From Aquificaceae bacterium (GTDB lineage: Bacteria; Aquificota; Aquificia; Aquificales; Aquificaceae), in NCBI GenBank assembly GCA_037925075.1, contig JAXSNR010000001.1:320001-384000 (forward strand): DNA of 64,000 nucleotides. Reading direction: 5' to 3'. Positions 1 to 64,000 of the stretch are shown piece after piece (the stretch's first letter is position 1; every line of letters starts with the position of its first letter). A program made the translations under genes and the position numbers. The notes beneath the pieces are model-generated. The model searched no databases and was not told the origin of the DNA. It saw only the letters and a list, made by a program, of their open reading frames with translations.

Positions 1-402
1 ATGATTACCCTCCACAAGGCAACCCAAGACCCTTTCAAAGTATAGGGCGAAGAAGTTGTTTAAAAACCTGTTGTTTTTTATGGTGCAATTCTTTGAGTTT
101 ACAACTCTCATACCAGCTATATCTTCGCTGTAGGACATGCCCGAATTCCTTATTACGAACCCATCAACCCTTACGTTGTCCGCCCTTATGGTTAGCACCT
201 GATGTTTCCCCTCACCTTCAAGAACAGGCTCACCCTCACCGATAAGTTCAACTCCCCTGTCAACTGTCAACGCTCCCTTGTAGATTCCAGACTTTACCAC
301 TATCCTATCACCATCCTTTGCGTTGTATATGGCACTTTGAATGTCCTTAAATTTACACTCAGAACATACGATTATTGTCGCAAATAGAAAAAGGCTTATC
401 AT
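1..402 (-). CDS. nosD: Nitrous oxide reductase maturation protein NosD (5' part; runs off the window edge)
   Basis: Manual translation from ATG at 402: MISLFLFATIIVCSECKFKDIQSAIYNAKDGDRIVVKSGIYKG...VLTIRADNVRVDGFVIRNSGMSYSEDIAG, a typical NosD beta-helix N-terminus. Lies directly after nosL. Confidence 0.88.
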   Translation of the reverse strand, partial: MISLFLFATIIVCSECKFKDIQSAIYNAKDGDRIVVKSGIYKGALTVDRGVELIGEGEPVLEGEGKHQVLTIRADNVRVDGFVIRNSGMSYSEDIAGMRVVNSKNCTIKNNRFLNNFFALYFERVLGCLVEGNH

Positions 403-403
403 G

Positions 404-856
404 TCAGTGAGAAAACTTATACTCTTTTCTTATAAACTCCCTAAGAGACTCCCATCTTAGCAGTTCTCCCTGTTTTCCTTCAAGCACCTTTTTTGCCTCC
501 TCCTCCCCTTTGTACGCAGAAAGGTTCATACCCATGGGACTTCTTATATCAGGGCTTTTTAGGTACACAGCCTTTTCTGCTGGTATAAACTCCTCTGGGT
601 TCAGAAAGTTTGCCACATAAGCCATCTTTATTTCTTCCTCATTTTCATTAAAGTAGCCCACCATACATTCTATGGCGTCAAACTTGTAGACCTTGCCCTT
701 TTTGGTTATAACCTCAGCCGCAAACTTCCCGTCCGCTATAACCATCTTACAGTATTCGCACACATCCTCACCAAGTTTTATAGGCTCTGGCTTTTCTCCT
801 CTACAAGAAAAGAGAAAAAGGGGCAGGAGGAAAGCCCATAGCACTTGGAGTATCAT
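404..856 (-). CDS. nosL: NosL copper-chaperone lipoprotein
   Basis: Lipobox LFSC, CEYCKMVI, FDAIECM and SPMG motifs; within the nos operon. Confidence 0.9.
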   Translation of the reverse strand: MILQVLWAFLLPLFLFSCRGEKPEPIKLGEDVCEYCKMVIADGKFAAEVITKKGKVYKFDAIECMVGYFNENEEEIKMAYVANFLNPEEFIPAEKAVYLKSPDIRSPMGMNLSAYKGEEEAKKVLEGKQGELLRWESLREFIRKEYKFSH

Positions 857-1428
857 GCTGACTTCCTTATGTCCAGAATTATGGCAAGAAATCCCAGTGC
901 TAAGGAAAGCACCGCTATATACCCACCCACGTCGGGGAAGGAGCTTGCAAGCATGTTAAGAAGCTGTTTTGTTCCTATGAGTGGCGGTTGGTAGGCGAGT
1001 CCTGGTATCTTTATGGGTGCGTTTGGGTCAAGATTGTGCCCATAATCGTACTCCCACTTGTAGAAATCTACAAACCCTGCTATTCCCAAAAGCAAAAAGG
1101 TTATAAACCATGCATAGAGTAGAGGACGCTTTCCAATCAAGGAAGATAAAAGACCAAAGACTATAAGAAAACCAACTATAAAGGGCATTATCTTTAGTTC
1201 TGGTATCGCCTCTGGCTCTATGGTTTTCATGCCAATGTAGTGATTAAGGAGGTTTATGTTATACAGGTCAAACTCCGTTCCACCTGTTATTTTGTTTACC
1301 CATATGAACATTCTGAGACCTTCAGGGTATTGGGGAGCTATAAGCTCTATCCTCCAAAGGGGGAAGAAGTAGGTCAGGATTAGTAAAAGTGAGGCGAGGG
1401 CAAGAAGCCCTCTTGAAAATATGTTCAT
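853..1428 (-). CDS. nosB: Clade II nos-cluster membrane protein NosB
   Basis: PLWRIELIAPQYPEGL...LNHYIGM and DYGHNLDPNAPIK motifs, four hydrophobic segments, directly after nosZ. Confidence 0.85.
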   Translation of the reverse strand: MNIFSRGLLALASLLLILTYFFPLWRIELIAPQYPEGLRMFIWVNKITGGTEFDLYNINLLNHYIGMKTIEPEAIPELKIMPFIVGFLIVFGLLSSLIGKRPLLYAWFITFLLLGIAGFVDFYKWEYDYGHNLDPNAPIKIPGLAYQPPLIGTKQLLNMLASSFPDVGGYIAVLSLALGFLAIILDIRKSA

Positions 1429-1439
1429 AGCTTACCTCC

Positions 1440-3422
1440 TTACTTTTGTGCGGTGGGTGGGGTGCCAGTGTAGTATTTAAGAGGTACATTAGAACCAGCA
1501 GGAGAAACCCTTATATAACCTTGCATCTCTTGATGGAGGGCGGAGCAAAAGTCTGTGCAGTAGAAGGGATAAACACCCGGAGCCTTTGGCTTCCACACAA
1601 GGGTCTTTGTCTGACCGGGCATCACAAGGAGTTCCGCTTCTTCTGAGCCTTTGACAGCAAAGCCATGGGGTATGTCCCAGTCCTGCTCAAGATTTGTAAC
1701 ATGGAAGTAAACTGTATCTCCTACCCTTATACCTTCAATGTTATCGGGTACAAAGTGGCTTCTTATCATGGTCATGTAAATATGAACCTCATTACCCTTT
1801 CTCTCAACCCTTGCATCCTTTTCAGCTTTTACAGCGTAAGGGTGCTCGTTTTCAGCAAGTGAATAAATCTTCTTTATCTTGTCCTTTATCTTGTCTGCGA
1901 CTATAGCCTGTGCGTAGTGAGGCTCGCCTATGGTGAAGAACTCATGTATAAGTTGCATCTTTTCCCCACTTATATCGTATAGCTGTGCGGACTGGATAAG
2001 TTCTGGACCTGTAGGGAGTTGCCTGTCTTTGGTTATCTTGTTCATTGCTATCAGATACTTTCCATAGGGCTTCTTTGTGTCTCCGCCTGGTACAAGAAGG
2101 TGTCCCACAGAATAGTAAGTGGGGGCTCTGTCCACCACCTTACAACCCTTGTAGTCGAACTTTACCACCTCTGAGGAGACAAAGCAAGAGGTGTACCCAA
2201 AGCCTTTTCCGTCAAACTCCGTATGTAAGGGTCCAAGGCAAGGTTTTTCGAGCTCACAATGTAGGACCGCATCGTACTTAAGAACAGGAATACCCTCTAT
2301 TTCCTTCTCAAAGGCCTTCTGTTCTATAGCCTTTAACATCTTTGAAAAGGAGTGTATGGGTATTACCGTCGCCAGCTTTCCACCACCCACTATATATTCG
2401 CCATCGTCAGAGACGTCAACGCCGTGGGGTGATTTGGGGGTTGGCAGGAAGTAGGCAACACCTGGGCAGTCTTTTGGGTCTATCACCTTGACAGATTTCT
2501 TTTCTTCTGATGCCGCCATATGCTTTTTCTCATCGTAGTAGTTGTGATAATAGGTAGCTGGCATATCCTTAGCCTTACCTTGAGCTACGCATTCTTCCGC
2601 CCTTTTCCAGTTTATGGCAGCTATAAAGTCTTTGTCGTTCTTGGATGCGTTTACTTCAAGAAGGGTGTGTGCCTGTTCTGTGTTGTAAGAGGTGAAGAAA
2701 CACCAGCCATGGGATGGACCTCTACCACACCTTGCCAAGTCATAGTCAAAGCCTGGCATGAGTATTTGGAAAGCAACATCCATCTTACCCGGCTCATTAG
2801 CCTTTATAAAGCTTATAACACCCTTGAAGTTTTCTTTGTAAGATTCTATGGGGACATCCTTCTGAGGAACTGGCACAGAAAATCTTGAGCCTGCCACCAC
2901 ATACTCCGTGTTCTCCGTTCCGTAGGGTGAAGGGTGGTTTCCAGCGGTATTTGGTATTTCTATTATTTCGGTGGTTTCAAAGGTTGTGAGGTCTATCCTT
3001 GCTATCCTTGGTGTGGCATTGGCGTTTATAAACAGCCATCTTCCGTCGTGCTCTCCATTTGTCTGAGAAAGCCATGGATGGTGCGTGTCATCCCAAGGTA
3101 GGAAACCGTGAGAAGTCATAAGCATAGGCTTTGTCTCTGGTGAAAAGCCATAGCCCGTTTCTGGGTCAACGGAAAATACCTTGATGACCTTGATTATTCT
3201 TCCAGATGGAACACCATACACCGTTACCTGACCGTTGAAGCCTCCGGAGAAGAAAACGTAGAACTCATCGTATTTACCCGGTGGGACATAGACCTTTGAA
3301 GCCGCATCCGTACCCACCGCTTGTGTCTTCACCGCTTCCTTCTTTGGCGGGCAACCCGCCAGCAAAGCACCCACTACGAGGGCCGAAAGCCCCCCCACGA
3401 CCGCTTTTTTCTTGCCCAGCAT
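1440..3422 (-). CDS. nosZ: Clade II (Sec-type) nitrous oxide reductase
   Basis: CuZ His motifs (DTHH, GNH, PHG, GPLH, VGHL, EPHY) and CuA motif HG...CTDFCSALHQEM. No Tat RR motif. Start moved to 3422 because an AAGGAGGT SD precedes it. Confidence 0.97.
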   Translation of the reverse strand: MLGKKKAVVGGLSALVVGALLAGCPPKKEAVKTQAVGTDAASKVYVPPGKYDEFYVFFSGGFNGQVTVYGVPSGRIIKVIKVFSVDPETGYGFSPETKPMLMTSHGFLPWDDTHHPWLSQTNGEHDGRWLFINANATPRIARIDLTTFETTEIIEIPNTAGNHPSPYGTENTEYVVAGSRFSVPVPQKDVPIESYKENFKGVISFIKANEPGKMDVAFQILMPGFDYDLARCGRGPSHGWCFFTSYNTEQAHTLLEVNASKNDKDFIAAINWKRAEECVAQGKAKDMPATYYHNYYDEKKHMAASEEKKSVKVIDPKDCPGVAYFLPTPKSPHGVDVSDDGEYIVGGGKLATVIPIHSFSKMLKAIEQKAFEKEIEGIPVLKYDAVLHCELEKPCLGPLHTEFDGKGFGYTSCFVSSEVVKFDYKGCKVVDRAPTYYSVGHLLVPGGDTKKPYGKYLIAMNKITKDRQLPTGPELIQSAQLYDISGEKMQLIHEFFTIGEPHYAQAIVADKIKDKIKKIYSLAENEHPYAVKAEKDARVERKGNEVHIYMTMIRSHFVPDNIEGIRVGDTVYFHVTNLEQDWDIPHGFAVKGSEEAELLVMPGQTKTLVWKPKAPGVYPFYCTDFCSALHQEMQGYIRVSPAGSNVPLKYYTGTPPTAQK

Positions 3423-3447
3423 GGCAATACCTCCTTTATAAGATTTA

Positions 3448-3909
3448 TTACTTTTCATCAACGCTTCTCAGATATTCAAGTATTGCCCTTGCATCATCCT
3501 TTGAAACATCTTGAAAGGGCATCTGTATTGGGTACTCAGCCAAATGCCCCTTTGCTACAGGGTCCTTCTGAACCATCTCCGCAGGGTTTAGTATCATGTT
3601 CATTATCCATTCTGGCTTTCTTCTTTTTGTAACACCTTTGAGAGGTGGTCCCACATACTTTTCTTCAAGCTTGTGGCACGATGCACACTTGGAGTCAAAT
3701 ATCTCTTTTCCCTTCTTTGCCAAAGCCTGGTCTATAGGCCCAAGCTGTACCTCTTGTATGGGTCCTATGCCTTTATCGCTCACCGCTTCCTCCTTCTTTT
3801 CCACCTGGGTAGGCTGTGGTGGAGATGCCTCCACGGGTTTTTCCGCAGGTTTTTGCTGACAGGATAAGAAGAGGCTTACAAGGGGAACAACCAAAAAGAA
3901 CTTTCTCAT
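3448..3909 (-). CDS. Monoheme class I cytochrome c lipoprotein, probable NosZ electron donor
   Basis: Lipobox FLSC, CASCH heme motif, distal Met (IQMP), GGAGGTG SD; first gene of the nos operon. Confidence 0.88.
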   Translation of the reverse strand: MRKFFLVVPLVSLFLSCQQKPAEKPVEASPPQPTQVEKKEEAVSDKGIGPIQEVQLGPIDQALAKKGKEIFDSKCASCHKLEEKYVGPPLKGVTKRRKPEWIMNMILNPAEMVQKDPVAKGHLAEYPIQMPFQDVSKDDARAILEYLRSVDEK

Positions 3910-3938
3910 ATCACACCTCCGATGGTTTTACTAATCTT

Positions 3939-3999
3939 AATATAAGTGATTAAGGTCATTTTGTCAAGATATAAGAAAAACTTATATGATAGTAGTCAT
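3939..3999. promoter_or_regulatory. Divergent promoter: sigma70 TTGACA-17-TATATT for the nos operon plus two Crp/Fnr-like boxes
   Basis: Minus-strand -35 at 3962-3967 and -10 at 3939-3944. Boxes GTGAT-TAAG-GTCAT (3946-3959) and ATGAT-AGTA-GTCAT (3986-3999). Inverted repeat ATATAAG-N5-CTTATAT at 3969-3987. Confidence 0.55.
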
Positions 4000-4034
4000 T
4001 TACATACTCAACTTAAGGCTCTATTTTATAAACC

Positions 4035-4526
4035 ATGCGGTTAATACCTGAGGTAGGAAAAGCTATCAGTTTAGATGGTCTTTATTTAAGGCTTTTGAAG
4101 GACCACCTTATGCCTTCTGCGGTAGGTTATGAAAGGGTCTATATACTTTCAAAAGGCTTAGGGAGATACATACTTGGGCAGAGGTTTGATAAGGTAGAGG
4201 CTCCAGCAGTGTTTTATGTGAAGAAGGCGGAGCTTTTTGGTTTTTCCTGTGAAGGGGATGTGGATATGTACGAAATAGCTTTTGGTAAGGGAGATATACA
4301 AGGGGGTGAGACTATTGACTTGAGAGAAGTTGAGCATGGCAGAAGACATCCCTTGGTAATGGAAAAGTTCTCCAAAATTGGAGATGGTGAAGCCTTCTTT
4401 ATCATTAACGACCATGATCCACTGCCCCTTTATTTTCAGATGAGTATGTCTTTTCCCAAAAAGGTGGGATGGGAGTATGTAGAGTATGGAGGTAGCTATT
4501 GGAAAATATGTATAAGGAGGTTATAG
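4035..4526 (+). CDS. DUF2249 domain-containing protein
   Basis: C-terminal IDLREVEHGRRHPLVMEKF...INDHDPLPLYFQM...W...I pattern of DUF2249. Confidence 0.8.
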   Translation: MRLIPEVGKAISLDGLYLRLLKDHLMPSAVGYERVYILSKGLGRYILGQRFDKVEAPAVFYVKKAELFGFSCEGDVDMYEIAFGKGDIQGGETIDLREVEHGRRHPLVMEKFSKIGDGEAFFIINDHDPLPLYFQMSMSFPKKVGWEYVEYGGSYWKICIRRL

Positions 4527-4527
4527 C

Positions 4528-4944
4528 ATGAAAAGGCTTGTATTTTCTTTGCTCTTGAGCCTAAGCTTTAGCCTTGCCCATGAACATATGGAGGAAAGCT
4601 CTCTTACCTTTAAACAGGTTATGCAGATGGTAAATAATTCAGCTTTGAAAATGCTTCAAGGATTCCTTTTAAACAACGATGCTATGGTTCTGGAAGGTGC
4701 CAAGGAGATAGCAAACCATCCAGTGCCCAAGGGAGGACCCTTAAAGTACATAGACCCATCAAAAAGGGAAGAGTTTGCCAGGCTTATGCCCACCTTTGAA
4801 AGACAAGTACATGGCGGTGCGGAGGAAGTTATAAAGTTTATAAAGGAAGGTAAAAGGGAGGAAGCTTTTAGGACATATACAAACATGCTTCAGGGTTGTA
4901 TGGCTTGTCATGAGCTTTTTAGGGACAAGATAAAAGGGCGGTAG
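4528..4944 (+). CDS. Class II cytochrome c (cytochrome c'-like)
   Basis: Signal peptide, helical sequence, single C-terminal CMACH heme motif. Confidence 0.8.
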   Translation: MKRLVFSLLLSLSFSLAHEHMEESSLTFKQVMQMVNNSALKMLQGFLLNNDAMVLEGAKEIANHPVPKGGPLKYIDPSKREEFARLMPTFERQVHGGAEEVIKFIKEGKREEAFRTYTNMLQGCMACHELFRDKIKGR

Positions 4945-4946
4945 CC

Positions 4947-5195
4947 ATGAAGGGTGTGATGGATGTGCTAAAAGAAGTTATAGACCCACACACGGGTATG
5001 GATATAGTCAGCATGAACATGGTTAAAGAGGTGAAGGAGCTTGGTAAAGGAAGGCTTAAAGTGGTCATAAAGCCTACAAGCCCCTTTTGCCCTGTTGGAG
5101 GCTACCTTATGCAGGCTGTAAAGGAGAAGGTGGAAAGCCTCGGTTATTCCGCTGATGTGGAGCTTGAGGGATATATCTTCGGAGGTGAGCCATGA
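4947..5195 (+). CDS. DUF59 / FeS_assembly_P (SufT/PaaD-like) protein
   Basis: LKEVIDPHTGMDIVSMNMV...PTSPFCP motif. Confidence 0.85.
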   Translation: MKGVMDVLKEVIDPHTGMDIVSMNMVKEVKELGKGRLKVVIKPTSPFCPVGGYLMQAVKEKVESLGYSADVELEGYIFGGEP

Positions 5196-5671
5196 AAAGG
5201 CTTGATGTGAGAGACCTTGAACCCCCAAAGCCGATGGTAAAGGTAGCCCAAGCCCTTGAAGAGCTAAGGGAAGGGGAAATTCTTGAGGTGCTTGGTTCAA
5301 GGCCCTTTACCCATCTTCTCCCAAGGCTTGAGGAGTTGGGATACGCCTATGAGCTTACAGAGACCCAAGAGGGATACCTTCTTAGAATATGGAAAAAGTC
5401 CTCCCAGCCTCTGAAGGTTGAAGAGCCCAAATGTGAAAAGGAGATTGAGTTTGAGATAGATGAGAATACCAACGTGGGAGAGCTTTTGAAAAGAATCCCT
5501 GAGTCTCTTGATGTGCTTATAAAATACGGCTTTACGCCACTTAAAAACCCCATTCTTAGGAAGACGCTTCCCCATATGGTAAGCCTTGGTCAGGCAAAAA
5601 AGATAAGGAGAATGTCCGATGAAAAGTTTCAGGAGCTTCTTGAGGAGCTAAGAAGGCTTACGAAAGGATGA
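5192..5671 (+). CDS. DUF2249 + DUF1858 two-domain protein
   Basis: N-terminal LDVRDLEPPKPMVKV...RPFTHLLPRL; C-terminal IDENTNVGELL...LIKYGFTPLKNPILR. Confidence 0.75.
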   Translation: MKRLDVRDLEPPKPMVKVAQALEELREGEILEVLGSRPFTHLLPRLEELGYAYELTETQEGYLLRIWKKSSQPLKVEEPKCEKEIEFEIDENTNVGELLKRIPESLDVLIKYGFTPLKNPILRKTLPHMVSLGQAKKIRRMSDEKFQELLEELRRLTKG

Positions 5672-6801
5672 TAAAGCCCGTATCCTTTGTGAGGCTTACC
5701 CCCCTTTACGTACTTCTATGTCTTTTTCTTATTGACCTTTCTCTAATTTTGAAACTTTTTAACATGCCTTACAGAGACCTTCTTCTCTTTATAGCCTTTC
5801 CATCCCTTATAATGGGAACACTCTTTCAGATGTATCCAACCCTGCAAGGTATGAGTATAAGAGGGAATTGGCTCACATACCTTCACCTTTTACTCACCTT
5901 TATAAACCTAATCCTTTTTCTTTGGAAATTCCAGATATTCTGGTTGCCCTTCATGTCTCTGAGCCTTCTAAGTTTTTTCTTTCTTGCCTTAAACACAAAA
6001 AACCTAAAAGACCCACTTATTCTCTTTTTCCTCCTCGGTGGTGCATACTTTGCCCTCTCCAGCCTATTTATGTTTATGAAACTAAGCCCCACCCTTATAA
6101 AGCATACCATTACCGCAGGCTTTTTTATGAACGTGATAATAGGAGCTTACTATGTTTTTGTTCCCATGCTCCAGATTGAGGAAATAAAGCACCGAAGATT
6201 GGTATGGTGGAACCTTATCCTTTACAATCTTTCCCTTCCCCTCTTCCTTTACAGTTGGCATAGGCAAAACCTTGTGCTACTTGCCCATTCTGGCCTTTTG
6301 TTGCTACTTTCTTGTTTTTTACTGGCTTTTGTCCTCTATGTTAGCCTTATTCAAAGAAAGAGTCCACTGAAAGGTCTTGACATATCGGTGCAGTACCTAC
6401 TCTTGGGGCTTTTTATGGTTATCTTCTTTATGGCTGTGGGGATAGCTTCCGCAGGAAGTGGAAACTACGGCTTTTTAAGCTGGCACTGGGATGGCATGCT
6501 CTACGGCTTTCTTACCTTTATAACGGTGGGTGCTTCTTACCATATAGTTCCCTTTTTGCTTTGGTGGAGAGCATACGCTTCCATGATGGGAAGACAAAAG
6601 ATACCCACCCTTAAGGAGCTACTTGGTCTGGAGGTTCCTCAAAGGGTGCTGTTCATCGGTCTTCCTCTTCTTGTCTTTGGGCTTATCACAGAACCCTTTA
6701 ACCCATACCTTTCAAGGCTCTTTTACTTTGCCCTTCTTCTTGTAAAGGGCTACTACACCCTTAAGCTTTTACCCCTTGCCTACTCTTCCATAAAAACTTG
6801 A
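5668..6801 (+). CDS. Multi-pass membrane protein of the family found with DUF2249/DUF59 (NnrS/heme-copper-oxidase-like repeats)
   Basis: About 12 hydrophobic segments with three repeated motifs GTLFQMYP / GAYYVFVP / GASYHIVP and several intramembrane His. Confidence 0.6.
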   Translation: MIKPVSFVRLTPLYVLLCLFLIDLSLILKLFNMPYRDLLLFIAFPSLIMGTLFQMYPTLQGMSIRGNWLTYLHLLLTFINLILFLWKFQIFWLPFMSLSLLSFFFLALNTKNLKDPLILFFLLGGAYFALSSLFMFMKLSPTLIKHTITAGFFMNVIIGAYYVFVPMLQIEEIKHRRLVWWNLILYNLSLPLFLYSWHRQNLVLLAHSGLLLLLSCFLLAFVLYVSLIQRKSPLKGLDISVQYLLLGLFMVIFFMAVGIASAGSGNYGFLSWHWDGMLYGFLTFITVGASYHIVPFLLWWRAYASMMGRQKIPTLKELLGLEVPQRVLFIGLPLLVFGLITEPFNPYLSRLFYFALLLVKGYYTLKLLPLAYSSIKT

Positions 6802-6825
6802 CAAAGATACACTAAAGCATATTAT
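6797..6825 (+). promoter_or_regulatory. clpB promoter with HAIR-like operator
   Basis: CTTGACA-N7-ACTAAAG (6797-6817) overlapping the -35 TTGACA; -10-like TATTAT at 6820-6825. Confidence 0.6.
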
Positions 6826-6855
6826 AAAAACCATTATTAAGTTAAGGAGGTATGC

Positions 6856-9816
6856 ATGTTCAGTGAAAACCTTTTGTCCGCAAAGTCCCTTGAGTACATA
6901 AACAGGGCAAAGGAGATGGCAAAGAGGGGTGGGGACAGCAAGGTGGATACGGACCATCTTCTTCTTGCCATGCTTGCGGACGAAAAATCTCCCTTAGCCA
7001 AGTATCTTGAAAAGAGAGGTGTTGAGGCAAAGTCCCTTTACAGGAAGGTTTCTGAATACCTTGAAAAGCTCTACTCCCAGATAGGCAAAGCGGTCCAGCA
7101 AGAGGCACAGCACCTTATAGACCTAAGAAGCAAAATAATGCAGGTAAAGTCGGACATAGGTCAAGTGCAGATAGAGTTAGAAAAGTTAAAAAGGGCAAAG
7201 GAAAGGGTAAGAGGTGAGCTGGAAAGGGCAAGGAGGTACGCAGACTACTGGAACCTTCAGGAGCTTCAGGTGGAGCTTGCCCGCCTTGAAAGGCTTGAAA
7301 GCCAGTACAGAAGCCAGCTTGAGGGTGTGGAAAGGAGCCTTTCAACCGTCTTTAAGCCAGAGGATGTAAAAGCCTTTCTTGAAAACAGGCTAAGCATTGA
7401 CGGGCTTATAAGGAAAGCCCTTAAAACCTCAAGCCTTGTGGAGCAGGTAAAGGAGCTTGGCATATCACCCGAAAGGGTTATAGACGCGGTAGGGAAGATA
7501 GTCTTTGGTAAAGAGCCAGCCTTTGACTACGCTCAGAACCTTGTGAGGGTGCTTGAAAGAGCTCAGGACAAGGCCATCTCCGAAGGTCTTTCTCAAGTAG
7601 AGCCCTATCACATGGTAGCCAGTCTAATAGAGGCAAAGGATACCATAGCAGGTAAGATTTTAGAAGATATAGCAGGAGGTGAAAAAATGAAGGATGTGTC
7701 TCAGGAACTAAGGGAAGAGGAAAAGTCCGCCCTTGAAAGGTTTGGGACGGACCTAACCCAGCTGGCAAGGGAAGGCAAACTGGACCCAGTGATCGGCAGA
7801 GAAAAAGAGATAAACCAGCTTATAGAGGTTCTCTTAAGAAGGACTAAAAACAATCCAGTGCTTGTGGGAGATCCAGGTGTGGGAAAGACCGCCATAGTAG
7901 AAGGCCTTGCTCAGAGAATAGTTAGCAAAGAAGTTCCCGCGGAGCTTCAAGACAAGGCTATCATCTCCGTAGACATGGGCTCTATAATAGCAGGCTCCAA
8001 ATATAGGGGTGAGTTTGAAGAAAGGTTCAAGAGCCTTTTGGATGAGGTAAAGCAAAAGGGAAACGTAATACTCTTTATAGATGAGATACATACAGTGGTA
8101 GGTGCCGGCAAAGCGGAGGGTGCGGTGGATGCGGGCAACATGCTAAAGCCATCCCTTGCAAGGGGTGAGATAAGGGTGATAGGTGCTACCACGGTGGATG
8201 AGTACAGAAAATACATTGAAAAGGACCCAGCCTTAGAAAGGAGGTTTCAACCCATCTATGTGGATGAGCCCACAGAAGAAGAAGCCCTTGAGATACTAAA
8301 AGGTCTAAGACCCAAACTGGAAAAGCATCACAAGGTTAAAATATCCGACCAAGCCTTAGAATCTGCGGTAAAGCTTACAAAAAGGTACGTAACCTTTAGA
8401 AAACTACCCGACAAGGCCATAGACGCCCTTGACCAAGCATCCGCCCGTAAAAAGCTTATGGCAGTTTCCTTACCTCCAGAGGTGCAAGAGATAGAAAGAA
8501 GGCTCAAAAGCCTTGAGGAGGAAATACAAAAGGCATACCTTGAAGGAAACTACGAAAAGGAGGCACAGCTTAAGATAAAGAAAGTCCAGCTTGAGAAGGA
8601 AAAGCAGGCACTCCTTTCCAAGTCAGGTGGTGTAGAAACCAGAATATCGGAAATAAAAAGGCTTATGGAAGAGCTTGACCAAGAAATCCTTAAGGCCTCC
8701 GAAAGGGGGGACTACGAAAGAGAGGCAAGCCTAAAGATAGAGAAGGTAAAGCTTGAGAAAGAGCTAAAAGAGCTTGAAAGCAAAAAGGCACAGGAGCTTG
8801 TGGTTGGTTGGGATGATGTGGCGCAGGTGGTCTCCGAATGGACCGGTATACCAATTACAAAGCTAAAGGAAGAAGAGATGGAAAGGCTTCTCAAGCTTGA
8901 AGAGGAGCTCCACAAAAGGGTTATAGACCAAGAGCATGCGGTGGTAGCCGTCTCAGAAGCCATTAGAAGGGCAAGGGCAGGGCTTAAGGACCCAAAAAGG
9001 CCCATAGCCAGCTTTCTGTTCCTTGGTCCCACAGGTGTAGGAAAGACGGAGCTTTCAAAGGCTCTTGCCGAGCTACTGTTTGGGGATGAGGATGCCCTTA
9101 TAAGGCTTGATATGTCCGAATTTAAAGAAGAGCATAGCGTGGCAAAGCTTATAGGTGCACCTCCGGGTTATGTTGGATACGAAGAGGGCGGAAAGCTTAC
9201 AGAGGCAGTAAGAAGAAAGCCCTACTCTGTAATACTCCTTGATGAGGTGGAAAAGGCACATCCAAGGGTCTTTGACCTATTCTTGCAAGTGTTGGACGAC
9301 GGAAGACTTACTGACTCTCACGGAAGGACTGTGGACTTTAGAAACACGGTTATAATCATGACTTCCAACGTAGGCTCTCAGTATCTTCTGAGCATATCGG
9401 TGGATGGAGACGAAGAAAAGGTTCAGAGGGAGTTTGAAAAAGCAAAGGAAAAGGTCTTAGAAGAGCTTCGCTACCACTTCAGACCCGAGTTTCTCAACAG
9501 GATAGATGAGGTTATCGTTTTCAAGCCCCTTACCATGAAGGAGCTCTTCCAGATAATAGACCTCTTGGTGGCAGGTATAAACAGGAGACTGGCGGAAAGA
9601 AACATAAGCATAGAGCTAAGCGAAAAGGCAAGGGAGTATCTTGTAAGGCTTGGCTATGATCCAGCATACGGTGCAAGACCTCTCAAAAGGACTTTGCAAA
9701 AGCACTTGGAAACCCCTCTGGCAAACCTTATAATAAAGGGAGAAGTAAAGGACGGTCAAAGGGTTCTGGTGGAATTGGTAGATGAAAAGCTCTCCTTTCA
9801 GCCCATCAACCTTTGA
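6856..9816 (+). CDS. clpB: ClpB-type AAA+ disaggregase with extended N-domain
   Basis: Clp-N repeats, two Walker A motifs ([16 protein letters not shown]), coiled-coil middle domain, no IGF/LGF ClpP-docking loop. Confidence 0.85.
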
Positions 9817-11891
9817 AGGCTTTCTACGCCCTCCAGCCTTTGGAGGGCTTCCTTTATCCTTAGAAAATCTTGATAGCTTTCCACCTGCAGGGTAAAGTCC
9901 ATAAGAGCCTGACCGGAGGGAAGGCTTTTTGTCCTTGCTTCTGTGATGTTTGCTCCAAGCTTTGCAATGCTAGTGGTCACCTCCCCCAGTATGCCTACCC
10001 TGTCTTTTACCAAAAGCCTTAGCCTTACAGGATGAAGCCCCTGAGACCTGTCCCACAAAACTTTTATAACCTTTTCCGGTGAAAACTTCAAAAGATAGTT
10101 TAGGTTTGGACAATCTTTTGAGTGGATCACAAGCCCCTTACCCCTTGATATAACACCATAAACCTCCTCTCCCGGCAGCGGATTACAGCACTCCGCAAGA
10201 TTATGAAGTACTTTACCAAGACCATCTATTTGCAAAACATCTTCAACCTTTTCCTGAGCCTTCTCCTTCTGAGCCTTCTTAAACAGGGAATAAACCCTTT
10301 CCTTCTGAATCTTGCCACTTCCAAGAAGTAGGTATATCTCCTCTTCCCTTTGAGCGTTTGTTTCTTCCATCAACTTCCTTAAAAGGGTTTCCCGACTAAT
10401 GCCAAGCTTTTGTGAATAAAGTTCAAGCTTTTCCCTTCCAAGCTGTATATACCTTTCCCTTTCAAGCTCTTTAAGCACAGCCTTTATTTTGCTTCTTGCC
10501 TTTGAGGTGACCACAAAACTGAGCCATTCCTGATTGGGCTTTTTGTTGGGGTTTGTGATTATCTCTACCATATCTCCGTTCTGAAGCTTGTAGTTTAAGG
10601 GTACAATCTTACCTTTTACCTTTGCCCCGGCGCAGTGGTTGCCCACCTCCGTGTGTATGTGATAGGCAAAGTCCACCGGAGTTGCACCCTTTGGAAGAAC
10701 AATGAGGTCACCCTTTGGAGTAAAGACAAAAACCTCCTCGGAAAATAGCTCAAGCTTTAGGTTCTCCAAAAGCTCCTGAGGGTTTTTACTACCCTTTACA
10801 CTTTCCACAAGGCTCTTTAGCCAAGAATATACCCCTCCATCCTTTACGGTTTTGCCCTCCTTATAAGCCCAGTGGGCTGCAATACCCTTTTCTGCCCTTT
10901 CGTGCATCTCCCAAGTGCGTATTTGCACCTCCACCATTCTACCCTTTGGACCTATCACCGCGGTATGAAGGGACTGGTACAAGTTGGGCTTTGGTAGAGA
11001 TATGTAGTCGTCAAACTTACCCGGTACAGGTTTAAAGGCACTGTGAACCACTCCAAGTACAAGGTAGCATTCCTGAACCGTATTGACTATTACTCTCACA
11101 CCCAATATATCGTGCACATCCTCAAGCCTTATACCTTTTTTTAAAGTCTTTTGCCATATGCCGTACAGATGCTTTGGTCTGTAAGACACATGTGCCTCAA
11201 TGCCTTCCCTTTTTAATTCCTCCTTTAGTTTTGGTATGAATATCCTCTTTAAGTAATCTTCAAGCTCCTTTTTGCTTTTGCCTACAAAGTTTTTAACCTC
11301 TTCGTATTCCTTGGGATAAAGATACATAAAGCAAAGGTCTTCAAGCTCCGTCTTGATTCTCCATAGACCAAGCCTGTTGGCTATGGGAACGTATATCTCA
11401 AGGGTCTCTCTTGCAATTCTAACTTGCTTTTCCCTGCTGAAAAACTGAAGGGTTTTCATGTTGTGAAGCCTGTCCGCAAGCTTTACGAATATGACCCTCA
11501 GATCCTTTGAGAAGGCAAGGATGAGCTTTCTATAGTTTTCCGCCTTTCTGGTCTCTACATCCTTAAAGGGAATCTTCCCAAGCTTGGTTACCCCATCCAC
11601 TATGTCCGCCACATCTTTATCAAACTTTTCCTTTAACTCCTCGTAGGTGGTTTCCGTATCCTCAAGCACATCATGAAGAAGCCCAGCGACCACCGTATCC
11701 CTGTCCATACCAAGCTCCGCCAGGATTATGGCAACTTCAACAGGGTGTATCACGTAGGGTTCTCCAGATTTTCTAAACTGCCCTGCGTGCTTTTCTTCTA
11801 TAAACTCAAGGGCTTTTCTCACTTTGTCGTCTTCATATCCCAGAAACTTGAAGAGTCTTTCTTCTTGTTTTTTATTTAAAGTAGTTTCCAT
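9798..11891 (-). CDS. spoT: Bifunctional (p)ppGpp synthetase/hydrolase Rel/SpoT
   Basis: HD motif (LLHDVLED), synthetase YQSLHT/EVQIRT, TGS and ACT domains. Confidence 0.93.
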
Positions 11892-11908
11892 AGTTTATAA
11901 TATTATGG

Positions 11909-12940
11909 ATGTTAAACAAATTAGCAAACTTTTTTGGTTTTATTACCAATAACATAGGCATAGACCTAGGCACGGCCAACACGGTTGTTTATGCACAGGG
12001 GAAGGGTATAATGCTTTATGAACCCTCCATAGTTGCGGTGGATGTGCGCTCTGGCAGAATTCTAGCAGTAGGTAAAGAAGCAAAGGATATGCTTGGAAAA
12101 ACTCCAGAAAACATACAGACCATTAGACCTCTCAGAGATGGTGTAATAACAGACTTTGAAGCTACAAAGGTTATGCTTTCCTATTTCATAAACAAGACTA
12201 TAGGTGGTGGCATATTTAAGGCAAAACCGAGGGTTGTTATAGGTGTGCCCTCTGGGGTCACGCAAGTGGAAAAGAGAGCGGTTATAGATGCCGCAAAGAG
12301 TGCAGGAGCAAGAGAGGTCTACCTTATAGCTGAGCCTATGGCTGCGGCTATAGGTGCTGGGCTTCCCGTAGAAGAGCCCATAGGCAACATGGTGGTAGAT
12401 ATAGGAGGTGGGACTACGGAAATAGCGGTTATATCCCTTGCAGGTATAGTGGTTTCCAATTCAATAAGGGTAGCAGGCGATGAGATGACAGAAGCCATAA
12501 TACAGCACGTTAAGAAAAAGTATCACCTTCTCATGGGGGAACAGACCGCAGAAAAGGTAAAGATAGAGTTAGGCAGTGCCATATACGAGGAAGAGGAAAG
12601 GTTTATGGAGATAAAGGGAAGAGACATAACAGGGCTTCCAAGGGTAGTAAGGATAAGTAATAAAGATGTTACAGAAGCCCTTGAGGATGTGCTTTCCTCT
12701 ATAATAAACGCAGTTAAGTCCACCTTGGAAAGGACTCCCCCAGAGCTTGCCTCTGACATAGCGGAAAGGGGTATTACCTTGGCCGGTGGAGGTTCTCTCC
12801 TTAGAAACCTCAACCTAAGAATAGAGCGTGAAACAGGCATAATAACCCATTACTGTGAAGACCCTATAACTGCTGTCGCCCGAGGTGTGGGGAAAGTCCT
12901 TGACAATATAGAACTTATAAGGAAAGTTTCCATGGAATGA
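11909..12940 (+). CDS. mreB: Rod shape-determining protein MreB
   Basis: IGIDLGTANT, DIGGGTTE and LAGGGSLL actin-fold motifs. Confidence 0.97.
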   Translation: MLNKLANFFGFITNNIGIDLGTANTVVYAQGKGIMLYEPSIVAVDVRSGRILAVGKEAKDMLGKTPENIQTIRPLRDGVITDFEATKVMLSYFINKTIGGGIFKAKPRVVIGVPSGVTQVEKRAVIDAAKSAGAREVYLIAEPMAAAIGAGLPVEEPIGNMVVDIGGGTTEIAVISLAGIVVSNSIRVAGDEMTEAIIQHVKKKYHLLMGEQTAEKVKIELGSAIYEEEERFMEIKGRDITGLPRVVRISNKDVTEALEDVLSSIINAVKSTLERTPPELASDIAERGITLAGGGSLLRNLNLRIERETGIITHYCEDPITAVARGVGKVLDNIELIRKVSME

Positions 12941-13725
12941 CAAGCTATGTTAAACCTTTTGTCGCTATATTCTTAAGCATTGTGGTTTACTTTATGAACC
13001 TTTCTACCTTACCGTATATAAGCCAAGTTTATAACCTATTTAGGTCTGCGGTCTATCCCTTTTTTGAATTAAAGGGAAGCCTCCAAGAAGGCACAAGAAA
13101 AATTGTAGAAAAATATGTGCTTTTAAAAGATTTAAAAGAAGAAAACAACAGACTAAGGAAGGAACTTGAGGAGTATAAACTTTACAAAGCCCAACTTCTA
13201 GCCTGCGAAAATAGCCTAAAAAGCCTAAGCCAAGCCATGGACATTCCCTTCAAACCAAGCGACTACCCAATAGTTTATGCGAACGTGATTGCCTATGACC
13301 CGTCAAGTAGAGACACCTTTGTGCTAGTAAACAGGGGACAGGATAAGGGTATATCCGAGGGCATGTTGGCATATTCTGGGGAGAATCTGGTGGGCATTGT
13401 GGACAGCGTGTATGTGGGCTCCTCAAAGATAAGGACGGTTTTCTCCGAAGACTTTACATTTAGTGCAGGGGTGGGGGACAAGGCGTACATATACAAAGGA
13501 GGGTTTCCCATGGGTTCTTTGCTCCATGTTAAGGCTGACGACGAGGTTAATGTGGGCGACGTGGTTTATGTAAGGGTGCCGGGCAAAGTCTTCCCTCAAC
13601 TCAAGATCGGTACTGTTCAGCAGGTTTCTTACGATGGAAAGGGGTTTTTTAAAAAGGTCTACGTCAAACCCTTTGCAGACATAAGAAGGATTTCACTTCT
13701 TTTGATTATAAGTGAGCGGTTATGA
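12937..13725 (+). CDS. mreC: Rod shape-determining protein MreC
   Basis: TM anchor, coiled coil LKEENNRLR, NRGQDKGI...LVGIV; follows mreB. Confidence 0.9.
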   Translation: MTSYVKPFVAIFLSIVVYFMNLSTLPYISQVYNLFRSAVYPFFELKGSLQEGTRKIVEKYVLLKDLKEENNRLRKELEEYKLYKAQLLACENSLKSLSQAMDIPFKPSDYPIVYANVIAYDPSSRDTFVLVNRGQDKGISEGMLAYSGENLVGIVDSVYVGSSKIRTVFSEDFTFSAGVGDKAYIYKGGFPMGSLLHVKADDEVNVGDVVYVRVPGKVFPQLKIGTVQQVSYDGKGFFKKVYVKPFADIRRISLLLIISERL

Positions 13726-14171
13726 AATTCTACCTGATTGCCTTTTTACTTGCATATTTCCAGAGTTCGGTGCTGATAGCCATCTTCCACAACATGCTTA
13801 TCACTCCCAATCCTCTCCTTGTCTACCTTTTTCTCAATATCTTCAGAGAAAATGGTGGATGGCTTTTAAGAACGATTACGGCGGGTTTTTTCCTTGACCT
13901 TTTTCAGGATTCTCTAGGGTTGAATTTATCGGGGTATATTTTCTTTGCCACCCTTTTTAGCCTAATGAGATCGAGGGTAGAAATCCCGAACAGGCTTTCC
14001 TTATTATTTGCCTACCTTCCTCTCTCTCTGATGGAAAAGCTCTGGGTGATCTTCCTGTTCAGAATAAGGTACTATGCGGACCTTACCTTATGGCTCTTGC
14101 CCTTTAGCCTCTTTCTTGAAACGCTTTTCCTTTATCTTATTTCAGGAAGATATTTTCGCAAGGGGTCATGA
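13722..14171 (+). CDS. mreD: Rod shape-determining protein MreD
   Basis: Hydrophobic, GFFLDLFQDSLG motif; lies between mreC and pbp2. Confidence 0.8.
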   Translation: MKFYLIAFLLAYFQSSVLIAIFHNMLITPNPLLVYLFLNIFRENGGWLLRTITAGFFLDLFQDSLGLNLSGYIFFATLFSLMRSRVEIPNRLSLLFAYLPLSLMEKLWVIFLFRIRYYADLTLWLLPFSLFLETLFLYLISGRYFRKGS

Positions 14172-15937
14172 GTAGAAGGCGGTTTTTATTTCTTGGGCTT
14201 GTGGGTATCTTTGCTTACATCTTGGTCTTTCTTAGACTGGTTTACCTTCAGCTTTTCAAAAGCAAACACTACAAGGAGCTTGCTCAAAGGAATTACGTAA
14301 GAAAAAGGGTCATCTATCCTCAGAGAGGAGATATACTTGACAGAAGGGGTGAGAAGTTAGCCTACGATACACCAAGATATCTACTTCTTCTTGACCATCA
14401 AAAATTGCAGGATGAAGGCAACCTTGATGAGGTTTTAATAAATGTTGAAGAAATATTTGGAATCAAGCTGGATCAGGAAGGCATAAAAAAAAGGAAGGCA
14501 ATAGAACCGGTGGTTCTTACCGAGCTAAAGACACAAGAAGAGGTAGACAAATTCTATAACCATAGCTACAAGCTCCCAGGAGTTTTTATAAACACGGTGC
14601 CAACGAGGAACTATCCTCTGGGTGAGATATGCGCCCACGTGGCGGGATATGTTTCTTATCCAACAGAAACACACTATCAAAAGTATGGAGACAGGATTGG
14701 AAGTCAGAGCTTGGTAGGTGTTTATGGGCTTGAGAAAGCCTTTGATACAGACCTTTTGGGCAAGGTCGGGGCTGAAGAGGTTATGGTAAACGCTGTTGGA
14801 AAGGTTATAGGAAATATGGGATACAAGGAGCCAGAAAAGGGTATAACTCTTTTAACTACCATAGACACAAGGATACAAAGCATAGCTTATGAGGTCTTCA
14901 GAGATTCAGGGCAAAAAGCTGGAGCGGTGCTCCTGCTCGACACAAGAACTGGAGAAGTACTGGCACTTCTAAGCTATCCATCCTTCGAGCCCAACAGGGT
15001 CGCAGAGCTATGGAGTCAGTACAACAAGGACAGGTTAAAGCCTCTCTTTAACAGGGCAACACATGCCAAGTACCCTCCCGCATCTGTCATAAAGCCCGCA
15101 CTTGGCTTGGTCTTGCTTGAAAGGGGTCTATCCGCAAAGGAAGGTGTTGTATGCAAAGGTTACCTTGAACTGGGAAACAGAAAGTTTTCCTGCTGGAACA
15201 GGGCAGGACACGGCTGGGAGAACCTACACGGAGCAATAAGGGATTCATGCGATGTGTATTTTTACCACTACGGCTACTACAAACTTGGTCCAAGAGAGAT
15301 AGAGAGAATTCTCAGAGGTTTTTCTTACGGTGAAGATGTACCCTTTGACCTTCCTCTTACAAAAGGTTTTATACCCACGCCCGAATGGAAAAGGAATAAG
15401 TTGAAAGAGCCGTGGTATGGTGGAGACACAGTTAACATGTCCATAGGACAAGGATACATAAGGTCCACCCTTTTTGAGCAGGTGCTTATGATGATGGCAA
15501 TAGCCAACAACGGGGTTATTTATAAGCCCTTGTTGGTGAAGGAAAAGAGGAATGCGGAAGGAAAAGTGGTGTGGAAGGCAAGCAAAAGCGTTTATAAGGT
15601 GGTAAAGGCTAAGCCAGAGCACTTTGCCATCATAAGGGAAGCACTCAGGGATGTGGTAAGGTTTGGAACCGCCACCTCCGCCTATTCTAGAATAGTTGAT
15701 ATAGCAGGGAAAACGGGCACCGCCCAAGTGTCCGCTCACAGCGCAAGAAGAAAAAACCTTCCTTATCACCTTAGGGACCATGCTTGGTTTGTGGGTTTTG
15801 CACCCTACAGGGATCCAGTCTTTGTAATAGGTGTAATCGTAGAACATGGAGGTTCCGGAGGTGCGGTCGCCGCACCCATAGCAAGAAGGATTCTTGAGAG
15901 GATATACATGGAAGGCATACACAAAGAGCTTACTTAA
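14168..15937 (+). CDS. mrdA: Penicillin-binding protein 2
   Basis: RGDILDR, SxxK (ASVIK), SCD and KTG motifs. Confidence 0.93.
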   Translation: MSRRRFLFLGLVGIFAYILVFLRLVYLQLFKSKHYKELAQRNYVRKRVIYPQRGDILDRRGEKLAYDTPRYLLLLDHQKLQDEGNLDEVLINVEEIFGIKLDQEGIKKRKAIEPVVLTELKTQEEVDKFYNHSYKLPGVFINTVPTRNYPLGEICAHVAGYVSYPTETHYQKYGDRIGSQSLVGVYGLEKAFDTDLLGKVGAEEVMVNAVGKVIGNMGYKEPEKGITLLTTIDTRIQSIAYEVFRDSGQKAGAVLLLDTRTGEVLALLSYPSFEPNRVAELWSQYNKDRLKPLFNRATHAKYPPASVIKPALGLVLLERGLSAKEGVVCKGYLELGNRKFSCWNRAGHGWENLHGAIRDSCDVYFYHYGYYKLGPREIERILRGFSYGEDVPFDLPLTKGFIPTPEWKRNKLKEPWYGGDTVNMSIGQGYIRSTLFEQVLMMMAIANNGVIYKPLLVKEKRNAEGKVVWKASKSVYKVVKAKPEHFAIIREALRDVVRFGTATSAYSRIVDIAGKTGTAQVSAHSARRKNLPYHLRDHAWFVGFAPYRDPVFVIGVIVEHGGSGGAVAAPIARRILERIYMEGIHKELT

Positions 15938-16466
15938 AGGCTACAAGCGTGGATACATTAAATTCTTCCCTGTAAAAAATTATTCTAAAACCTTCAAAAA
16001 GCTTGAGTAGTTCTCCTTCTTTAAGTAGATAATCGGGGTTGAAGTCCTTTTTTACAAGTGTGTGTTTTTCATTGTAAGTTTCAAAGATGAGTAAGCCACC
16101 ATTTTTTGAAGCCTTTTTCATATAAGGTATAAGCCTTCTGTTTAGATAGTAAAAGTTGGCAATAAGGGTATATGTGTTTTCTTTCAGGATAAAGTAATCA
16201 AGATCAGCACATATAAAATTTACATTAAGTTTTTTCTCATATGCCAACCTTTTTGCCTTTTTAAGTGCAAGGAGAGATATATCAATCGCATCTACAATAA
16301 AGCCTTTTTCTGCAAGAAAAACAGCGTTCTCTCCCGTTCCGCAGGCAACATCAAGAGCCCTTCCAAGTGGTGCATAGGTGTAAAACTCAACCAAAGTTTT
16401 ATGAAGCGTACTTTGCCAGCCGTGTAGATATTTAAAGTCCCATCTTTCCTTGTCCCAAAGTGCCAT
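15930..16466 (-). CDS. Class I SAM-dependent methyltransferase (TehB-like)
   Basis: ALDVACGTGENAVFLA SAM-binding motif. Confidence 0.8.
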   Translation of the reverse strand: MALWDKERWDFKYLHGWQSTLHKTLVEFYTYAPLGRALDVACGTGENAVFLAEKGFIVDAIDISLLALKKAKRLAYEKKLNVNFICADLDYFILKENTYTLIANFYYLNRRLIPYMKKASKNGGLLIFETYNEKHTLVKKDFNPDYLLKEGELLKLFEGFRIIFYREEFNVSTLVAFK

Positions 16467-16484
16467 GGTAGAATTTTAAACTCA

Positions 16485-17744
16485 ATGAAAAGGGTCCTTG
16501 TTTGGGGTCTTGGTGTAAGTGGAAGGTCTGCGGTGGAGCTATTGAAGGCTAAGGGCTTTGAGGTTTATGCGGGTGATGATGCAAGGGGTGATAGCTACAA
16601 GGAATATCTTGAGCTTGTGGATACAGTGGTGCTATCTCCGGGCATACCGCCAAGGCATCCTCTTTGGAGGGAAGCAGAGAAAAGAGGTATAGAGGTTATA
16701 GGAGAGCTTGAGTTAGCTTGGAAGTTTTTTAAGGGCAAAGCCTTAGCCATAACAGGCACCGACGGGAAATCCACAACCACAAGGCTCACATACCTTATGC
16801 TAAGGGAAACCTACGCCAACGTGGAAGAGGGAGCAAACGCAGGAAAGCCACTATCTGAGATAGTTTTGGGCAATCCTTCATGCCTTGCGGTCCTTGAGGT
16901 CTCTTCCTTTCAGGGAAAGACGCTAAAAACCTTTAGACCCATAGGGGGAGCCTTTTTGAACTTTTCCGAGGACCACCTTGATTGGCATCCAAGCCTTGGA
17001 GACTACCTTGAGAGCAAGAGGAACATATTCTCAAGACAAGAAGAAGAGGACTTTTTGCTTTTGAACGCCCAAGACCCAAGGGTAAAGGAAACGCCAAGCA
17101 AGGCAAGAAGTTTTTTTCTTCTCCAAGAAAGCTTGCATGGATACATAAAAGGGGGAAGGGCTTACTTTCTCGGTGAAGAGCTCTTTGAAGTGGAAAAGCT
17201 AAAAATAAAAGGAAAACACAACTGGCACAATGCCCTTTTTGCGTCCGCCATGGCAAGGCTTATGCAAGTACCAATGGAAGTCCTACAAGAGGTCCTTTAC
17301 AGCTTTGGGGGGCTTCCTTACAGAATGGAATACTTGGGAAGCTTTGGCGGTGTGGAGGTGTATAACGATTCCAAGTCCACCACCGTTAACGCCCTCAGGT
17401 CTGCCCTTGAAAGCTTTGATAGTGGAAAGGTGATCCTTATAGTGGGTGGAAGAGACAAGGGTGGGGATTTTGAGAGCATAAGGGAACTCGTTAAGAAGAA
17501 GACAAAGCTTAGCCTTATCATAGGTGAGGCAAAGGAAAGGATTGCAAGGGCGTGGCAAGGTTGTGAAACCTACTTGGTGAAAGACCTTGAGTCTGCAGTA
17601 TCAAAAGCCTTTGAGTTTGCAAAGCCTGGAGATGTTATTCTTTTCTCACCAGCCTGTGCTTCCTTTGATATGTTTAGAGACTACAAGGAAAGGGGAGAGA
17701 GGTTTAAGGAGTTGGTATTTAGGCACAGTGATAAAAATATATGA
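16485..17744 (+). CDS. murD: UDP-N-acetylmuramoyl-L-alanine--D-glutamate ligase
   Basis: GLGVSG, ITGTDGKSTTT, NDSKST and SPACASFD motifs. Confidence 0.95.
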   Translation: MKRVLVWGLGVSGRSAVELLKAKGFEVYAGDDARGDSYKEYLELVDTVVLSPGIPPRHPLWREAEKRGIEVIGELELAWKFFKGKALAITGTDGKSTTTRLTYLMLRETYANVEEGANAGKPLSEIVLGNPSCLAVLEVSSFQGKTLKTFRPIGGAFLNFSEDHLDWHPSLGDYLESKRNIFSRQEEEDFLLLNAQDPRVKETPSKARSFFLLQESLHGYIKGGRAYFLGEELFEVEKLKIKGKHNWHNALFASAMARLMQVPMEVLQEVLYSFGGLPYRMEYLGSFGGVEVYNDSKSTTVNALRSALESFDSGKVILIVGGRDKGGDFESIRELVKKKTKLSLIIGEAKERIARAWQGCETYLVKDLESAVSKAFEFAKPGDVILFSPACASFDMFRDYKERGERFKELVFRHSDKNI

Positions 17745-17753
17745 GATGGCGTA

Positions 17754-17810
17754 CTTCACATAATCTCAGCTTTGGGTCTTATGCCATCACAGTCAGGAAA
17801 GATAACTTTT
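17754..17810 (+). repeat. Degenerate copy of an internal sucC segment (19949-20005)
   Basis: Ungapped manual alignment gives 47/57 identical bases. Confidence 0.75.
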
Positions 17811-17945
17811 TGCCAGTTTGCAAACAAAGAGCTCCCCAACTGGAAAGGGCTATCCTTTCTTTTATTTAGTGCCCTCTGGATGTATTTCTCTTGTTTGATC
17901 CCTTGACAATGCAATAAATCATAAATAAAAAATATAATATTAAGC

Positions 17946-18080
17946 ATGGACAAGATTAAAAAATTTCAGGAACTACTTAGGGAGATTTTTGAGTTTGAAG
18001 CATCGGACCTTGACAGTGACTTTGGTGAAGCAGAGATTAAATATATTGAACCAGAGTTTAAAAGATTGGTGGAGGAATAA
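17946..18080 (+). pseudogene. Internally deleted Type III R-M methyltransferase (mod) remnant, 44-aa mini-ORF
   Basis: MDKIKKFQELLREIFEFEASDLD resembles the Mod N-terminus (KFQxLLRExFxFDxADLDFG), joined in frame to SDFGEAEIKYIEPEFKRLVEE*, which resembles the Mod C-terminus (IExEFKRL). Confidence 0.65.
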
Positions 18081-18081
18081 A

Positions 18082-19248
18082 GTGTTAAAATTAAGAGGGC
18101 TTTATTATATAACACACATTGATAATATCCCTTCAATTTTAAAGAGGGGTATTTTATGCCATAAAAAAATAGAAGAAGAGGGAATAGAATTTACTCCCAT
18201 CTATGATGCTAATATAGTTTCAAATAGAAAAAATATCAAGTCGCCTGATGGCAAAAGTTTATGGGATTTTGCCAATCTATATTTTCAACCAAGAAATGCA
18301 ATGCTTTATAGTTTAGTTTTTTCCGGTAGGATAAAAATGGAAGATTTAGCAATTATCGGATTGAGTGCTAACATATTATATGAAAAAGATGTTCTAATTA
18401 CCGATGGCAATGCGGCCAGTTCAGATACCAAGATTTTCTCTAAGAAAGAAGCGCAAGAACGAATAAAAGCTATCAGAAAACAAGTTGACAAAGAATGGTG
18501 GACATCTGAAGATGGTTCTAAAAGGAAGTTAATGGCAGAATGTTTAGTACCAGATGAGGTTCCTCCAAAATATATCAGTGAAATATATGTTCCAAACCAT
18601 GAATCGCTGAAAAAATTGCAATCTAAAATAGCAGGCTCAAATATTTCGATTATTCCGGAACCAGAATTGTTCTTTCTTCCTTCTCGTAGTATTAAACTCA
18701 CAGAAAATCTTTCACTCGTTGAAGGAGATATGTTTTTTTCAAGAATGCAGACATTAACTATAAGTGTTAATACTATGGGGGTGATGGGCAAAGGCCTTGC
18801 CTCAAGGGCTAAATATCAATTTCCTGATGTATATGTTAAATATCAGGATTTATGTAAGAATAAAACTTTAAGAATGGGTAGACCTTATCTTTATAAACGC
18901 GAAACATCGTTAGATTATATATTAGCGGATGAGCCTGGAAACTTGACTAACATAAATTCACAGACTTGGTTTTTGCTTTTCCCCACGAAAACTGATTGGA
19001 GGAAAAAGGCCAATTTAAATGGAATAGAGGAAGGATTAAAATGGCTTGTTAATAACTATAAAAAAGAAGGTATAAAGTCTTTAGCGATTCCAGCATTAGG
19101 TTGTGGACTTGGATGGTTACCATGGGGAATTGTAGGTCCTATATTATGCCGTTATTTACAAAAATTGGACATTCCCATAAAATTATATTTGCCTGTTGAA
19201 AAAAAAATTCCTGATGAACAACTTTCAAAAGAATTTTTACTTGGGTGA
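18082..19248 (+). CDS. DarT (DUF4433) DNA ADP-ribosyltransferase fused to a DarG-type macrodomain
   Basis: DarT motifs YYITH, LYFQPRNAMLY, TDGNAA, MAECLV. Macro motifs GDMF, VNTMGVMGKGLA, FPTK.DWR, SLAIPALGCGLG. One uninterrupted ORF, GTG start with GGAGG SD at 18071-18075. Confidence 0.88.
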   Translation: MLKLRGLYYITHIDNIPSILKRGILCHKKIEEEGIEFTPIYDANIVSNRKNIKSPDGKSLWDFANLYFQPRNAMLYSLVFSGRIKMEDLAIIGLSANILYEKDVLITDGNAASSDTKIFSKKEAQERIKAIRKQVDKEWWTSEDGSKRKLMAECLVPDEVPPKYISEIYVPNHESLKKLQSKIAGSNISIIPEPELFFLPSRSIKLTENLSLVEGDMFFSRMQTLTISVNTMGVMGKGLASRAKYQFPDVYVKYQDLCKNKTLRMGRPYLYKRETSLDYILADEPGNLTNINSQTWFLLFPTKTDWRKKANLNGIEEGLKWLVNNYKKEGIKSLAIPALGCGLGWLPWGIVGPILCRYLQKLDIPIKLYLPVEKKIPDEQLSKEFLLG

Positions 19249-19254
19249 TACTAT

Positions 19255-19424
19255 ATGAGCATAGAAAAATACCTTTGGAAAGCTTTATCATCTCAATAAC
19301 GCCGAAACGGGAGGTAATGAAATCTACAAATTATAACGATAATATCCTATTCCTTGAAAACGAAAATTGGGTAGAAATGCTTTTTGAAAAAATTTTGCAA
19401 CAGGTTGAGGGTCAAAAATCGTAG
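19255..19424 (+). pseudogene. Internally deleted Type III R-M restriction subunit (res) remnant
   Basis: MSIEKYL start joined out of frame to LESFIISITPKREV...NILFLENENWVEMLFEKILQQVEGQKS*, which resembles the Res C-terminus. Confidence 0.55.
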
Positions 19425-19513
19425 GTAGCATAAATTCTTACTTTCTTGTACTTTGCCAAATCGGTATGAGCTTTGTTATAATTTTCTGTCCATAAACCTT
19501 TACGGAGGCAGGC

Positions 19514-20668
19514 ATGAAACTGCATGAGCATCAGGCAAAGGAGCTTCTTAAAAAGTATGGTCTTCCTGTGCCAGAGGGAAGGGTAGCCTTTTCCCTTCAA
19601 GAAGCCATAGGTTTTGCGGAGGAGCTTGGTGAGTTTCCCCTTGTGGTAAAGGCTCAGGTGCATTGCGGCGGGCGTGGAAAGGCTGGCGGTGTAAAGCTTG
19701 TAAGAAATATGGAGGAGCTAAAGCAGGCGGTGGAGGGAATGCTTGGAAAGGTCCTTAAAACCTTTCAGTGCCCCGATGGAAAGCCAGTAAGTAGAGTTTG
19801 GATAGAAAAGGCAACCAACATACAAAAGGAGTACTACCTTTCCATAACCCTTGACAGGGCTGTTTCAAAGCCCATTTTGATGGCTTCCGCGGAAGGTGGT
19901 ATGGAGATAGAAGAGGTAGCAAAGGAAAAGCCGGAAGCCATACACATGCTTCACATAGACCCAGCCTTGGGACTTATGCCATCACAGGCAAGAAGGATAG
20001 CCTTTAAACTTGGATTGCCTGTAAATGACTTTGTCAAGACTGCCCTTGCCTTGTACAGGGCATACATAGAATTGGACGCAAGCCTTGTGGAGATAAACCC
20101 CCTTGTGCTTACAAAGGAAGGGAATCTTGTGCTTTTGGATGCAAAGGTGGAGATTGATGACAACGCTCTGATAAGACACAAGGACCTTGAAGAGCTTGAG
20201 GACCTTACCCAGCTTGACCCCCTTGAGGTGGAAGCCAAAAGGTACAGCCTTAACTACATAAAGCTTGATGGAAACATAGGCTGTATGGTAAACGGTGCTG
20301 GGCTTGCCATGACCACCATGGACATTATCAAGCTCGCAGGTGGAGAGCCTGCCAACTTCCTTGATGTGGGCGGTGGTGCCAACGTGGAGCAGATAGCCAA
20401 CGCCTTTAGGATCCTTATGGCGGACCCTAACGTAAAGGCTGTCTTTATAAACATCTTCGGCGGTATTCTCAGATGCGATAGGCTTGCTCAGGGGCTTATA
20501 GAAGCGGCAAAGATGGTAGATATTAAGGTCCCTGTGGTGGTGCGTATGGAAGGGACAAACGTGGAAGAAGGAAGAAGGCTACTGGCGGAGTCTGGGCTAA
20601 ACTTTATAAACGCAGTAGATATGTGGGATGGAGCAAAGAAGGCTGTGGAGTTGGCAAACAAAAGCTAA
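19514..20668 (+). CDS. sucC: Succinyl-CoA synthetase beta subunit
   Basis: [24 protein letters not shown] and NGAGLAM motifs. Confidence 0.95.
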
Positions 20669-20680
20669 GGAGGTCTGAAG

Positions 20681-21562
20681 ATGGCAATCCTTGTGGACAA
20701 GAACACTAAGGTGGTGGTTCAAGGTATAACGGGCAAAGAAGGTTCCTTTCATGCGGTTCAGTGCAAAGCCTATGGCACACGCGTGGTTGCCGGCGTAACA
20801 CCGGGAAAGGCTGGGCAGTCGGTAGAAGGCATACCTGTTTTTAACACGGTGGAAGATGCGGTTAGAGAAACTGGAGCCAACTGTTCCCTTATCTTTGTCC
20901 CACCTGCCTTTGCAGGAGATGCCATAGTAGAAGCCCTTGATGCAGGTATAAAACTGGTGGTGTGCATCACAGAAGGCATACCGGTCAGAGACATGATGAT
21001 GGTAAAGGACTACATGAAGAAAAACTATCCCGATGCCAAGCTCATAGGTCCCAACTGTCCGGGAGTTATAACTCCGGGAGAGGCAAAGGTGGGCATAATG
21101 CCGGGGCACATATTTAAAAGGGGAACGGTGGGCATAGTTTCAAGAAGTGGAACGCTTACATACGAAGCTTCCTATCAGCTAACCCAGTATGGTCTTGGGC
21201 AGTCTACAGCGGTGGGCATAGGTGGAGACCCAGTTCATGGTCTTTCCCACAAGGATGTAATTGCCATGTTTAATGAAGACCCAGAGACAGAAGCCATACT
21301 GATGATAGGTGAAATAGGTGGTACCGCGGAAGAGGAAGCGGCAGAGTACATAAAGGAGCATGTGAAAAAGCCAGTCTTTGCCTACATTGCAGGCATAACC
21401 GCACCACCGGGAAGACGTATGGGACACGCAGGAGCCATAATAAGCGGAGGAAAAGGTACAGCCCAAGCAAAGATGCAGGCTTTGAGAGAAGCGGGAGTAA
21501 AAGTTATAGAAAACCCAGCCTTTATAGGCAGGACAGTGGCGGAATCTCTTGGCAAAGCATGA
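20681..21562 (+). CDS. sucD: Succinyl-CoA synthetase alpha subunit
   Basis: VQGITG, GPNCPG and MGHAGA (phospho-His) motifs. Confidence 0.96.
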
Positions 21563-21631
21563 TTAAGTTTATATTGATAAAATAAACCTGTGATATATTT
21601 TATAAGCCTAATCTTTTAAGGAGGTGTTAAT

Positions 21632-21850
21632 ATGGCTCTAAGGACCAAGGTTGATCCAGACACCTGCACTTCATGCGAGCTTTGTTATGACAGAGTGCCA
21701 GAGGTATACAAAAACAGGGGCGACGGTATAGCAGAAGTAGTCAGCCCTGGACCCGACGGATGGATGGCAGTACCAGCAGAACTTGAAGGCGAAGTCAAAG
21801 AGGTTACCGACGAATGTCCCAGTGGGTCCATCATAACAGAGGAAGTGTAA
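21632..21850 (+). CDS. Single-cluster [4Fe-4S] ferredoxin
   Basis: CTSCELC...CPSG motif; AAGGAGGTG SD. Confidence 0.92.
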   Translation: MALRTKVDPDTCTSCELCYDRVPEVYKNRGDGIAEVVSPGPDGWMAVPAELEGEVKEVTDECPSGSIITEEV

Positions 21851-22035
21851 GCGTAAAAGTTGACATAGATACATGCACCGCCTGTGAGCTGTGTTATGAA
21901 AGGCTCCCTGAGGTTTTCGTAGATAGGGGGGATGGTATCCCCCTCGTTTTCATAAAGGTACCCATACAAAAGGTCTACGAAAAGCTACTTAAGGTGGCAG
22001 AGGATTGCCCGAGCGGTTCTATAATTCTTTACTAA
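21814..22035 (+). CDS. Second tandem ferredoxin (start uncertain)
   Basis: VKVDIDTCTACELC...CPSG, a paralog of the upstream ferredoxin. Confidence 0.7.
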   Translation: MSQWVHHNRGSVSVKVDIDTCTACELCYERLPEVFVDRGDGIPLVFIKVPIQKVYEKLLKVAEDCPSGSIILY

Positions 22036-22036
22036 G

Positions 22037-22792
22037 TTGGACAGGATAGTTTTTCTTGGTACTGCGGGCGGTAGGGCAAGCGTTTTTAGGTTTTTAAGAA
22101 GATCTGGAGGTTTTCTTCTTTTTCTTTCGGGAGGGCTTGTACATGTGGACCCAGGTCCGGGTGCCTTTGTATACTTGCATCAGATGGGAATAGACCCAAG
22201 AAGTATTGACCTTGTGGTTCTCTCTCATATACACCTTGACCATTCGTCGGACATAAACGCGGTTGTAGAGTCTGCTACCGACGGAGGAAAGACAAAAAAC
22301 GTGGCAGTCTTTGCTCCAGAGTCTGCCTTTGAAGGGCACGAAAGGGTGATTCTACCCTTTATAAGGCAAAGGCTTGCCATGGAAGGATTCCTGAAAGAAG
22401 GAAAGGAGCTTTCCTACAAGGGTGTAAGTGTAAAGGCGGTAATGAAACACACCCACCACGGGGCGGAAACCTATGCCCTTCTTTTTAACAACAGAGTCCT
22501 TTACGTATCCTGTGCTCTTTACGAGGAAAGGATGCTACAGGTATACCCTTACGGTGTGGATGTGATGATAATAAACACTACCCTTTACAGGAAAACAAAG
22601 CAGATAGACCATCTAACCGTTGAGGATGCGGAAAGGCTTATAGCCAACCTAAAACCCAAAAAAGCCATACTTACCCATTTTGGTTACGAGCTTTTAATAG
22701 ATCATGACCCAGAAGCGGTGGCAAGGGAGCTTTCCCAAAAGTATGGAATTCCAGTACTTTCCGCAAAGGACTTTATGGAGGTAATCCTGTAG
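22037..22792 (+). CDS. Metallo-beta-lactamase fold hydrolase (RNase Z/PhnP-like)
   Basis: FLGTAGG, DPGPG, SHIHLDH and THF motifs. Confidence 0.85.
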   Translation: MDRIVFLGTAGGRASVFRFLRRSGGFLLFLSGGLVHVDPGPGAFVYLHQMGIDPRSIDLVVLSHIHLDHSSDINAVVESATDGGKTKNVAVFAPESAFEGHERVILPFIRQRLAMEGFLKEGKELSYKGVSVKAVMKHTHHGAETYALLFNNRVLYVSCALYEERMLQVYPYGVDVMIINTTLYRKTKQIDHLTVEDAERLIANLKPKKAILTHFGYELLIDHDPEAVARELSQKYGIPVLSAKDFMEVIL

Positions 22793-23268
22793 TGCTTGAA
22801 GGCTTTTTCCCAGAACTTAAAAGATGGGCAGAGGGCTTTGTCTATGAACATGGCTACACAGCTCTTTTTATACTCTCTTTTTCCGAATCTATAATACAGC
22901 CTATTCCTCCCTACCCCTTTATAGTAAGTGCTCCCGTGTTTAAGCTTAGTCCCTACATGGCAGGGCTTGTTGCCTTTGTGGGAAACATACTTGGTGCCCT
23001 TTTTGCCTACTATCTTGCAAAGCTTCTTGGAGAAGCCTTTGTGAGGAAAATCTTGAGCCAGAAGATGTACCTAAAAGGCGAAGCCCTTTTTAACAGGTAC
23101 GGCTTTTGGGCAGTGCTTATAGGAGAGCCCTACAAATTGGTCTGTTGGCTTGCGGGTCTTTTTCACATGCCTCTGTGGGTCTTTTTGCTGGCAAGCCTTA
23201 TAGCGAGAGCCATAAGAATTGGGCTTTTTGTTTTCTTTGGTGATCTTTTGGGTAAGCTTCTAAGTTAG
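22792..23268 (+). CDS. DedA/YqaA (VTT domain) membrane protein
   Basis: SFSESIIQPIPP and PYK...AG...SLIARAIR motifs. Confidence 0.85.
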   Translation: MLEGFFPELKRWAEGFVYEHGYTALFILSFSESIIQPIPPYPFIVSAPVFKLSPYMAGLVAFVGNILGALFAYYLAKLLGEAFVRKILSQKMYLKGEALFNRYGFWAVLIGEPYKLVCWLAGLFHMPLWVFLLASLIARAIRIGLFVFFGDLLGKLLS

Positions 23269-23340
23269 TGGGTGCGGGAGGACTCGAACCCCCAACCGGG
23301 CGGTTATGAGCCGCCCGCTCTGCCATTGAGCTACGCACCC
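23269..23340 (-). tRNA. tRNA with CAT anticodon (probably tRNA-Ile2; elongator Met not excluded)
   Basis: GGGTGCG/CGCACCC acceptor stem, GGCGG-CTCATAA-CCGCC anticodon arm, GTTCGAGTCC T-arm; CCA not encoded. Confidence 0.9.
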
Positions 23341-23422
23341 TCAAAAAAATATTATAAAACCTCTTGACAAGCTTTGCAACTCTATGGTAGAGTTTTGGAA
23401 ATCTAGCCAGGGAGGTATTGCC

Positions 23423-24025
23423 ATGAAAAAGTTCATTTTTACCTTCGCCCTGGTGGGAGTCCTTTGCAGGCCCATAATGTATGTGTCCCCCTTAGGCATA
23501 GGTGGGCCTTCAGAGGTTTCCCACCAAAGTATTGAGTCCAACGAGGAACTTTTTGATGTGGACACAGTCAGCAAGATTGTGGCTACAGAGTTGTCTATAG
23601 AAGAAGCCATGAAGGAGCTTCTTAATGTTAAAACTGTGGAAACCGTCAAACCAGACCTATGGCCTGTGGTGGGTGTTATAACCTCTGATTACGGATGGAG
23701 AACTATGGGAAGGAGAAGGGAATTCCATACCGGTATAGACATATCCGCACCTTATGGAACGCCTGTGGTTGCCTCCTCCGATGGTAGGGTCATATACGCA
23801 GGATGGATAAGGGGTTATGGAAAGACGGTTATCATCTATCACGGTTATGGTTTTGCAACTCTATACTCACACCTATCGGACATAAAGGTCTTCTATTCAG
23901 ACAGGGTTGTAAAGGGACAAATAATAGGAAACATAGGGACTACTGGCAGGGCTTTTGGACCGCACTTGCATTACGAGGTCCTAAAATACGGTGTGAGACA
24001 AAACCCCATAGCATACCTGCCTTAG
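23423..24025 (+). CDS. M23 family peptidoglycan endopeptidase
   Basis: HTGID and HLH zinc motifs; start moved to 23423 based on a GGAGGT SD. Confidence 0.9.
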   Translation: MKKFIFTFALVGVLCRPIMYVSPLGIGGPSEVSHQSIESNEELFDVDTVSKIVATELSIEEAMKELLNVKTVETVKPDLWPVVGVITSDYGWRTMGRRREFHTGIDISAPYGTPVVASSDGRVIYAGWIRGYGKTVIIYHGYGFATLYSHLSDIKVFYSDRVVKGQIIGNIGTTGRAFGPHLHYEVLKYGVRQNPIAYLP

Positions 24026-24573
24026 AGCAAACCCCTCCTTTTTAGGGCGTCTTCGTATATTCTTTTGTAGAGATGGTTCCACTCGGGAGTGCCCTCCACT
24101 ATCCTCTTTGAATAGGACCTTATCCTCTCTCTTACTTCCTTGTCTATCTCCTCTTCTTCTCTAAGTGCTTCCATAAGGATTTCCCTTATCCTGTTTCTTA
24201 TTACGCTTGGCTCCTCGTATATTTCCACGTTGGGGTCTTCCATTATCATGTCCCTTATTCTGTGGGCTATCTGGTTCATCCTTTCCCTTCTTGAGGTGTG
24301 TATGTTCATCTCCTCTGCAAGCTTGCTTCTGACCGTTTTGTAGGCAGTTCTATAATCAAGGCTGGTTTCTTCAAGAAGCTCTAACTTTTCTTTGAGTATT
24401 TCCTTGGTTTTTTCATCAAGCATTCTCTCTTGCTCCTCCGCCTCCTTGAATATGGCTATTATCTTTTTCTTAAAGGTGTATGGGTCTTCTGGCTCTATTA
24501 TTTTCTCGTTCTCGTATAGCTCCTTTATTATCCTGTCTGCTATCCTATCCACAAGCTTCTCAGGTAGCCTCAT
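24022..24573 (-). CDS. DUF507 family protein
   Basis: MRLPEKL...; two internally repeated halves ending in IDKEVRERIRSYSKRIVEGTPEW; AGGAGG SD before 24573. Confidence 0.8.
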   Translation of the reverse strand: MRLPEKLVDRIADRIIKELYENEKIIEPEDPYTFKKKIIAIFKEAEEQERMLDEKTKEILKEKLELLEETSLDYRTAYKTVRSKLAEEMNIHTSRRERMNQIAHRIRDMIMEDPNVEIYEEPSVIRNRIREILMEALREEEEIDKEVRERIRSYSKRIVEGTPEWNHLYKRIYEDALKRRGLL

Positions 24574-24602
24574 ACACAGCCTCCTAAATCCTATCAATTA
24601 TA

Positions 24603-25307
24603 TCATAGAAAACTCTCAAGAAGACCTTTGACTTCTTGTGTGTATTCACCGCTGTCTTCGTTGATTATCAGAGGTTTTTCAACAACTGGCAAGGGTTTTA
24701 AATTTTTAAGACCATGTATGCATACAACTTTTGAGTTTTTATTTAGCTTTGGATGAAAAAATCTTAGTGATTCTACTTCCATTCTATGTTTTTTCATATG
24801 CACTATAGCTTCTACAAGGCGATTTGAAGCTATCAAAAGGTTAAAATGTCCACCATCTCTAAGCAAAAAGCTCGTTGTTTTTATAAAATCTTCAAGACTT
24901 GTATCCGTTTCATGATGGTAGGTGTTGCCCGATTTCTGCCCTCTATAAAAGGGTGGATTGGCAACCACCACATCAAAACTTTGAGCCTTTAGAAAATTTT
25001 CTATAGTTCGGAGGTCAAGGTCAAGAACATGGATTTTATCTTCAAGTTTGTTAAGCCTTATATTCTCTCTGAGAAGCTCAAGCATGAGGGGATCTCTTTC
25101 CAAAGCCCAGACTTGGCATCCATGTCTAAGAGATAGGAGTATGGAAAGAGCACCAAAGCCCGCGCCAAGGTCAAGGACTTTAGAACGCTTTTTTATACCT
25201 TTTAGATTTGCGACAAAGAGAATTTCCACTATGGATAGTCTGTGTGCCTTTGGCTGCCTAAACCTTACCTTTCCCCTGAAGAACTCAAACTCCTTAGACC
25301 CTTCCAA
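24603..25307 (-). CDS. tRNA1(Val) A37 N6-methyltransferase-like protein (TrmN6/YfiC family)
   Basis: LDLGAGFG and ANPPFY motifs. Confidence 0.8.
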   Translation of the reverse strand: MEGSKEFEFFRGKVRFRQPKAHRLSIVEILFVANLKGIKKRSKVLDLGAGFGALSILLSLRHGCQVWALERDPLMLELLRENIRLNKLEDKIHVLDLDLRTIENFLKAQSFDVVVANPPFYRGQKSGNTYHHETDTSLEDFIKTTSFLLRDGGHFNLLIASNRLVEAIVHMKKHRMEVESLRFFHPKLNKNSKVVCIHGLKNLKPLPVVEKPLIINEDSGEYTQEVKGLLESFL

Positions 25308-25695
25308 ACCTTTCTACAAGCTCAAGTAGTGTCCTTGCCCTCTCCTTAAGTCTTTCTAACTCTCCTATCTCTTCCATAGTCTGGGCGGTTGCCAACTTTC
25401 TCATGGCTTGGTCAAAGAGCTCCTTCTCCTTGCCGGGGTCAATATCTCCTATGTTGTAGGCTTCTTCCGCAAGGATTATGACCTTTTCGGGTGTCACATC
25501 CACAAAGCCATAGGTTACCGCAACGCCGTTTTCTTGCTTTCCATCAAAATAGACAAGTCCAGGCTTTAACATGGTCATAAGATACATATGCTTTTCAAGA
25601 ACTCCTATCTCACCTTCTGCGGTGGGTATGTTTACAGAGTTTACCTCCCTTGAAAAATGAAGCCCTTGAGGTGTGACGATTTCTACCTTTATCAT
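25294..25695 (-). CDS. atpC: F1F0 ATP synthase epsilon subunit
   Basis: VEIVTP, EGEIGVLEKH and GFVDV motifs. Confidence 0.93.
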   Translation of the reverse strand: MIKVEIVTPQGLHFSREVNSVNIPTAEGEIGVLEKHMYLMTMLKPGLVYFDGKQENGVAVTYGFVDVTPEKVIILAEEAYNIGDIDPGKEKELFDQAMRKLATAQTMEEIGELERLKERARTLLELVERFGRV

Positions 25696-25712
25696 GGCGT
25701 TAAAATTATAGC

Positions 25713-26528
25713 ATGAAGGCTTATCTTCTTGGCAAACTTCCGCGGATGCTTTCCACTACATTTTTTCATGCCATGGCTGAGCTGGGGTACGAGGGCCTTA
25801 TAATCTGTGAGCCAGAAGATACATACATAAGCCTTGGATACTTTGACAGGGCACAGGACCTTATAGACTTAGAAAGGTGTAAGGAGCTTGGAATAGGGGT
25901 TATAAGGAGGCAGATTGGGGGTGGAGCGGTGCTTTTGGCACCGGGTCAGGCCTTTTACCAGCTAATACTTCCCAAAAACCTGGTTCCCTTTAAGGTAGAA
26001 GACGCCTACAAAAAGCTATCTCAACCGGTTATAAGGGCTTACAAAAGGCTTGGGCTTGAGGTGGAATACAAGCCTATAAACGACCTTGTGGTTAAGAAAA
26101 CCCAAAGGAAGATAAGCGGGCAGGGTGCGGGAGACATAGGGAAGTTCTTTGTGTTCGTAGGAAATATACTTTTGAGGTTTGACCCAGACCTTATGGCGGA
26201 GCTCTTTAACCTTCCGAACCAAAAGGTAAGAAACATGGTAAGGCAAAGCCTTTGGGAAAACATAGGATGGTTGGAAAGAGAGCTGAAAAGACGCTTTGAC
26301 TTTCAGGAAGTGGCCGGGGTTCTTCTTGAGGAGTTTTCTAAAGAGATTGACCTTGAAATCAAGCAAAAAGTTCCAGAAGATGCCCTTGAGCTTGCGGAAG
26401 GGTTAAGAAAAGAAATGACTTCAGAGGAAACCATCCTTGAAGACACGGGAAGAAGGCACGAAGCTATAAAGATAAGGGAAGGGGTATATGTGCCAAGGCA
26501 CGAAAAACAAGAAGTTGCTAAACTTTAA
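25713..26528 (+). CDS. Lipoate-protein ligase A family catalytic domain
   Basis: RRQIGGGAV and NDL...KISG motifs. Confidence 0.85.
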   Translation: MKAYLLGKLPRMLSTTFFHAMAELGYEGLIICEPEDTYISLGYFDRAQDLIDLERCKELGIGVIRRQIGGGAVLLAPGQAFYQLILPKNLVPFKVEDAYKKLSQPVIRAYKRLGLEVEYKPINDLVVKKTQRKISGQGAGDIGKFFVFVGNILLRFDPDLMAELFNLPNQKVRNMVRQSLWENIGWLERELKRRFDFQEVAGVLLEEFSKEIDLEIKQKVPEDALELAEGLRKEMTSEETILEDTGRRHEAIKIREGVYVPRHEKQEVAKL

Positions 26529-26545
26529 CTATTGGTTTACGATAC
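26519..26545 (+). promoter_or_regulatory. Possible sigma28 (FliA) promoter for flgK-flgL
   Basis: TAAA-N15-TACGATAC versus consensus TAAA-N15-GCCGATAA, upstream of the flgK SD. Confidence 0.45.
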
Positions 26546-26564
26546 TATTAAGAGGGAGGATTGA

Positions 26565-28107
26565 ATGTTTGGTGCCACCTTTGGAATAGTAGCTCAGGGG
26601 CTTGAGCTTTTTAGAAAATCTGCGGACATAAGAAACAGAAACATACTAAACGCCAACAACCCCGATTATGCCCAAGAGGATCCAGTAATAAAAGGCTGGA
26701 GGACATAATAAGAAGTCAGAATTTTTACTACATGTCTCTCAGAAACCAAAAGCTCGCTTTAGTCTCTTCTCTTGATACCACCATAAAGGGAAACTCTCAG
26801 GTGGAAGACCTTTTTCAGGAGTTCACTCAGGGGCTGGGTGGTAGTGAATACATAAACCGCTTCTTCAACGCCTACCAAAACCTTATGAAAGAACCTACAA
26901 ACGAGGGAGCAAGAAGTGAGCTTATAAACTCCGCTCAAAGCCTTGTTTCTTATTTGAAAGACAGAAGAAAAGACATGGACAGGACTCTTGCTAGCACAGA
27001 CTACGATATGAGGCAGTATATAAACAAGGTGAACACCCTCGCAAAAAAGATAGCCCAGATGAAATACTCACGGGCTACGCCCAGACTTATGCCCGTGGTA
27101 AAGATTACAAAAACCTGCTGGATGAGAGGGACAGCTACCTAAGGGAGCTATCCGAACTCATCAACATAAACCTTCAAGAGGATGAAATGGGAAGGGTGAG
27201 GGTAGAAACCAGTCATGGGTTTGTGCTTGTGGAAGACCGCTACAGCTGGGAGCTAAAGTACGACGCCGGAAACAGAAGGGTTTTGTGGAAGTCAAAGGAT
27301 GGTTCAGAGGTAGACATAAGCGGTCTTATAAGCGGTGGTAAGATAAGGGGTCTTTTAGACTTTCAGCAAGACCTTTTGGGTTACATAAACCAGCTTGAAG
27401 GGCTTTCCAGAAGATTGATAAGCGAAGTAAAACTACCCCTGAATGCACAAGCAACCCAGAATTGGTTCTGGCTTAAAAATATTAGCGACCCAAACGCAGA
27501 CCTTGGCTTTTCCGGAAGCATAACCTTTAACTTCCCCGGTGGTCCTGTAGTCCTTAACTATTCATCCACAGATAGCCTTAACGACATAATAAACACCATC
27601 AACACAGACCCAACCCTGAGCACTTATTTTTCCGCAAGCCTTTTGCAAAATCCTGATAGCACCTACACGATGCAGATAACCGCCAACGACCCATCTTACA
27701 CTGTGCAAGACAGCAACAACCTTATACACAGGTCTGAACCTCTTTTTACTGGGACAGGTATTGGAGACATGGCTCTAAATTCAAACATTAACAACCACAT
27801 ACAGAACCTTGACTACGAAAAGGTGGATGAGTTTATGGATTTCTCAAGAGGCTGGTGGGAAATTGTAAAAGCTATATACAATCAGCTGGTAGATAGCGTA
27901 GCCTCAAGGCAAAGGGACCTAAGGACAAAGCACGAAATAGAAAACGCCCTTCTCAACTCTCTTAACGCAAGGCTTCAGGAGATGCAGGGAGTTTCTGTGG
28001 ATAATGAATTTATTGAGCTTATGAAGCTTCAAAGAAGCTACGAGGCCTTGGCAAGAACCATAAACGCCATGGACGAGATGCTTCAAGCTACACTTAATAT
28101 GGTGTGA
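26565..28107 (+). pseudogene. flgK: Flagellar hook-associated protein FlgK, broken by two frameshifts
   Basis: MFGATF...NILNANNPDYA stops at 26708. The second piece shifts frame near 27058. The third piece carries LLDERD and the C-terminal GVSVDNEFIELMKLQRSYEA. Confidence 0.85.
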
Positions 28108-28118
28108 GGTAAAAGGCC

Positions 28119-29291
28119 ATGAAAGTACCCGATAATTTGCTCTTTTCTCTCTTTCAGGAACAGGATGCGAGGATAAGAAGACAACTGTCTGAAAAATCTT
28201 TGGAGATCTCCACCGGTAGGAAGTACCATAGCATATCCGATGAACCCTCCGCCACCTACAATGTGCTTGAACTCAAAAAGGACATAGCCCAACTTTCCCA
28301 GTATTCAAAAAACAGGCTTTTTGCGGATACATCTTTGAGCTACATAGATTTCAATCTCGGGAAAATTGTGGACAGCCTTAACATGCTTTATGCCAAGACC
28401 ATACAGGCCAAAAATCAGGTGCTTCAATCAGACCAGCTTATGGCAATAGGTGAGCTCTTCTCTTCAAGCCTAAGGGCTCTTCTTGATAGGGTTAACGACC
28501 AGCTTGGTGGCAACTACATCTTTGGAGGTGCAAGCCTTACACAAAAGCCCTTTGATGAAAGTACCCTTGATTACAGGGCTTCCGCAGAAGGTTTTAAGGT
28601 ATGGCTTTCGGACAACTACAAGGTGGACGCCTTTTTAAATGGAGCGGAGGCCTTTGGTCTTAATGTGGCCATATCAAGGGCTAGCTTTTCAAGCCCTGCT
28701 ACCAACTTCAATGTTTCGGGCACTTTGAACATAAACGTGGGTACTACCACCATAACCGTAAACTACACCGCAACGCAAACTCTCAGCGACCTTGTAGATT
28801 TTATAAACGCTAACTATTCAAGCATACTTAGGGCAAAGGTCAGCCAAAACCCTAATGGAACATACTCACTTATGCTCATGCCTGTAGATATAAGCAAGGA
28901 TATCTCTGTTTTTGATACAAGCGGTGGAGACTTTGACGTGGGGGTGGTAGACTTTTACTCTCCAAATATACTACAAGCGGTAAAAAGAGTAGGAGATAAA
29001 CTATCTTCCGCCCTTTATCCTGATGACTCTGACCTTATGCTTTTACAAAGAGCCTTTGACAGGGTTTCTTTCAGGAGGTCTAAGGTAGGAAGCGTGCTTT
29101 CACAGGTCAAAAACCTCCAGCCAGTGCAGGAAAACCTTGGAGATAATCTGAACAAACAGAAATCCGACATAGAGGATGCTGACCTCTCTCAAAGCATAAT
29201 GGACTATACCCGCTACAAGCTTGCCTACGAAGCCCTGATGCGTATAATAGCAGACCAAAAGGATATGAGCATACTTAGGTATCTAAGGTAA
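28119..29291 (+). CDS. flgL: Flagellar hook-associated protein 3 FlgL
   Basis: ISTGRK...SDEP, GNYIFGG and SDIEDAD motifs; follows flgK. Confidence 0.88.
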   Translation: MKVPDNLLFSLFQEQDARIRRQLSEKSLEISTGRKYHSISDEPSATYNVLELKKDIAQLSQYSKNRLFADTSLSYIDFNLGKIVDSLNMLYAKTIQAKNQVLQSDQLMAIGELFSSSLRALLDRVNDQLGGNYIFGGASLTQKPFDESTLDYRASAEGFKVWLSDNYKVDAFLNGAEAFGLNVAISRASFSSPATNFNVSGTLNINVGTTTITVNYTATQTLSDLVDFINANYSSILRAKVSQNPNGTYSLMLMPVDISKDISVFDTSGGDFDVGVVDFYSPNILQAVKRVGDKLSSALYPDDSDLMLLQRAFDRVSFRRSKVGSVLSQVKNLQPVQENLGDNLNKQKSDIEDADLSQSIMDYTRYKLAYEALMRIIADQKDMSILRYLR

Positions 29292-29690
29292 AAAAATCCA
29301 TTTCCGGCTCCTTGGAGCCCTTCTTTGGGAAATTTATTAAAAAGCCCTCATTGAGGTCCTTAACTCCGCATATGAAGAGTGCCTTATGGATGCAAGGTAT
29401 GCCCTTAGTTGAACTACATGGCTATCGTTTAGCTTTTCTACAGCCTTTAACTCTATTATCAAAGGTTTTTCAATACATAACCCTTGGACGGTGCAGGGTC
29501 TTATTATGAAATCTGGTCTGCTCAATCCGATGGGTGTACCCTTATAGAAGATTTCTATGCTTACCTCCCTCTGAAAACGAAAGCCTCTTTGTCTAAGCTC
29601 ATAAGCTAAAGCACTCTGATATACGCTTTCATCAAAGCCTGAACCCAGATGCGTATAAACCTCCTTGTGCCAGCAATCTCTAAAAACCTT
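29277..29690 (-). pseudogene. GxxExxY (PD-(D/E)XK) family protein, frameshifted, 5' start unclear
   Basis: LGSGFDESVY, RPDFII and IIELKAV motifs. The conserved GFLINF tail lies in another frame after about 29358. Confidence 0.75.
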
Positions 29691-29700
29691 ACATAAAAAA

Positions 29701-29730
29701 CTTGACAAAGCTTTGCTAAAGTTTTATATT
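29701..29730 (+). promoter_or_regulatory. dnaK promoter with HAIR-like operator
   Basis: TTGACA-17-TATATT promoter; CTTGACA-N7-GCTAAAG at 29701-29721. Confidence 0.65.
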
Positions 29731-29761
29731 AGATACCATACTCTGGAAAAGGAGGTGTCTT

Positions 29762-31627
29762 ATGGCGGAGAAGATAATAGGTATAGACCTTGGAACTACC
29801 AACTCTGTGGTAGCTGTTATCATAGGTGATGAGCCGGTAGTTATTGCCAATCAGGAGGGTTCAAGGCTCACACCTTCTGTGGTCTCATGGACAAAGGAAA
29901 GGGAGGTGCTAGTAGGTGAGCCAGCGAAAAGGCGTGCCATCCTTGACCCTGAAAACACGGTTTATGAGTCCAAGAGGTTTATAGGTAGAAAGTATGAGGA
30001 GGTGATTGAGGAAGCAAAGAGGGTTTCCTACAAGGTGGTTCCAGATGAAAAGGGGGATGCCAGCTTTGAAATACCTAACATAGGAAGGGCGGTGCGACCA
30101 GAAGAGGTGGGTGCTCAAGTTCTTAAAAAGCTAAAGGAAGCTGCGGAAGCATACCTTGGAGAAAAGATAACAAAAGCTGTTATAACTGTGCCCGCCTACT
30201 TTAACGAAAGGCAAAGGCAAGCTACAAAGGATGCGGGAAAGATTGCAGGGCTTGAGGTCTTGAGGATTCTCAACGAACCAACAGCGGCGGCATTGGCTTA
30301 CGGTCTTGACAAAAAGAGCGATGTAAAGATTCTGGTTTATGACTTTGGTGGTGGTACCTTTGACGTTTCTATCCTTGAAGGTGGAGAAGGTGTTATTGAA
30401 GTAAAGGCTACCGCGGGAGATACACATCTTGGGGGAGCAAACATAGACGAGAGAATAATGGAATGGCTAATAGAGGAGTTTAAAAGGGAAACGGGTGTAG
30501 ACCTAAAGAGGGACAGAACCGCCCTTCAAAGACTAAAAGAAGCCAGTGAACAGGCAAAGAAGGAGCTATCCTTCAAGCTTGAGACCGAGATAAACCTACC
30601 CTTTATCACCATAGACCCTTCCACCAATCAGCCCCTTCACCTTCAGAAAAAGCTCACAAGGGCAAGGCTTGAGGAGATGATAAAGGACCTCGTGGACAGG
30701 ACTATGGAGATAGTAAAAAGAGCCCTTGAGGATGCCAAGCTCAGACCTCAGGACATTGACGAGGTGGTGCTTGTGGGAGGCTCCACAAGGATTCCCTTAG
30801 TCCAGCAAAGAATAAAAGACTTCTTCGGAAAAGAGCCTCACAAGGGTGTAAACCCCGACGAGGTAGTGGCTGTGGGTGCTGCCATACAGGCTGGTGTGCT
30901 TTCTGGAGAGGTAAAGGAAATACTCCTTGTGGATGTGACACCCCTATCCCTTGGCGTGGAAACTTACGGTGGTGTTATGACAGTTCTTATTCCAAGGAAC
31001 ACACCCATACCTTACAGAAAGTGTGAAACCTTTACCACCGCAAGCGACTATCAGACAGAGGTAGAAATCCACGTGCTTCAGGGCGAGCGTCCCATGGCAA
31101 AGGACAACAAATCCCTTGGAAGATTCTACCTTACAGGCATACCACCCGCACCAAGGGGTGTTCCCAAGATAGAAGTATGCTTTGACATAGATGTGGATGG
31201 AATACTGCACGTGACCGCAAAGGACTTAGGCACTGGCAAAGAGCAATCTATAAGGGTTCAGGCATCCTCCGGTCTTACGCAGGAAGAAATAGAAAAGATG
31301 ATAAAAGAAGCTCAGCTTCATGAGGAGGAAGACAAAAAGAAAAGGGAGCTTGTGGAAGCCAAAAACCAACTGGACCAACATGTATACAACCTTGAAAAAG
31401 TACTAAAAGAAAACAGAGAAAAGATACCTGCGGATATCTTATCTGAGGTAGAAAGGGCCATAGAAGAGGCAAAAAGGGTCTTTGCCAGCTCTCAGGATGT
31501 GCAGGAAGTAAGAAAGGCTACTGAGCGTGTGCTTGAGGTAGCTGGAAAAGTAGGAAGCTACCTGTATCAAGGGCAGACAACCCAAAAGGGTGAAGGCGGA
31601 GATGTTATAGAAGGAAAGCCCATGTGA
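29762..31627 (+). CDS. dnaK: Chaperone DnaK
   Basis: [16 protein letters not shown] and DFGGGTFD motifs. Confidence 0.98.
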
Positions 31628-31644
31628 TATAATAATGACCGCCT

Positions 31645-33156
31645 ATGGCGGTCGGCTTTACCTTTTTTTTCATCCTATTCCTTTTAGAAATATCCGTAGC
31701 TTATGAACAAAAAATAAGGGAAAATTGGGGAAGGCTTTCAAATCCTCAGAAGGTACATAAGCTTTATAGGCTCCTTGACTTCAAATGCATATGGTACTGT
31801 GAGGGCTTGCCGACCAAAGAACTGTCTGCTTTTCATGATATCCTTAAGGAAGTGGCTTACCATGGACTTGACCCAGATAGCTACAAACCTGCAGAAGGCA
31901 TAGATCCCGAATTGGCTACCACGGATAGCCTAATAAAGCTTGCCTACCATCTGTACTACGGAAGAACAAAACCAGCGGAACTTTACAAGGGATGGAGCCT
32001 TCCATCTAAGCAGGATACAATCCTTCAAACACTGGCTTCTATTATAAAAGAAGGAAGGTTAAAAGACCTTTTCTTAGAACTTGCACCTAAGAGCAAGGAC
32101 TACCATTTTCTTATAGAACAGGCAAAGCTCTACGAAGAGCTGTCCAGTCTTGAATGGAAGCCCATAAAATTGGCAAAGCCTCTGAGTTATGGAGAAAAAA
32201 GCCCCTGCCTTGACGAGATAAGGTTTAGGTTTTTTCTGTTGGGAGACCTAAAAGAATACGGCACTTCGGAAACCTTTGACAGTGCATTGCTTGAAGCGGT
32301 TAAAAGTTTCCAAAGAAGACACGGACTAACGGACACGGGAGTTATAGACAAAAGAACCCTTATGGAGTTAAACCTAAGCCCAAGGGACAGGCTCAGGCAA
32401 ATACACATAAACCTTGAAAAGCACCGGTGGCTACCAGAGGACTTCAAAAGGGCTGTGGTGGTAAATATACCTTCCTTTGAGCTATTTCTGATAGAGGGAG
32501 ACCGCGTAAGACTTCACTCAAAGGTGATAGTGGGTAGGAATTATACACAAGATTTTAGACCCACACCCATCTTATACAGCAGGATAAACAGTATCACAGT
32601 AAACCCCAAGTGGTATGTACCTGTGAGCATATCCGTTAAGGACATACTACCAAAGGTCAAGAAAAACCCAGAGTATCTCACAAGAAAGGGATTTAGGGTC
32701 TTTTATGAAGAAGAAGAGGTAGACCCATTGCAGGTGGATTGGAGTCAGTACAGTGAGAAGAACTTTCCCTTCAGGCTTGTACAGGAACCGGGAGCAAAAA
32801 ATTCTCTTGGCCGCATAAAGTTCAACTTCCCCAACCCTTTTGCGGTATACTTACACGATACTCCCGAAAGGCACCTCTTTAGGCACAATAAGAGGGCCTT
32901 TAGCTCTGGATGTATAAGGATAGAAAAGGCAAGACAGTTGACTCTAATGATACTTGGAGAAGGCTGGAATGAGCGTAGGTTAGAAAATCTTATAAAAAGC
33001 GAGCAAACGCAAACAATAGGGATTGTGCCTATACCCATATACATTCTATACTTTACCACCTTTGAAAGGGATGGCATGCTTCATTTCAGAGAAGACCTCT
33101 ATGGGTATGATACAATTTTGTCTCGTACACTTTTTAAATCTGGAGGCGAAAAATGA
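31645..33156 (+). CDS. Murein L,D-transpeptidase (YcbB/LdtD-like) with peptidoglycan-binding domain
   Basis: AVKSFQRRHGL PG-binding motif; YLHDTP...SSGCIR catalytic motif. Confidence 0.9.
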   Translation: MAVGFTFFFILFLLEISVAYEQKIRENWGRLSNPQKVHKLYRLLDFKCIWYCEGLPTKELSAFHDILKEVAYHGLDPDSYKPAEGIDPELATTDSLIKLAYHLYYGRTKPAELYKGWSLPSKQDTILQTLASIIKEGRLKDLFLELAPKSKDYHFLIEQAKLYEELSSLEWKPIKLAKPLSYGEKSPCLDEIRFRFFLLGDLKEYGTSETFDSALLEAVKSFQRRHGLTDTGVIDKRTLMELNLSPRDRLRQIHINLEKHRWLPEDFKRAVVVNIPSFELFLIEGDRVRLHSKVIVGRNYTQDFRPTPILYSRINSITVNPKWYVPVSISVKDILPKVKKNPEYLTRKGFRVFYEEEEVDPLQVDWSQYSEKNFPFRLVQEPGAKNSLGRIKFNFPNPFAVYLHDTPERHLFRHNKRAFSSGCIRIEKARQLTLMILGEGWNERRLENLIKSEQTQTIGIVPIPIYILYFTTFERDGMLHFREDLYGYDTILSRTLFKSGGEK

Positions 33157-33698
33157 CAAGGAGAGAGCTTTTGAGGTCAATGGGATATATAGGAGGTTTT
33201 CTTTTAACGGGCTCTATTTCCTACGCTTCTGTTTTTAGAATTGGGGGTCTTTCAGAGGGTGCAAGGTACCTTAACCTCTACTCCATAAACACTGGCGAAA
33301 GCCTTAAGGTTGCTTACTGGATAGATGGTGAGTACATAGAAGGCTCTATTAGGGAGATAAACTGGCTTTTAAGGGATTACAGAAGCGGAGAGATTGCTCA
33401 AATAGACATAAAGCTCCTTGACCTTCTTTACCTTATAGCCAAAATATCTGAAGGGAAAAGGATAGAGGTGATATCCGGGTATAGGTCTCCAGCCACAAAT
33501 GCCTACCTTCGTAGGATAAAAAGGGGTGTTGCCAAGGACAGCTACCATACGCACGGAAAAGCGGTAGACATAAGGTTGGAGGGTATGAGCCTAAGCCAGC
33601 TTAGAGACCTTGCCCTTAGCTTGCGAGCTGGTGGTGTAGGATACTATCCAAGGTCTGGCTTTGTACACCTTGATACAGGTCCCTTTAGGTACTGGTAA
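33153..33698 (+). CDS. YcbK/MepK (DUF882, peptidase M15) Tat-exported endopeptidase
   Basis: TRRELL Tat motif; SGYRS, SYH...AVD and FVHLD motifs. Confidence 0.9.
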   Translation: MTRRELLRSMGYIGGFLLTGSISYASVFRIGGLSEGARYLNLYSINTGESLKVAYWIDGEYIEGSIREINWLLRDYRSGEIAQIDIKLLDLLYLIAKISEGKRIEVISGYRSPATNAYLRRIKRGVAKDSYHTHGKAVDIRLEGMSLSQLRDLALSLRAGGVGYYPRSGFVHLDTGPFRYW

Positions 33699-34255
33699 TG
33701 ATAAGAGTCTTTGCGGGTTTTTTTACCACCAAGAAGATACAGGAAGCTGTAGAAAGGATACAATCTAAAAGTGAGAGGTTTATAAGGGGTAAATGGGTTG
33801 AGCCACAGAACTTTCATATGACCTTCCAGTTCATAGGTGAAGTCCCTCAGGAAAGGATAACAGAGCTCCTGAAAAACCTTCAGGAAATAGCCCAAAGTGC
33901 TAAGGCAATAAAGGTAAAATATAAGGGCCTGGGCGTTTTCCCAAGCCTTGATAGAGCTAGAGTGTTGTGGATAGGTGTGTCCGACGGCCACAGACAGCTT
34001 ATAGACTTAGCCAAGAGCATAGTAAGGGCAAACAGGCAAATAGGCATAAGGGACGAAGGCAAACCCTTTTATCCCCATGTAACCATATGCAGGATAAAGG
34101 AGTTTGATAAGAAAGCTCTCAAAGACCTTTTGCATCAGCACGAAAACACTTACTTTGGAGAAGACCTTGTGGATAGGGTCGCTCTTATAAAGAGTTCTCT
34201 AACCTCCGTTGGACCCATATACACTGTCATAGAGGAGTTTTACTTTCATGGGTGA
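33698..34255 (+). CDS. thpR: RNA 2',3'-cyclic phosphodiesterase (2H family)
   Basis: Two HxT motifs (FHMTF, PHVTI). Confidence 0.9.
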   Translation: MIRVFAGFFTTKKIQEAVERIQSKSERFIRGKWVEPQNFHMTFQFIGEVPQERITELLKNLQEIAQSAKAIKVKYKGLGVFPSLDRARVLWIGVSDGHRQLIDLAKSIVRANRQIGIRDEGKPFYPHVTICRIKEFDKKALKDLLHQHENTYFGEDLVDRVALIKSSLTSVGPIYTVIEEFYFHG

Positions 34256-35249
34256 ATGGACTTACGAAAAGGCTGGAGTTAGCATAGAAAGGGCTGATGC
34301 TTTTGTGGAGTACATAAAGGAAAAGGTAAAAAGCTTGCCTCAACAAGCCCTTCTTTTTGGCTCCTTTGCCAGCGGGCTTAGGCTAAAAGGTTATAAAAAC
34401 CCCGTTCTCATGCTCACCACAGATGGCGTGGGCACAAAGCTAAAGATAGCTCAAGCCGTAGGTGTTCACCACACGGTGGGCATAGACCTTGTCGCCATGA
34501 ACGTAAACGACCTTCTAACCACCGGTGCAAAACCTCTTGCCTTTCTGGACTACATAGCGACGGGCAAGATAGACCTTAAGGTTATGAAGGAGCTTATGGA
34601 TGGTATAGTGGAGGGCTGTAAGCTGGCGGAGGTTGCCCTTGTGGGTGGAGAGACCGCAGAGATGCCAGACTTTTACCCTGAAGGCGTTTACGACCTTGCG
34701 GGCTTTTGTCTTGGTGTTTGCGAAGAAGAGGACCTTATAACCGGTAAAGATATAAAAGCGGGAGATATTATAATAGGCTTGCCTTCAAGCGGATTTCATA
34801 GCAACGGATACAGTCTTATAAGAAAGGTGCTTGAACATAAGGGAATAAGCTACGAAGATAGCTTTGAAGGTAAAAAGGTTTGGGAGGTGCTTTTGGAACC
34901 CACAAAAATATACATAGGGGACGTGCGTGCTCTTATGTCCTCTGGTGTAAGGATAAAGGGAATGGCTCACATAACAGGTGGTGGCATACCGGGGAACCTA
35001 ATAAGAATCCTTCCAGAAGGTTTGAGGGCTGTGGTGGAAAGGGAAAGGATACCTAAAAACCCCATTTTTGACTGGATAAGAAGGATGGGCGGAATATCCC
35101 TTGAGGAGATGTTCAAAACCTTTAACATGGGCGTGGGGTTTATGGTAGTAATTGGTGAAGAGGATAAGCATAAGGCTTTGGAGGCTGTTCCTTCTTCCTT
35201 TGTCTGTGGCTTTGTTGAGGAGGGTAAAAGGGATGTGGTTATTGTTTAA
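34248..35249 (+). CDS. purM: Phosphoribosylformylglycinamidine cyclo-ligase
   Basis: DGVGTK, GGETAEMP and HSNGYSL motifs. Confidence 0.96.
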   Translation: MGEWTYEKAGVSIERADAFVEYIKEKVKSLPQQALLFGSFASGLRLKGYKNPVLMLTTDGVGTKLKIAQAVGVHHTVGIDLVAMNVNDLLTTGAKPLAFLDYIATGKIDLKVMKELMDGIVEGCKLAEVALVGGETAEMPDFYPEGVYDLAGFCLGVCEEEDLITGKDIKAGDIIIGLPSSGFHSNGYSLIRKVLEHKGISYEDSFEGKKVWEVLLEPTKIYIGDVRALMSSGVRIKGMAHITGGGIPGNLIRILPEGLRAVVERERIPKNPIFDWIRRMGGISLEEMFKTFNMGVGFMVVIGEEDKHKALEAVPSSFVCGFVEEGKRDVVIV

Positions 35250-37566
35250 AGTACTTCTATCTATCTGGGCTTTGGTGGGTTTCTCCTTTGCTCAGCTTGT
35301 GAGAGAGGTAAGAGTTGAAGGGGCACAGTATGTACCAGAGGATGTGATCATAGGGCTTATAAACATAAAACAGGGTAGTCTTTACAGCTCAGATATGGTA
35401 AGGGAAAGCATAAGGCGTATGTACAGGACTGGTTTTTTTGATGAGGTGGAGGTTTATAGGGAAATGGTAGGTAATGATGTGGTGCTTATCTACAAGGTAA
35501 AAGACTTACCGGTTATATACAAAATAGAGTTTGTGGGAAACAAAAAGATAAAATCCGATGATTTGGAGAAGAAAATAGGGATAGAAACGGAGATAGGCAA
35601 GATAGACCCAGAGGAGCTCATGAAAGGGTTTACCTCCTCACCCGCCATAGAAGAAAGGTTAGAAATTCAAAGGAAGCTAAGGCTTGGAAGGGTGCTTACA
35701 CGCGAAGAGCTTGAGTTTATAAAAAGGAAGATAGTAGAGGCTTACGCAAAAGAAGGATATCCCAATGTAAAGGTAGATTACGAGCTTGTGCCAAAGAAGG
35801 GTGCTTCAAAGGTGGTGTACAAAATAAATGAAGGTGAGCCAGAGTATGTAAGGAACATAAGCTTTACAGGAAACAAAACCTTTGGCAAAGGTAGATTGTT
35901 GGGGCTTATGGAGACAAAGCCTGTAAGCTTACTGGCTTTTAGGCTAAAGCCACCCTTCAGCGAAGAGGTACTAAAAGAGGACATAAGGAAAATAAAAGAC
36001 TTCTACCGCTCTGAAGGCTTCCTTGAGGCAAAGGTGGATTACTCGGTAAAAAAGGATGGAAACAGGTATGAGATAAACATAAAAATAGAAGAGGGACCCA
36101 GATACAAGATATCTGACCTGAAGATAGAAGGCAACACCCTTTATGCTTACTCCGAGCTGGTGGAGGATGTGCTAAGGAAAAACAGAAGAGGCTACTACAG
36201 GAGAGAGGTTATAGACAAGATAAAGGAGAATATAAGAAGGAAATACTCGGAGATAGGCTTTCTTGGAGTGTTTGTAGAAGAAAAGGAGTCTGTAGACAGA
36301 GAAAACAAGAGGGTAGAGGTAAGTCTAAGGGTTGAGGAAGGTGAGCCTGTGTATGTAAATAGGGTGGAAGTTCAGGGCAACTACGAATCCAGAGACTATG
36401 TGATAAGAAGGGAGCTAAGGCTTCAAGAAGGTGAGCTGGCAAACCAAAGGGAAATAGACAGGTCAAAAACGAGGGTCTTTAACCTTGGATACTATCAAGA
36501 TGTCTCCATAGAACCCTTCCCCTCAGAGGGCAAAAGCTGGGACTTTGTGGCAAGGGTGAGGGAAAGGTTTACAGGACAATTTTCCATAGGTCTTGGCTAC
36601 AATCAGGTGACGGGTGTTTCGGGCTTTATATCCTTGCGTAAGGGTAATTTTCTTGGAACTGGAGACATAGCGGGCATATCTTTATCTTACGGAAGCAAAT
36701 ACAAGGACAACTCCCTCTCTTACACAAGAAAATGGTTTCTAAACCAACCTATAGACCTCACCGGCTCTGTGTATGACAGAAGGATAGAATACACCACCTA
36801 CACGGTGGAAAGAACGGGTATAGACCTTGTCTTCTCAAGGGAGTTTGCGGAGTTTTGGAAGGCAAGTGCAGGAGTAAGCCTTCAGAGAGTAAGGTATAAG
36901 GACATATCTCCCGACGCTTCACCTCTCATAAAAGAGGAGGCTGGGACAAGACAGTCAAGAAAGCTCATCTTTGGTCTTACAAGAGACACAAGGGACAACT
37001 ATCTGTTTCCATCAAGCGGTTCTCTTACAGAATTGGGCTACTCAGTGGCTGTGCCCGTGCTTGGAGGAAACGAGAAGTTCAACAGAATAACCCTTTCCCA
37101 TCAGCAGTTTTTCAAGGACAGGTGGCTCGATACTGGTCTTATTTTCTCCTTCAAGGGCCTTTTGGGATTGGTTGAGCCCTACGGCGGAAAAAGAGTTCCT
37201 CTTGATGAGAGGTTCTTTGTAGGAGGTGACTTTACCATAAGAGGCTACAAGTACGGCTATGCGGGACCCATTGACCCAAACACAAAAGACCCAATAGGCT
37301 CCAAAAAACAGCTGATACTATCCGCAGAAGCAAACTATCCCCTTTATAAGAACATACTGTACGGTGCGGTTTTTTACGATACGGGTCTTGGCTTTGATGA
37401 CTGGAATCAGTTAAAGCCGCAAAATCTAAGAGGGGGCTATGGTGTAGGCATAAGGTTTATAACACCTTTTGCACCTATAAAGTTAGACTGGGCGGTTAAA
37501 ACGAAAAAAGTACCGGGCGATACTTCAAAGAGCAGGATACATTTTGTTCTTGGAGTGTTCTTCTGA
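35233..37566 (+). CDS. bamA: Outer membrane protein assembly factor BamA
   Basis: POTRA repeats, IRGY motif, C-terminal Phe; start trimmed to ATG 35233. Confidence 0.93.
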   Translation: MWLLFKVLLSIWALVGFSFAQLVREVRVEGAQYVPEDVIIGLINIKQGSLYSSDMVRESIRRMYRTGFFDEVEVYREMVGNDVVLIYKVKDLPVIYKIEFVGNKKIKSDDLEKKIGIETEIGKIDPEELMKGFTSSPAIEERLEIQRKLRLGRVLTREELEFIKRKIVEAYAKEGYPNVKVDYELVPKKGASKVVYKINEGEPEYVRNISFTGNKTFGKGRLLGLMETKPVSLLAFRLKPPFSEEVLKEDIRKIKDFYRSEGFLEAKVDYSVKKDGNRYEINIKIEEGPRYKISDLKIEGNTLYAYSELVEDVLRKNRRGYYRREVIDKIKENIRRKYSEIGFLGVFVEEKESVDRENKRVEVSLRVEEGEPVYVNRVEVQGNYESRDYVIRRELRLQEGELANQREIDRSKTRVFNLGYYQDVSIEPFPSEGKSWDFVARVRERFTGQFSIGLGYNQVTGVSGFISLRKGNFLGTGDIAGISLSYGSKYKDNSLSYTRKWFLNQPIDLTGSVYDRRIEYTTYTVERTGIDLVFSREFAEFWKASAGVSLQRVRYKDISPDASPLIKEEAGTRQSRKLIFGLTRDTRDNYLFPSSGSLTELGYSVAVPVLGGNEKFNRITLSHQQFFKDRWLDTGLIFSFKGLLGLVEPYGGKRVPLDERFFVGGDFTIRGYKYGYAGPIDPNTKDPIGSKKQLILSAEANYPLYKNILYGAVFYDTGLGFDDWNQLKPQNLRGGYGVGIRFITPFAPIKLDWAVKTKKVPGDTSKSRIHFVLGVFF

Positions 37567-38366
37567 TGGTGCCAAGGGCTTTGACCATAGCAGGTTCAGA
37601 CAGCGGTGGTGGTGCGGGCATTCAGGCGGACCTCAAAACCTTCACTGTGCTTGGTGTCTATGGTATGAGTGCCATAACCTCTATAACTGTTCAGAACACT
37701 CTGGGAGTTTATGAGGTTTTAGACCTTCCACCTCACGTGGTTTATAACCAGATAAAGGTGGTAGTGGAAGACATAGGCGTGGACGCTTGCAAAACGGGCA
37801 TGCTTTCCAATGAGGAAATCATAAAGGCGGTTGCAAGGGCTGTAAGGGACTTAAAGATTGAAAGGGTAGCGGTTGACCCAGTTATGAGGGCAAAGTCGGG
37901 AGACCCGCTTTTAAAAGAGTCCGCAAGAGAAGCCCTTATAAAAGAAATACTTCCCCTTGCCCTTGTGATAACTCCAAACATACCAGAGGCGGAAGAGCTT
38001 TGTCGCTTTAAGATAAAAACCCTTGAGGACATGGAAAAGGCTTGTAAAAAGATACTTTCCTACGGACCATCTTCTGTGGTGCTTAAAGGTGGGCATATGG
38101 AAGGTGAGGAATCTGTGGATGTGTTCTACGATGGGCTTTCCTTTGAGTACTTAAAAGGTAAGTTTATAAAAACGAAGAACACTCACGGCACAGGCTGTAC
38201 CTTCTCTTCCGCCATAACAGCCTACTTGGCAAAAGGTTATAGCTTAAAGGATGCGGTCAAAGGTGCAAAAGAGTACATCCAAAAAGCCATAGAAAACTCT
38301 TTACCTCTTGGCAAGGGACACGGACCCCTGAACCACATGTGGCCCTTTTATTCTTTTAAAACATAA
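37566..38366 (+). CDS. thiD: Hydroxymethylpyrimidine/phosphomethylpyrimidine kinase
   Basis: IAGSDSGGGAGIQADLKT and HGTGCT motifs. Confidence 0.95.
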   Translation: MVPRALTIAGSDSGGGAGIQADLKTFTVLGVYGMSAITSITVQNTLGVYEVLDLPPHVVYNQIKVVVEDIGVDACKTGMLSNEEIIKAVARAVRDLKIERVAVDPVMRAKSGDPLLKESAREALIKEILPLALVITPNIPEAEELCRFKIKTLEDMEKACKKILSYGPSSVVLKGGHMEGEESVDVFYDGLSFEYLKGKFIKTKNTHGTGCTFSSAITAYLAKGYSLKDAVKGAKEYIQKAIENSLPLGKGHGPLNHMWPFYSFKT

Positions 38367-38701
38367 GCGACAGCTACGGAGAACTCCCTCTCGTGAGACA
38401 AGGATACCATTACTTTAGCATCTTCAAAGCCCTTTTTCAATATTCTTACTCTGGCGGGCTTTCCCCTGTCTCCAAGCACCTCTATCTCCGAAAACCTTAG
38501 AACCACTCCATAAGCCTGATAGAAAGCCTTTAGCACCGCCTCCTTACAAGCCCATCTTGCGGAAAGGCATTCATAAAAGGTTTGCTGACCAGTGCAATAC
38601 CTAAGCTCTTCTTCCGTGTAAATGCGTTTAAGAAATCTCTCTCCAAACCTATCTACCGCAGACCTAATTCTTTGATTGCTCACTATGTCTATACCCACCA
38701 T
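38348..38701 (-). CDS. acpS: Holo-ACP synthase
   Basis: GIDIV, RWACKEA and SLSH motifs. Confidence 0.93.
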   Translation of the reverse strand: MVGIDIVSNQRIRSAVDRFGERFLKRIYTEEELRYCTGQQTFYECLSARWACKEAVLKAFYQAYGVVLRFSEIEVLGDRGKPARVRILKKGFEDAKVMVSLSHEREFSVAVAYVLKE

Positions 38702-38716
38702 GATAAACTATCTTAC

Positions 38717-39475
38717 ATGTCTTTACTCACGCTTAGTATAGTTTGCTATTTTTTAGCTTTTGTGTCTTCTTTGGTCTCCTATTTTACTAATGCTGTTAGA
38801 AAGCTTACCAGCCTTCTCCTTCTGTCCGCCTTAATACTCTACATGCTATACGTAAGCATTTTGTCCTTTAAGGTTCGTGGCTTCCCTTTTGCGGACATCT
38901 ACGGTTTTTATTCTCTACTTGGAAACGCCATGCTTAGCCTTCTTATAACCTTGTCCATAAGGTACGACTATCTTTGGAAATTTTCCGCCTTTTTTGCCAT
39001 ATTTGGAATACTTTCAACCCTGTTGGCTATGCCCGCAGAACCTTCCCCTTACAAAAGCCCCTTGTATTCCCTTCACATCACCTCCGCCCTTGCGTCCTAT
39101 GCCTTTGCCTTCTTTGGTGGATTTTCATCCATACTCAAGCTTGTCCTTGAGACAAGACTAAAGCACAAAAACATCACGGGCTTTTTCATGCCCCTTAGCT
39201 TTCTAAGAGCTTTGGAAAGGCTTTCTATAAACCTTAGCTTTGTCTTTTTTACCCTTACCCTTATCTTTGGAAGTTTTTGGAGCAGGAGCTTTTTTGGAAA
39301 ACACTGGGTGAGCGACCCAAAGCTAATCTTTGTGCTTTATCTATGGACATACTATGCAGTGGTAGTTCATCTTAATCTTCTCAAAAGGATAAAACCCAAA
39401 ACCCTCTCCTATGCCATTATACTGGGCATGATTTTCACCGTGCTAAACATACTCCTTGTAAGACATGAACTGTAA
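38717..39475 (+). CDS. Cytochrome c biogenesis CcsA/HemX-like membrane protein
   Basis: Multi-TM, LHITS, GSFW...W..DPK motif; start trimmed to avoid overlap with acpS. Confidence 0.8.
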   Translation: MSLLTLSIVCYFLAFVSSLVSYFTNAVRKLTSLLLLSALILYMLYVSILSFKVRGFPFADIYGFYSLLGNAMLSLLITLSIRYDYLWKFSAFFAIFGILSTLLAMPAEPSPYKSPLYSLHITSALASYAFAFFGGFSSILKLVLETRLKHKNITGFFMPLSFLRALERLSINLSFVFFTLTLIFGSFWSRSFFGKHWVSDPKLIFVLYLWTYYAVVVHLNLLKRIKPKTLSYAIILGMIFTVLNILLVRHEL

Positions 39476-39980
39476 AAGGGTTTTTCTTGTGGGGTTTATG
39501 TGCAGTGGGAAAAGCACTATAGGAAAGCTTCTTGCCAACAGACTGGGTTGGAAGTTTTTGGATGTGGATGAGGAGCTTGAAAAGGTAGAGGGGATGAGCA
39601 TACCCCAGATTTTTGAAACGCGAGGAGAAGACTACTTCAGAAAACGCGAGCTTGAGGTCCTTATGGACTTAGCCAAAGAGGAAAAGCTTGTCGTAAGCAC
39701 CGGTGGTGGTCTGGGTGCAAACCTTCAAGCGATGGAGTTTATGAAAAGCTCAGGACTTGTGGTTTGGCTTAGCATAGATTTTGAAGCATTTCTACGCAGA
39801 TGTGGAAAAAACCCGTCAAGACCACTCTTGAAGAAAAGTAAGGATGAACTCCTTAGAATCTTTGAAAATAGGTCCGAGGCATACCGCAAAGCTCATCTTA
39901 AGCTTGATGGCACTTTGGAGCCTTACGCAATTGTGGAAGAAATAATACACGCTTGCAAGGGGAGTTTTTATATCTTATAA
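39465..39980 (+). CDS. aroK: Shikimate kinase
   Basis: GFMCSGKST, GEDYFR, STGGG and RPLL motifs. Confidence 0.94.
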   Translation: MNCKRVFLVGFMCSGKSTIGKLLANRLGWKFLDVDEELEKVEGMSIPQIFETRGEDYFRKRELEVLMDLAKEEKLVVSTGGGLGANLQAMEFMKSSGLVVWLSIDFEAFLRRCGKNPSRPLLKKSKDELLRIFENRSEAYRKAHLKLDGTLEPYAIVEEIIHACKGSFYIL

Positions 39981-40001
39981 TGAACTCAGAAGGAGGTAAG
40001 T

Positions 40002-40745
40002 ATGCTTAAAAAAGTTGGATTTTTATCTATGGCTATAGCCACAGCATTAACTTTGAACGCTTGTGGGCAAAGCTCCGCCAAATGCCCATCAAAGGACCAG
40101 ATAAAGGCCTCTGTAAAAGACCTGATACCACAGGACTTTACCGTTGAGTCCGTATCCCAGCTTCAGAACATAAAGGGTCTTTGTGAGGTGGTGGTCAAGG
40201 TTGGTGCCCAGCCTCTGGTTTTTTACATGGATGGCAAGGGAGAATATCTACTTGCGGGGAACCTCATAAGCCTAAAGGACAAAAAGAACATAACAAGAGA
40301 CAGACAACAAGAGTTTATGAAGGTCTCCGCAGAACAACTTAAAGAGTTAGAAAAGCACGTGAATATAAAACAGGGAGAAGGCAACAAATACATATACTTT
40401 ATAACAGACCCAGACTGTCCCTTCTGTAAAAGAAGCAATCCTATAGTGGAAGAGTGGGCAAAGAAAAACAACGTTCAGATAAGGGTTATCTTCTTCCCAC
40501 TCCCCATACATCCTGAAGCCTTTGGTAAAGCAGTGGCAGTCATATGCGACAAGAAGGGCTTTAAAGAGTATGCGGAAGGTTATACATCCCAAAACCAATG
40601 TGAAGATGGAAAGAAAGCGGTTCAAGCAAATCTTGAGTATATGAACAAGCTGGGCATAGGTGGAACGCCTACCTTTATAGGTATGAACGGCAAAATGCAT
40701 TCAGGAGTGCCTACGGAGGAGGACCTTAACAAGCTCATAAACTAA
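40002..40745 (+). CDS. dsbC: DsbC family thiol:disulfide isomerase (lipoprotein)
   Basis: Lipobox LNAC; TDPDCPFC and GTP motifs. Confidence 0.85.
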   Translation: MLKKVGFLSMAIATALTLNACGQSSAKCPSKDQIKASVKDLIPQDFTVESVSQLQNIKGLCEVVVKVGAQPLVFYMDGKGEYLLAGNLISLKDKKNITRDRQQEFMKVSAEQLKELEKHVNIKQGEGNKYIYFITDPDCPFCKRSNPIVEEWAKKNNVQIRVIFFPLPIHPEAFGKAVAVICDKKGFKEYAEGYTSQNQCEDGKKAVQANLEYMNKLGIGGTPTFIGMNGKMHSGVPTEEDLNKLIN

Positions 40746-41861
40746 ATGCAATGGATAGAGGAAGAGCTTTTAAGTCTAAAGGCTAATAATCTTTACAGAC
40801 AAAGGTATCTCAGAGAAGGTCTTTTGGACTTTTGCTCCAACGATTACCTTGCCCTGAGGGACCACCCTGAGGTGGTTGAAGAAGCCATAAAGGCTCTCAA
40901 AGAATATGGGCTTGGTTCTGGGGCATCCGCTTTAGTTTCTGGCTATACAAAACACCACAGGGACCTAGAGGAAAAGCTTTCGGAGTTTAAGGAAACACCT
41001 TGTTGTGTTCTCTTTGGCTCTGGCTATCTTGCCAACCTTGGTACAATAACCTCCCTTGTAGGAGAAGGAGACCTCATACTGAGCGATGAGCTAAACCACG
41101 CCAGCATAATAGATGCCTGTAGGCTTTCAAAGGTTAAGGTGCTTGTCTACAGGCACAGAGATTATGAGCATCTTGAAGAGCTTCTCAAAAACTTCAGAAA
41201 GAACCACAGAAGATGCCTTATAGTCACAGATACAGTTTTTAGTATGGATGGAGACATAGCGGACATAAAAGCACTTAAAAAGTATGCAAAAGCCTACGAT
41301 TGTATGCTTTATTTAGATGAAGCTCATGCGACGGGCGTGCTTGGAACTTCAGGAAGGGGAGGGTTAGAAGAATTTAAAGAAGGGTGGGAAGAGTACATAG
41401 TGATTATGGGGACTCTCTCTAAAGCCCTTGGCTCATATGGTGCCTTTGTATGCGGTTCTAAAGCTCTTTGTGATTATCTGGTAAATAGGGCAAGGAGTCT
41501 TATCTTTTCCACATCTTTACCACCTGCTGTATGTGCGGGTGCAAAAAAGGCTCTTGAGATAATCCAAAAGGAGCAATGGAGAGTGAGAAAACTAAAGGAG
41601 AAAAGTGAGATGATTTACCGTGAGCTTTCTAAACTTGGGCTTGAGGTTCTCTTCCATGGTACCCCCATACTACCAATAATGACTTACGAGGAAAGTAAGG
41701 CCCTTTACATAAGAGACAAACTCCTTGAGAAAGGGATGTTGCTTCAGGCTATAAGGTATCCTACAGTTCCAAAGGGAAGGGCAAGGCTAAGGCTTACAGC
41801 AAGCTTAAGGTATAAGGAAGAGGACCTTGAAAGGCTCTTTGAAGCTTTTGAAAAACTTTAA
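40746..41861 (+). CDS. bioF: 8-amino-7-oxononanoate synthase
   Basis: SNDYL, NHASIID, DEAHA and TLSKA motifs. Confidence 0.93.
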   Translation: MQWIEEELLSLKANNLYRQRYLREGLLDFCSNDYLALRDHPEVVEEAIKALKEYGLGSGASALVSGYTKHHRDLEEKLSEFKETPCCVLFGSGYLANLGTITSLVGEGDLILSDELNHASIIDACRLSKVKVLVYRHRDYEHLEELLKNFRKNHRRCLIVTDTVFSMDGDIADIKALKKYAKAYDCMLYLDEAHATGVLGTSGRGGLEEFKEGWEEYIVIMGTLSKALGSYGAFVCGSKALCDYLVNRARSLIFSTSLPPAVCAGAKKALEIIQKEQWRVRKLKEKSEMIYRELSKLGLEVLFHGTPILPIMTYEESKALYIRDKLLEKGMLLQAIRYPTVPKGRARLRLTASLRYKEEDLERLFEAFEKL

Positions 41862-41894
41862 CCCCCTCCCACCCCTTCAATCCCTCCCATACCC
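41862..41894 (-). other. Predicted G-quadruplex-forming sequence
   Basis: Minus strand reads GGG TAT GGG A GGG ATTGAA GGGG T GGG A GGGGG. Confidence 0.6.
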
Positions 41895-41904
41895 ATCTTC
41901 TAAA

Positions 41905-43275
41905 TTACCTTACCAAGTTTATGGTATCCTCAAGCACCGCGTTTGAAGAGATTATTACCCTTGTGTTTGCTTGGTATGCCCTTTGGGCAGATATTAAGTT
42001 TATAAACTCAGAAGCAATATCCACATTGGACATCTCCAACATGCCGGACCTAACCTTTTCTGCACCTCCGGGAGTCATTATGGTAGGTGTGGAAATGGAA
42101 GTGTAGAGATTTGACCCCTTTTTTGTTAATTCCTCCGGGTCTGAAAACACAGCCACTGCAACCCTGTACAAGGGGAGAGATTTTCCGTTGGAATAAACAC
42201 CCACCACCGCACCATCCTCAGAAAGAACGTACACATCCACAAGGTCACCCTTGGCATAGCCGTTCTGGTCCGCGGTTACAAGAAAATCCGCAGAGTATTG
42301 AGTTATGTAGGAGTTTGGTATCGGGTCTCCATTGTTAACGGTCACAGCTTGAAGAGATTCCCCAACGTATATCCTCCAGTCGGTGGCTACAGGAAAGGTT
42401 CCACCGCTAGGAGTTGTAGCGGGTACAGTCAGGGAGCCTGGATCAAGATAGTAATAATAGCTTTTGCCATCAGGAGAGGGTTCTCTTGTAACTACGGTTC
42501 CATCGTAGATTAATCTTCCAGAAGCATCAAATTGAACACCTGTCCAGTCTCCAGAAAGCTCATATCCTGCAGTGGCAGGGTCAATATCCGACCTGAGGTA
42601 TATCTCCCACGTGTTTGTTCCGCTTTTCCTGAAAAATAGGTCGGCTTGATAGGGTGTGCCAAGGCTGTCGTATATGGTTATGGTGTATTTGTAGTTGTAG
42701 CTTGCAGGGTTGTTAGGGTCAAAGGTCGCAGCAGGCACACCAGCATCCGCATTAAGGTTAGTGGGACCTAAAAACCTTATCTGTCCCGTTGCATTTGGTG
42801 GAAGCTGAGGCAATATATGAATATCTTCAAGACCTGTTCCCACAGTTTTTCCCTTCTCGTCCACCCTAAAACCCTGAAGTTTTAAGCCCCCAGAATTTAC
42901 CATATAGCCATCCCTGCTTATCCTAAATTGGCCATCTCTTGTGTAGTAATTGGTTCCTGAAATAGGGTCTTTTATTATAAAGAGACCTCTGCCCTGTATG
43001 GCGAGGTCTGTGTTTATACCCGTTTGCTTAAAATTACCTATTGTCCAGAGCTTTTGTGTACTGTCAACCAAAATGCCCGCTCCGTAGGTAGTGGACTTTA
43101 TAGTGTTTGTTACCGTATTCAGACCAATTGTAACTGAAGAGATAACATCTTGAAAGATGGGTCTACTTCCCTTAAAACCTATGGTGTTTACGTTTGCCAT
43201 ATTGTCCGCGGTTATGTCCATCCATGTTCTGTAAGCGTTCATGCCCGTTACTGCGTTAAAAAAGCTCCTCATCAT
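41905..43275 (-). CDS. flgE: Flagellar hook protein FlgE
   Basis: NMANVNTIGFK, YTRDGQF, YDSLG and LEMSNVD motifs. Confidence 0.94.
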   Translation of the reverse strand: MMRSFFNAVTGMNAYRTWMDITADNMANVNTIGFKGSRPIFQDVISSVTIGLNTVTNTIKSTTYGAGILVDSTQKLWTIGNFKQTGINTDLAIQGRGLFIIKDPISGTNYYTRDGQFRISRDGYMVNSGGLKLQGFRVDEKGKTVGTGLEDIHILPQLPPNATGQIRFLGPTNLNADAGVPAATFDPNNPASYNYKYTITIYDSLGTPYQADLFFRKSGTNTWEIYLRSDIDPATAGYELSGDWTGVQFDASGRLIYDGTVVTREPSPDGKSYYYYLDPGSLTVPATTPSGGTFPVATDWRIYVGESLQAVTVNNGDPIPNSYITQYSADFLVTADQNGYAKGDLVDVYVLSEDGAVVGVYSNGKSLPLYRVAVAVFSDPEELTKKGSNLYTSISTPTIMTPGGAEKVRSGMLEMSNVDIASEFINLISAQRAYQANTRVIISSNAVLEDTINLVR

Positions 43276-43277
43276 GG

Positions 43278-43925
43278 CTAAACCCCTCCTGCATAGATTA
43301 ATCTTGATGGAGAGACAAGCTCCCCACTCTCAAGCTCAAAAAACATCTCACCTCCCGATACATTTACAGATTTTACCCTTCCCACAATACCAAGACTTAC
43401 TCCATCAATAGGGAAACCATTTTTAAATAGTTTGACACTGAACTGACCCTTTGGTAGGTCTTTCAGGTCAAGCGAGTTCAACCCCTTGCTTATGTCAAGC
43501 TCTATTTCCTTTATTACATCATCCCCGTCCATAAACTTTAGGGTGGCACCCTTTATGTCTTCAGAAGACAGAAGATAATACTGCCCACCTTTTAGTGTGT
43601 CTACTCTGTCTGTGGAGAATACAAACTCCTTACCTATGAGGTTAAGGCTCGAGAGAAGTGTAATCTGATTAAACCATCCTTTGAGGTCCTCCACAAATCC
43701 TTTCATATCGTTCATATACCTAATCTGATTCAACCTTGTCATGTCCTCCAACATTTTTGAGAGGTCCTGAGGTTGGAATGGATCCTGATACTTGAGAGTT
43801 TCCATGTATATCTTTAGGAAGTCTTCTGAGGATAGATTGTCTACGCCCTGAGTGTAGTTCTTCGGCACAACCTTTGGTTCTGGGGGTTTTATGTCGTAGG
43901 GGTTTTTAACTCTAAACTCCGCCAT
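43278..43925 (-). CDS. flgD: Flagellar hook capping protein FlgD
   Basis: EDFLKI...YQDPFQP motif; upstream of flgE; start trimmed to MAEFRV. Confidence 0.85.
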   Translation of the reverse strand: MAEFRVKNPYDIKPPEPKVVPKNYTQGVDNLSSEDFLKIYMETLKYQDPFQPQDLSKMLEDMTRLNQIRYMNDMKGFVEDLKGWFNQITLLSSLNLIGKEFVFSTDRVDTLKGGQYYLLSSEDIKGATLKFMDGDDVIKEIELDISKGLNSLDLKDLPKGQFSVKLFKNGFPIDGVSLGIVGRVKSVNVSGGEMFFELESGELVSPSRLIYAGGV

Positions 43926-44169
43926 CCTTTCTCCCTCCCTTCTGTTTTTCAAATTCTTCAGCCAATATCTGTGCAAAGGTTTTCTGCTGGGATTGTTGAG
44001 ACTGTAAAGTGCCTTTGAGGTCGTAGACCCTTTGCTCCTTTTTTATTATGAGCTGGTCGTCCTTTACCTCAATTCTTACCAAGTCCCCCTCCTTTAGCCC
44101 AAGCTTTTTTCTAACATCACTGGGAAGGGCAACCAAACCCCTTGCCATTATTTTTGCAACTTCGTCCAT
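43912..44169 (-). CDS. AbrB/MazE/SpoVT family DNA-binding protein
   Basis: ARGLVALPSDVRKKLGLKEGD swapped-hairpin motif. Confidence 0.85.
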   Translation of the reverse strand: MDEVAKIMARGLVALPSDVRKKLGLKEGDLVRIEVKDDQLIIKKEQRVYDLKGTLQSQQSQQKTFAQILAEEFEKQKGGRKDGGV

Positions 44170-44176
44170 AGGTATG

Positions 44177-44219
44177 ATTATATACCTGTTTTAGAAAATG
44201 TCAAGAGGTTTGACATTTT
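44177..44219. promoter_or_regulatory. Divergent promoter with perfect inverted repeat
   Basis: AAAATGTCAA-GAGGT-TTGACATTTT (44195-44219); minus-strand TTGACA-16-TATAAT ending 7 nt before the abrB ATG. Confidence 0.6.
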
Positions 44220-44290
44220 TTATTGTCAAACAAAAAGCAATTATCAAATACAAGATAAGCCCTTAAAAATGTCGTATAATTTTCTATTCA

Positions 44291-45874
44291 ATGAGCCTTC
44301 AGCCAACAAAGATACCTCTTACCGTAAAGGAGTTTGACGAGCAAAGGGTAGGATTTTGTGCGGGCTGTGGATGTGCCTGTGGATACATCCTCTACAAAAA
44401 AGAGGGCAAGATAGTAGACCTTTACGGGCATCCCGCGGACACAAGGGGTATGGGAAGCTTTTGCACCAAGGGAATAACCTACATACAGGAGATACCTAAC
44501 AATCCTATGAGATTAAAGGGAGTCTTTATGAAAAGGGGAGAGGAGTTTATGCCCATTGAGTACTCACAAGCCACTGAGATTCTTAAGGAAAAAGTAAAAA
44601 AAGGGAAAACAGCCTTCTTGCTTGGTAGGCAGGCGGGTCTTGAAGAGTACCTTATGGCCAAAAGTCTTTCGGAAGAGGTTTTCGTAGATGCTCCAGTGGT
44701 GAATTTTATGCATTCAAGCCTTAAACCTACCGATTGGAAAAAGGTAAAGTTCATACTCTCTGTGGATGCGGAGCCGGTCTTTTCTGAGGTGATGTCCATG
44801 AGGTGGGTTGTGGATGCGGTAGAAGGTGGGGCTTACCTTTTCTGTCTTTCCAGCAGGTACGAGACCATGTGTGCAAAAGCCAAGGAAAGACTACTTTTAA
44901 AACCAGACGCCATCATAAAGTTTCTTAAAGGCCTTCTTGAACCTGATAGAGGTGATAGCAAGGTTGATTTTGTAAAGAAGAGCCTGTTTCTTATGAGGGG
45001 TTCCCTTGTGCTTGTAGGTGCACATCTTCTTAATTCGCCCTTTAGGGGGTCCCTACTTTCCATACTTTCCGGTCTTAGAGAAAAGTTTGGGGTCAATCAC
45101 AGCTTGGTGGGGGATGTGATGCCCTTACCTGCCAAACCTCTTGAGGAGTTTTTCCAAAGGTTTGACGAATTTGAAAACCTTGTGGTGGTAGGGAACATTT
45201 TTAGATACCTAAAAGACGTCCACCTAAAAGCTCTGAGTGAAAAGTTTGTGGTAAGCTTTCAAGTTTTTCCCAACATAACCACCCATTATTCGGACCTTGT
45301 CTTTGCCCTAAGCATGTTTCAGGAGAGGGAGTTTATAAACTACAGGCATGGCTTTGGATATCTTGTTTATTCACCAAAGACCACAGATACGCAGGGGGTA
45401 TATAACCCAGCGGATGTGCTCAGAGAGGCTTTTGGGCTAAAGGCAAGCTTGGAAGAGCTTCTCAAGGAGTACGGAGTTGACTACGAAAGGCTCAAAGCGG
45501 AGGGCGAGGTGGACCTCAGAAGAGAAGACCTAAGCTCAGTAAAAGATGCAAGCCAGCATGAGATACAAGAAGCCGAGCTTTTCTTGTATACGGATAGCAC
45601 CCTTGTAGAAGATTTGGGTCGCTGGAATCCTTGGACCCATGAGATGGAAAGCTTTCAAAGGGCTTATATAAACCCAAACACCGCAAGAAAAAAAAGTCTC
45701 AAAGACAGCATACAGATAGGGGGAGTAATCTTTGACCTTATTACCACAGAAAACATAGCGGAAGGTGTTGTCTTTATACCCTCGGAGTTTGAGGAGTTTC
45801 AACCCTTTGAGCCGGGATACAGGGTCGGTGCTTTCCTAAAACATCCCTATCACAGATATGAGGTCCTGCCATGA
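44291..45874 (+). CDS. Molybdopterin oxidoreductase-family protein with N-terminal 4Fe-4S motif (short, divergent)
   Basis: CAGCGCACG...GSFCTKG...RL N-terminus; YINPNTA C-terminal dinucleotide-binding-like domain. Confidence 0.7.
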   Translation: MSLQPTKIPLTVKEFDEQRVGFCAGCGCACGYILYKKEGKIVDLYGHPADTRGMGSFCTKGITYIQEIPNNPMRLKGVFMKRGEEFMPIEYSQATEILKEKVKKGKTAFLLGRQAGLEEYLMAKSLSEEVFVDAPVVNFMHSSLKPTDWKKVKFILSVDAEPVFSEVMSMRWVVDAVEGGAYLFCLSSRYETMCAKAKERLLLKPDAIIKFLKGLLEPDRGDSKVDFVKKSLFLMRGSLVLVGAHLLNSPFRGSLLSILSGLREKFGVNHSLVGDVMPLPAKPLEEFFQRFDEFENLVVVGNIFRYLKDVHLKALSEKFVVSFQVFPNITTHYSDLVFALSMFQEREFINYRHGFGYLVYSPKTTDTQGVYNPADVLREAFGLKASLEELLKEYGVDYERLKAEGEVDLRREDLSSVKDASQHEIQEAELFLYTDSTLVEDLGRWNPWTHEMESFQRAYINPNTARKKSLKDSIQIGGVIFDLITTENIAEGVVFIPSEFEEFQPFEPGYRVGAFLKHPYHRYEVLP

Positions 45875-46536
45875 GGGTGGGGCTATGTGAGGACTCTATT
45901 GAATTTGAAGGTCTTTTGGTCAGGACTATAGGGTTGGACGTTTTGGAAGGCTATAAGTTTAGACAGTGGGCTGGCGGTGTTGACTTTTTTATAAAAGATG
46001 AGGAGGAGCTTAGGTTTTTCTTAGAAAATTATGGGGACTTTGTATATTCGGTGGGAAAGGAAAGCATGGAGGAGGTTGTAGGGAGGCTTTTAAGGGAAAA
46101 GGGCTTGAAGCTCGCCACCGCAGAAAGCTGTACGGGTGGGCTTCTCTCTGCAAGGATAGTGAATGTTCCCGGATCTTCCCATTACTTTGTGGGTGGCTTT
46201 GTGGTCTATGCCAACGAGCTTAAAACAAAACTTTTAGGAGTTGAGGAAGAAGCCATAAAAAAACACGGTGCGGTATCGGAGGATGTTTGTAGGCAGATGG
46301 CAGTGGGTGCCCTTGAGGAAACAGATGCGGACATATCCCTTGCCATAACGGGTATATCTGGACCAGAAGGTGGAACAGAAAAAAAGCCTGTAGGTCTCAC
46401 CTACATAGCCCTTGCCACAGACAGAGAGGTAAAGGTAAGGAGGTTTATTTTCAATGCCAGCAGGAACGAGAATCGTTTTATGGCTACCCAATGGGCTCTT
46501 GAAATGCTCAGGCAATACCTTATAAAGGGGGTCTAA
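45871..46536 (+). CDS. CinA C-terminal domain / NMN amidohydrolase (PncC-like)
   Basis: TAESCTGG, GSS, GAVSE and ITGISGP motifs. Confidence 0.88.
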   Translation: MRVGLCEDSIEFEGLLVRTIGLDVLEGYKFRQWAGGVDFFIKDEEELRFFLENYGDFVYSVGKESMEEVVGRLLREKGLKLATAESCTGGLLSARIVNVPGSSHYFVGGFVVYANELKTKLLGVEEEAIKKHGAVSEDVCRQMAVGALEETDADISLAITGISGPEGGTEKKPVGLTYIALATDREVKVRRFIFNASRNENRFMATQWALEMLRQYLIKGV

Positions 46537-46537
46537 A

Positions 46538-47329
46538 ATGCCAAAGATACATCCAACAGCCATAATAAGTGGGGAAGTGAAGCTGGGAGAAGACGTAGAG
46601 GTGGGTCCATACACCGTAATAGAGGGTAAGGTGGTCATAGGTGAAGGAACAAAAATAGGTGCAAGAGTATCAATAAAGGGCAAGGTCTGTATAGGTTCAA
46701 AGTGTAAGATCTATGATGGAGCTATTGTGGGAGAGGAGCCACAGCATCTAAGGTATATGGGAGAGGAAAGCGAGGTGATAGTGGGGAACAATGTGATAAT
46801 AAGGGAATACGCAACCATACACAGAGGAACAGCCATAGACAAGATGAAGACGGTGGTGGAGGATGATGTTATGCTAATGGCTTACGCTCATGTAGCCCAT
46901 GACTGCGTGGTGCGAAGGGGAGTCATCATGGCAAACTGTGCGACTCTTGGGGGTCATGTGGAAGTGGGGGAGTATGCCTTTATAGGAGGACTTTCTGCAG
47001 TCCATCAGTGGGCAAGGGTAGGAGCCTACGCCATGGTGGGAGGACTTTCTGGAGTATCTCTTGACATACCACCTTTTACTAGGGCATCGGGACAGCATGC
47101 TCATCTATACGGCATAAACACGGTTGGGCTTGAAAGAAGAGGCTTTAAAAAGGATGTTATAGCGGTGCTAAAAAGGTCCTACAGGATTCTTTTCAGAAGT
47201 GGTATGCTGAAGGAAGAAGCTATGGATCTACTACTTAAGGAATACGGACAGTACGAGGAGGTCAGGAGGTTGGTGGAGTTTATAAAGACTTCAAAGAGGG
47301 GCGTCGCAAGGGACGCAGGAAGGGGTTAA
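46538..47329 (+). CDS. lpxA: UDP-N-acetylglucosamine acyltransferase
   Basis: IHPTAII, hexapeptide repeats, HVAHDC. Confidence 0.95.
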   Translation: MPKIHPTAIISGEVKLGEDVEVGPYTVIEGKVVIGEGTKIGARVSIKGKVCIGSKCKIYDGAIVGEEPQHLRYMGEESEVIVGNNVIIREYATIHRGTAIDKMKTVVEDDVMLMAYAHVAHDCVVRRGVIMANCATLGGHVEVGEYAFIGGLSAVHQWARVGAYAMVGGLSGVSLDIPPFTRASGQHAHLYGINTVGLERRGFKKDVIAVLKRSYRILFRSGMLKEEAMDLLLKEYGQYEEVRRLVEFIKTSKRGVARDAGRG

Positions 47330-47338
47330 AATATTTCC

Positions 47339-48724
47339 ATGCGAGCCCTTGTTCTCTCCGCAGGTCTTGGAACTCGTTTCAAAAGTGAAAAGCCGAAGGT
47401 TATGCATACTTTGCTGGGCAAGCCTATGCTTTGGTATGTACTAAAAGTCCTGAAGGATTTGCATATAGAGGATATTGCCTTAGTGGTAGGGTACAAGGCG
47501 GAAGACATAAGAAGCTACTTTGGTGAGGCCTACAACTACTTTTACCAATCAAACCCAAAGGGTGGAACCGGAGATGCGGTACTTTCAGCGGTAGATTTCT
47601 GGAGGGATTATGAGGGCTATCTTCTGATAATAAACGGAGACTCTCCTCTTGTGAAGGCACAAACCCTTAAAAACATGCAAAGGTACATACATATGGTAGA
47701 AGAGTACGAGGGCATAAAGCTAAGTGGTCTTTTGCTTTCCGCACAGCTACCAGACCCTACGGGTTATGGAAGGGTGGTAAAGGACGATAAGGGCAATGTG
47801 ATAAAGGTGGTAGAAGAGAAGGATGCCAACTTTGAAGAAAAACTCATAAGGGAGATAAACGGAGGCGTTTATATCTTCTACTGTCCCCATCTCCTTGAGG
47901 CCCTTTATAGGGTTAAACCAAGCCCTATAACAGGAGAGGTTTATCTTACGGAGGTGTTTTCCATAATGCACCAGATGGGCTACAAGGTTAGAAGTTTTAT
48001 GGCGGAAGATATCTCGGAAGTTATGGGTGTGAATACCCGATGGGAACTGGCGGTGGCAGAAAACCTTATAAGGCTTAGAATATTGCAACAATGGGCGGAA
48101 AGGGGCAACACCATACATCAGCCGGAAAGCGTGTGGATTGAGCCCGATGTGGTCTTGGAGGGAGATGTGGAAATCTATCCGGACGCTATGCTCAAGGGCA
48201 ACACAAAAGTAGGCAGAGGTGTAATTGTAGGGAAGGGTAGCCTTTTGGAAAACTCTACGGTGGAAGAGAAGGCGATAATAGAGCCCTACTCTATAGTGAA
48301 AAACTCACATATAAAGTCTGGAGCGGTGGTAGGACCCTTTGCCCATGTGAGAGAAAACAGTCTAATAGGAAAAGGTAGCCATATAGGAAACTTTGTGGAG
48401 GTTAAAAAGTCCTTCATAGGAGAGAGGGTCAGAGCTAAGCACCTTTCATACATAGGGGATGCAACCCTCGAAGATGATGTAAATGTAGGTGCGGGGGTGG
48501 TCTTTGCCAACTTTGACGGAAAAAGAAAGTATGAAAGCTACGTAGGTAAAGGTGCTTTCATAGGTAGCAACTCCTTAATAATAGCTCCCATAAAGCTTGG
48601 AAGTTATTCCTTTGTGGCCGGTGGTTCTGTAATTAGCAGGAATATTCCAGAGGGTGATTTAGCAATCACAAGACCTAGATTGAGAATTTATAAGGACAAA
48701 GGGAGAGAGAAACTCCTTGATTAG
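47339..48724 (+). CDS. glmU: Bifunctional GlmU
   Basis: LSAGLGTRFKS.KPK, GYGR and HLSYIGDA motifs. Confidence 0.95.
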   Translation: MRALVLSAGLGTRFKSEKPKVMHTLLGKPMLWYVLKVLKDLHIEDIALVVGYKAEDIRSYFGEAYNYFYQSNPKGGTGDAVLSAVDFWRDYEGYLLIINGDSPLVKAQTLKNMQRYIHMVEEYEGIKLSGLLLSAQLPDPTGYGRVVKDDKGNVIKVVEEKDANFEEKLIREINGGVYIFYCPHLLEALYRVKPSPITGEVYLTEVFSIMHQMGYKVRSFMAEDISEVMGVNTRWELAVAENLIRLRILQQWAERGNTIHQPESVWIEPDVVLEGDVEIYPDAMLKGNTKVGRGVIVGKGSLLENSTVEEKAIIEPYSIVKNSHIKSGAVVGPFAHVRENSLIGKGSHIGNFVEVKKSFIGERVRAKHLSYIGDATLEDDVNVGAGVVFANFDGKRKYESYVGKGAFIGSNSLIIAPIKLGSYSFVAGGSVISRNIPEGDLAITRPRLRIYKDKGREKLLD

Positions 48725-48756
48725 CTAAGGGTTAAATGCTATAATTATATGCCTTA

Positions 48757-48829
48757 GAGCCGGTAGCTCAGTCGGCAGAGCAACGGACTTTTAATCCGTG
48801 GGTCGCGGGTTCGACTCCCGCCCGGCTCA
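48757..48829 (+). tRNA. tRNA-Lys(TTT)
   Basis: GAGCCGG/CCGGCTC acceptor stem, ACGGA-CTTTTAA-TCCGT anticodon arm, GTTCGAC T-loop. Confidence 0.95.
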
Positions 48830-49546
48830 TACTGCAAGCCTTTCCAGCTCTCTCCTCTTTATTATCTCTATATAGCCCCTCTCCGCATTTATAATACCCT
48901 GCTTTTTCCACTTGCTCATAACCCTTATGGTAGTCTCCACTGTTGTACCTGTCATCTCCGCTATGTCAAGCCTTGTAAGCGGTGCGTCTATAACGATAAC
49001 ATCTTCGTATTTTTTACCTATTCTGTCCGCTATCTCAAGCAAAACCTTTGCAATCCTTTCTTCCACCTTACCTCCTGCTATACTTTTGAGGGTTTCATAG
49101 CTATGAAGAAGGGTAGCGGTAGCTTCACAGGTCATCTTTATGGCAATGGCAGGATGCTTTATAGATAGGTTTATAAAGTCTTTGTTGGAAATATAAAGGG
49201 TTTTGCTCTCTATCATCGCCTTTGCGGTATAGGTGTTTCTTGGCACCTTTTTGCCCCACTCTATCCAGCCAAATACGTCTCCGGGATATACGAGCCTCAC
49301 TATAACAATCCTCGCATCATGGGTCTCTTTAAGGAGCTTTATAAGGCCATCCACAAGTATATAAACACCCGGCTCCGCCTCTTCTTCAAAGAAGAGATAC
49401 TCGTTCCTCCTGAATTCTCTTACCTGCATATATTTAAGAGCATTCCTTAACTCATCCTCGGATAAGTCTTCAAAGATATGAACCCTTTTTAGCATATCAA
49501 TCTTTAGGTCCTGAGCCTGCCTTTCTCTAAAAGCTTCTTTTGCCAT
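48827..49546 (-). CDS. Crp/Fnr family transcription regulator (Dnr/NnrR-like, no Fe-S Cys cluster)
   Basis: cNMP-binding fold and HTH LTRLDIAEMTGTTVETTIR. Confidence 0.9.
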   Translation of the reverse strand: MAKEAFRERQAQDLKIDMLKRVHIFEDLSEDELRNALKYMQVREFRRNEYLFFEEEAEPGVYILVDGLIKLLKETHDARIVIVRLVYPGDVFGWIEWGKKVPRNTYTAKAMIESKTLYISNKDFINLSIKHPAIAIKMTCEATATLLHSYETLKSIAGGKVEERIAKVLLEIADRIGKKYEDVIVIDAPLTRLDIAEMTGTTVETTIRVMSKWKKQGIINAERGYIEIIKRRELERLAV

Positions 49547-50580
49547 CCCTTACCTCCTATGATTACTTGGGGTTCAAACACCACATAATCCGTATGAAAA
49601 GAAACTCTGTTGATGCCTCCAAAGGTATGGTTGTCTCCTATGGCTATATGCACAGTGCCTAAGATCTTCTCCGCTTCCAACACATTGTCTGGCTTTTTTG
49701 CACCCGGATTTGTACCAACGCCAAACTCCGCAATTACGCGAGCATTATCGTACCTTTTGAAAACCTCCTCAAGGTAATTCCTGTAAGGGTCAAAGCCTTC
49801 CATCTCCTCCACACAGCCATTTTGGAATTTCAGGGTTATAGGTCTTTCAAGCTTTCTGTCAGGTCCATAGGTTATGGTTAGCCTTCCAAAGGCTGAGTCT
49901 TCAAGAGGTGCCACAAAGGCTTCACCCGCAGGCAAGTTTCCATACTGACCCTTTTCATGGAAAAGACCAGTATCCGCGATAGCTTTTCTTCCCATCACAG
50001 AAAACTCCATATCCGTGCCTTCCGCTTTTACATGAACCCACTCCGCTTCGGAAAGCATGTCCGCCACATCAAGGCTTAAGCTAGCCACATAGTTCCAATC
50101 TACGTTCATGGGACCATTAAACATCTGGGGTTCAAAAAGTGGCATGCTTGCGTATCTACAGCCAAAGCCTTCCGTTAGAGCCTTCCTAAAAAAGGTGTGG
50201 GTGGTTGAATAGTAGGGGAATGCAATCACCACCTGTGGCACATCTTCCGCATAGGCTTTTAAAATATCCAAAGCTTCTGCGTCCGAATAGTCTTCTTTGA
50301 AAAGAATCTTTTCAAAAAGCCCCATCTTCCTTAACTCATCCACCGCCCTATCTCCAAAGGTAAGCCTCCAGACCTCTTCGGGTGGTTCCTTGCCATGACC
50401 CTTTAAGGAGGGATAGACCCAATGCTTTACCCTTTTGGTTATAGCCCTTGCCACCTCTACAAACTGACCTATTAGCTCCACAAGATAGTCCTTTTCTGTA
50501 TCTGTCAGCAAAAGCAAAGCTTCGTCTTCCTTTAAACCCATATTCACCTTGTAAAGCTTGTAGATATGTTCTTCATACAT
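49504..50580 (-). CDS. Aminopeptidase (M29-like)
   Basis: NLPAGEAF, AEFGVGTN, EAEK and HIAIG motifs. Confidence 0.85.
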   Translation of the reverse strand: MYEEHIYKLYKVNMGLKEDEALLLLTDTEKDYLVELIGQFVEVARAITKRVKHWVYPSLKGHGKEPPEEVWRLTFGDRAVDELRKMGLFEKILFKEDYSDAEALDILKAYAEDVPQVVIAFPYYSTTHTFFRKALTEGFGCRYASMPLFEPQMFNGPMNVDWNYVASLSLDVADMLSEAEWVHVKAEGTDMEFSVMGRKAIADTGLFHEKGQYGNLPAGEAFVAPLEDSAFGRLTITYGPDRKLERPITLKFQNGCVEEMEGFDPYRNYLEEVFKRYDNARVIAEFGVGTNPGAKKPDNVLEAEKILGTVHIAIGDNHTFGGINRVSFHTDYVVFEPQVIIGGKGWQKKLLEKGRLRT

Positions 50581-50612
50581 GGCTCTTAATCATAAATTTA
50601 TTTCAATTTACC

Positions 50613-52181
50613 CTATGGCAAGGGCAGTCTCAAGCCACCGAGCAGGTATTTAAGGTCATTGTCGGTAAACATAAGCCCCACTCCACCAAAAATACCTCTT
50701 AGCTTGGCATTCAGCAGGTCATCACCGCCAAACCTCAAATACAAAGGGCCGTTTACCTTATAGTTTACACCTGCCTGAAGGTTTGGCTTTAGGTCCTTGT
50801 CCTGGGGTCTATCCTTTCTTCCAAAGTCCCACAGGTCTGTGGTGAAGGCAAGTCTATCTGAGTATATAAAGTCCGCACCTATTCCACCTGTGGATTCTTT
50901 TAGCCCACCTCTGAGTACGAGTTCCTTGCCAAATAAAGGAAATACCCTTGCATACTGAAGGGTAATTTCTGGTTTAAACTCCCTTTTAACTATCCACTGG
51001 TTGGGAATTATTTCTTCCTTATAGACCCTACCTCTTGAGTCCCCAACAACCTCCAAAAGATAGTATTTCTCATTATCGGGTTGTAGCTTTACAGTAAGAA
51101 CACCCTTTGAATCTCCACCCCTGTAAAGTTCACCCCTAAAGCCTATGTACAGGTTTGTCCTTTCAGCCAGATCTCCAACCTTGCCTAAAGCTCTTGTACC
51201 GGCGGTTATGTTCTTGTATAGCTCTTCGTCCTTTACTAGCTTTCCAAGAGTTCCTTCACCTCTTTCCACCTGTGCCAATATGCTATTTAGTTTTTCGGAG
51301 CTTTCTTTGAGGGACCTTGTGAGTTCAGAAAGGTTGGCGGTGGTGGTCCTTATGTCTTGCCTGTTTTCCATAACCACCGCATTCAAGTTCCTTGAAAGTT
51401 CGTTTAGGTTTCTTGAAAGCTCAGGAAGTGTAGCTTTGAGGTCACCGCTTAGCTGTCTTATGTTCATAACTGTTTCCCTGATATCATGCCTGTTTTCACT
51501 TGTTATGGCTTCAAGATTCTTTGCAAGCCTGTCTATGCTCTCTATGGTCTGTGGAAGTGTTCTGTTTAAGTTGTAGGCAAGAAGGTTTATGTTGTGTATG
51601 GCTCCTTTTAGAGCATCCCTGTTTTCCAAGGCTATGAGATTAAGGTTGTGGGTGAGCATTTCTAAGTTCTGCACCACCTTCCTTATATCTTCCCTGTTTT
51701 CGGAAAGTATAAGCTGGAAGTTTTCCACCATAAGCCTTATAGCAGTTGAGGCGTCTGTCATTTGCTTTATGAGAAGGTCTGTATCCGCATAGCCAAGAAC
51801 CTTACTTATGGCTTGTCCCTCTTTAAGCACACCCGCTTTGGGTGTACCTGGGTAGACGCTCAGATATTTATCACCCATGAGGCCAAGGGTTCCTATTTCT
51901 GCCTGCGCATCTTTGTAAAGGGTTATATCCTTGTCAAGTTCTATGACCACCTCCACTTTACCATCCCTCAAGCTAACAGACCTCACTTTTCCGCTTTTTA
52001 TACCAGCGACCCTTACTTCCGCACCCACGCTCAGCCCTGCCACGTTGTCAAAGTAAGCCCTGTATGTTTTTACCGCAGGCCTGAAAAGGGGCACTTCCCC
52101 AAAGGTAAGTATGAGAAAGGCAAAGCCAAGAGAGAATAAAAGTACAAGAAAACCTACCTTGGCTTCGTTGGAAAATCTCAT
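50613..52181 (-). CDS. MlaD/MCE family protein with long helical region
   Basis: N-terminal TM, GLSVGAEVRVAGIKSGKV MCE motif, GEGTLGKLV. Confidence 0.88.
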   Translation of the reverse strand: MRFSNEAKVGFLVLLFSLGFAFLILTFGEVPLFRPAVKTYRAYFDNVAGLSVGAEVRVAGIKSGKVRSVSLRDGKVEVVIELDKDITLYKDAQAEIGTLGLMGDKYLSVYPGTPKAGVLKEGQAISKVLGYADTDLLIKQMTDASTAIRLMVENFQLILSENREDIRKVVQNLEMLTHNLNLIALENRDALKGAIHNINLLAYNLNRTLPQTIESIDRLAKNLEAITSENRHDIRETVMNIRQLSGDLKATLPELSRNLNELSRNLNAVVMENRQDIRTTTANLSELTRSLKESSEKLNSILAQVERGEGTLGKLVKDEELYKNITAGTRALGKVGDLAERTNLYIGFRGELYRGGDSKGVLTVKLQPDNEKYYLLEVVGDSRGRVYKEEIIPNQWIVKREFKPEITLQYARVFPLFGKELVLRGGLKESTGGIGADFIYSDRLAFTTDLWDFGRKDRPQDKDLKPNLQAGVNYKVNGPLYLRFGGDDLLNAKLRGIFGGVGLMFTDNDLKYLLGGLRLPLP

Positions 52182-52196
52182 GCTTAAATTATAGCC

Positions 52197-52877
52197 CTAA
52201 GCAATAAGTGAGTGCCAAAGTAAAATGCCATCTCTGTAGCCTAAAAGGTCTTCACAGGCTCTCTCTGGATGGGGCATAAGACCAAAGACGTTTCCCTCCT
52301 TGTTGCAAACGCCCGCTATGTGGGATATGGAACCGTTGGGATTAGCAAGAGGGCTTGTATCACCCCCCTCATCGCAGTACCTCAGAACCACTTGCCCCCT
52401 TTCCTCCATGAGCATTAGCTCTTCCTCTGGCACGTAATACCTCCCTTCTCCGTGGGCTATGGGAAGCCTTATGACCTCACCCTTCTCAAGCCTTCTGGTA
52501 AAAGGCAAAGAGTTGTTTTCTACCCTAAGGTAGACATCCTTACACAAAAACACCATGCTTTCGTTTTTTAGCAAAGCTCCGGGCAGTAGACGAAGCTCCG
52601 TAAGTATCTGAAAGCCGTTGCATATGCCAAGCACAAGCCCACCTCTTTGAGCAAAATCTACTATTGCACTACCCAATGGAGTTTTGCTGGCAAGCACGCC
52701 AGCCCTCAGATAATCCCCAAAGGAAAAACCACCCGGAAGAACCACGCAGTCAAAACCCTCCAGATTTCTTGTGTGGTGGTCTACAAAGCTTACCTCTTGC
52801 CCAAGAAGGTCCCTTATCACATAGTAGGTATCATAATCGCAGTTAGAACCGGGAAAGACGCAAACCGCAAACCTCAT
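52197..52877 (-). CDS. purQ: FGAM synthase glutaminase subunit
   Basis: FPGSNCD, GICNGFQ and MPHPE motifs. Confidence 0.96.
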   Translation of the reverse strand: MRFAVCVFPGSNCDYDTYYVIRDLLGQEVSFVDHHTRNLEGFDCVVLPGGFSFGDYLRAGVLASKTPLGSAIVDFAQRGGLVLGICNGFQILTELRLLPGALLKNESMVFLCKDVYLRVENNSLPFTRRLEKGEVIRLPIAHGEGRYYVPEEELMLMEERGQVVLRYCDEGGDTSPLANPNGSISHIAGVCNKEGNVFGLMPHPERACEDLLGYRDGILLWHSLIA

Positions 52878-53086
52878 TCTATAACATACTCCTCCACTAA
52901 GGGATTTACAAGATACTTTTCAACAAGAGTTTTTATGTCCGTCCCCTCTCCCACTTCAAGCTCTACCACCTTACCCACCTTTACATCTTTTATGTCAAAC
53001 CCGCCCTCAAGGAGCATTTCCTTAACCGCCCTGCCTTCAGGGTCAAGAAGCCCTCTCTTTGGAAGTATAAGAACTCTTATCTTCAT
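52874..53086 (-). CDS. purS: FGAM synthase subunit PurS
   Basis: LDPEG and LVNPLVE motifs; upstream of purQ. Confidence 0.93.
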   Translation of the reverse strand: MKIRVLILPKRGLLDPEGRAVKEMLLEGGFDIKDVKVGKVVELEVGEGTDIKTLVEKYLVNPLVEEYVIE

Positions 53087-53108
53087 GAGTCCTTATTATA
53101 ATGTAAGT

Positions 53109-54902
53109 ATGCTAAAAAGGACCAGATACTGCGGGAATATATCTGAGCAGGACCTCGGAAAAGAAGTTGTGCTCAACGGCTGGGTGCACCGCGTAAGAAA
53201 CCATGGTGGGGTCATATTCATAGACCTCAGAGATAGAGAGGGTGTGGTGCAATGTGTGGTGGAGGAAAAGACAACACCACAAGCCTACGAGTTTGCGGAC
53301 AGCATCAGGTCTGAGTACGTGATAGCCATAAGAGGCACCGTCAGAAGAAGACCGCCGGGCACCGAAAACCCAAGGCTAAAGACGGGAAACTATGAGGTGT
53401 TGGTGCAAGAGCTTGAACTTCTTAACACCTCAGAGACCTTGCCCTTTCCAGTGGATGAGGAAACTCCTCTGTCGGAGGAAACAAAGCTTCGCTACCGGTA
53501 CCTTGACCTGAGAAGGGAAAGCGCAAAAGAAAACCTTCTTTTCAGGCACAGGGCCTATCAGTTGATAAGGAAAGTGTTCGTTGAAGAGGGCTTTGTGGAA
53601 ATAGAGACCCCTTTCCTTACCAAATCCACACCGGAAGGTGCAAGGGACTTTTTGGTGCCCTCAAGGCTTCATCCCGGTAAGTTTTATGCCCTTCCCCAGT
53701 CTCCACAGCTCTTTAAACAGGTGCTTATGGTGGCAGGTTTTGACAGGTACTTTCAGATTGTTAAGTGCCTAAGAGACGAGGACCTACGTGCAGACCGCCA
53801 GCCGGAATTTACACAGATAGACTTTGAAATGTCCTTCGTGGATGAAGAGGATGTAATTGCTTTTAGTGAAAGGCTTATATATACACTTTTCAAGGAGCTT
53901 TTGGGTGTTGAGCTAAAGCTACCCTTTGACCGCATCCCTTACCAAAAAGCTATGGAGACCTACGGCTCAGACAAGCCAGACAGGAGGTTTGGGCTTGAGC
54001 TTGTGGAGCTTTCGGATATCTTTCAAAGGACGGAGTTTAAGGTATTCAGTCAAGCCCTTGAGTCAGGCGGAGTTGTAAAAGCCATAAACTTCAAAGGTTC
54101 AAACCTTTCAAGAAAAGAGATAGATGAGCTTACCCAGTTTGTCCAAAGCCTTGGAGCCAAGGGTCTTGCTTGGATAAGGGTGGAAGATGGAAGGCTAAAC
54201 TCTCCCATATTGAAGTTCTTCTCTCAGGAAGAGACGCAAAAACTCTTAGAAAGGGTTAAGGCTGAACCGGGCGATGTGGTCTTTTTCTCCGCGGACAAGA
54301 AGGAAACGGTCTATAGGATTCTTGGAAACCTCAGACTACACATTGGCAAAAAGTACAACCTTATAGACACAAGCAGGTTTGACCTCTTTTGGGTTGTGGA
54401 TTTCCCCCTTATGGAGTGGGACGAAGAGGAAAAAAGGTTTGTATCCTTGCACCACCCCTTTACATCACCAAAGGAGGAGGATGTACCTCTTCTTGAAAGG
54501 GCTTTGCAAACGCAGGATTTAGAAGAAAGAAAAAGGCTTGTTCACTCTGTAAAAGCCAGGGCTTACGACCTTGTAATAAACGGCTATGAGGTGGGAGGAG
54601 GTTCCATTAGGATACACAAAAAAGAGCTTCAGGAGTTGGTTTTTAAACTCCTTGAGATACCAGAAATGGAAGCCAGAGAAAAGTTTGGCTTTTTGCTGGA
54701 TGCTTTGCGTTTTGGAGCACCGCCTCACGGAGGGCTTGCCTTTGGACTTGACAGGCTTATCGCCATAATGAGAGGGCTTGACTCTATCCGGGATGTAATA
54801 GCCTTTCCAAAGACGCAAAAGGGCATATGCCCACTTACGGGTGCACCCGACTATGTGGAGCCGAAACAGTTAAAAGAGCTACATATAAGAGTGGTGGAAT
54901 GA
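53109..54902 (+). CDS. aspS: Aspartyl-tRNA synthetase
   Basis: MLKRTRYCG start; [18 protein letters not shown] and PPHGG motifs. Confidence 0.96.
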
Positions 54903-55813
54903 GGTATATTCGCATAGGCACACGCAAAAGCAAGTTAGCCCTTTGGCAGGCTAACTACGTCAAGGAAAGGCTTGAAGCTCAAGGCTATAGTGTAGAGCTT
55001 GTGCTTATAAAAACCACCGGAGATAAGATTCTTGACGCACCGCTGGCAAAGATAGGTGGAAAGGGGCTTTTTGTAAAGGAGATAGAGGAAGCACTTCTGA
55101 GAGGTGATATAGACCTTGCGGTGCACTCTTTAAAGGATGTGCCCATGAGCCTACCTGAGGGTCTTACCCTTGGAGCCATAACGGAGAGGGAAGAGCCTTT
55201 TGATGTGCTTATTTCAAGGGAAGGTAAGACCTTAGAAGAGCTTCCAGAGATGGCTGTGGTTGGCACTTCCTCCTTGAGGAGACAAGTTCAGATAAGGAAA
55301 AAGAGACCAGACCTAAGGGTTGAGGTCTTGCGTGGAAACGTGGATACAAGGCTTAGGAAGTTGGATGAAGGGCTTTACGATGCCATAGTGCTTGCCTATG
55401 CAGGCGTTAGGAGAATGGGGTTTGAGGATAGAATAACCAGTGTTTTAAAGGATTTTATACCTGCGGTAGGGCAAGGTAGCCTTGCCATAGAGGTAAGGGA
55501 GGGAGATGAAAGGGTGCTTGAGGCTATTGCCTTTCTTGACCATAAGGAGAGCCATATCAGAGCCAAGTGTGAAAGAGCCTTTCTGAGAGAGCTTCAAGGT
55601 GGTTGTCAAGTGCCCATAGGAGCGTACGCATGGCTTGAAGAGGGAAGGCTAAAACTGAAAGCCTTTATATCTGACCTTGAAGGCAAAAGGTTCTTGGAAG
55701 GCATGGAAGAAGGAAGTCCAGAAGAGGCGGAACAGATGGGTATAAAGCTTGCAAAAAGACTCTTAGATGCGGGCGGTAGGGATATACTCAGAGAGATATA
55801 CCTTCAAAGCTGA
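54899..55813 (+). CDS. hemC: Porphobilinogen deaminase
   Basis: [18 protein letters not shown] and GGCQVP motifs. Confidence 0.96.
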
Positions 55814-56133
55814 CCTTCAAGCTCCTTTTTGTAAAACTTCCAACGTGCTGGACTGAGGCTTGAAGAACAACCAAGAGAAGACAGGTCATACACCTTTATG
55901 GCGGTAGGATTGTCTGGCGTGCTTACAAAGAAAAAGGTAGTTCCCAATGGTATGTGCCTGCTTTCTTCCTTCCAACCCTTTACCAAATGAACCAACTCAA
56001 CCAGTTTTCTTTTAACCTCATCGGAAAAAAGTTCTTCCCTTTTGCCATTCTCCTCATAAAACCACACACCATCGCTGATCTTTTCAACTATATTAAGCAT
56101 CCTTTCTTCGGATGGTATGCCGTAAAACCTCAT
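55804..56133 (-). CDS. Hypothetical protein
   Basis: 109-aa ORF with plausible composition, overlapping the upstream Uma2 gene by 4 nt. Confidence 0.65.
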
Positions 56134-56648
56134 TTCAGCACCTCCTCAAAGCTTATATTCACTTTACACTCTCCAAAGCTAAAGTTTGTGTCTGTTTTTT
56201 CCTTGTATCCGCCTTCCACAAGCTCAAAGACTTTTACAACCTTTTCATCTGGATAGACAAGCACAAAGTATTTAACACCTTCCTTTTCACAAAGTTCAAA
56301 CTTTAAACCTTCATCTATCTGTTTGCTTGAAGGTGAGACTATCTCAACCACCATATAAGGTGGCTTTTCTACTCTCTCCGGAATCTCTCCACATAAAACC
56401 ATAAGGTCTGGCCTGATAACCGTATCAAAAGAAATGTACCAATCAAGTTCAACCGCAACCATGCATTCTGGACAATTCTCCTTTAGTGAATTTATTAAAA
56501 GCCACACAAGATTTGAAAGAAGCACTTGATTTATAGGTCTTGGAGAAGCCATGGCATAAGGGATACCTTCCACAAGCTCCCAATCTCCTTGCCAACTCTT
56601 CCAATCTTCCACTGTATATTTCACTGGGTATTTTTCAGCCAAGCCCAT
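56130..56648 (-). CDS. Uma2 family (DUF820) endonuclease-fold protein
   Basis: WELVEG, RPDLMV and VVEIVSPS motifs. Confidence 0.88.
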   Translation of the reverse strand: MGLAEKYPVKYTVEDWKSWQGDWELVEGIPYAMASPRPINQVLLSNLVWLLINSLKENCPECMVAVELDWYISFDTVIRPDLMVLCGEIPERVEKPPYMVVEIVSPSSKQIDEGLKFELCEKEGVKYFVLVYPDEKVVKVFELVEGGYKEKTDTNFSFGECKVNISFEEVLK

Positions 56649-57631
56649 TAAAGCTCTCCCTTGTTTATAAGTCTTGCCACATCCTTGGCAAAGTAGGTGA
56701 TTATCATGTCCGCACCCGCTCGCTTTATGGATATAAGGGTTTCTATCATTACCCTTTTCTCGTCTATCCAGCCAAGCCTTCCACCCGCCTTTATCATTGC
56801 GTATTCACCGCTCACATTGTAGGCACACACGGGCAAAAGGGTATATTCTTTTACCTTTGCTATTATGTCAAGGTAAGCCAACGCGGGCTTTACCATCACA
56901 ATGTCCGCACCCTCTTCTACATCAAGCAAGATCTCTTTTAAGGCTTCCCGCTTGTTTGCTGGGTCCATCTGATAGCTTCTTCTGTCTCCAAAGGCTGGTG
57001 CGGACTCCGCTATTTCTCTAAAGGGTCCATAAAAGGCTGACGCATACTTGGCAGAGTATGCCATTATGGGAATGTTTTCAAAGCCGGCGGAATCAAGGGC
57101 TTCCCTCATGGCTTTTACCATTCCATCCATCATACCAGAAGGTGCGAGCATATCCGCACCGTTTTTTGCATGGGACACCGCCTGCTTTTTGAGGTTTTCC
57201 AGTGTCAGGTCGTTGTGCACATCTCCATCACACAGAACTCCACAGTGTCCATGAGTGGTGTATTCACAAAAACACACATCTGTTATCACGTAGATATCTG
57301 GTACTTCCTTTTTTATCAGCCTTAAAGCCCTCTGTATAATGCCCTCATCGCTCCAAGTGTCAGAGCCTACTTCGTCCTTGTGCTCTGGAATGCCAAAGAG
57401 TATGATTGCGGGAATACCAAGGTCTCTTACCTCCTTTACCGCATCCGCCACCTTGTCAAGACTATATCGAAAAACTCCTGGCATACTGGGAACCTCTTCC
57501 ACCACACCTTCACCATATCGGACAAAAATGGGGTATATAAGGTCATCAAGGCTAAGCTTGGTTTCTCTCACAAGCCTGCGTATGTTTTCGTTTTTTCTCA
57601 GTCTTCTTGGTCTTAGCTTTGGAAACTCCAT
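56648..57631 (-). CDS. hemB: Porphobilinogen synthase
   Basis: [20 protein letters not shown] and MVKP motifs. Confidence 0.97.
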
Positions 57632-57650
57632 GGAATATAATATATATCAA

Positions 57651-57722
57651 GCGGGCGTAGCTCAGGGGTGGAGCGTCTGCTTCCCAAGCAGAAGGTCGCG
57701 GGTTCAAATCCCGTCGCCCGCT
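57651..57722 (+). tRNA. tRNA-Gly(CCC)
   Basis: GCGGGCG/CGCCCGC acceptor stem, TCTGC-TTCCCAA-GCAGA anticodon arm. Confidence 0.95.
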
Positions 57723-57746
57723 TATGAAAGTGTTATATTTTTATGC

Positions 57747-59399
57747 ATGAGGGTGGGAATAGTCCTTGGCACAAAACCCATAAGTCCTCTTGAGTTTTGG
57801 ATTGGGGTGGAAGAGGGGCAAGTGGTCCAGCTTGATGATGTGCTTTATGTAGATAGTCAGGTGGGAAGCCAAAGGGTTAAGTATTACGGTATAGTTGGCG
57901 AAGTGCATAAGTTTCTTGAGGGTGCGGAGTTTGTGTACGATGCTCATTTGGTAAGCGAAGGGGTTATACCGGTAAATATAGCCTATGTGGCAAAGGTAAA
58001 CATAACAAGGATAGAGCCAGAGGTCTTTGCTCCCCCTTCTCCGGGTGATGTGGTTTATAAGGCAAAAGGTGTTGAGTTTGAAAAAGCCCTGTACTATGAC
58101 CAGATGAAGGAAAAAATCCCTGCGGGTGTGGACAGAAACGGAAATGTGGTTTATTTAAACTACCACTTTATAAACGGTGTTGAAGGAGCCCATGTAAGCA
58201 TATCAGGCATGTCTGGTATCGCCACAAAAACTTCTTATGCTCTCTTTCTTCTGTACTCTATCCTCGAAAAGGCAAGCGATAGAGACAATGTGCATGGAAT
58301 AATCTTTAACGTCAAGGGTAAGGACCTTCTGTGGCTTGACAAGAAAAACAAAACTTTTGATGAAGAGAGCCGTAAAATCTATGAGGCCATGGGGCTTAGT
58401 GCTGGACCCTTTGAAAATGTTGTATTCTATGTACCACCTTCTGAGAAAAATCCCACCATTCCAGACTGCGAAAGGGTTAACGATGAAGAAGTTAAACCCT
58501 TCTACTGGAGCATGAGGGAGTTTGCAGAAGAAGGACTTATAAGGTTTATGTTTGTTGAAGGTGAAGAGGGGGTTTCAAACCTACACTACGTGATAGATAG
58601 GGTAGCCAACAAACTCTACAGTCTTTCGCAAAAGAGTCCTGAAGGAAGACTTCTGGATGAATATTCAAGAGACCTAGAAAACCTATTGCAACTTGAAGAG
58701 CGCCTTGAAGAAGCCATAAGGGACAAGGAACAAAATAAAAGCTCGGAGCTATATAGGAGCTGGTTTGGAGACGCCCAGCTTCAGACCGCTTACGCCTTTC
58801 TTAGAAGGTTCAGTAGAGCCCGTACACATATAGGTAGGCTAATAAGGGACTTATCAAGCCCGCCCAGATGGGAAGATAGTAGGCTTTCTGTAATTGATAT
58901 AAGTGGCCTTCATAGCATAGGTAAGATGTTCGTAGTGGGAGCAATACTTAAGAGGGTTTTCAAAGAGAAAGAAAACATAGGCAAACCCTACCCTAAAGTT
59001 TTTGTAGTTCTTGACGAACTTAACAAATATGCACCAAAAGAAGGCTGGAGTCCCATCAAAGATGTGGTGCTGGACATTGCAGAAAGGGGTAGAAGCCTTG
59101 GGGTGATACTCATAGGTGCCCAGCAAACCGCCAGTGAGGTGGAAAAAAGGATTGTGGCAAACTCAGCTCTGAAGGTTCTTGGTAGGATGGACTCTAGCGA
59201 AGTGCTTGGAAAAGAATACGACTATCTTACTGGAAACTTCCGCCAAAGGGCCATAATGCTCAAAAAGGGTACTATGATACTCTACCAGCCTGATATACCA
59301 AACCCTATGATAGTTAGATTTCCAAAGCCCGCATGGGCTACAAGGTATTCTGAAGTGAAGGAGGAGGCCCGTGTTCCTGAAGATTTTGATAATTTTTAG
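57747..59399 (+). CDS. Bacterial HerA-like ATPase (HAS barrel + DUF87)
   Basis: Walker A variant ISGMSGIATKTS, Walker B VVLDELNKYAP, ERGRSLG; start trimmed to MRVGIV. Confidence 0.85.
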   Translation: MRVGIVLGTKPISPLEFWIGVEEGQVVQLDDVLYVDSQVGSQRVKYYGIVGEVHKFLEGAEFVYDAHLVSEGVIPVNIAYVAKVNITRIEPEVFAPPSPGDVVYKAKGVEFEKALYYDQMKEKIPAGVDRNGNVVYLNYHFINGVEGAHVSISGMSGIATKTSYALFLLYSILEKASDRDNVHGIIFNVKGKDLLWLDKKNKTFDEESRKIYEAMGLSAGPFENVVFYVPPSEKNPTIPDCERVNDEEVKPFYWSMREFAEEGLIRFMFVEGEEGVSNLHYVIDRVANKLYSLSQKSPEGRLLDEYSRDLENLLQLEERLEEAIRDKEQNKSSELYRSWFGDAQLQTAYAFLRRFSRARTHIGRLIRDLSSPPRWEDSRLSVIDISGLHSIGKMFVVGAILKRVFKEKENIGKPYPKVFVVLDELNKYAPKEGWSPIKDVVLDIAERGRSLGVILIGAQQTASEVEKRIVANSALKVLGRMDSSEVLGKEYDYLTGNFRQRAIMLKKGTMILYQPDIPNPMIVRFPKPAWATRYSEVKEEARVPEDFDNF

Positions 59400-60591
59400 C
59401 CTACTTTTGGGCTTTGGCTTTTCCCAGACAGCCTTAGTGAGGGTAGGAAAGTATACAGAAAAGGAGCGTATAGTCCTCCAGCTTGACGAAAAGGCAGATT
59501 ACAAGGTGTTCATACTTGAAAACCCCAAAAGGGTTGTGGTGGATATTATGGGAGATATAAATGTTAAACTTCCTTCGGGTTTACAGGCACGCTTAGGTAA
59601 GCATCCATGGGGTACAAGAGTAGTTTTTGAAAGAAACTTTGAAGATATAAAAGCCTTCTCCCTTCAAGAGCCTTTCAGAATAGTGATAGACATATTCACG
59701 GGCACTTCCAGCGAGAAAAAGTTGGCAAAGGTAAAGGAAGAAGATGAGCTTATAGAGATTATAGACCCAGCCTTTGTAAGAATACTGAAGTACATGGATA
59801 CCGCATCCACCAAAGAGAGGGTGATAAACGAGGTGAAAAAAGGTCAGATGATAACCCAAAGAAGAGTAATTGTAATTGACCCTGGGCATGGAGGGCATGA
59901 CCCTGGAGCTATAGGATATATGGGCATAAGGGAAAAGGATGTGGTGCTTGCCATAGCCAAAAGGCTTGCTAGTTATCTTGAAAAAGACGGAAGGTTTAGG
60001 GTGATAATGACCCGTAAGGAGGATGTTTTTGTCCCACTTCAAGAGAGGGCAAACATAGCCCTAAGAAACAGAGCAGACCTATTTATAAGCATACATGCGG
60101 ATGCACACCCGCAGAAATCTCCAGACGCACGAGGAACAACCATATTTGCCATATCTTCAGAAGCAGCTCAAAAAAAGCGTCAGCAGATAGTTAACAGCCA
60201 TAGCTATGCAAGCCTTGTTTTTGGAAGAGAAGATATACCCACATCCGCAAGGGCAGTGCTTGCAGACCTTGCCATGGATGTGACCTTAAACGAAAGCGTG
60301 ATTTTTGGACAAAAGATTGCCAAGGTGGTCAGGAGGGAAATCGGTAGGGATGTGCATTTTAGGGGTATACAGAGGGCAGGCTTTGCGGTACTAAAAACTC
60401 CGGGAATACCTTCTGTTCTTGTAGAAGTAGGCTTTATGACAAACCCTCAAGAGGCACTTATGATGTCCGATGGGGAATTTCAGGATAGATTTGCAAGTGC
60501 CATACATCTCTCGATTTTAGAGTATTTCTTCCCGGAGACTCAAAAGATCACCTCAGCCCAAGAAGTTTATGCACCTGTGGGAGCACCCTGA
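59371..60591 (+). CDS. N-acetylmuramoyl-L-alanine amidase (AmiC-like)
   Basis: AMIN-like repeats; IDPGHGG, SIHAD and LVEVGF motifs. Confidence 0.9.
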   Translation: MFLKILIIFSLLLGFGFSQTALVRVGKYTEKERIVLQLDEKADYKVFILENPKRVVVDIMGDINVKLPSGLQARLGKHPWGTRVVFERNFEDIKAFSLQEPFRIVIDIFTGTSSEKKLAKVKEEDELIEIIDPAFVRILKYMDTASTKERVINEVKKGQMITQRRVIVIDPGHGGHDPGAIGYMGIREKDVVLAIAKRLASYLEKDGRFRVIMTRKEDVFVPLQERANIALRNRADLFISIHADAHPQKSPDARGTTIFAISSEAAQKKRQQIVNSHSYASLVFGREDIPTSARAVLADLAMDVTLNESVIFGQKIAKVVRREIGRDVHFRGIQRAGFAVLKTPGIPSVLVEVGFMTNPQEALMMSDGEFQDRFASAIHLSILEYFFPETQKITSAQEVYAPVGAP

Positions 60592-61195
60592 CCTGATAGC
60601 CTATTTCTAAAAGTCTTAGCTGTATGTCAAGAGCCTTGTGGAGAAAGTTTTCCTTGTTTCCTTCAGGCTGTAGAACAACCACACCCTCTTGTAGGAACTC
60701 TTCAAACCTCAAAAGGACCTCAAGGCTTAATTCATCATCCACCACAAACTTTAGCTCCTTTGCATACTGCTTTATCTTTGGGTGCACAAACCAACCCGCT
60801 ACCGCCTTTGGAGAGCAAGTTATATGCACCAGTGGAGCAAGCTCCTCCATCCCTTCTTGCCACAAGGTGCCGTTTGTTTCTATCTGCACCGATTTACCTA
60901 TGCTCAAAAGGTCTTTCACAAGCAAAGGTAAAGATTCTTCCGCAAAGGGCTCCCCTCCTGTTATGACCACATGCCTGTGTGGGTATTTTTCTACCACTTT
61001 CAAAAGGTCAGAAAGGCTCATGTTATTTTCCCTAAAGTTTAGTGCGGTAGGCTGATCACACCAAGGGCATCTAAGATTACAACCTTGAAGCCTTATAAAA
61101 AGGCTCGGCATTCCCACCAAAAGCCCTTCTCCCTGTATGCTTGTGTATATCTCGTTGACGCTTATTGAGGCTTTTCTAACTTCACTTCGTAGCAT
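60548..61195 (-). CDS. queE: 7-carboxy-7-deazaguanine synthase (radical SAM)
   Basis: [20 protein letters not shown] and ETNG motifs. Confidence 0.92.
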
Positions 61196-63474
61196 TCTAT
61201 AATATCACCCACCTTTACATCGTTGTAATCCTTTAGCTTTATACCGCACTCAAAGCCCTTTGCCACCTCTTGCACATCTTCCTTATACCTTTTTAAACCT
61301 TCTATTTTGCCATCAAAGATAACAACGCCATTTCTTATAAGCCTTGCCCTCGCGTTTCTGAGAATCTTGCCATCGAGCACATAACATCCAGCCACAGTAC
61401 CAGCCCCCTTTATCTTAAAGGTAGCCCTTACCTCAGCAGAACCGTGAACCACTTCCTTTTCCACAGGCTTTAGCATACCTTTTAGGGCTTTTTTCACATC
61501 CTCTATTGCCTCATATATGATTCCATAAAGCCTTATGTCTACCTTTTCTGCTTCAGCAGTTTCCCTTGCCTTTACGTCAGGACGTGTATTAAAGCCGATT
61601 ACAATAGCACCACTTGCCTTGGCAAGCATAACATCGTTCTCCGTTATGCCACCCACATCCCCATGTATGATTCTAACGGAGACCTCGGGTGTGGACAGCT
61701 CCGAAAAGGATTTTTTGAGAGCCTCCAAAGAACCAACCGTGTCCGCCTTAAGAATAAGCCTTAGTTCTTTAAGTTCCCCTTCCTGAATTTTCTTAAAGAC
61801 TTCTTCGAGAACAAGACCCTTTGAAACCTTTTCCATCTGCTCTTTTTTGAGTTTTCTCTGCTCTACTATCTGCTTTGCTTTTCTCTCATCTTCAACCACT
61901 TTTAGCTGGTCCCCAGCCATGGGAAGCTCTTCAAAACCGAGCACCTCCACCGCCACCGAAGGACCTGCCTCTTTTAGTCTTCTTCCCTTGTCGTCAAACA
62001 TAGCCCTCACGCGTCCGTAGGTGGTTCCCGCCACGAATATATCACCGAGTTTCAAAGTCCCATCTTGCACAAGCACGGTAGCCACCACACCCCTTTGTTT
62101 GTCCAATTTAGACTCTATTATGGTACCCTTTGCAGGTTTGTTGTGGTTGGCTTTGAGTTCAAGAAGGTCTGCGACAAGTAAGATGTACTCCAGAAGGGTT
62201 TCCACATTTTGACCAGTTTTTGCAGAAACATCCACAAATACCGTATCACCACCCCACTCTTCCGGTATTAGACCAAGTTCAGAAAGCTCTCTCCTTACTT
62301 TTTGTGGGTCTGCACCCGGCTTATCTATTTTGTTTACCGCCACTATAATGGGAAGGTTAAAAGCCTTGGCATGGTTTATAGCCTCCACAGTTTGAGGCAT
62401 AACGCCGTCGTCTGCCGCAACCACAAGCACCGCAATATCCGTAACCTGCGCCCCTCTTGCCCTAAGGGAAGTAAAGGCTTCATGACCGGGTGTATCAAGA
62501 AATGTTATCCTTCTACCGTCGGGCATCTCCACCACGGAAGCACCTATATGCTGGGTTATACCACCCTTTTCCCTTTCCGCAACCCTTGTCTTTCTTATTG
62601 TGTCCAGCAGCGTGGTTTTGCCGTGGTCCACATGACCCATTACAACAACCACAGGAGGCCTTGGCTCTCCGCCTTCCTCTAATTCCTCTACTTCTTCCTC
62701 CTTTATTTCCTCCGATTTTATCTCCGCGAGAAAGCCAAGAGCCTCCGCCACCTGAAGGGCAACCTCTGAGGGAATTGTTTGGTTTATGGTGGCAAGTATA
62801 CCCCTTTTGAGGAGTTCAGCCATTATTTGGTTTGGTGGTGTTCTAAGAAGCTCTGCAAGCTCCCTCACAGTGACCACTTCGGGAATCTGTACTATCTTTA
62901 TTTCCTCTTCTTTTTCTTCCTTTTTTTCCTTCTTTATATGCTGTTGGAGTTTTTTCAATATCTGCTCTTCACCCTTAGTGAGTTTTTCCTTTGGCTGGGG
63001 TTTTTGAGGCTTTTCTTCTATCCTCTGCTCACGAGGTGGTGGCACGGGTGGGGGTGCAGGAAGCCTCGGAGGGAGTGGCTTCCTTTCTTCTATTCTACGA
63101 GGTTTTTCTCTTTTTTCTACGCCTTCTTTACTTATAGGGGTAGGGGGTGCTTCCCTTACCGCTTGCCTTACCTTCTCGTAAGATTTTTGCTGTCTTGGCT
63201 TTTGTTCCCTATGTTTTCTTTCCTGTGGAGCTTGTTTTTCTTCTTTTGGTGGTTCAGTGGTCTTTGTGGTTTCTTCCTTGGTGGTAAGTGTGCTTCCATT
63301 CTCTACTGATTTTTCTTTGGGTAGAGAAAAATAGTCATAAACTATCTGTAGCTCCTCCTCATCAAGGTAGGCAAAGTTTCCCTTTTCTATACCCCATTCT
63401 TTAAGGACTTCTCTTACTTGCTTTACTGGAACGCCAAGCTCCTTTGCCACATCTTGAACCCTTAATTTTGCCAT
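61162..63474 (-). CDS. infB: Translation initiation factor IF-2
   Basis: [17 protein letters not shown] and NKID motifs. Confidence 0.97.
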
Positions 63475-63496
63475 AGTTTATAATTATAAGCCTAAA

Positions 63497-64000
63497 ATGT
63501 TGTCCGTCCTAATCTGCACAAAGAACGAAGAGAAAAACATAGAAAGGGCAATAAGGAGCGTGAAAGGGCTTGCACAGGAGGTGGTGGTTATAGACTCTGG
63601 CTCAACAGATAGAACGGTGGAGATAGCCAAAGGTCTTGGTGCAAGAGTCTTTTTTAGGGAGTGGGATGGGTATTCAAGCCAGTTGAACTACGGTATAGGT
63701 TTTTGCTCTGGGGAGTGGGTGCTTGTGATTGATGCGGACGAGGAAGTCTCAGAGAAGCTAAGGGAAAGCATAAGAAGGGAAATCCAAAGCCCAAGGCATG
63801 AGGTATATATGGTCTGTAGGAGGACTTACTATCTGGGGGACTTTCTGAATCACGCATGGTATCCCGAATGGAGGGTAAGACTCTTTAAAAAGGGAATGGT
63901 TAGGTTTGAGGGAGTCCTTCATGAAAGGGCTATATACACAGGCAGGGCTGGAAAACTGAAGGGAGACTTATATCACTACTCCTATAAAAGTTTGCAAGAC
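63497..64000 (+). CDS. Glycosyltransferase family 2 (KdtX/WaaE-like), partial
   Basis: Manual translation MLSVLICTKNEEKNIERAI...IDSGSTD...IDADE; open to the window end. Confidence 0.88.
   Translation, partial: MLSVLICTKNEEKNIERAIRSVKGLAQEVVVIDSGSTDRTVEIAKGLGARVFFREWDGYSSQLNYGIGFCSGEWVLVIDADEEVSEKLRESIRREIQSPRHEVYMVCRRTYYLGDFLNHAWYPEWRVRLFKKGMVRFEGVLHERAIYTGRAGKLKGDLYHYSYKSLQD

Follow-up and report, generated by a model that had tools for sequence, protein, structure and literature searches.

Within a 64,000-nucleotide stretch of an Aquificaceae genome (contig JAXSNR010000001.1, positions 320,001 to 384,000; referred to here as the window, whose numbering is used throughout), one gene appears to join a DarT ADP-ribosyltransferase to the type of macrodomain that reverses its action. 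The locus raises the question of whether the two halves really form one protein and, if they do, how a toxin tethered one to one to its own antidote could be switched on.

A single-chain DarT–macrodomain protein

The gene and its parts are as follows.

18082..19248, + strand: fused darT–darG(macro) gene encoding 388 aa, homologous to DarTG of T. africanus (PDB code 7OMU)
18103..18672, + strand: DarT ADP-ribosyltransferase domain, with Tyr9, Arg49, Tyr67, Met74, Asn110 and Glu153
18106-18108, + strand: Tyr9, at the ARTD His position in the 7OMV alignment
18226-18228, + strand: Arg49, equivalent of the proton-abstracting R51 in the 7OMV alignment
18538-18540, + strand: Glu153, equivalent of Thermus E160 by alignment
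18709..19215, + strand: DarG/TARG1-type macrodomain with catalytic Lys303; DarG C-terminal domain absent
18988-18990, + strand: Lys303, equivalent of DarG K80, aligned with the FPTK motif of 5M31 and 5M3I

The frame is open throughout and begins with GTG, with GGAGG at 18071-18075, six bases 5' of the start; the scan for promoter-like sites gave none for this gene. A sequence-only reading of the window had described one uninterrupted DarT and macrodomain ORF and suggested an HMM check, which confirms both halves. Pfam DarT (PF14487) matches residues 8–197 with an E value of 1.1e-48 and 166 bits (cut-off 22.5), Pfam Macro (PF01661) matches with an E value of 1.2e-6, and PADLOC places DarT on residues 7–198 and DarG on 211–378 (E of 1.9e-44 for DarG). 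The NCBIfam scores are under the equivalog cut-offs (96.5 of 150 and 139.9 of 250), with the DarG match extending to residue 379. Because the DarG matches cover only profile positions 3–152 of 329 in PADLOC and 3–156 of 338 in NCBIfam, the DarT-binding C-terminal domain of DarG is absent; no ORF for it was found downstream. The protein does end right after the macrodomain, as had been read from the sequence.

The predicted model of the fusion has a pLDDT of 85.5. The interdomain linker, PEPELFFLPSR, is short and highly conserved, and the block at residues 181–210 is modelled with a pLDDT of 88–95. An insert of about 15 residues near residues 273–292 of the macrodomain is present in part of the fusion family only. 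The idea that this insert stands in for the C-terminal domain was considered and weakened, since seven of 13 other aligned fusions, including both from the host's phylum, clearly lack it and it carries a net charge of just -2.

Assembled contigs from three runs, X2 (18461-19372), X3 (18500-19023) and X4 (18594-18924), span the junction of the two domains with 0 differences and 0 gaps, so that the hidden stop for which a read check had been advised does not occur in them. The three runs belong to one study, a fourth (X5) does not bridge the junction, and the single missense difference, found in one of the three, lies near the gene end. Two genes joined through a sequencing error might still have been suspected, as another gene of the window, flgK, lies in three frames and the assembly may therefore contain indel errors; but the junction is unchanged in independent contigs, the related loci are single ORFs in 74 of 80 cases, and such a single chain is known from a crystal structure. 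These observations refute the artefact.

That structure also answers an implied claim of novelty, which does not stand. A PDB search returned 7OMU, entitled 'Thermosipho africanus DarTG in complex with ADP-ribose' and released on 2021-06-23, as were the Thermus DarT entries 7OMV–7OMY. Its 406-residue chain matches residues 3–387 of the fusion with an E value of 3.8e-161 and superposes on the predicted model with a TM score of 0.91 and 62% identity (Z of 47.0, r.m.s.d. of 2.1 over 376 residues). Like the fusion, to which it is 62–63% identical over residues 3–388, it is a single chain of DarT and macrodomain that ends after the macrodomain, with Tyr at the ARTD His position, the macrodomain insert and the linker; its host lineage and genomic locus are different. 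In the deposited chain the catalytic Glu is replaced by Ala, as in deliberately inactivated DarT structures. The fused architecture is already known, in public since 2021 and in a widespread family, and the present protein is a 7OMU-type single-chain DarTG. We presume that 7OMU was reported by Schuller et al. 2021 (Nature 596:597) and served mainly as a structural model. No functional study of a natural DarT–macrodomain fusion was found in the literature searched, although the 2021 structure paper and its supplements may cover activity; the DarT/DarG passages of PMC9503650 do not mention a fused DarT–DarG.

Active sites, selection and family

Alignment with 7OMV, in which chain numbers minus 1 give the residue numbers published in PMC11543638 (passages on the Thermus enzyme), places R51, Y71, H119 and E160 at Arg49, Tyr67, Asn110 and Glu153, and M78 at Met74. 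Passages of the same paper assign the Arg, Glu, Met and Asn equivalents to transfer rather than binding, and those of PMC5179494 identify K80 as the FPTK lysine of the DarG macrodomain. Of the residues picked from sequence as catalytic, Glu153 and Lys303 were rightly chosen, as they align with E160 and K80. The other two were not: the His of the ITH motif (H12) corresponds to Thermus H16, which is not among the residues named in the passages of PMC11543638, and the Arg of FQPR (R71) corresponds to Thermus R75, the place of the proton-abstracting R51 being taken by Arg49. Tyr9 aligns with the His of YHITH in Thermus DarT and of WHFTH in 7YK3. We take this residue, Thermus H13, to be the His of the ARTD H-Y-E motif. 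With Tyr in its place, NAD+ use could be reduced or lost altogether; among four two-gene DarTs compared, one likewise lacks the ARTD His.

The active-site residues are almost fixed among the best 119 homologues, the gene itself excluded (Glu153, Lys303 and Met74 in 119, Asn110 in 118, Tyr9 in 117 and Arg49 in 115). Across the 80 related loci, Glu is found in 79, Lys in 78, Tyr9 in 75 and Arg49 in 73; the shortfalls are all gaps for Glu and Tyr9, one gap and one Ala for Lys, and three gaps and four other residues for Arg49. In 39 distant representatives, picked by matches to both halves although two align only as DarG, Glu is kept in 37 (with two gaps) and Lys in 38, and position 9 is Tyr in 28, His in six, Phe in one and a gap in four. 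Estimates of dN/dS, which are rough since dS is near saturation, are 0.09–0.24 for the DarT half (eight of 11 pairs computable) and 0.04–0.08 for the macrodomain (nine of 11); by these figures purifying selection acts on both halves.

Two-gene DarTG2 (Thermus, EPEC and mycobacterial DarT with a macrodomain DarG) shares with the fusion both catalytic domains and their order, and the fusion keeps the equivalents of R51, Y71, M78, E160 and K80. RM-operon association is also common to both, type III for the fusion and type I, often, for two-gene DarTG (passages of PMC5179494). However, three defining features are absent, so that the fusion is not a canonical two-gene DarTG2: it is one gene rather than two, it lacks the C-terminal domain that binds DarT, which spans about 180 profile positions, and it carries Tyr in place of the ARTD His (His13). 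Identity is only 18–24% to solved DarT2 and 28–37% to DarG macrodomains. The chemistry is probably the same. Asn110 was considered as a sign of guanine specificity and proved uninformative, since Asn occupies this position in the DarT2 chain 7YK3 as well; thymidine stays the default target because the eraser is of the TARG1/DarG type. DarTG1, the guanine-specific DarT1–NADAR system, shares the DarT fold, and its N104 matches Asn110, but the partner in the fusion is a macrodomain by profile and fold, not NADAR, and the DarT2-type Tyr71 equivalent is kept where DarT1 has Ser (passages of PMC11543638).

The suggested survey of the fused layout found it to be widespread. A homologue search matched 2486 of 5162 candidate proteins at E values up to 0.001, and the best 119 share 62–82% identity over 95–100% coverage. 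From 103 related GTDB stretches a set of 80 was retained, and the 74 with a single ORF over both halves come from bacteria and archaea; the hosts of the family include Chloroflexota, Cyanobacteria, Poribacteria, Thermotogota and Omnitrophota, archaea and others. The fusion family is thus broad, with both active sites kept. The six remaining loci are L030, L081, L039, L048 and the partial L035 and L040. Of the damaged copies, L030 has a stop at 348 and L048 is truncated at 290 next to a transposase, both in the macro half; the DarT half is hit in L039 (first 167 residues gone), L081 (stop at 23) and L100, which makes three DarT halves against two macro halves. In the host's phylum, DarT occurs in five of 178 genomes and is always fused: the gene of the window, three intact fusions at about 42% identity and one that is frameshifted.

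Short DarT-only relatives gave a further 101 hits. Some distant fusions from the profile search have about 60–160 extra residues between the domains, or extensions; seven of 441–610 aa (P0265, P0267, P0268, P0275, P0282, P0285 and P0286) carry an unannotated interdomain segment or an N- or C-terminal extension, possibly a sensor domain. Plasmid and phage matches reach about 30–35% identity at best, and the four plasmid loci fetched are two-gene systems. An unannotated 7.5-kb phage record (H21, MT837167.1:879-1910) matches in one piece with 94% coverage and 31% identity and may hold a two-gene DarTG or a fusion.

The insertion between murD and sucC

The gene lies in an insertion with the following features.

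17746..19464, no strand: whole insertion, murD to sucC promoter region, with TATGAG at 17740-17745 and 19465-19470
17754..17810, + strand: diverged internal sucC fragment, 82% identical over 57 bp to 19949-20005
17842-17860: terminator-like hairpin after the sucC fragment
17946..18080, + strand: type III RM mod remnant in which roughly 23 initial and 19 terminal codons are fused in one frame, with the loss of about 960 others
19255..19424, + strand: type III RM res remnant, the first seven or so codons followed, in a different frame, by about 50 from the C-terminal end

The insertion is 1.72 kb long and of low GC. In four of eight genus loci (G008, G010, G016 and G024) murD joins the sucC promoter region with a single TATGAG, and in the other four murD is not adjacent to sucC; the empty-site form is also present in runs X2 and X4. 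The fusion gene has a GC content of 0.331 and a GC3 of 0.25, against a GC3 of 0.48–0.52 for murD and sucC, and GC as low as this occurs in five of 744 equal windows of the contig. It was not found in 40 relatives, and all 24 genus relatives searched lack it. Its nearest relatives, at 79–82% identity, belong to other phyla, and in a quick tree, which mixes phyla, starred branches lie between it and the three fusions of the host's phylum. By composition, empty sites and phylogeny, the gene was evidently acquired horizontally and recently inserted.

The position of the fusion in this murD–sucC insertion, between short remnants of type III mod and res, is what is new here. The mod remnant matches residues 1–25 (E of 8e-9) and 986–1004 (E of 1e-6) of the 1005-aa Mod of locus L033, which was identified by Pfam, and the res remnant matches residues 1003–1050 (E of 4e-7) of the 1058-aa Res of L002. 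The DNA match to both loci extends to 19275; the first res codons were assigned by inspection and from this match. Gene order in L033 is mod–fusion–res, all intact, and in L002 fusion–res. Loose contig ends from the same runs lead to the intact 5' end of a mod gene and to a mod–res junction that lacks the fusion, which fits the fusion as cargo. RM operons and defence hot spots carry the fusion along as cargo; in the window it has stayed intact while mod and res collapsed.

Neighbours in the related loci were classified with Pfam on 110 proteins (a single representative of each cluster in the case of direct neighbours) and are given as raw counts from a sample with many short contigs and with Poribacteria loci that are not independent. 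An RM or defence-type gene is directly adjacent in 17 of the 80 loci and within two genes in 21, and a type III mod or res lies within two genes in nine. In 59 loci no recognised defence gene was found within two positions, and many neighbours are housekeeping genes. Poribacteria (L043–L074) hold the fusion at a fixed chromosomal site beside large unannotated genes. GmrSD, HSDR_N, Eco57I-type, T5orf172 and transposase genes vary beside it, marking a defence hot spot.

The start of the insert (17754-17832) comprises the internal sucC piece and a short stretch resembling the sucC end, followed by the hairpin, and the island may stem from a sucC-linked site trimmed through several deletions. The genome also has a separate, intact type III RM pair of 885 and 994 aa on C2 (G000:C2:79650-85252), which belongs to a subfamily that differs from the remnants. 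Elsewhere in the genus, a degraded type III mod 5' remnant of the same kind (L094:10800-11050, genome G024) lies just upstream of type I RM operon-like genes. In this genus, a site of cassette exchange may be marked by such mod stubs.

How a tethered writer might be fired

Given the one-chain architecture, the earlier argument that a 1:1 covalent fusion is not fired by simple loss of the antitoxin holds. Loss of the C-terminal domain alone leaves control in place, since the DarG macrodomain by itself rescues DarT toxicity in two systems while its Lys mutant does not (passages of PMC5179494 and PMC7003065), and for the same reason a fusion without this domain can be self-neutralizing. Two-gene DarTG restricts phage (passages of PMC11481870 and PMC13309987), and its trigger during infection is described as undetermined in passages of both papers, the former from 2024. 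A fused toxin–antitoxin activated by direct binding of a phage protein sets a precedent for switching that does not require the antitoxin to be lost (passages of PMC11481870). The window's protein is likewise one polypeptide, but its domains are unrelated and its antidote is an enzyme that acts on the product. We take the precedent to be CapRel. The antitoxin of CapRel blocks its toxin sterically.

We consider it likely, at a probability of about 0.5, that the fusion is a self-cancelling anti-phage enzyme whose tethered eraser would remove the marks that the writer would set on ssDNA. By analogy with two-gene DarTG2, the DarT half would ADP-ribosylate thymidine on ssDNA, and hydrolysis by the macrodomain would be enough to neutralize it without a C-terminal domain. 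In uninfected cells erasing would outpace a writer that is probably attenuated by the Tyr in place of the ARTD His. Phage infection might then tip the balance, most likely because ssDNA substrate surges or the macrodomain is blocked, and net DNA marks would stall phage replication. The conserved Arg49, Glu153 and Lys303, selection on both halves and the RM neighbours argue for this proposal. Against it stand the scan's failure to list a promoter-like site, the near-fixed Tyr9 with its possible cost to NAD+ use, the 59 of 80 loci without a nearby defence gene, the many housekeeping neighbours and the existence of macro-broken copies with no clear asymmetry, as such copies should be rarer if the DarT half were strongly toxic.

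The protein could instead be mainly an eraser, with a DarT half that is nearly silent or binds DNA only and aims the macrodomain at ssDNA, where it would likely remove thymidine ADP-ribose left by DarT toxins of foreign origin or by occasional activity of its own. The roughly threefold stronger constraint on the macro half and the near fixation of Tyr9 in close relatives fit this proposal, as do stand-alone phage macrodomains that act as anti-DarT factors (passages of PMC13309987 and bioRxiv 10.1101/2025.11.20.689424). The near-invariance of the transfer residues Glu153, Arg49, Met74 and Asn110 (roles from passages of PMC11543638) argues in the other direction, and so do the six His among 39 distant representatives, which indicate that position 9 tolerates both residues, and the two-gene DarT that also lacks the ARTD His; we regard an eraser role as unlikely. 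It is also rather improbable that the fusion is a selfish or stabilizing hitchhiker of RM operons without a defence role, kept because damage to the macro half, or proteolysis of it, would free a toxic DarT. Its survival between a collapsed mod and res would suit such an element, as would its patchy spread (none of 40 relatives, five of 178 phylum genomes, a gene tree that mixes phyla) and the stabilizer role in RM loci proposed for two-gene DarTG (passages of PMC5179494). A clean deletion, however, takes both activities at once, so that post-segregational killing would need a cleavage step, for which the short, highly conserved and confidently modelled linker does not resemble a labile tether; empty-site and macro-broken alleles also exist.

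A role in regulating host replication or dormancy through reversible DNA marks, written and erased at origin-like ssDNA, would agree with the conservation of both writer and eraser and with the fixed chromosomal position across many Poribacteria genomes. In its favour, Schuller in 2021 reportedly found that mycobacterial DarT targets the origin. Absence from the 24 genus relatives, low GC and recent insertion do not form a housekeeping pattern, and RM-type genes come and go even beside the Poribacteria site; a regulatory role of this kind is therefore quite improbable.

A wider and more tentative proposal is one that we would not yet favour: 7OMU-type fusions may be a large anti-phage branch with a deliberate DNA write–erase cycle that fires without antitoxin loss, through ssDNA load or a macrodomain block. 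Standard searches for two-gene DarTG would then miss them. The value of the fusion lies in its use as a tool for the question of DarTG activation, not in a new architecture: without the inhibitory C-terminal domain, antitoxin decay and sequestration are both removed, which isolates any remaining trigger.

Two further observations concern the window outside the insertion. The flgK-like gene at 26570-28107 lies in three frames, corresponding to two frameshifts, and is either a pseudogene or an assembly error; we presume its identity from its location ahead of a flagellin-like gene. A small ORF, presumably GxxExxY-like, occupies 29337-29708 on the - strand, with the flagellar genes on one side and dnaK on the other.
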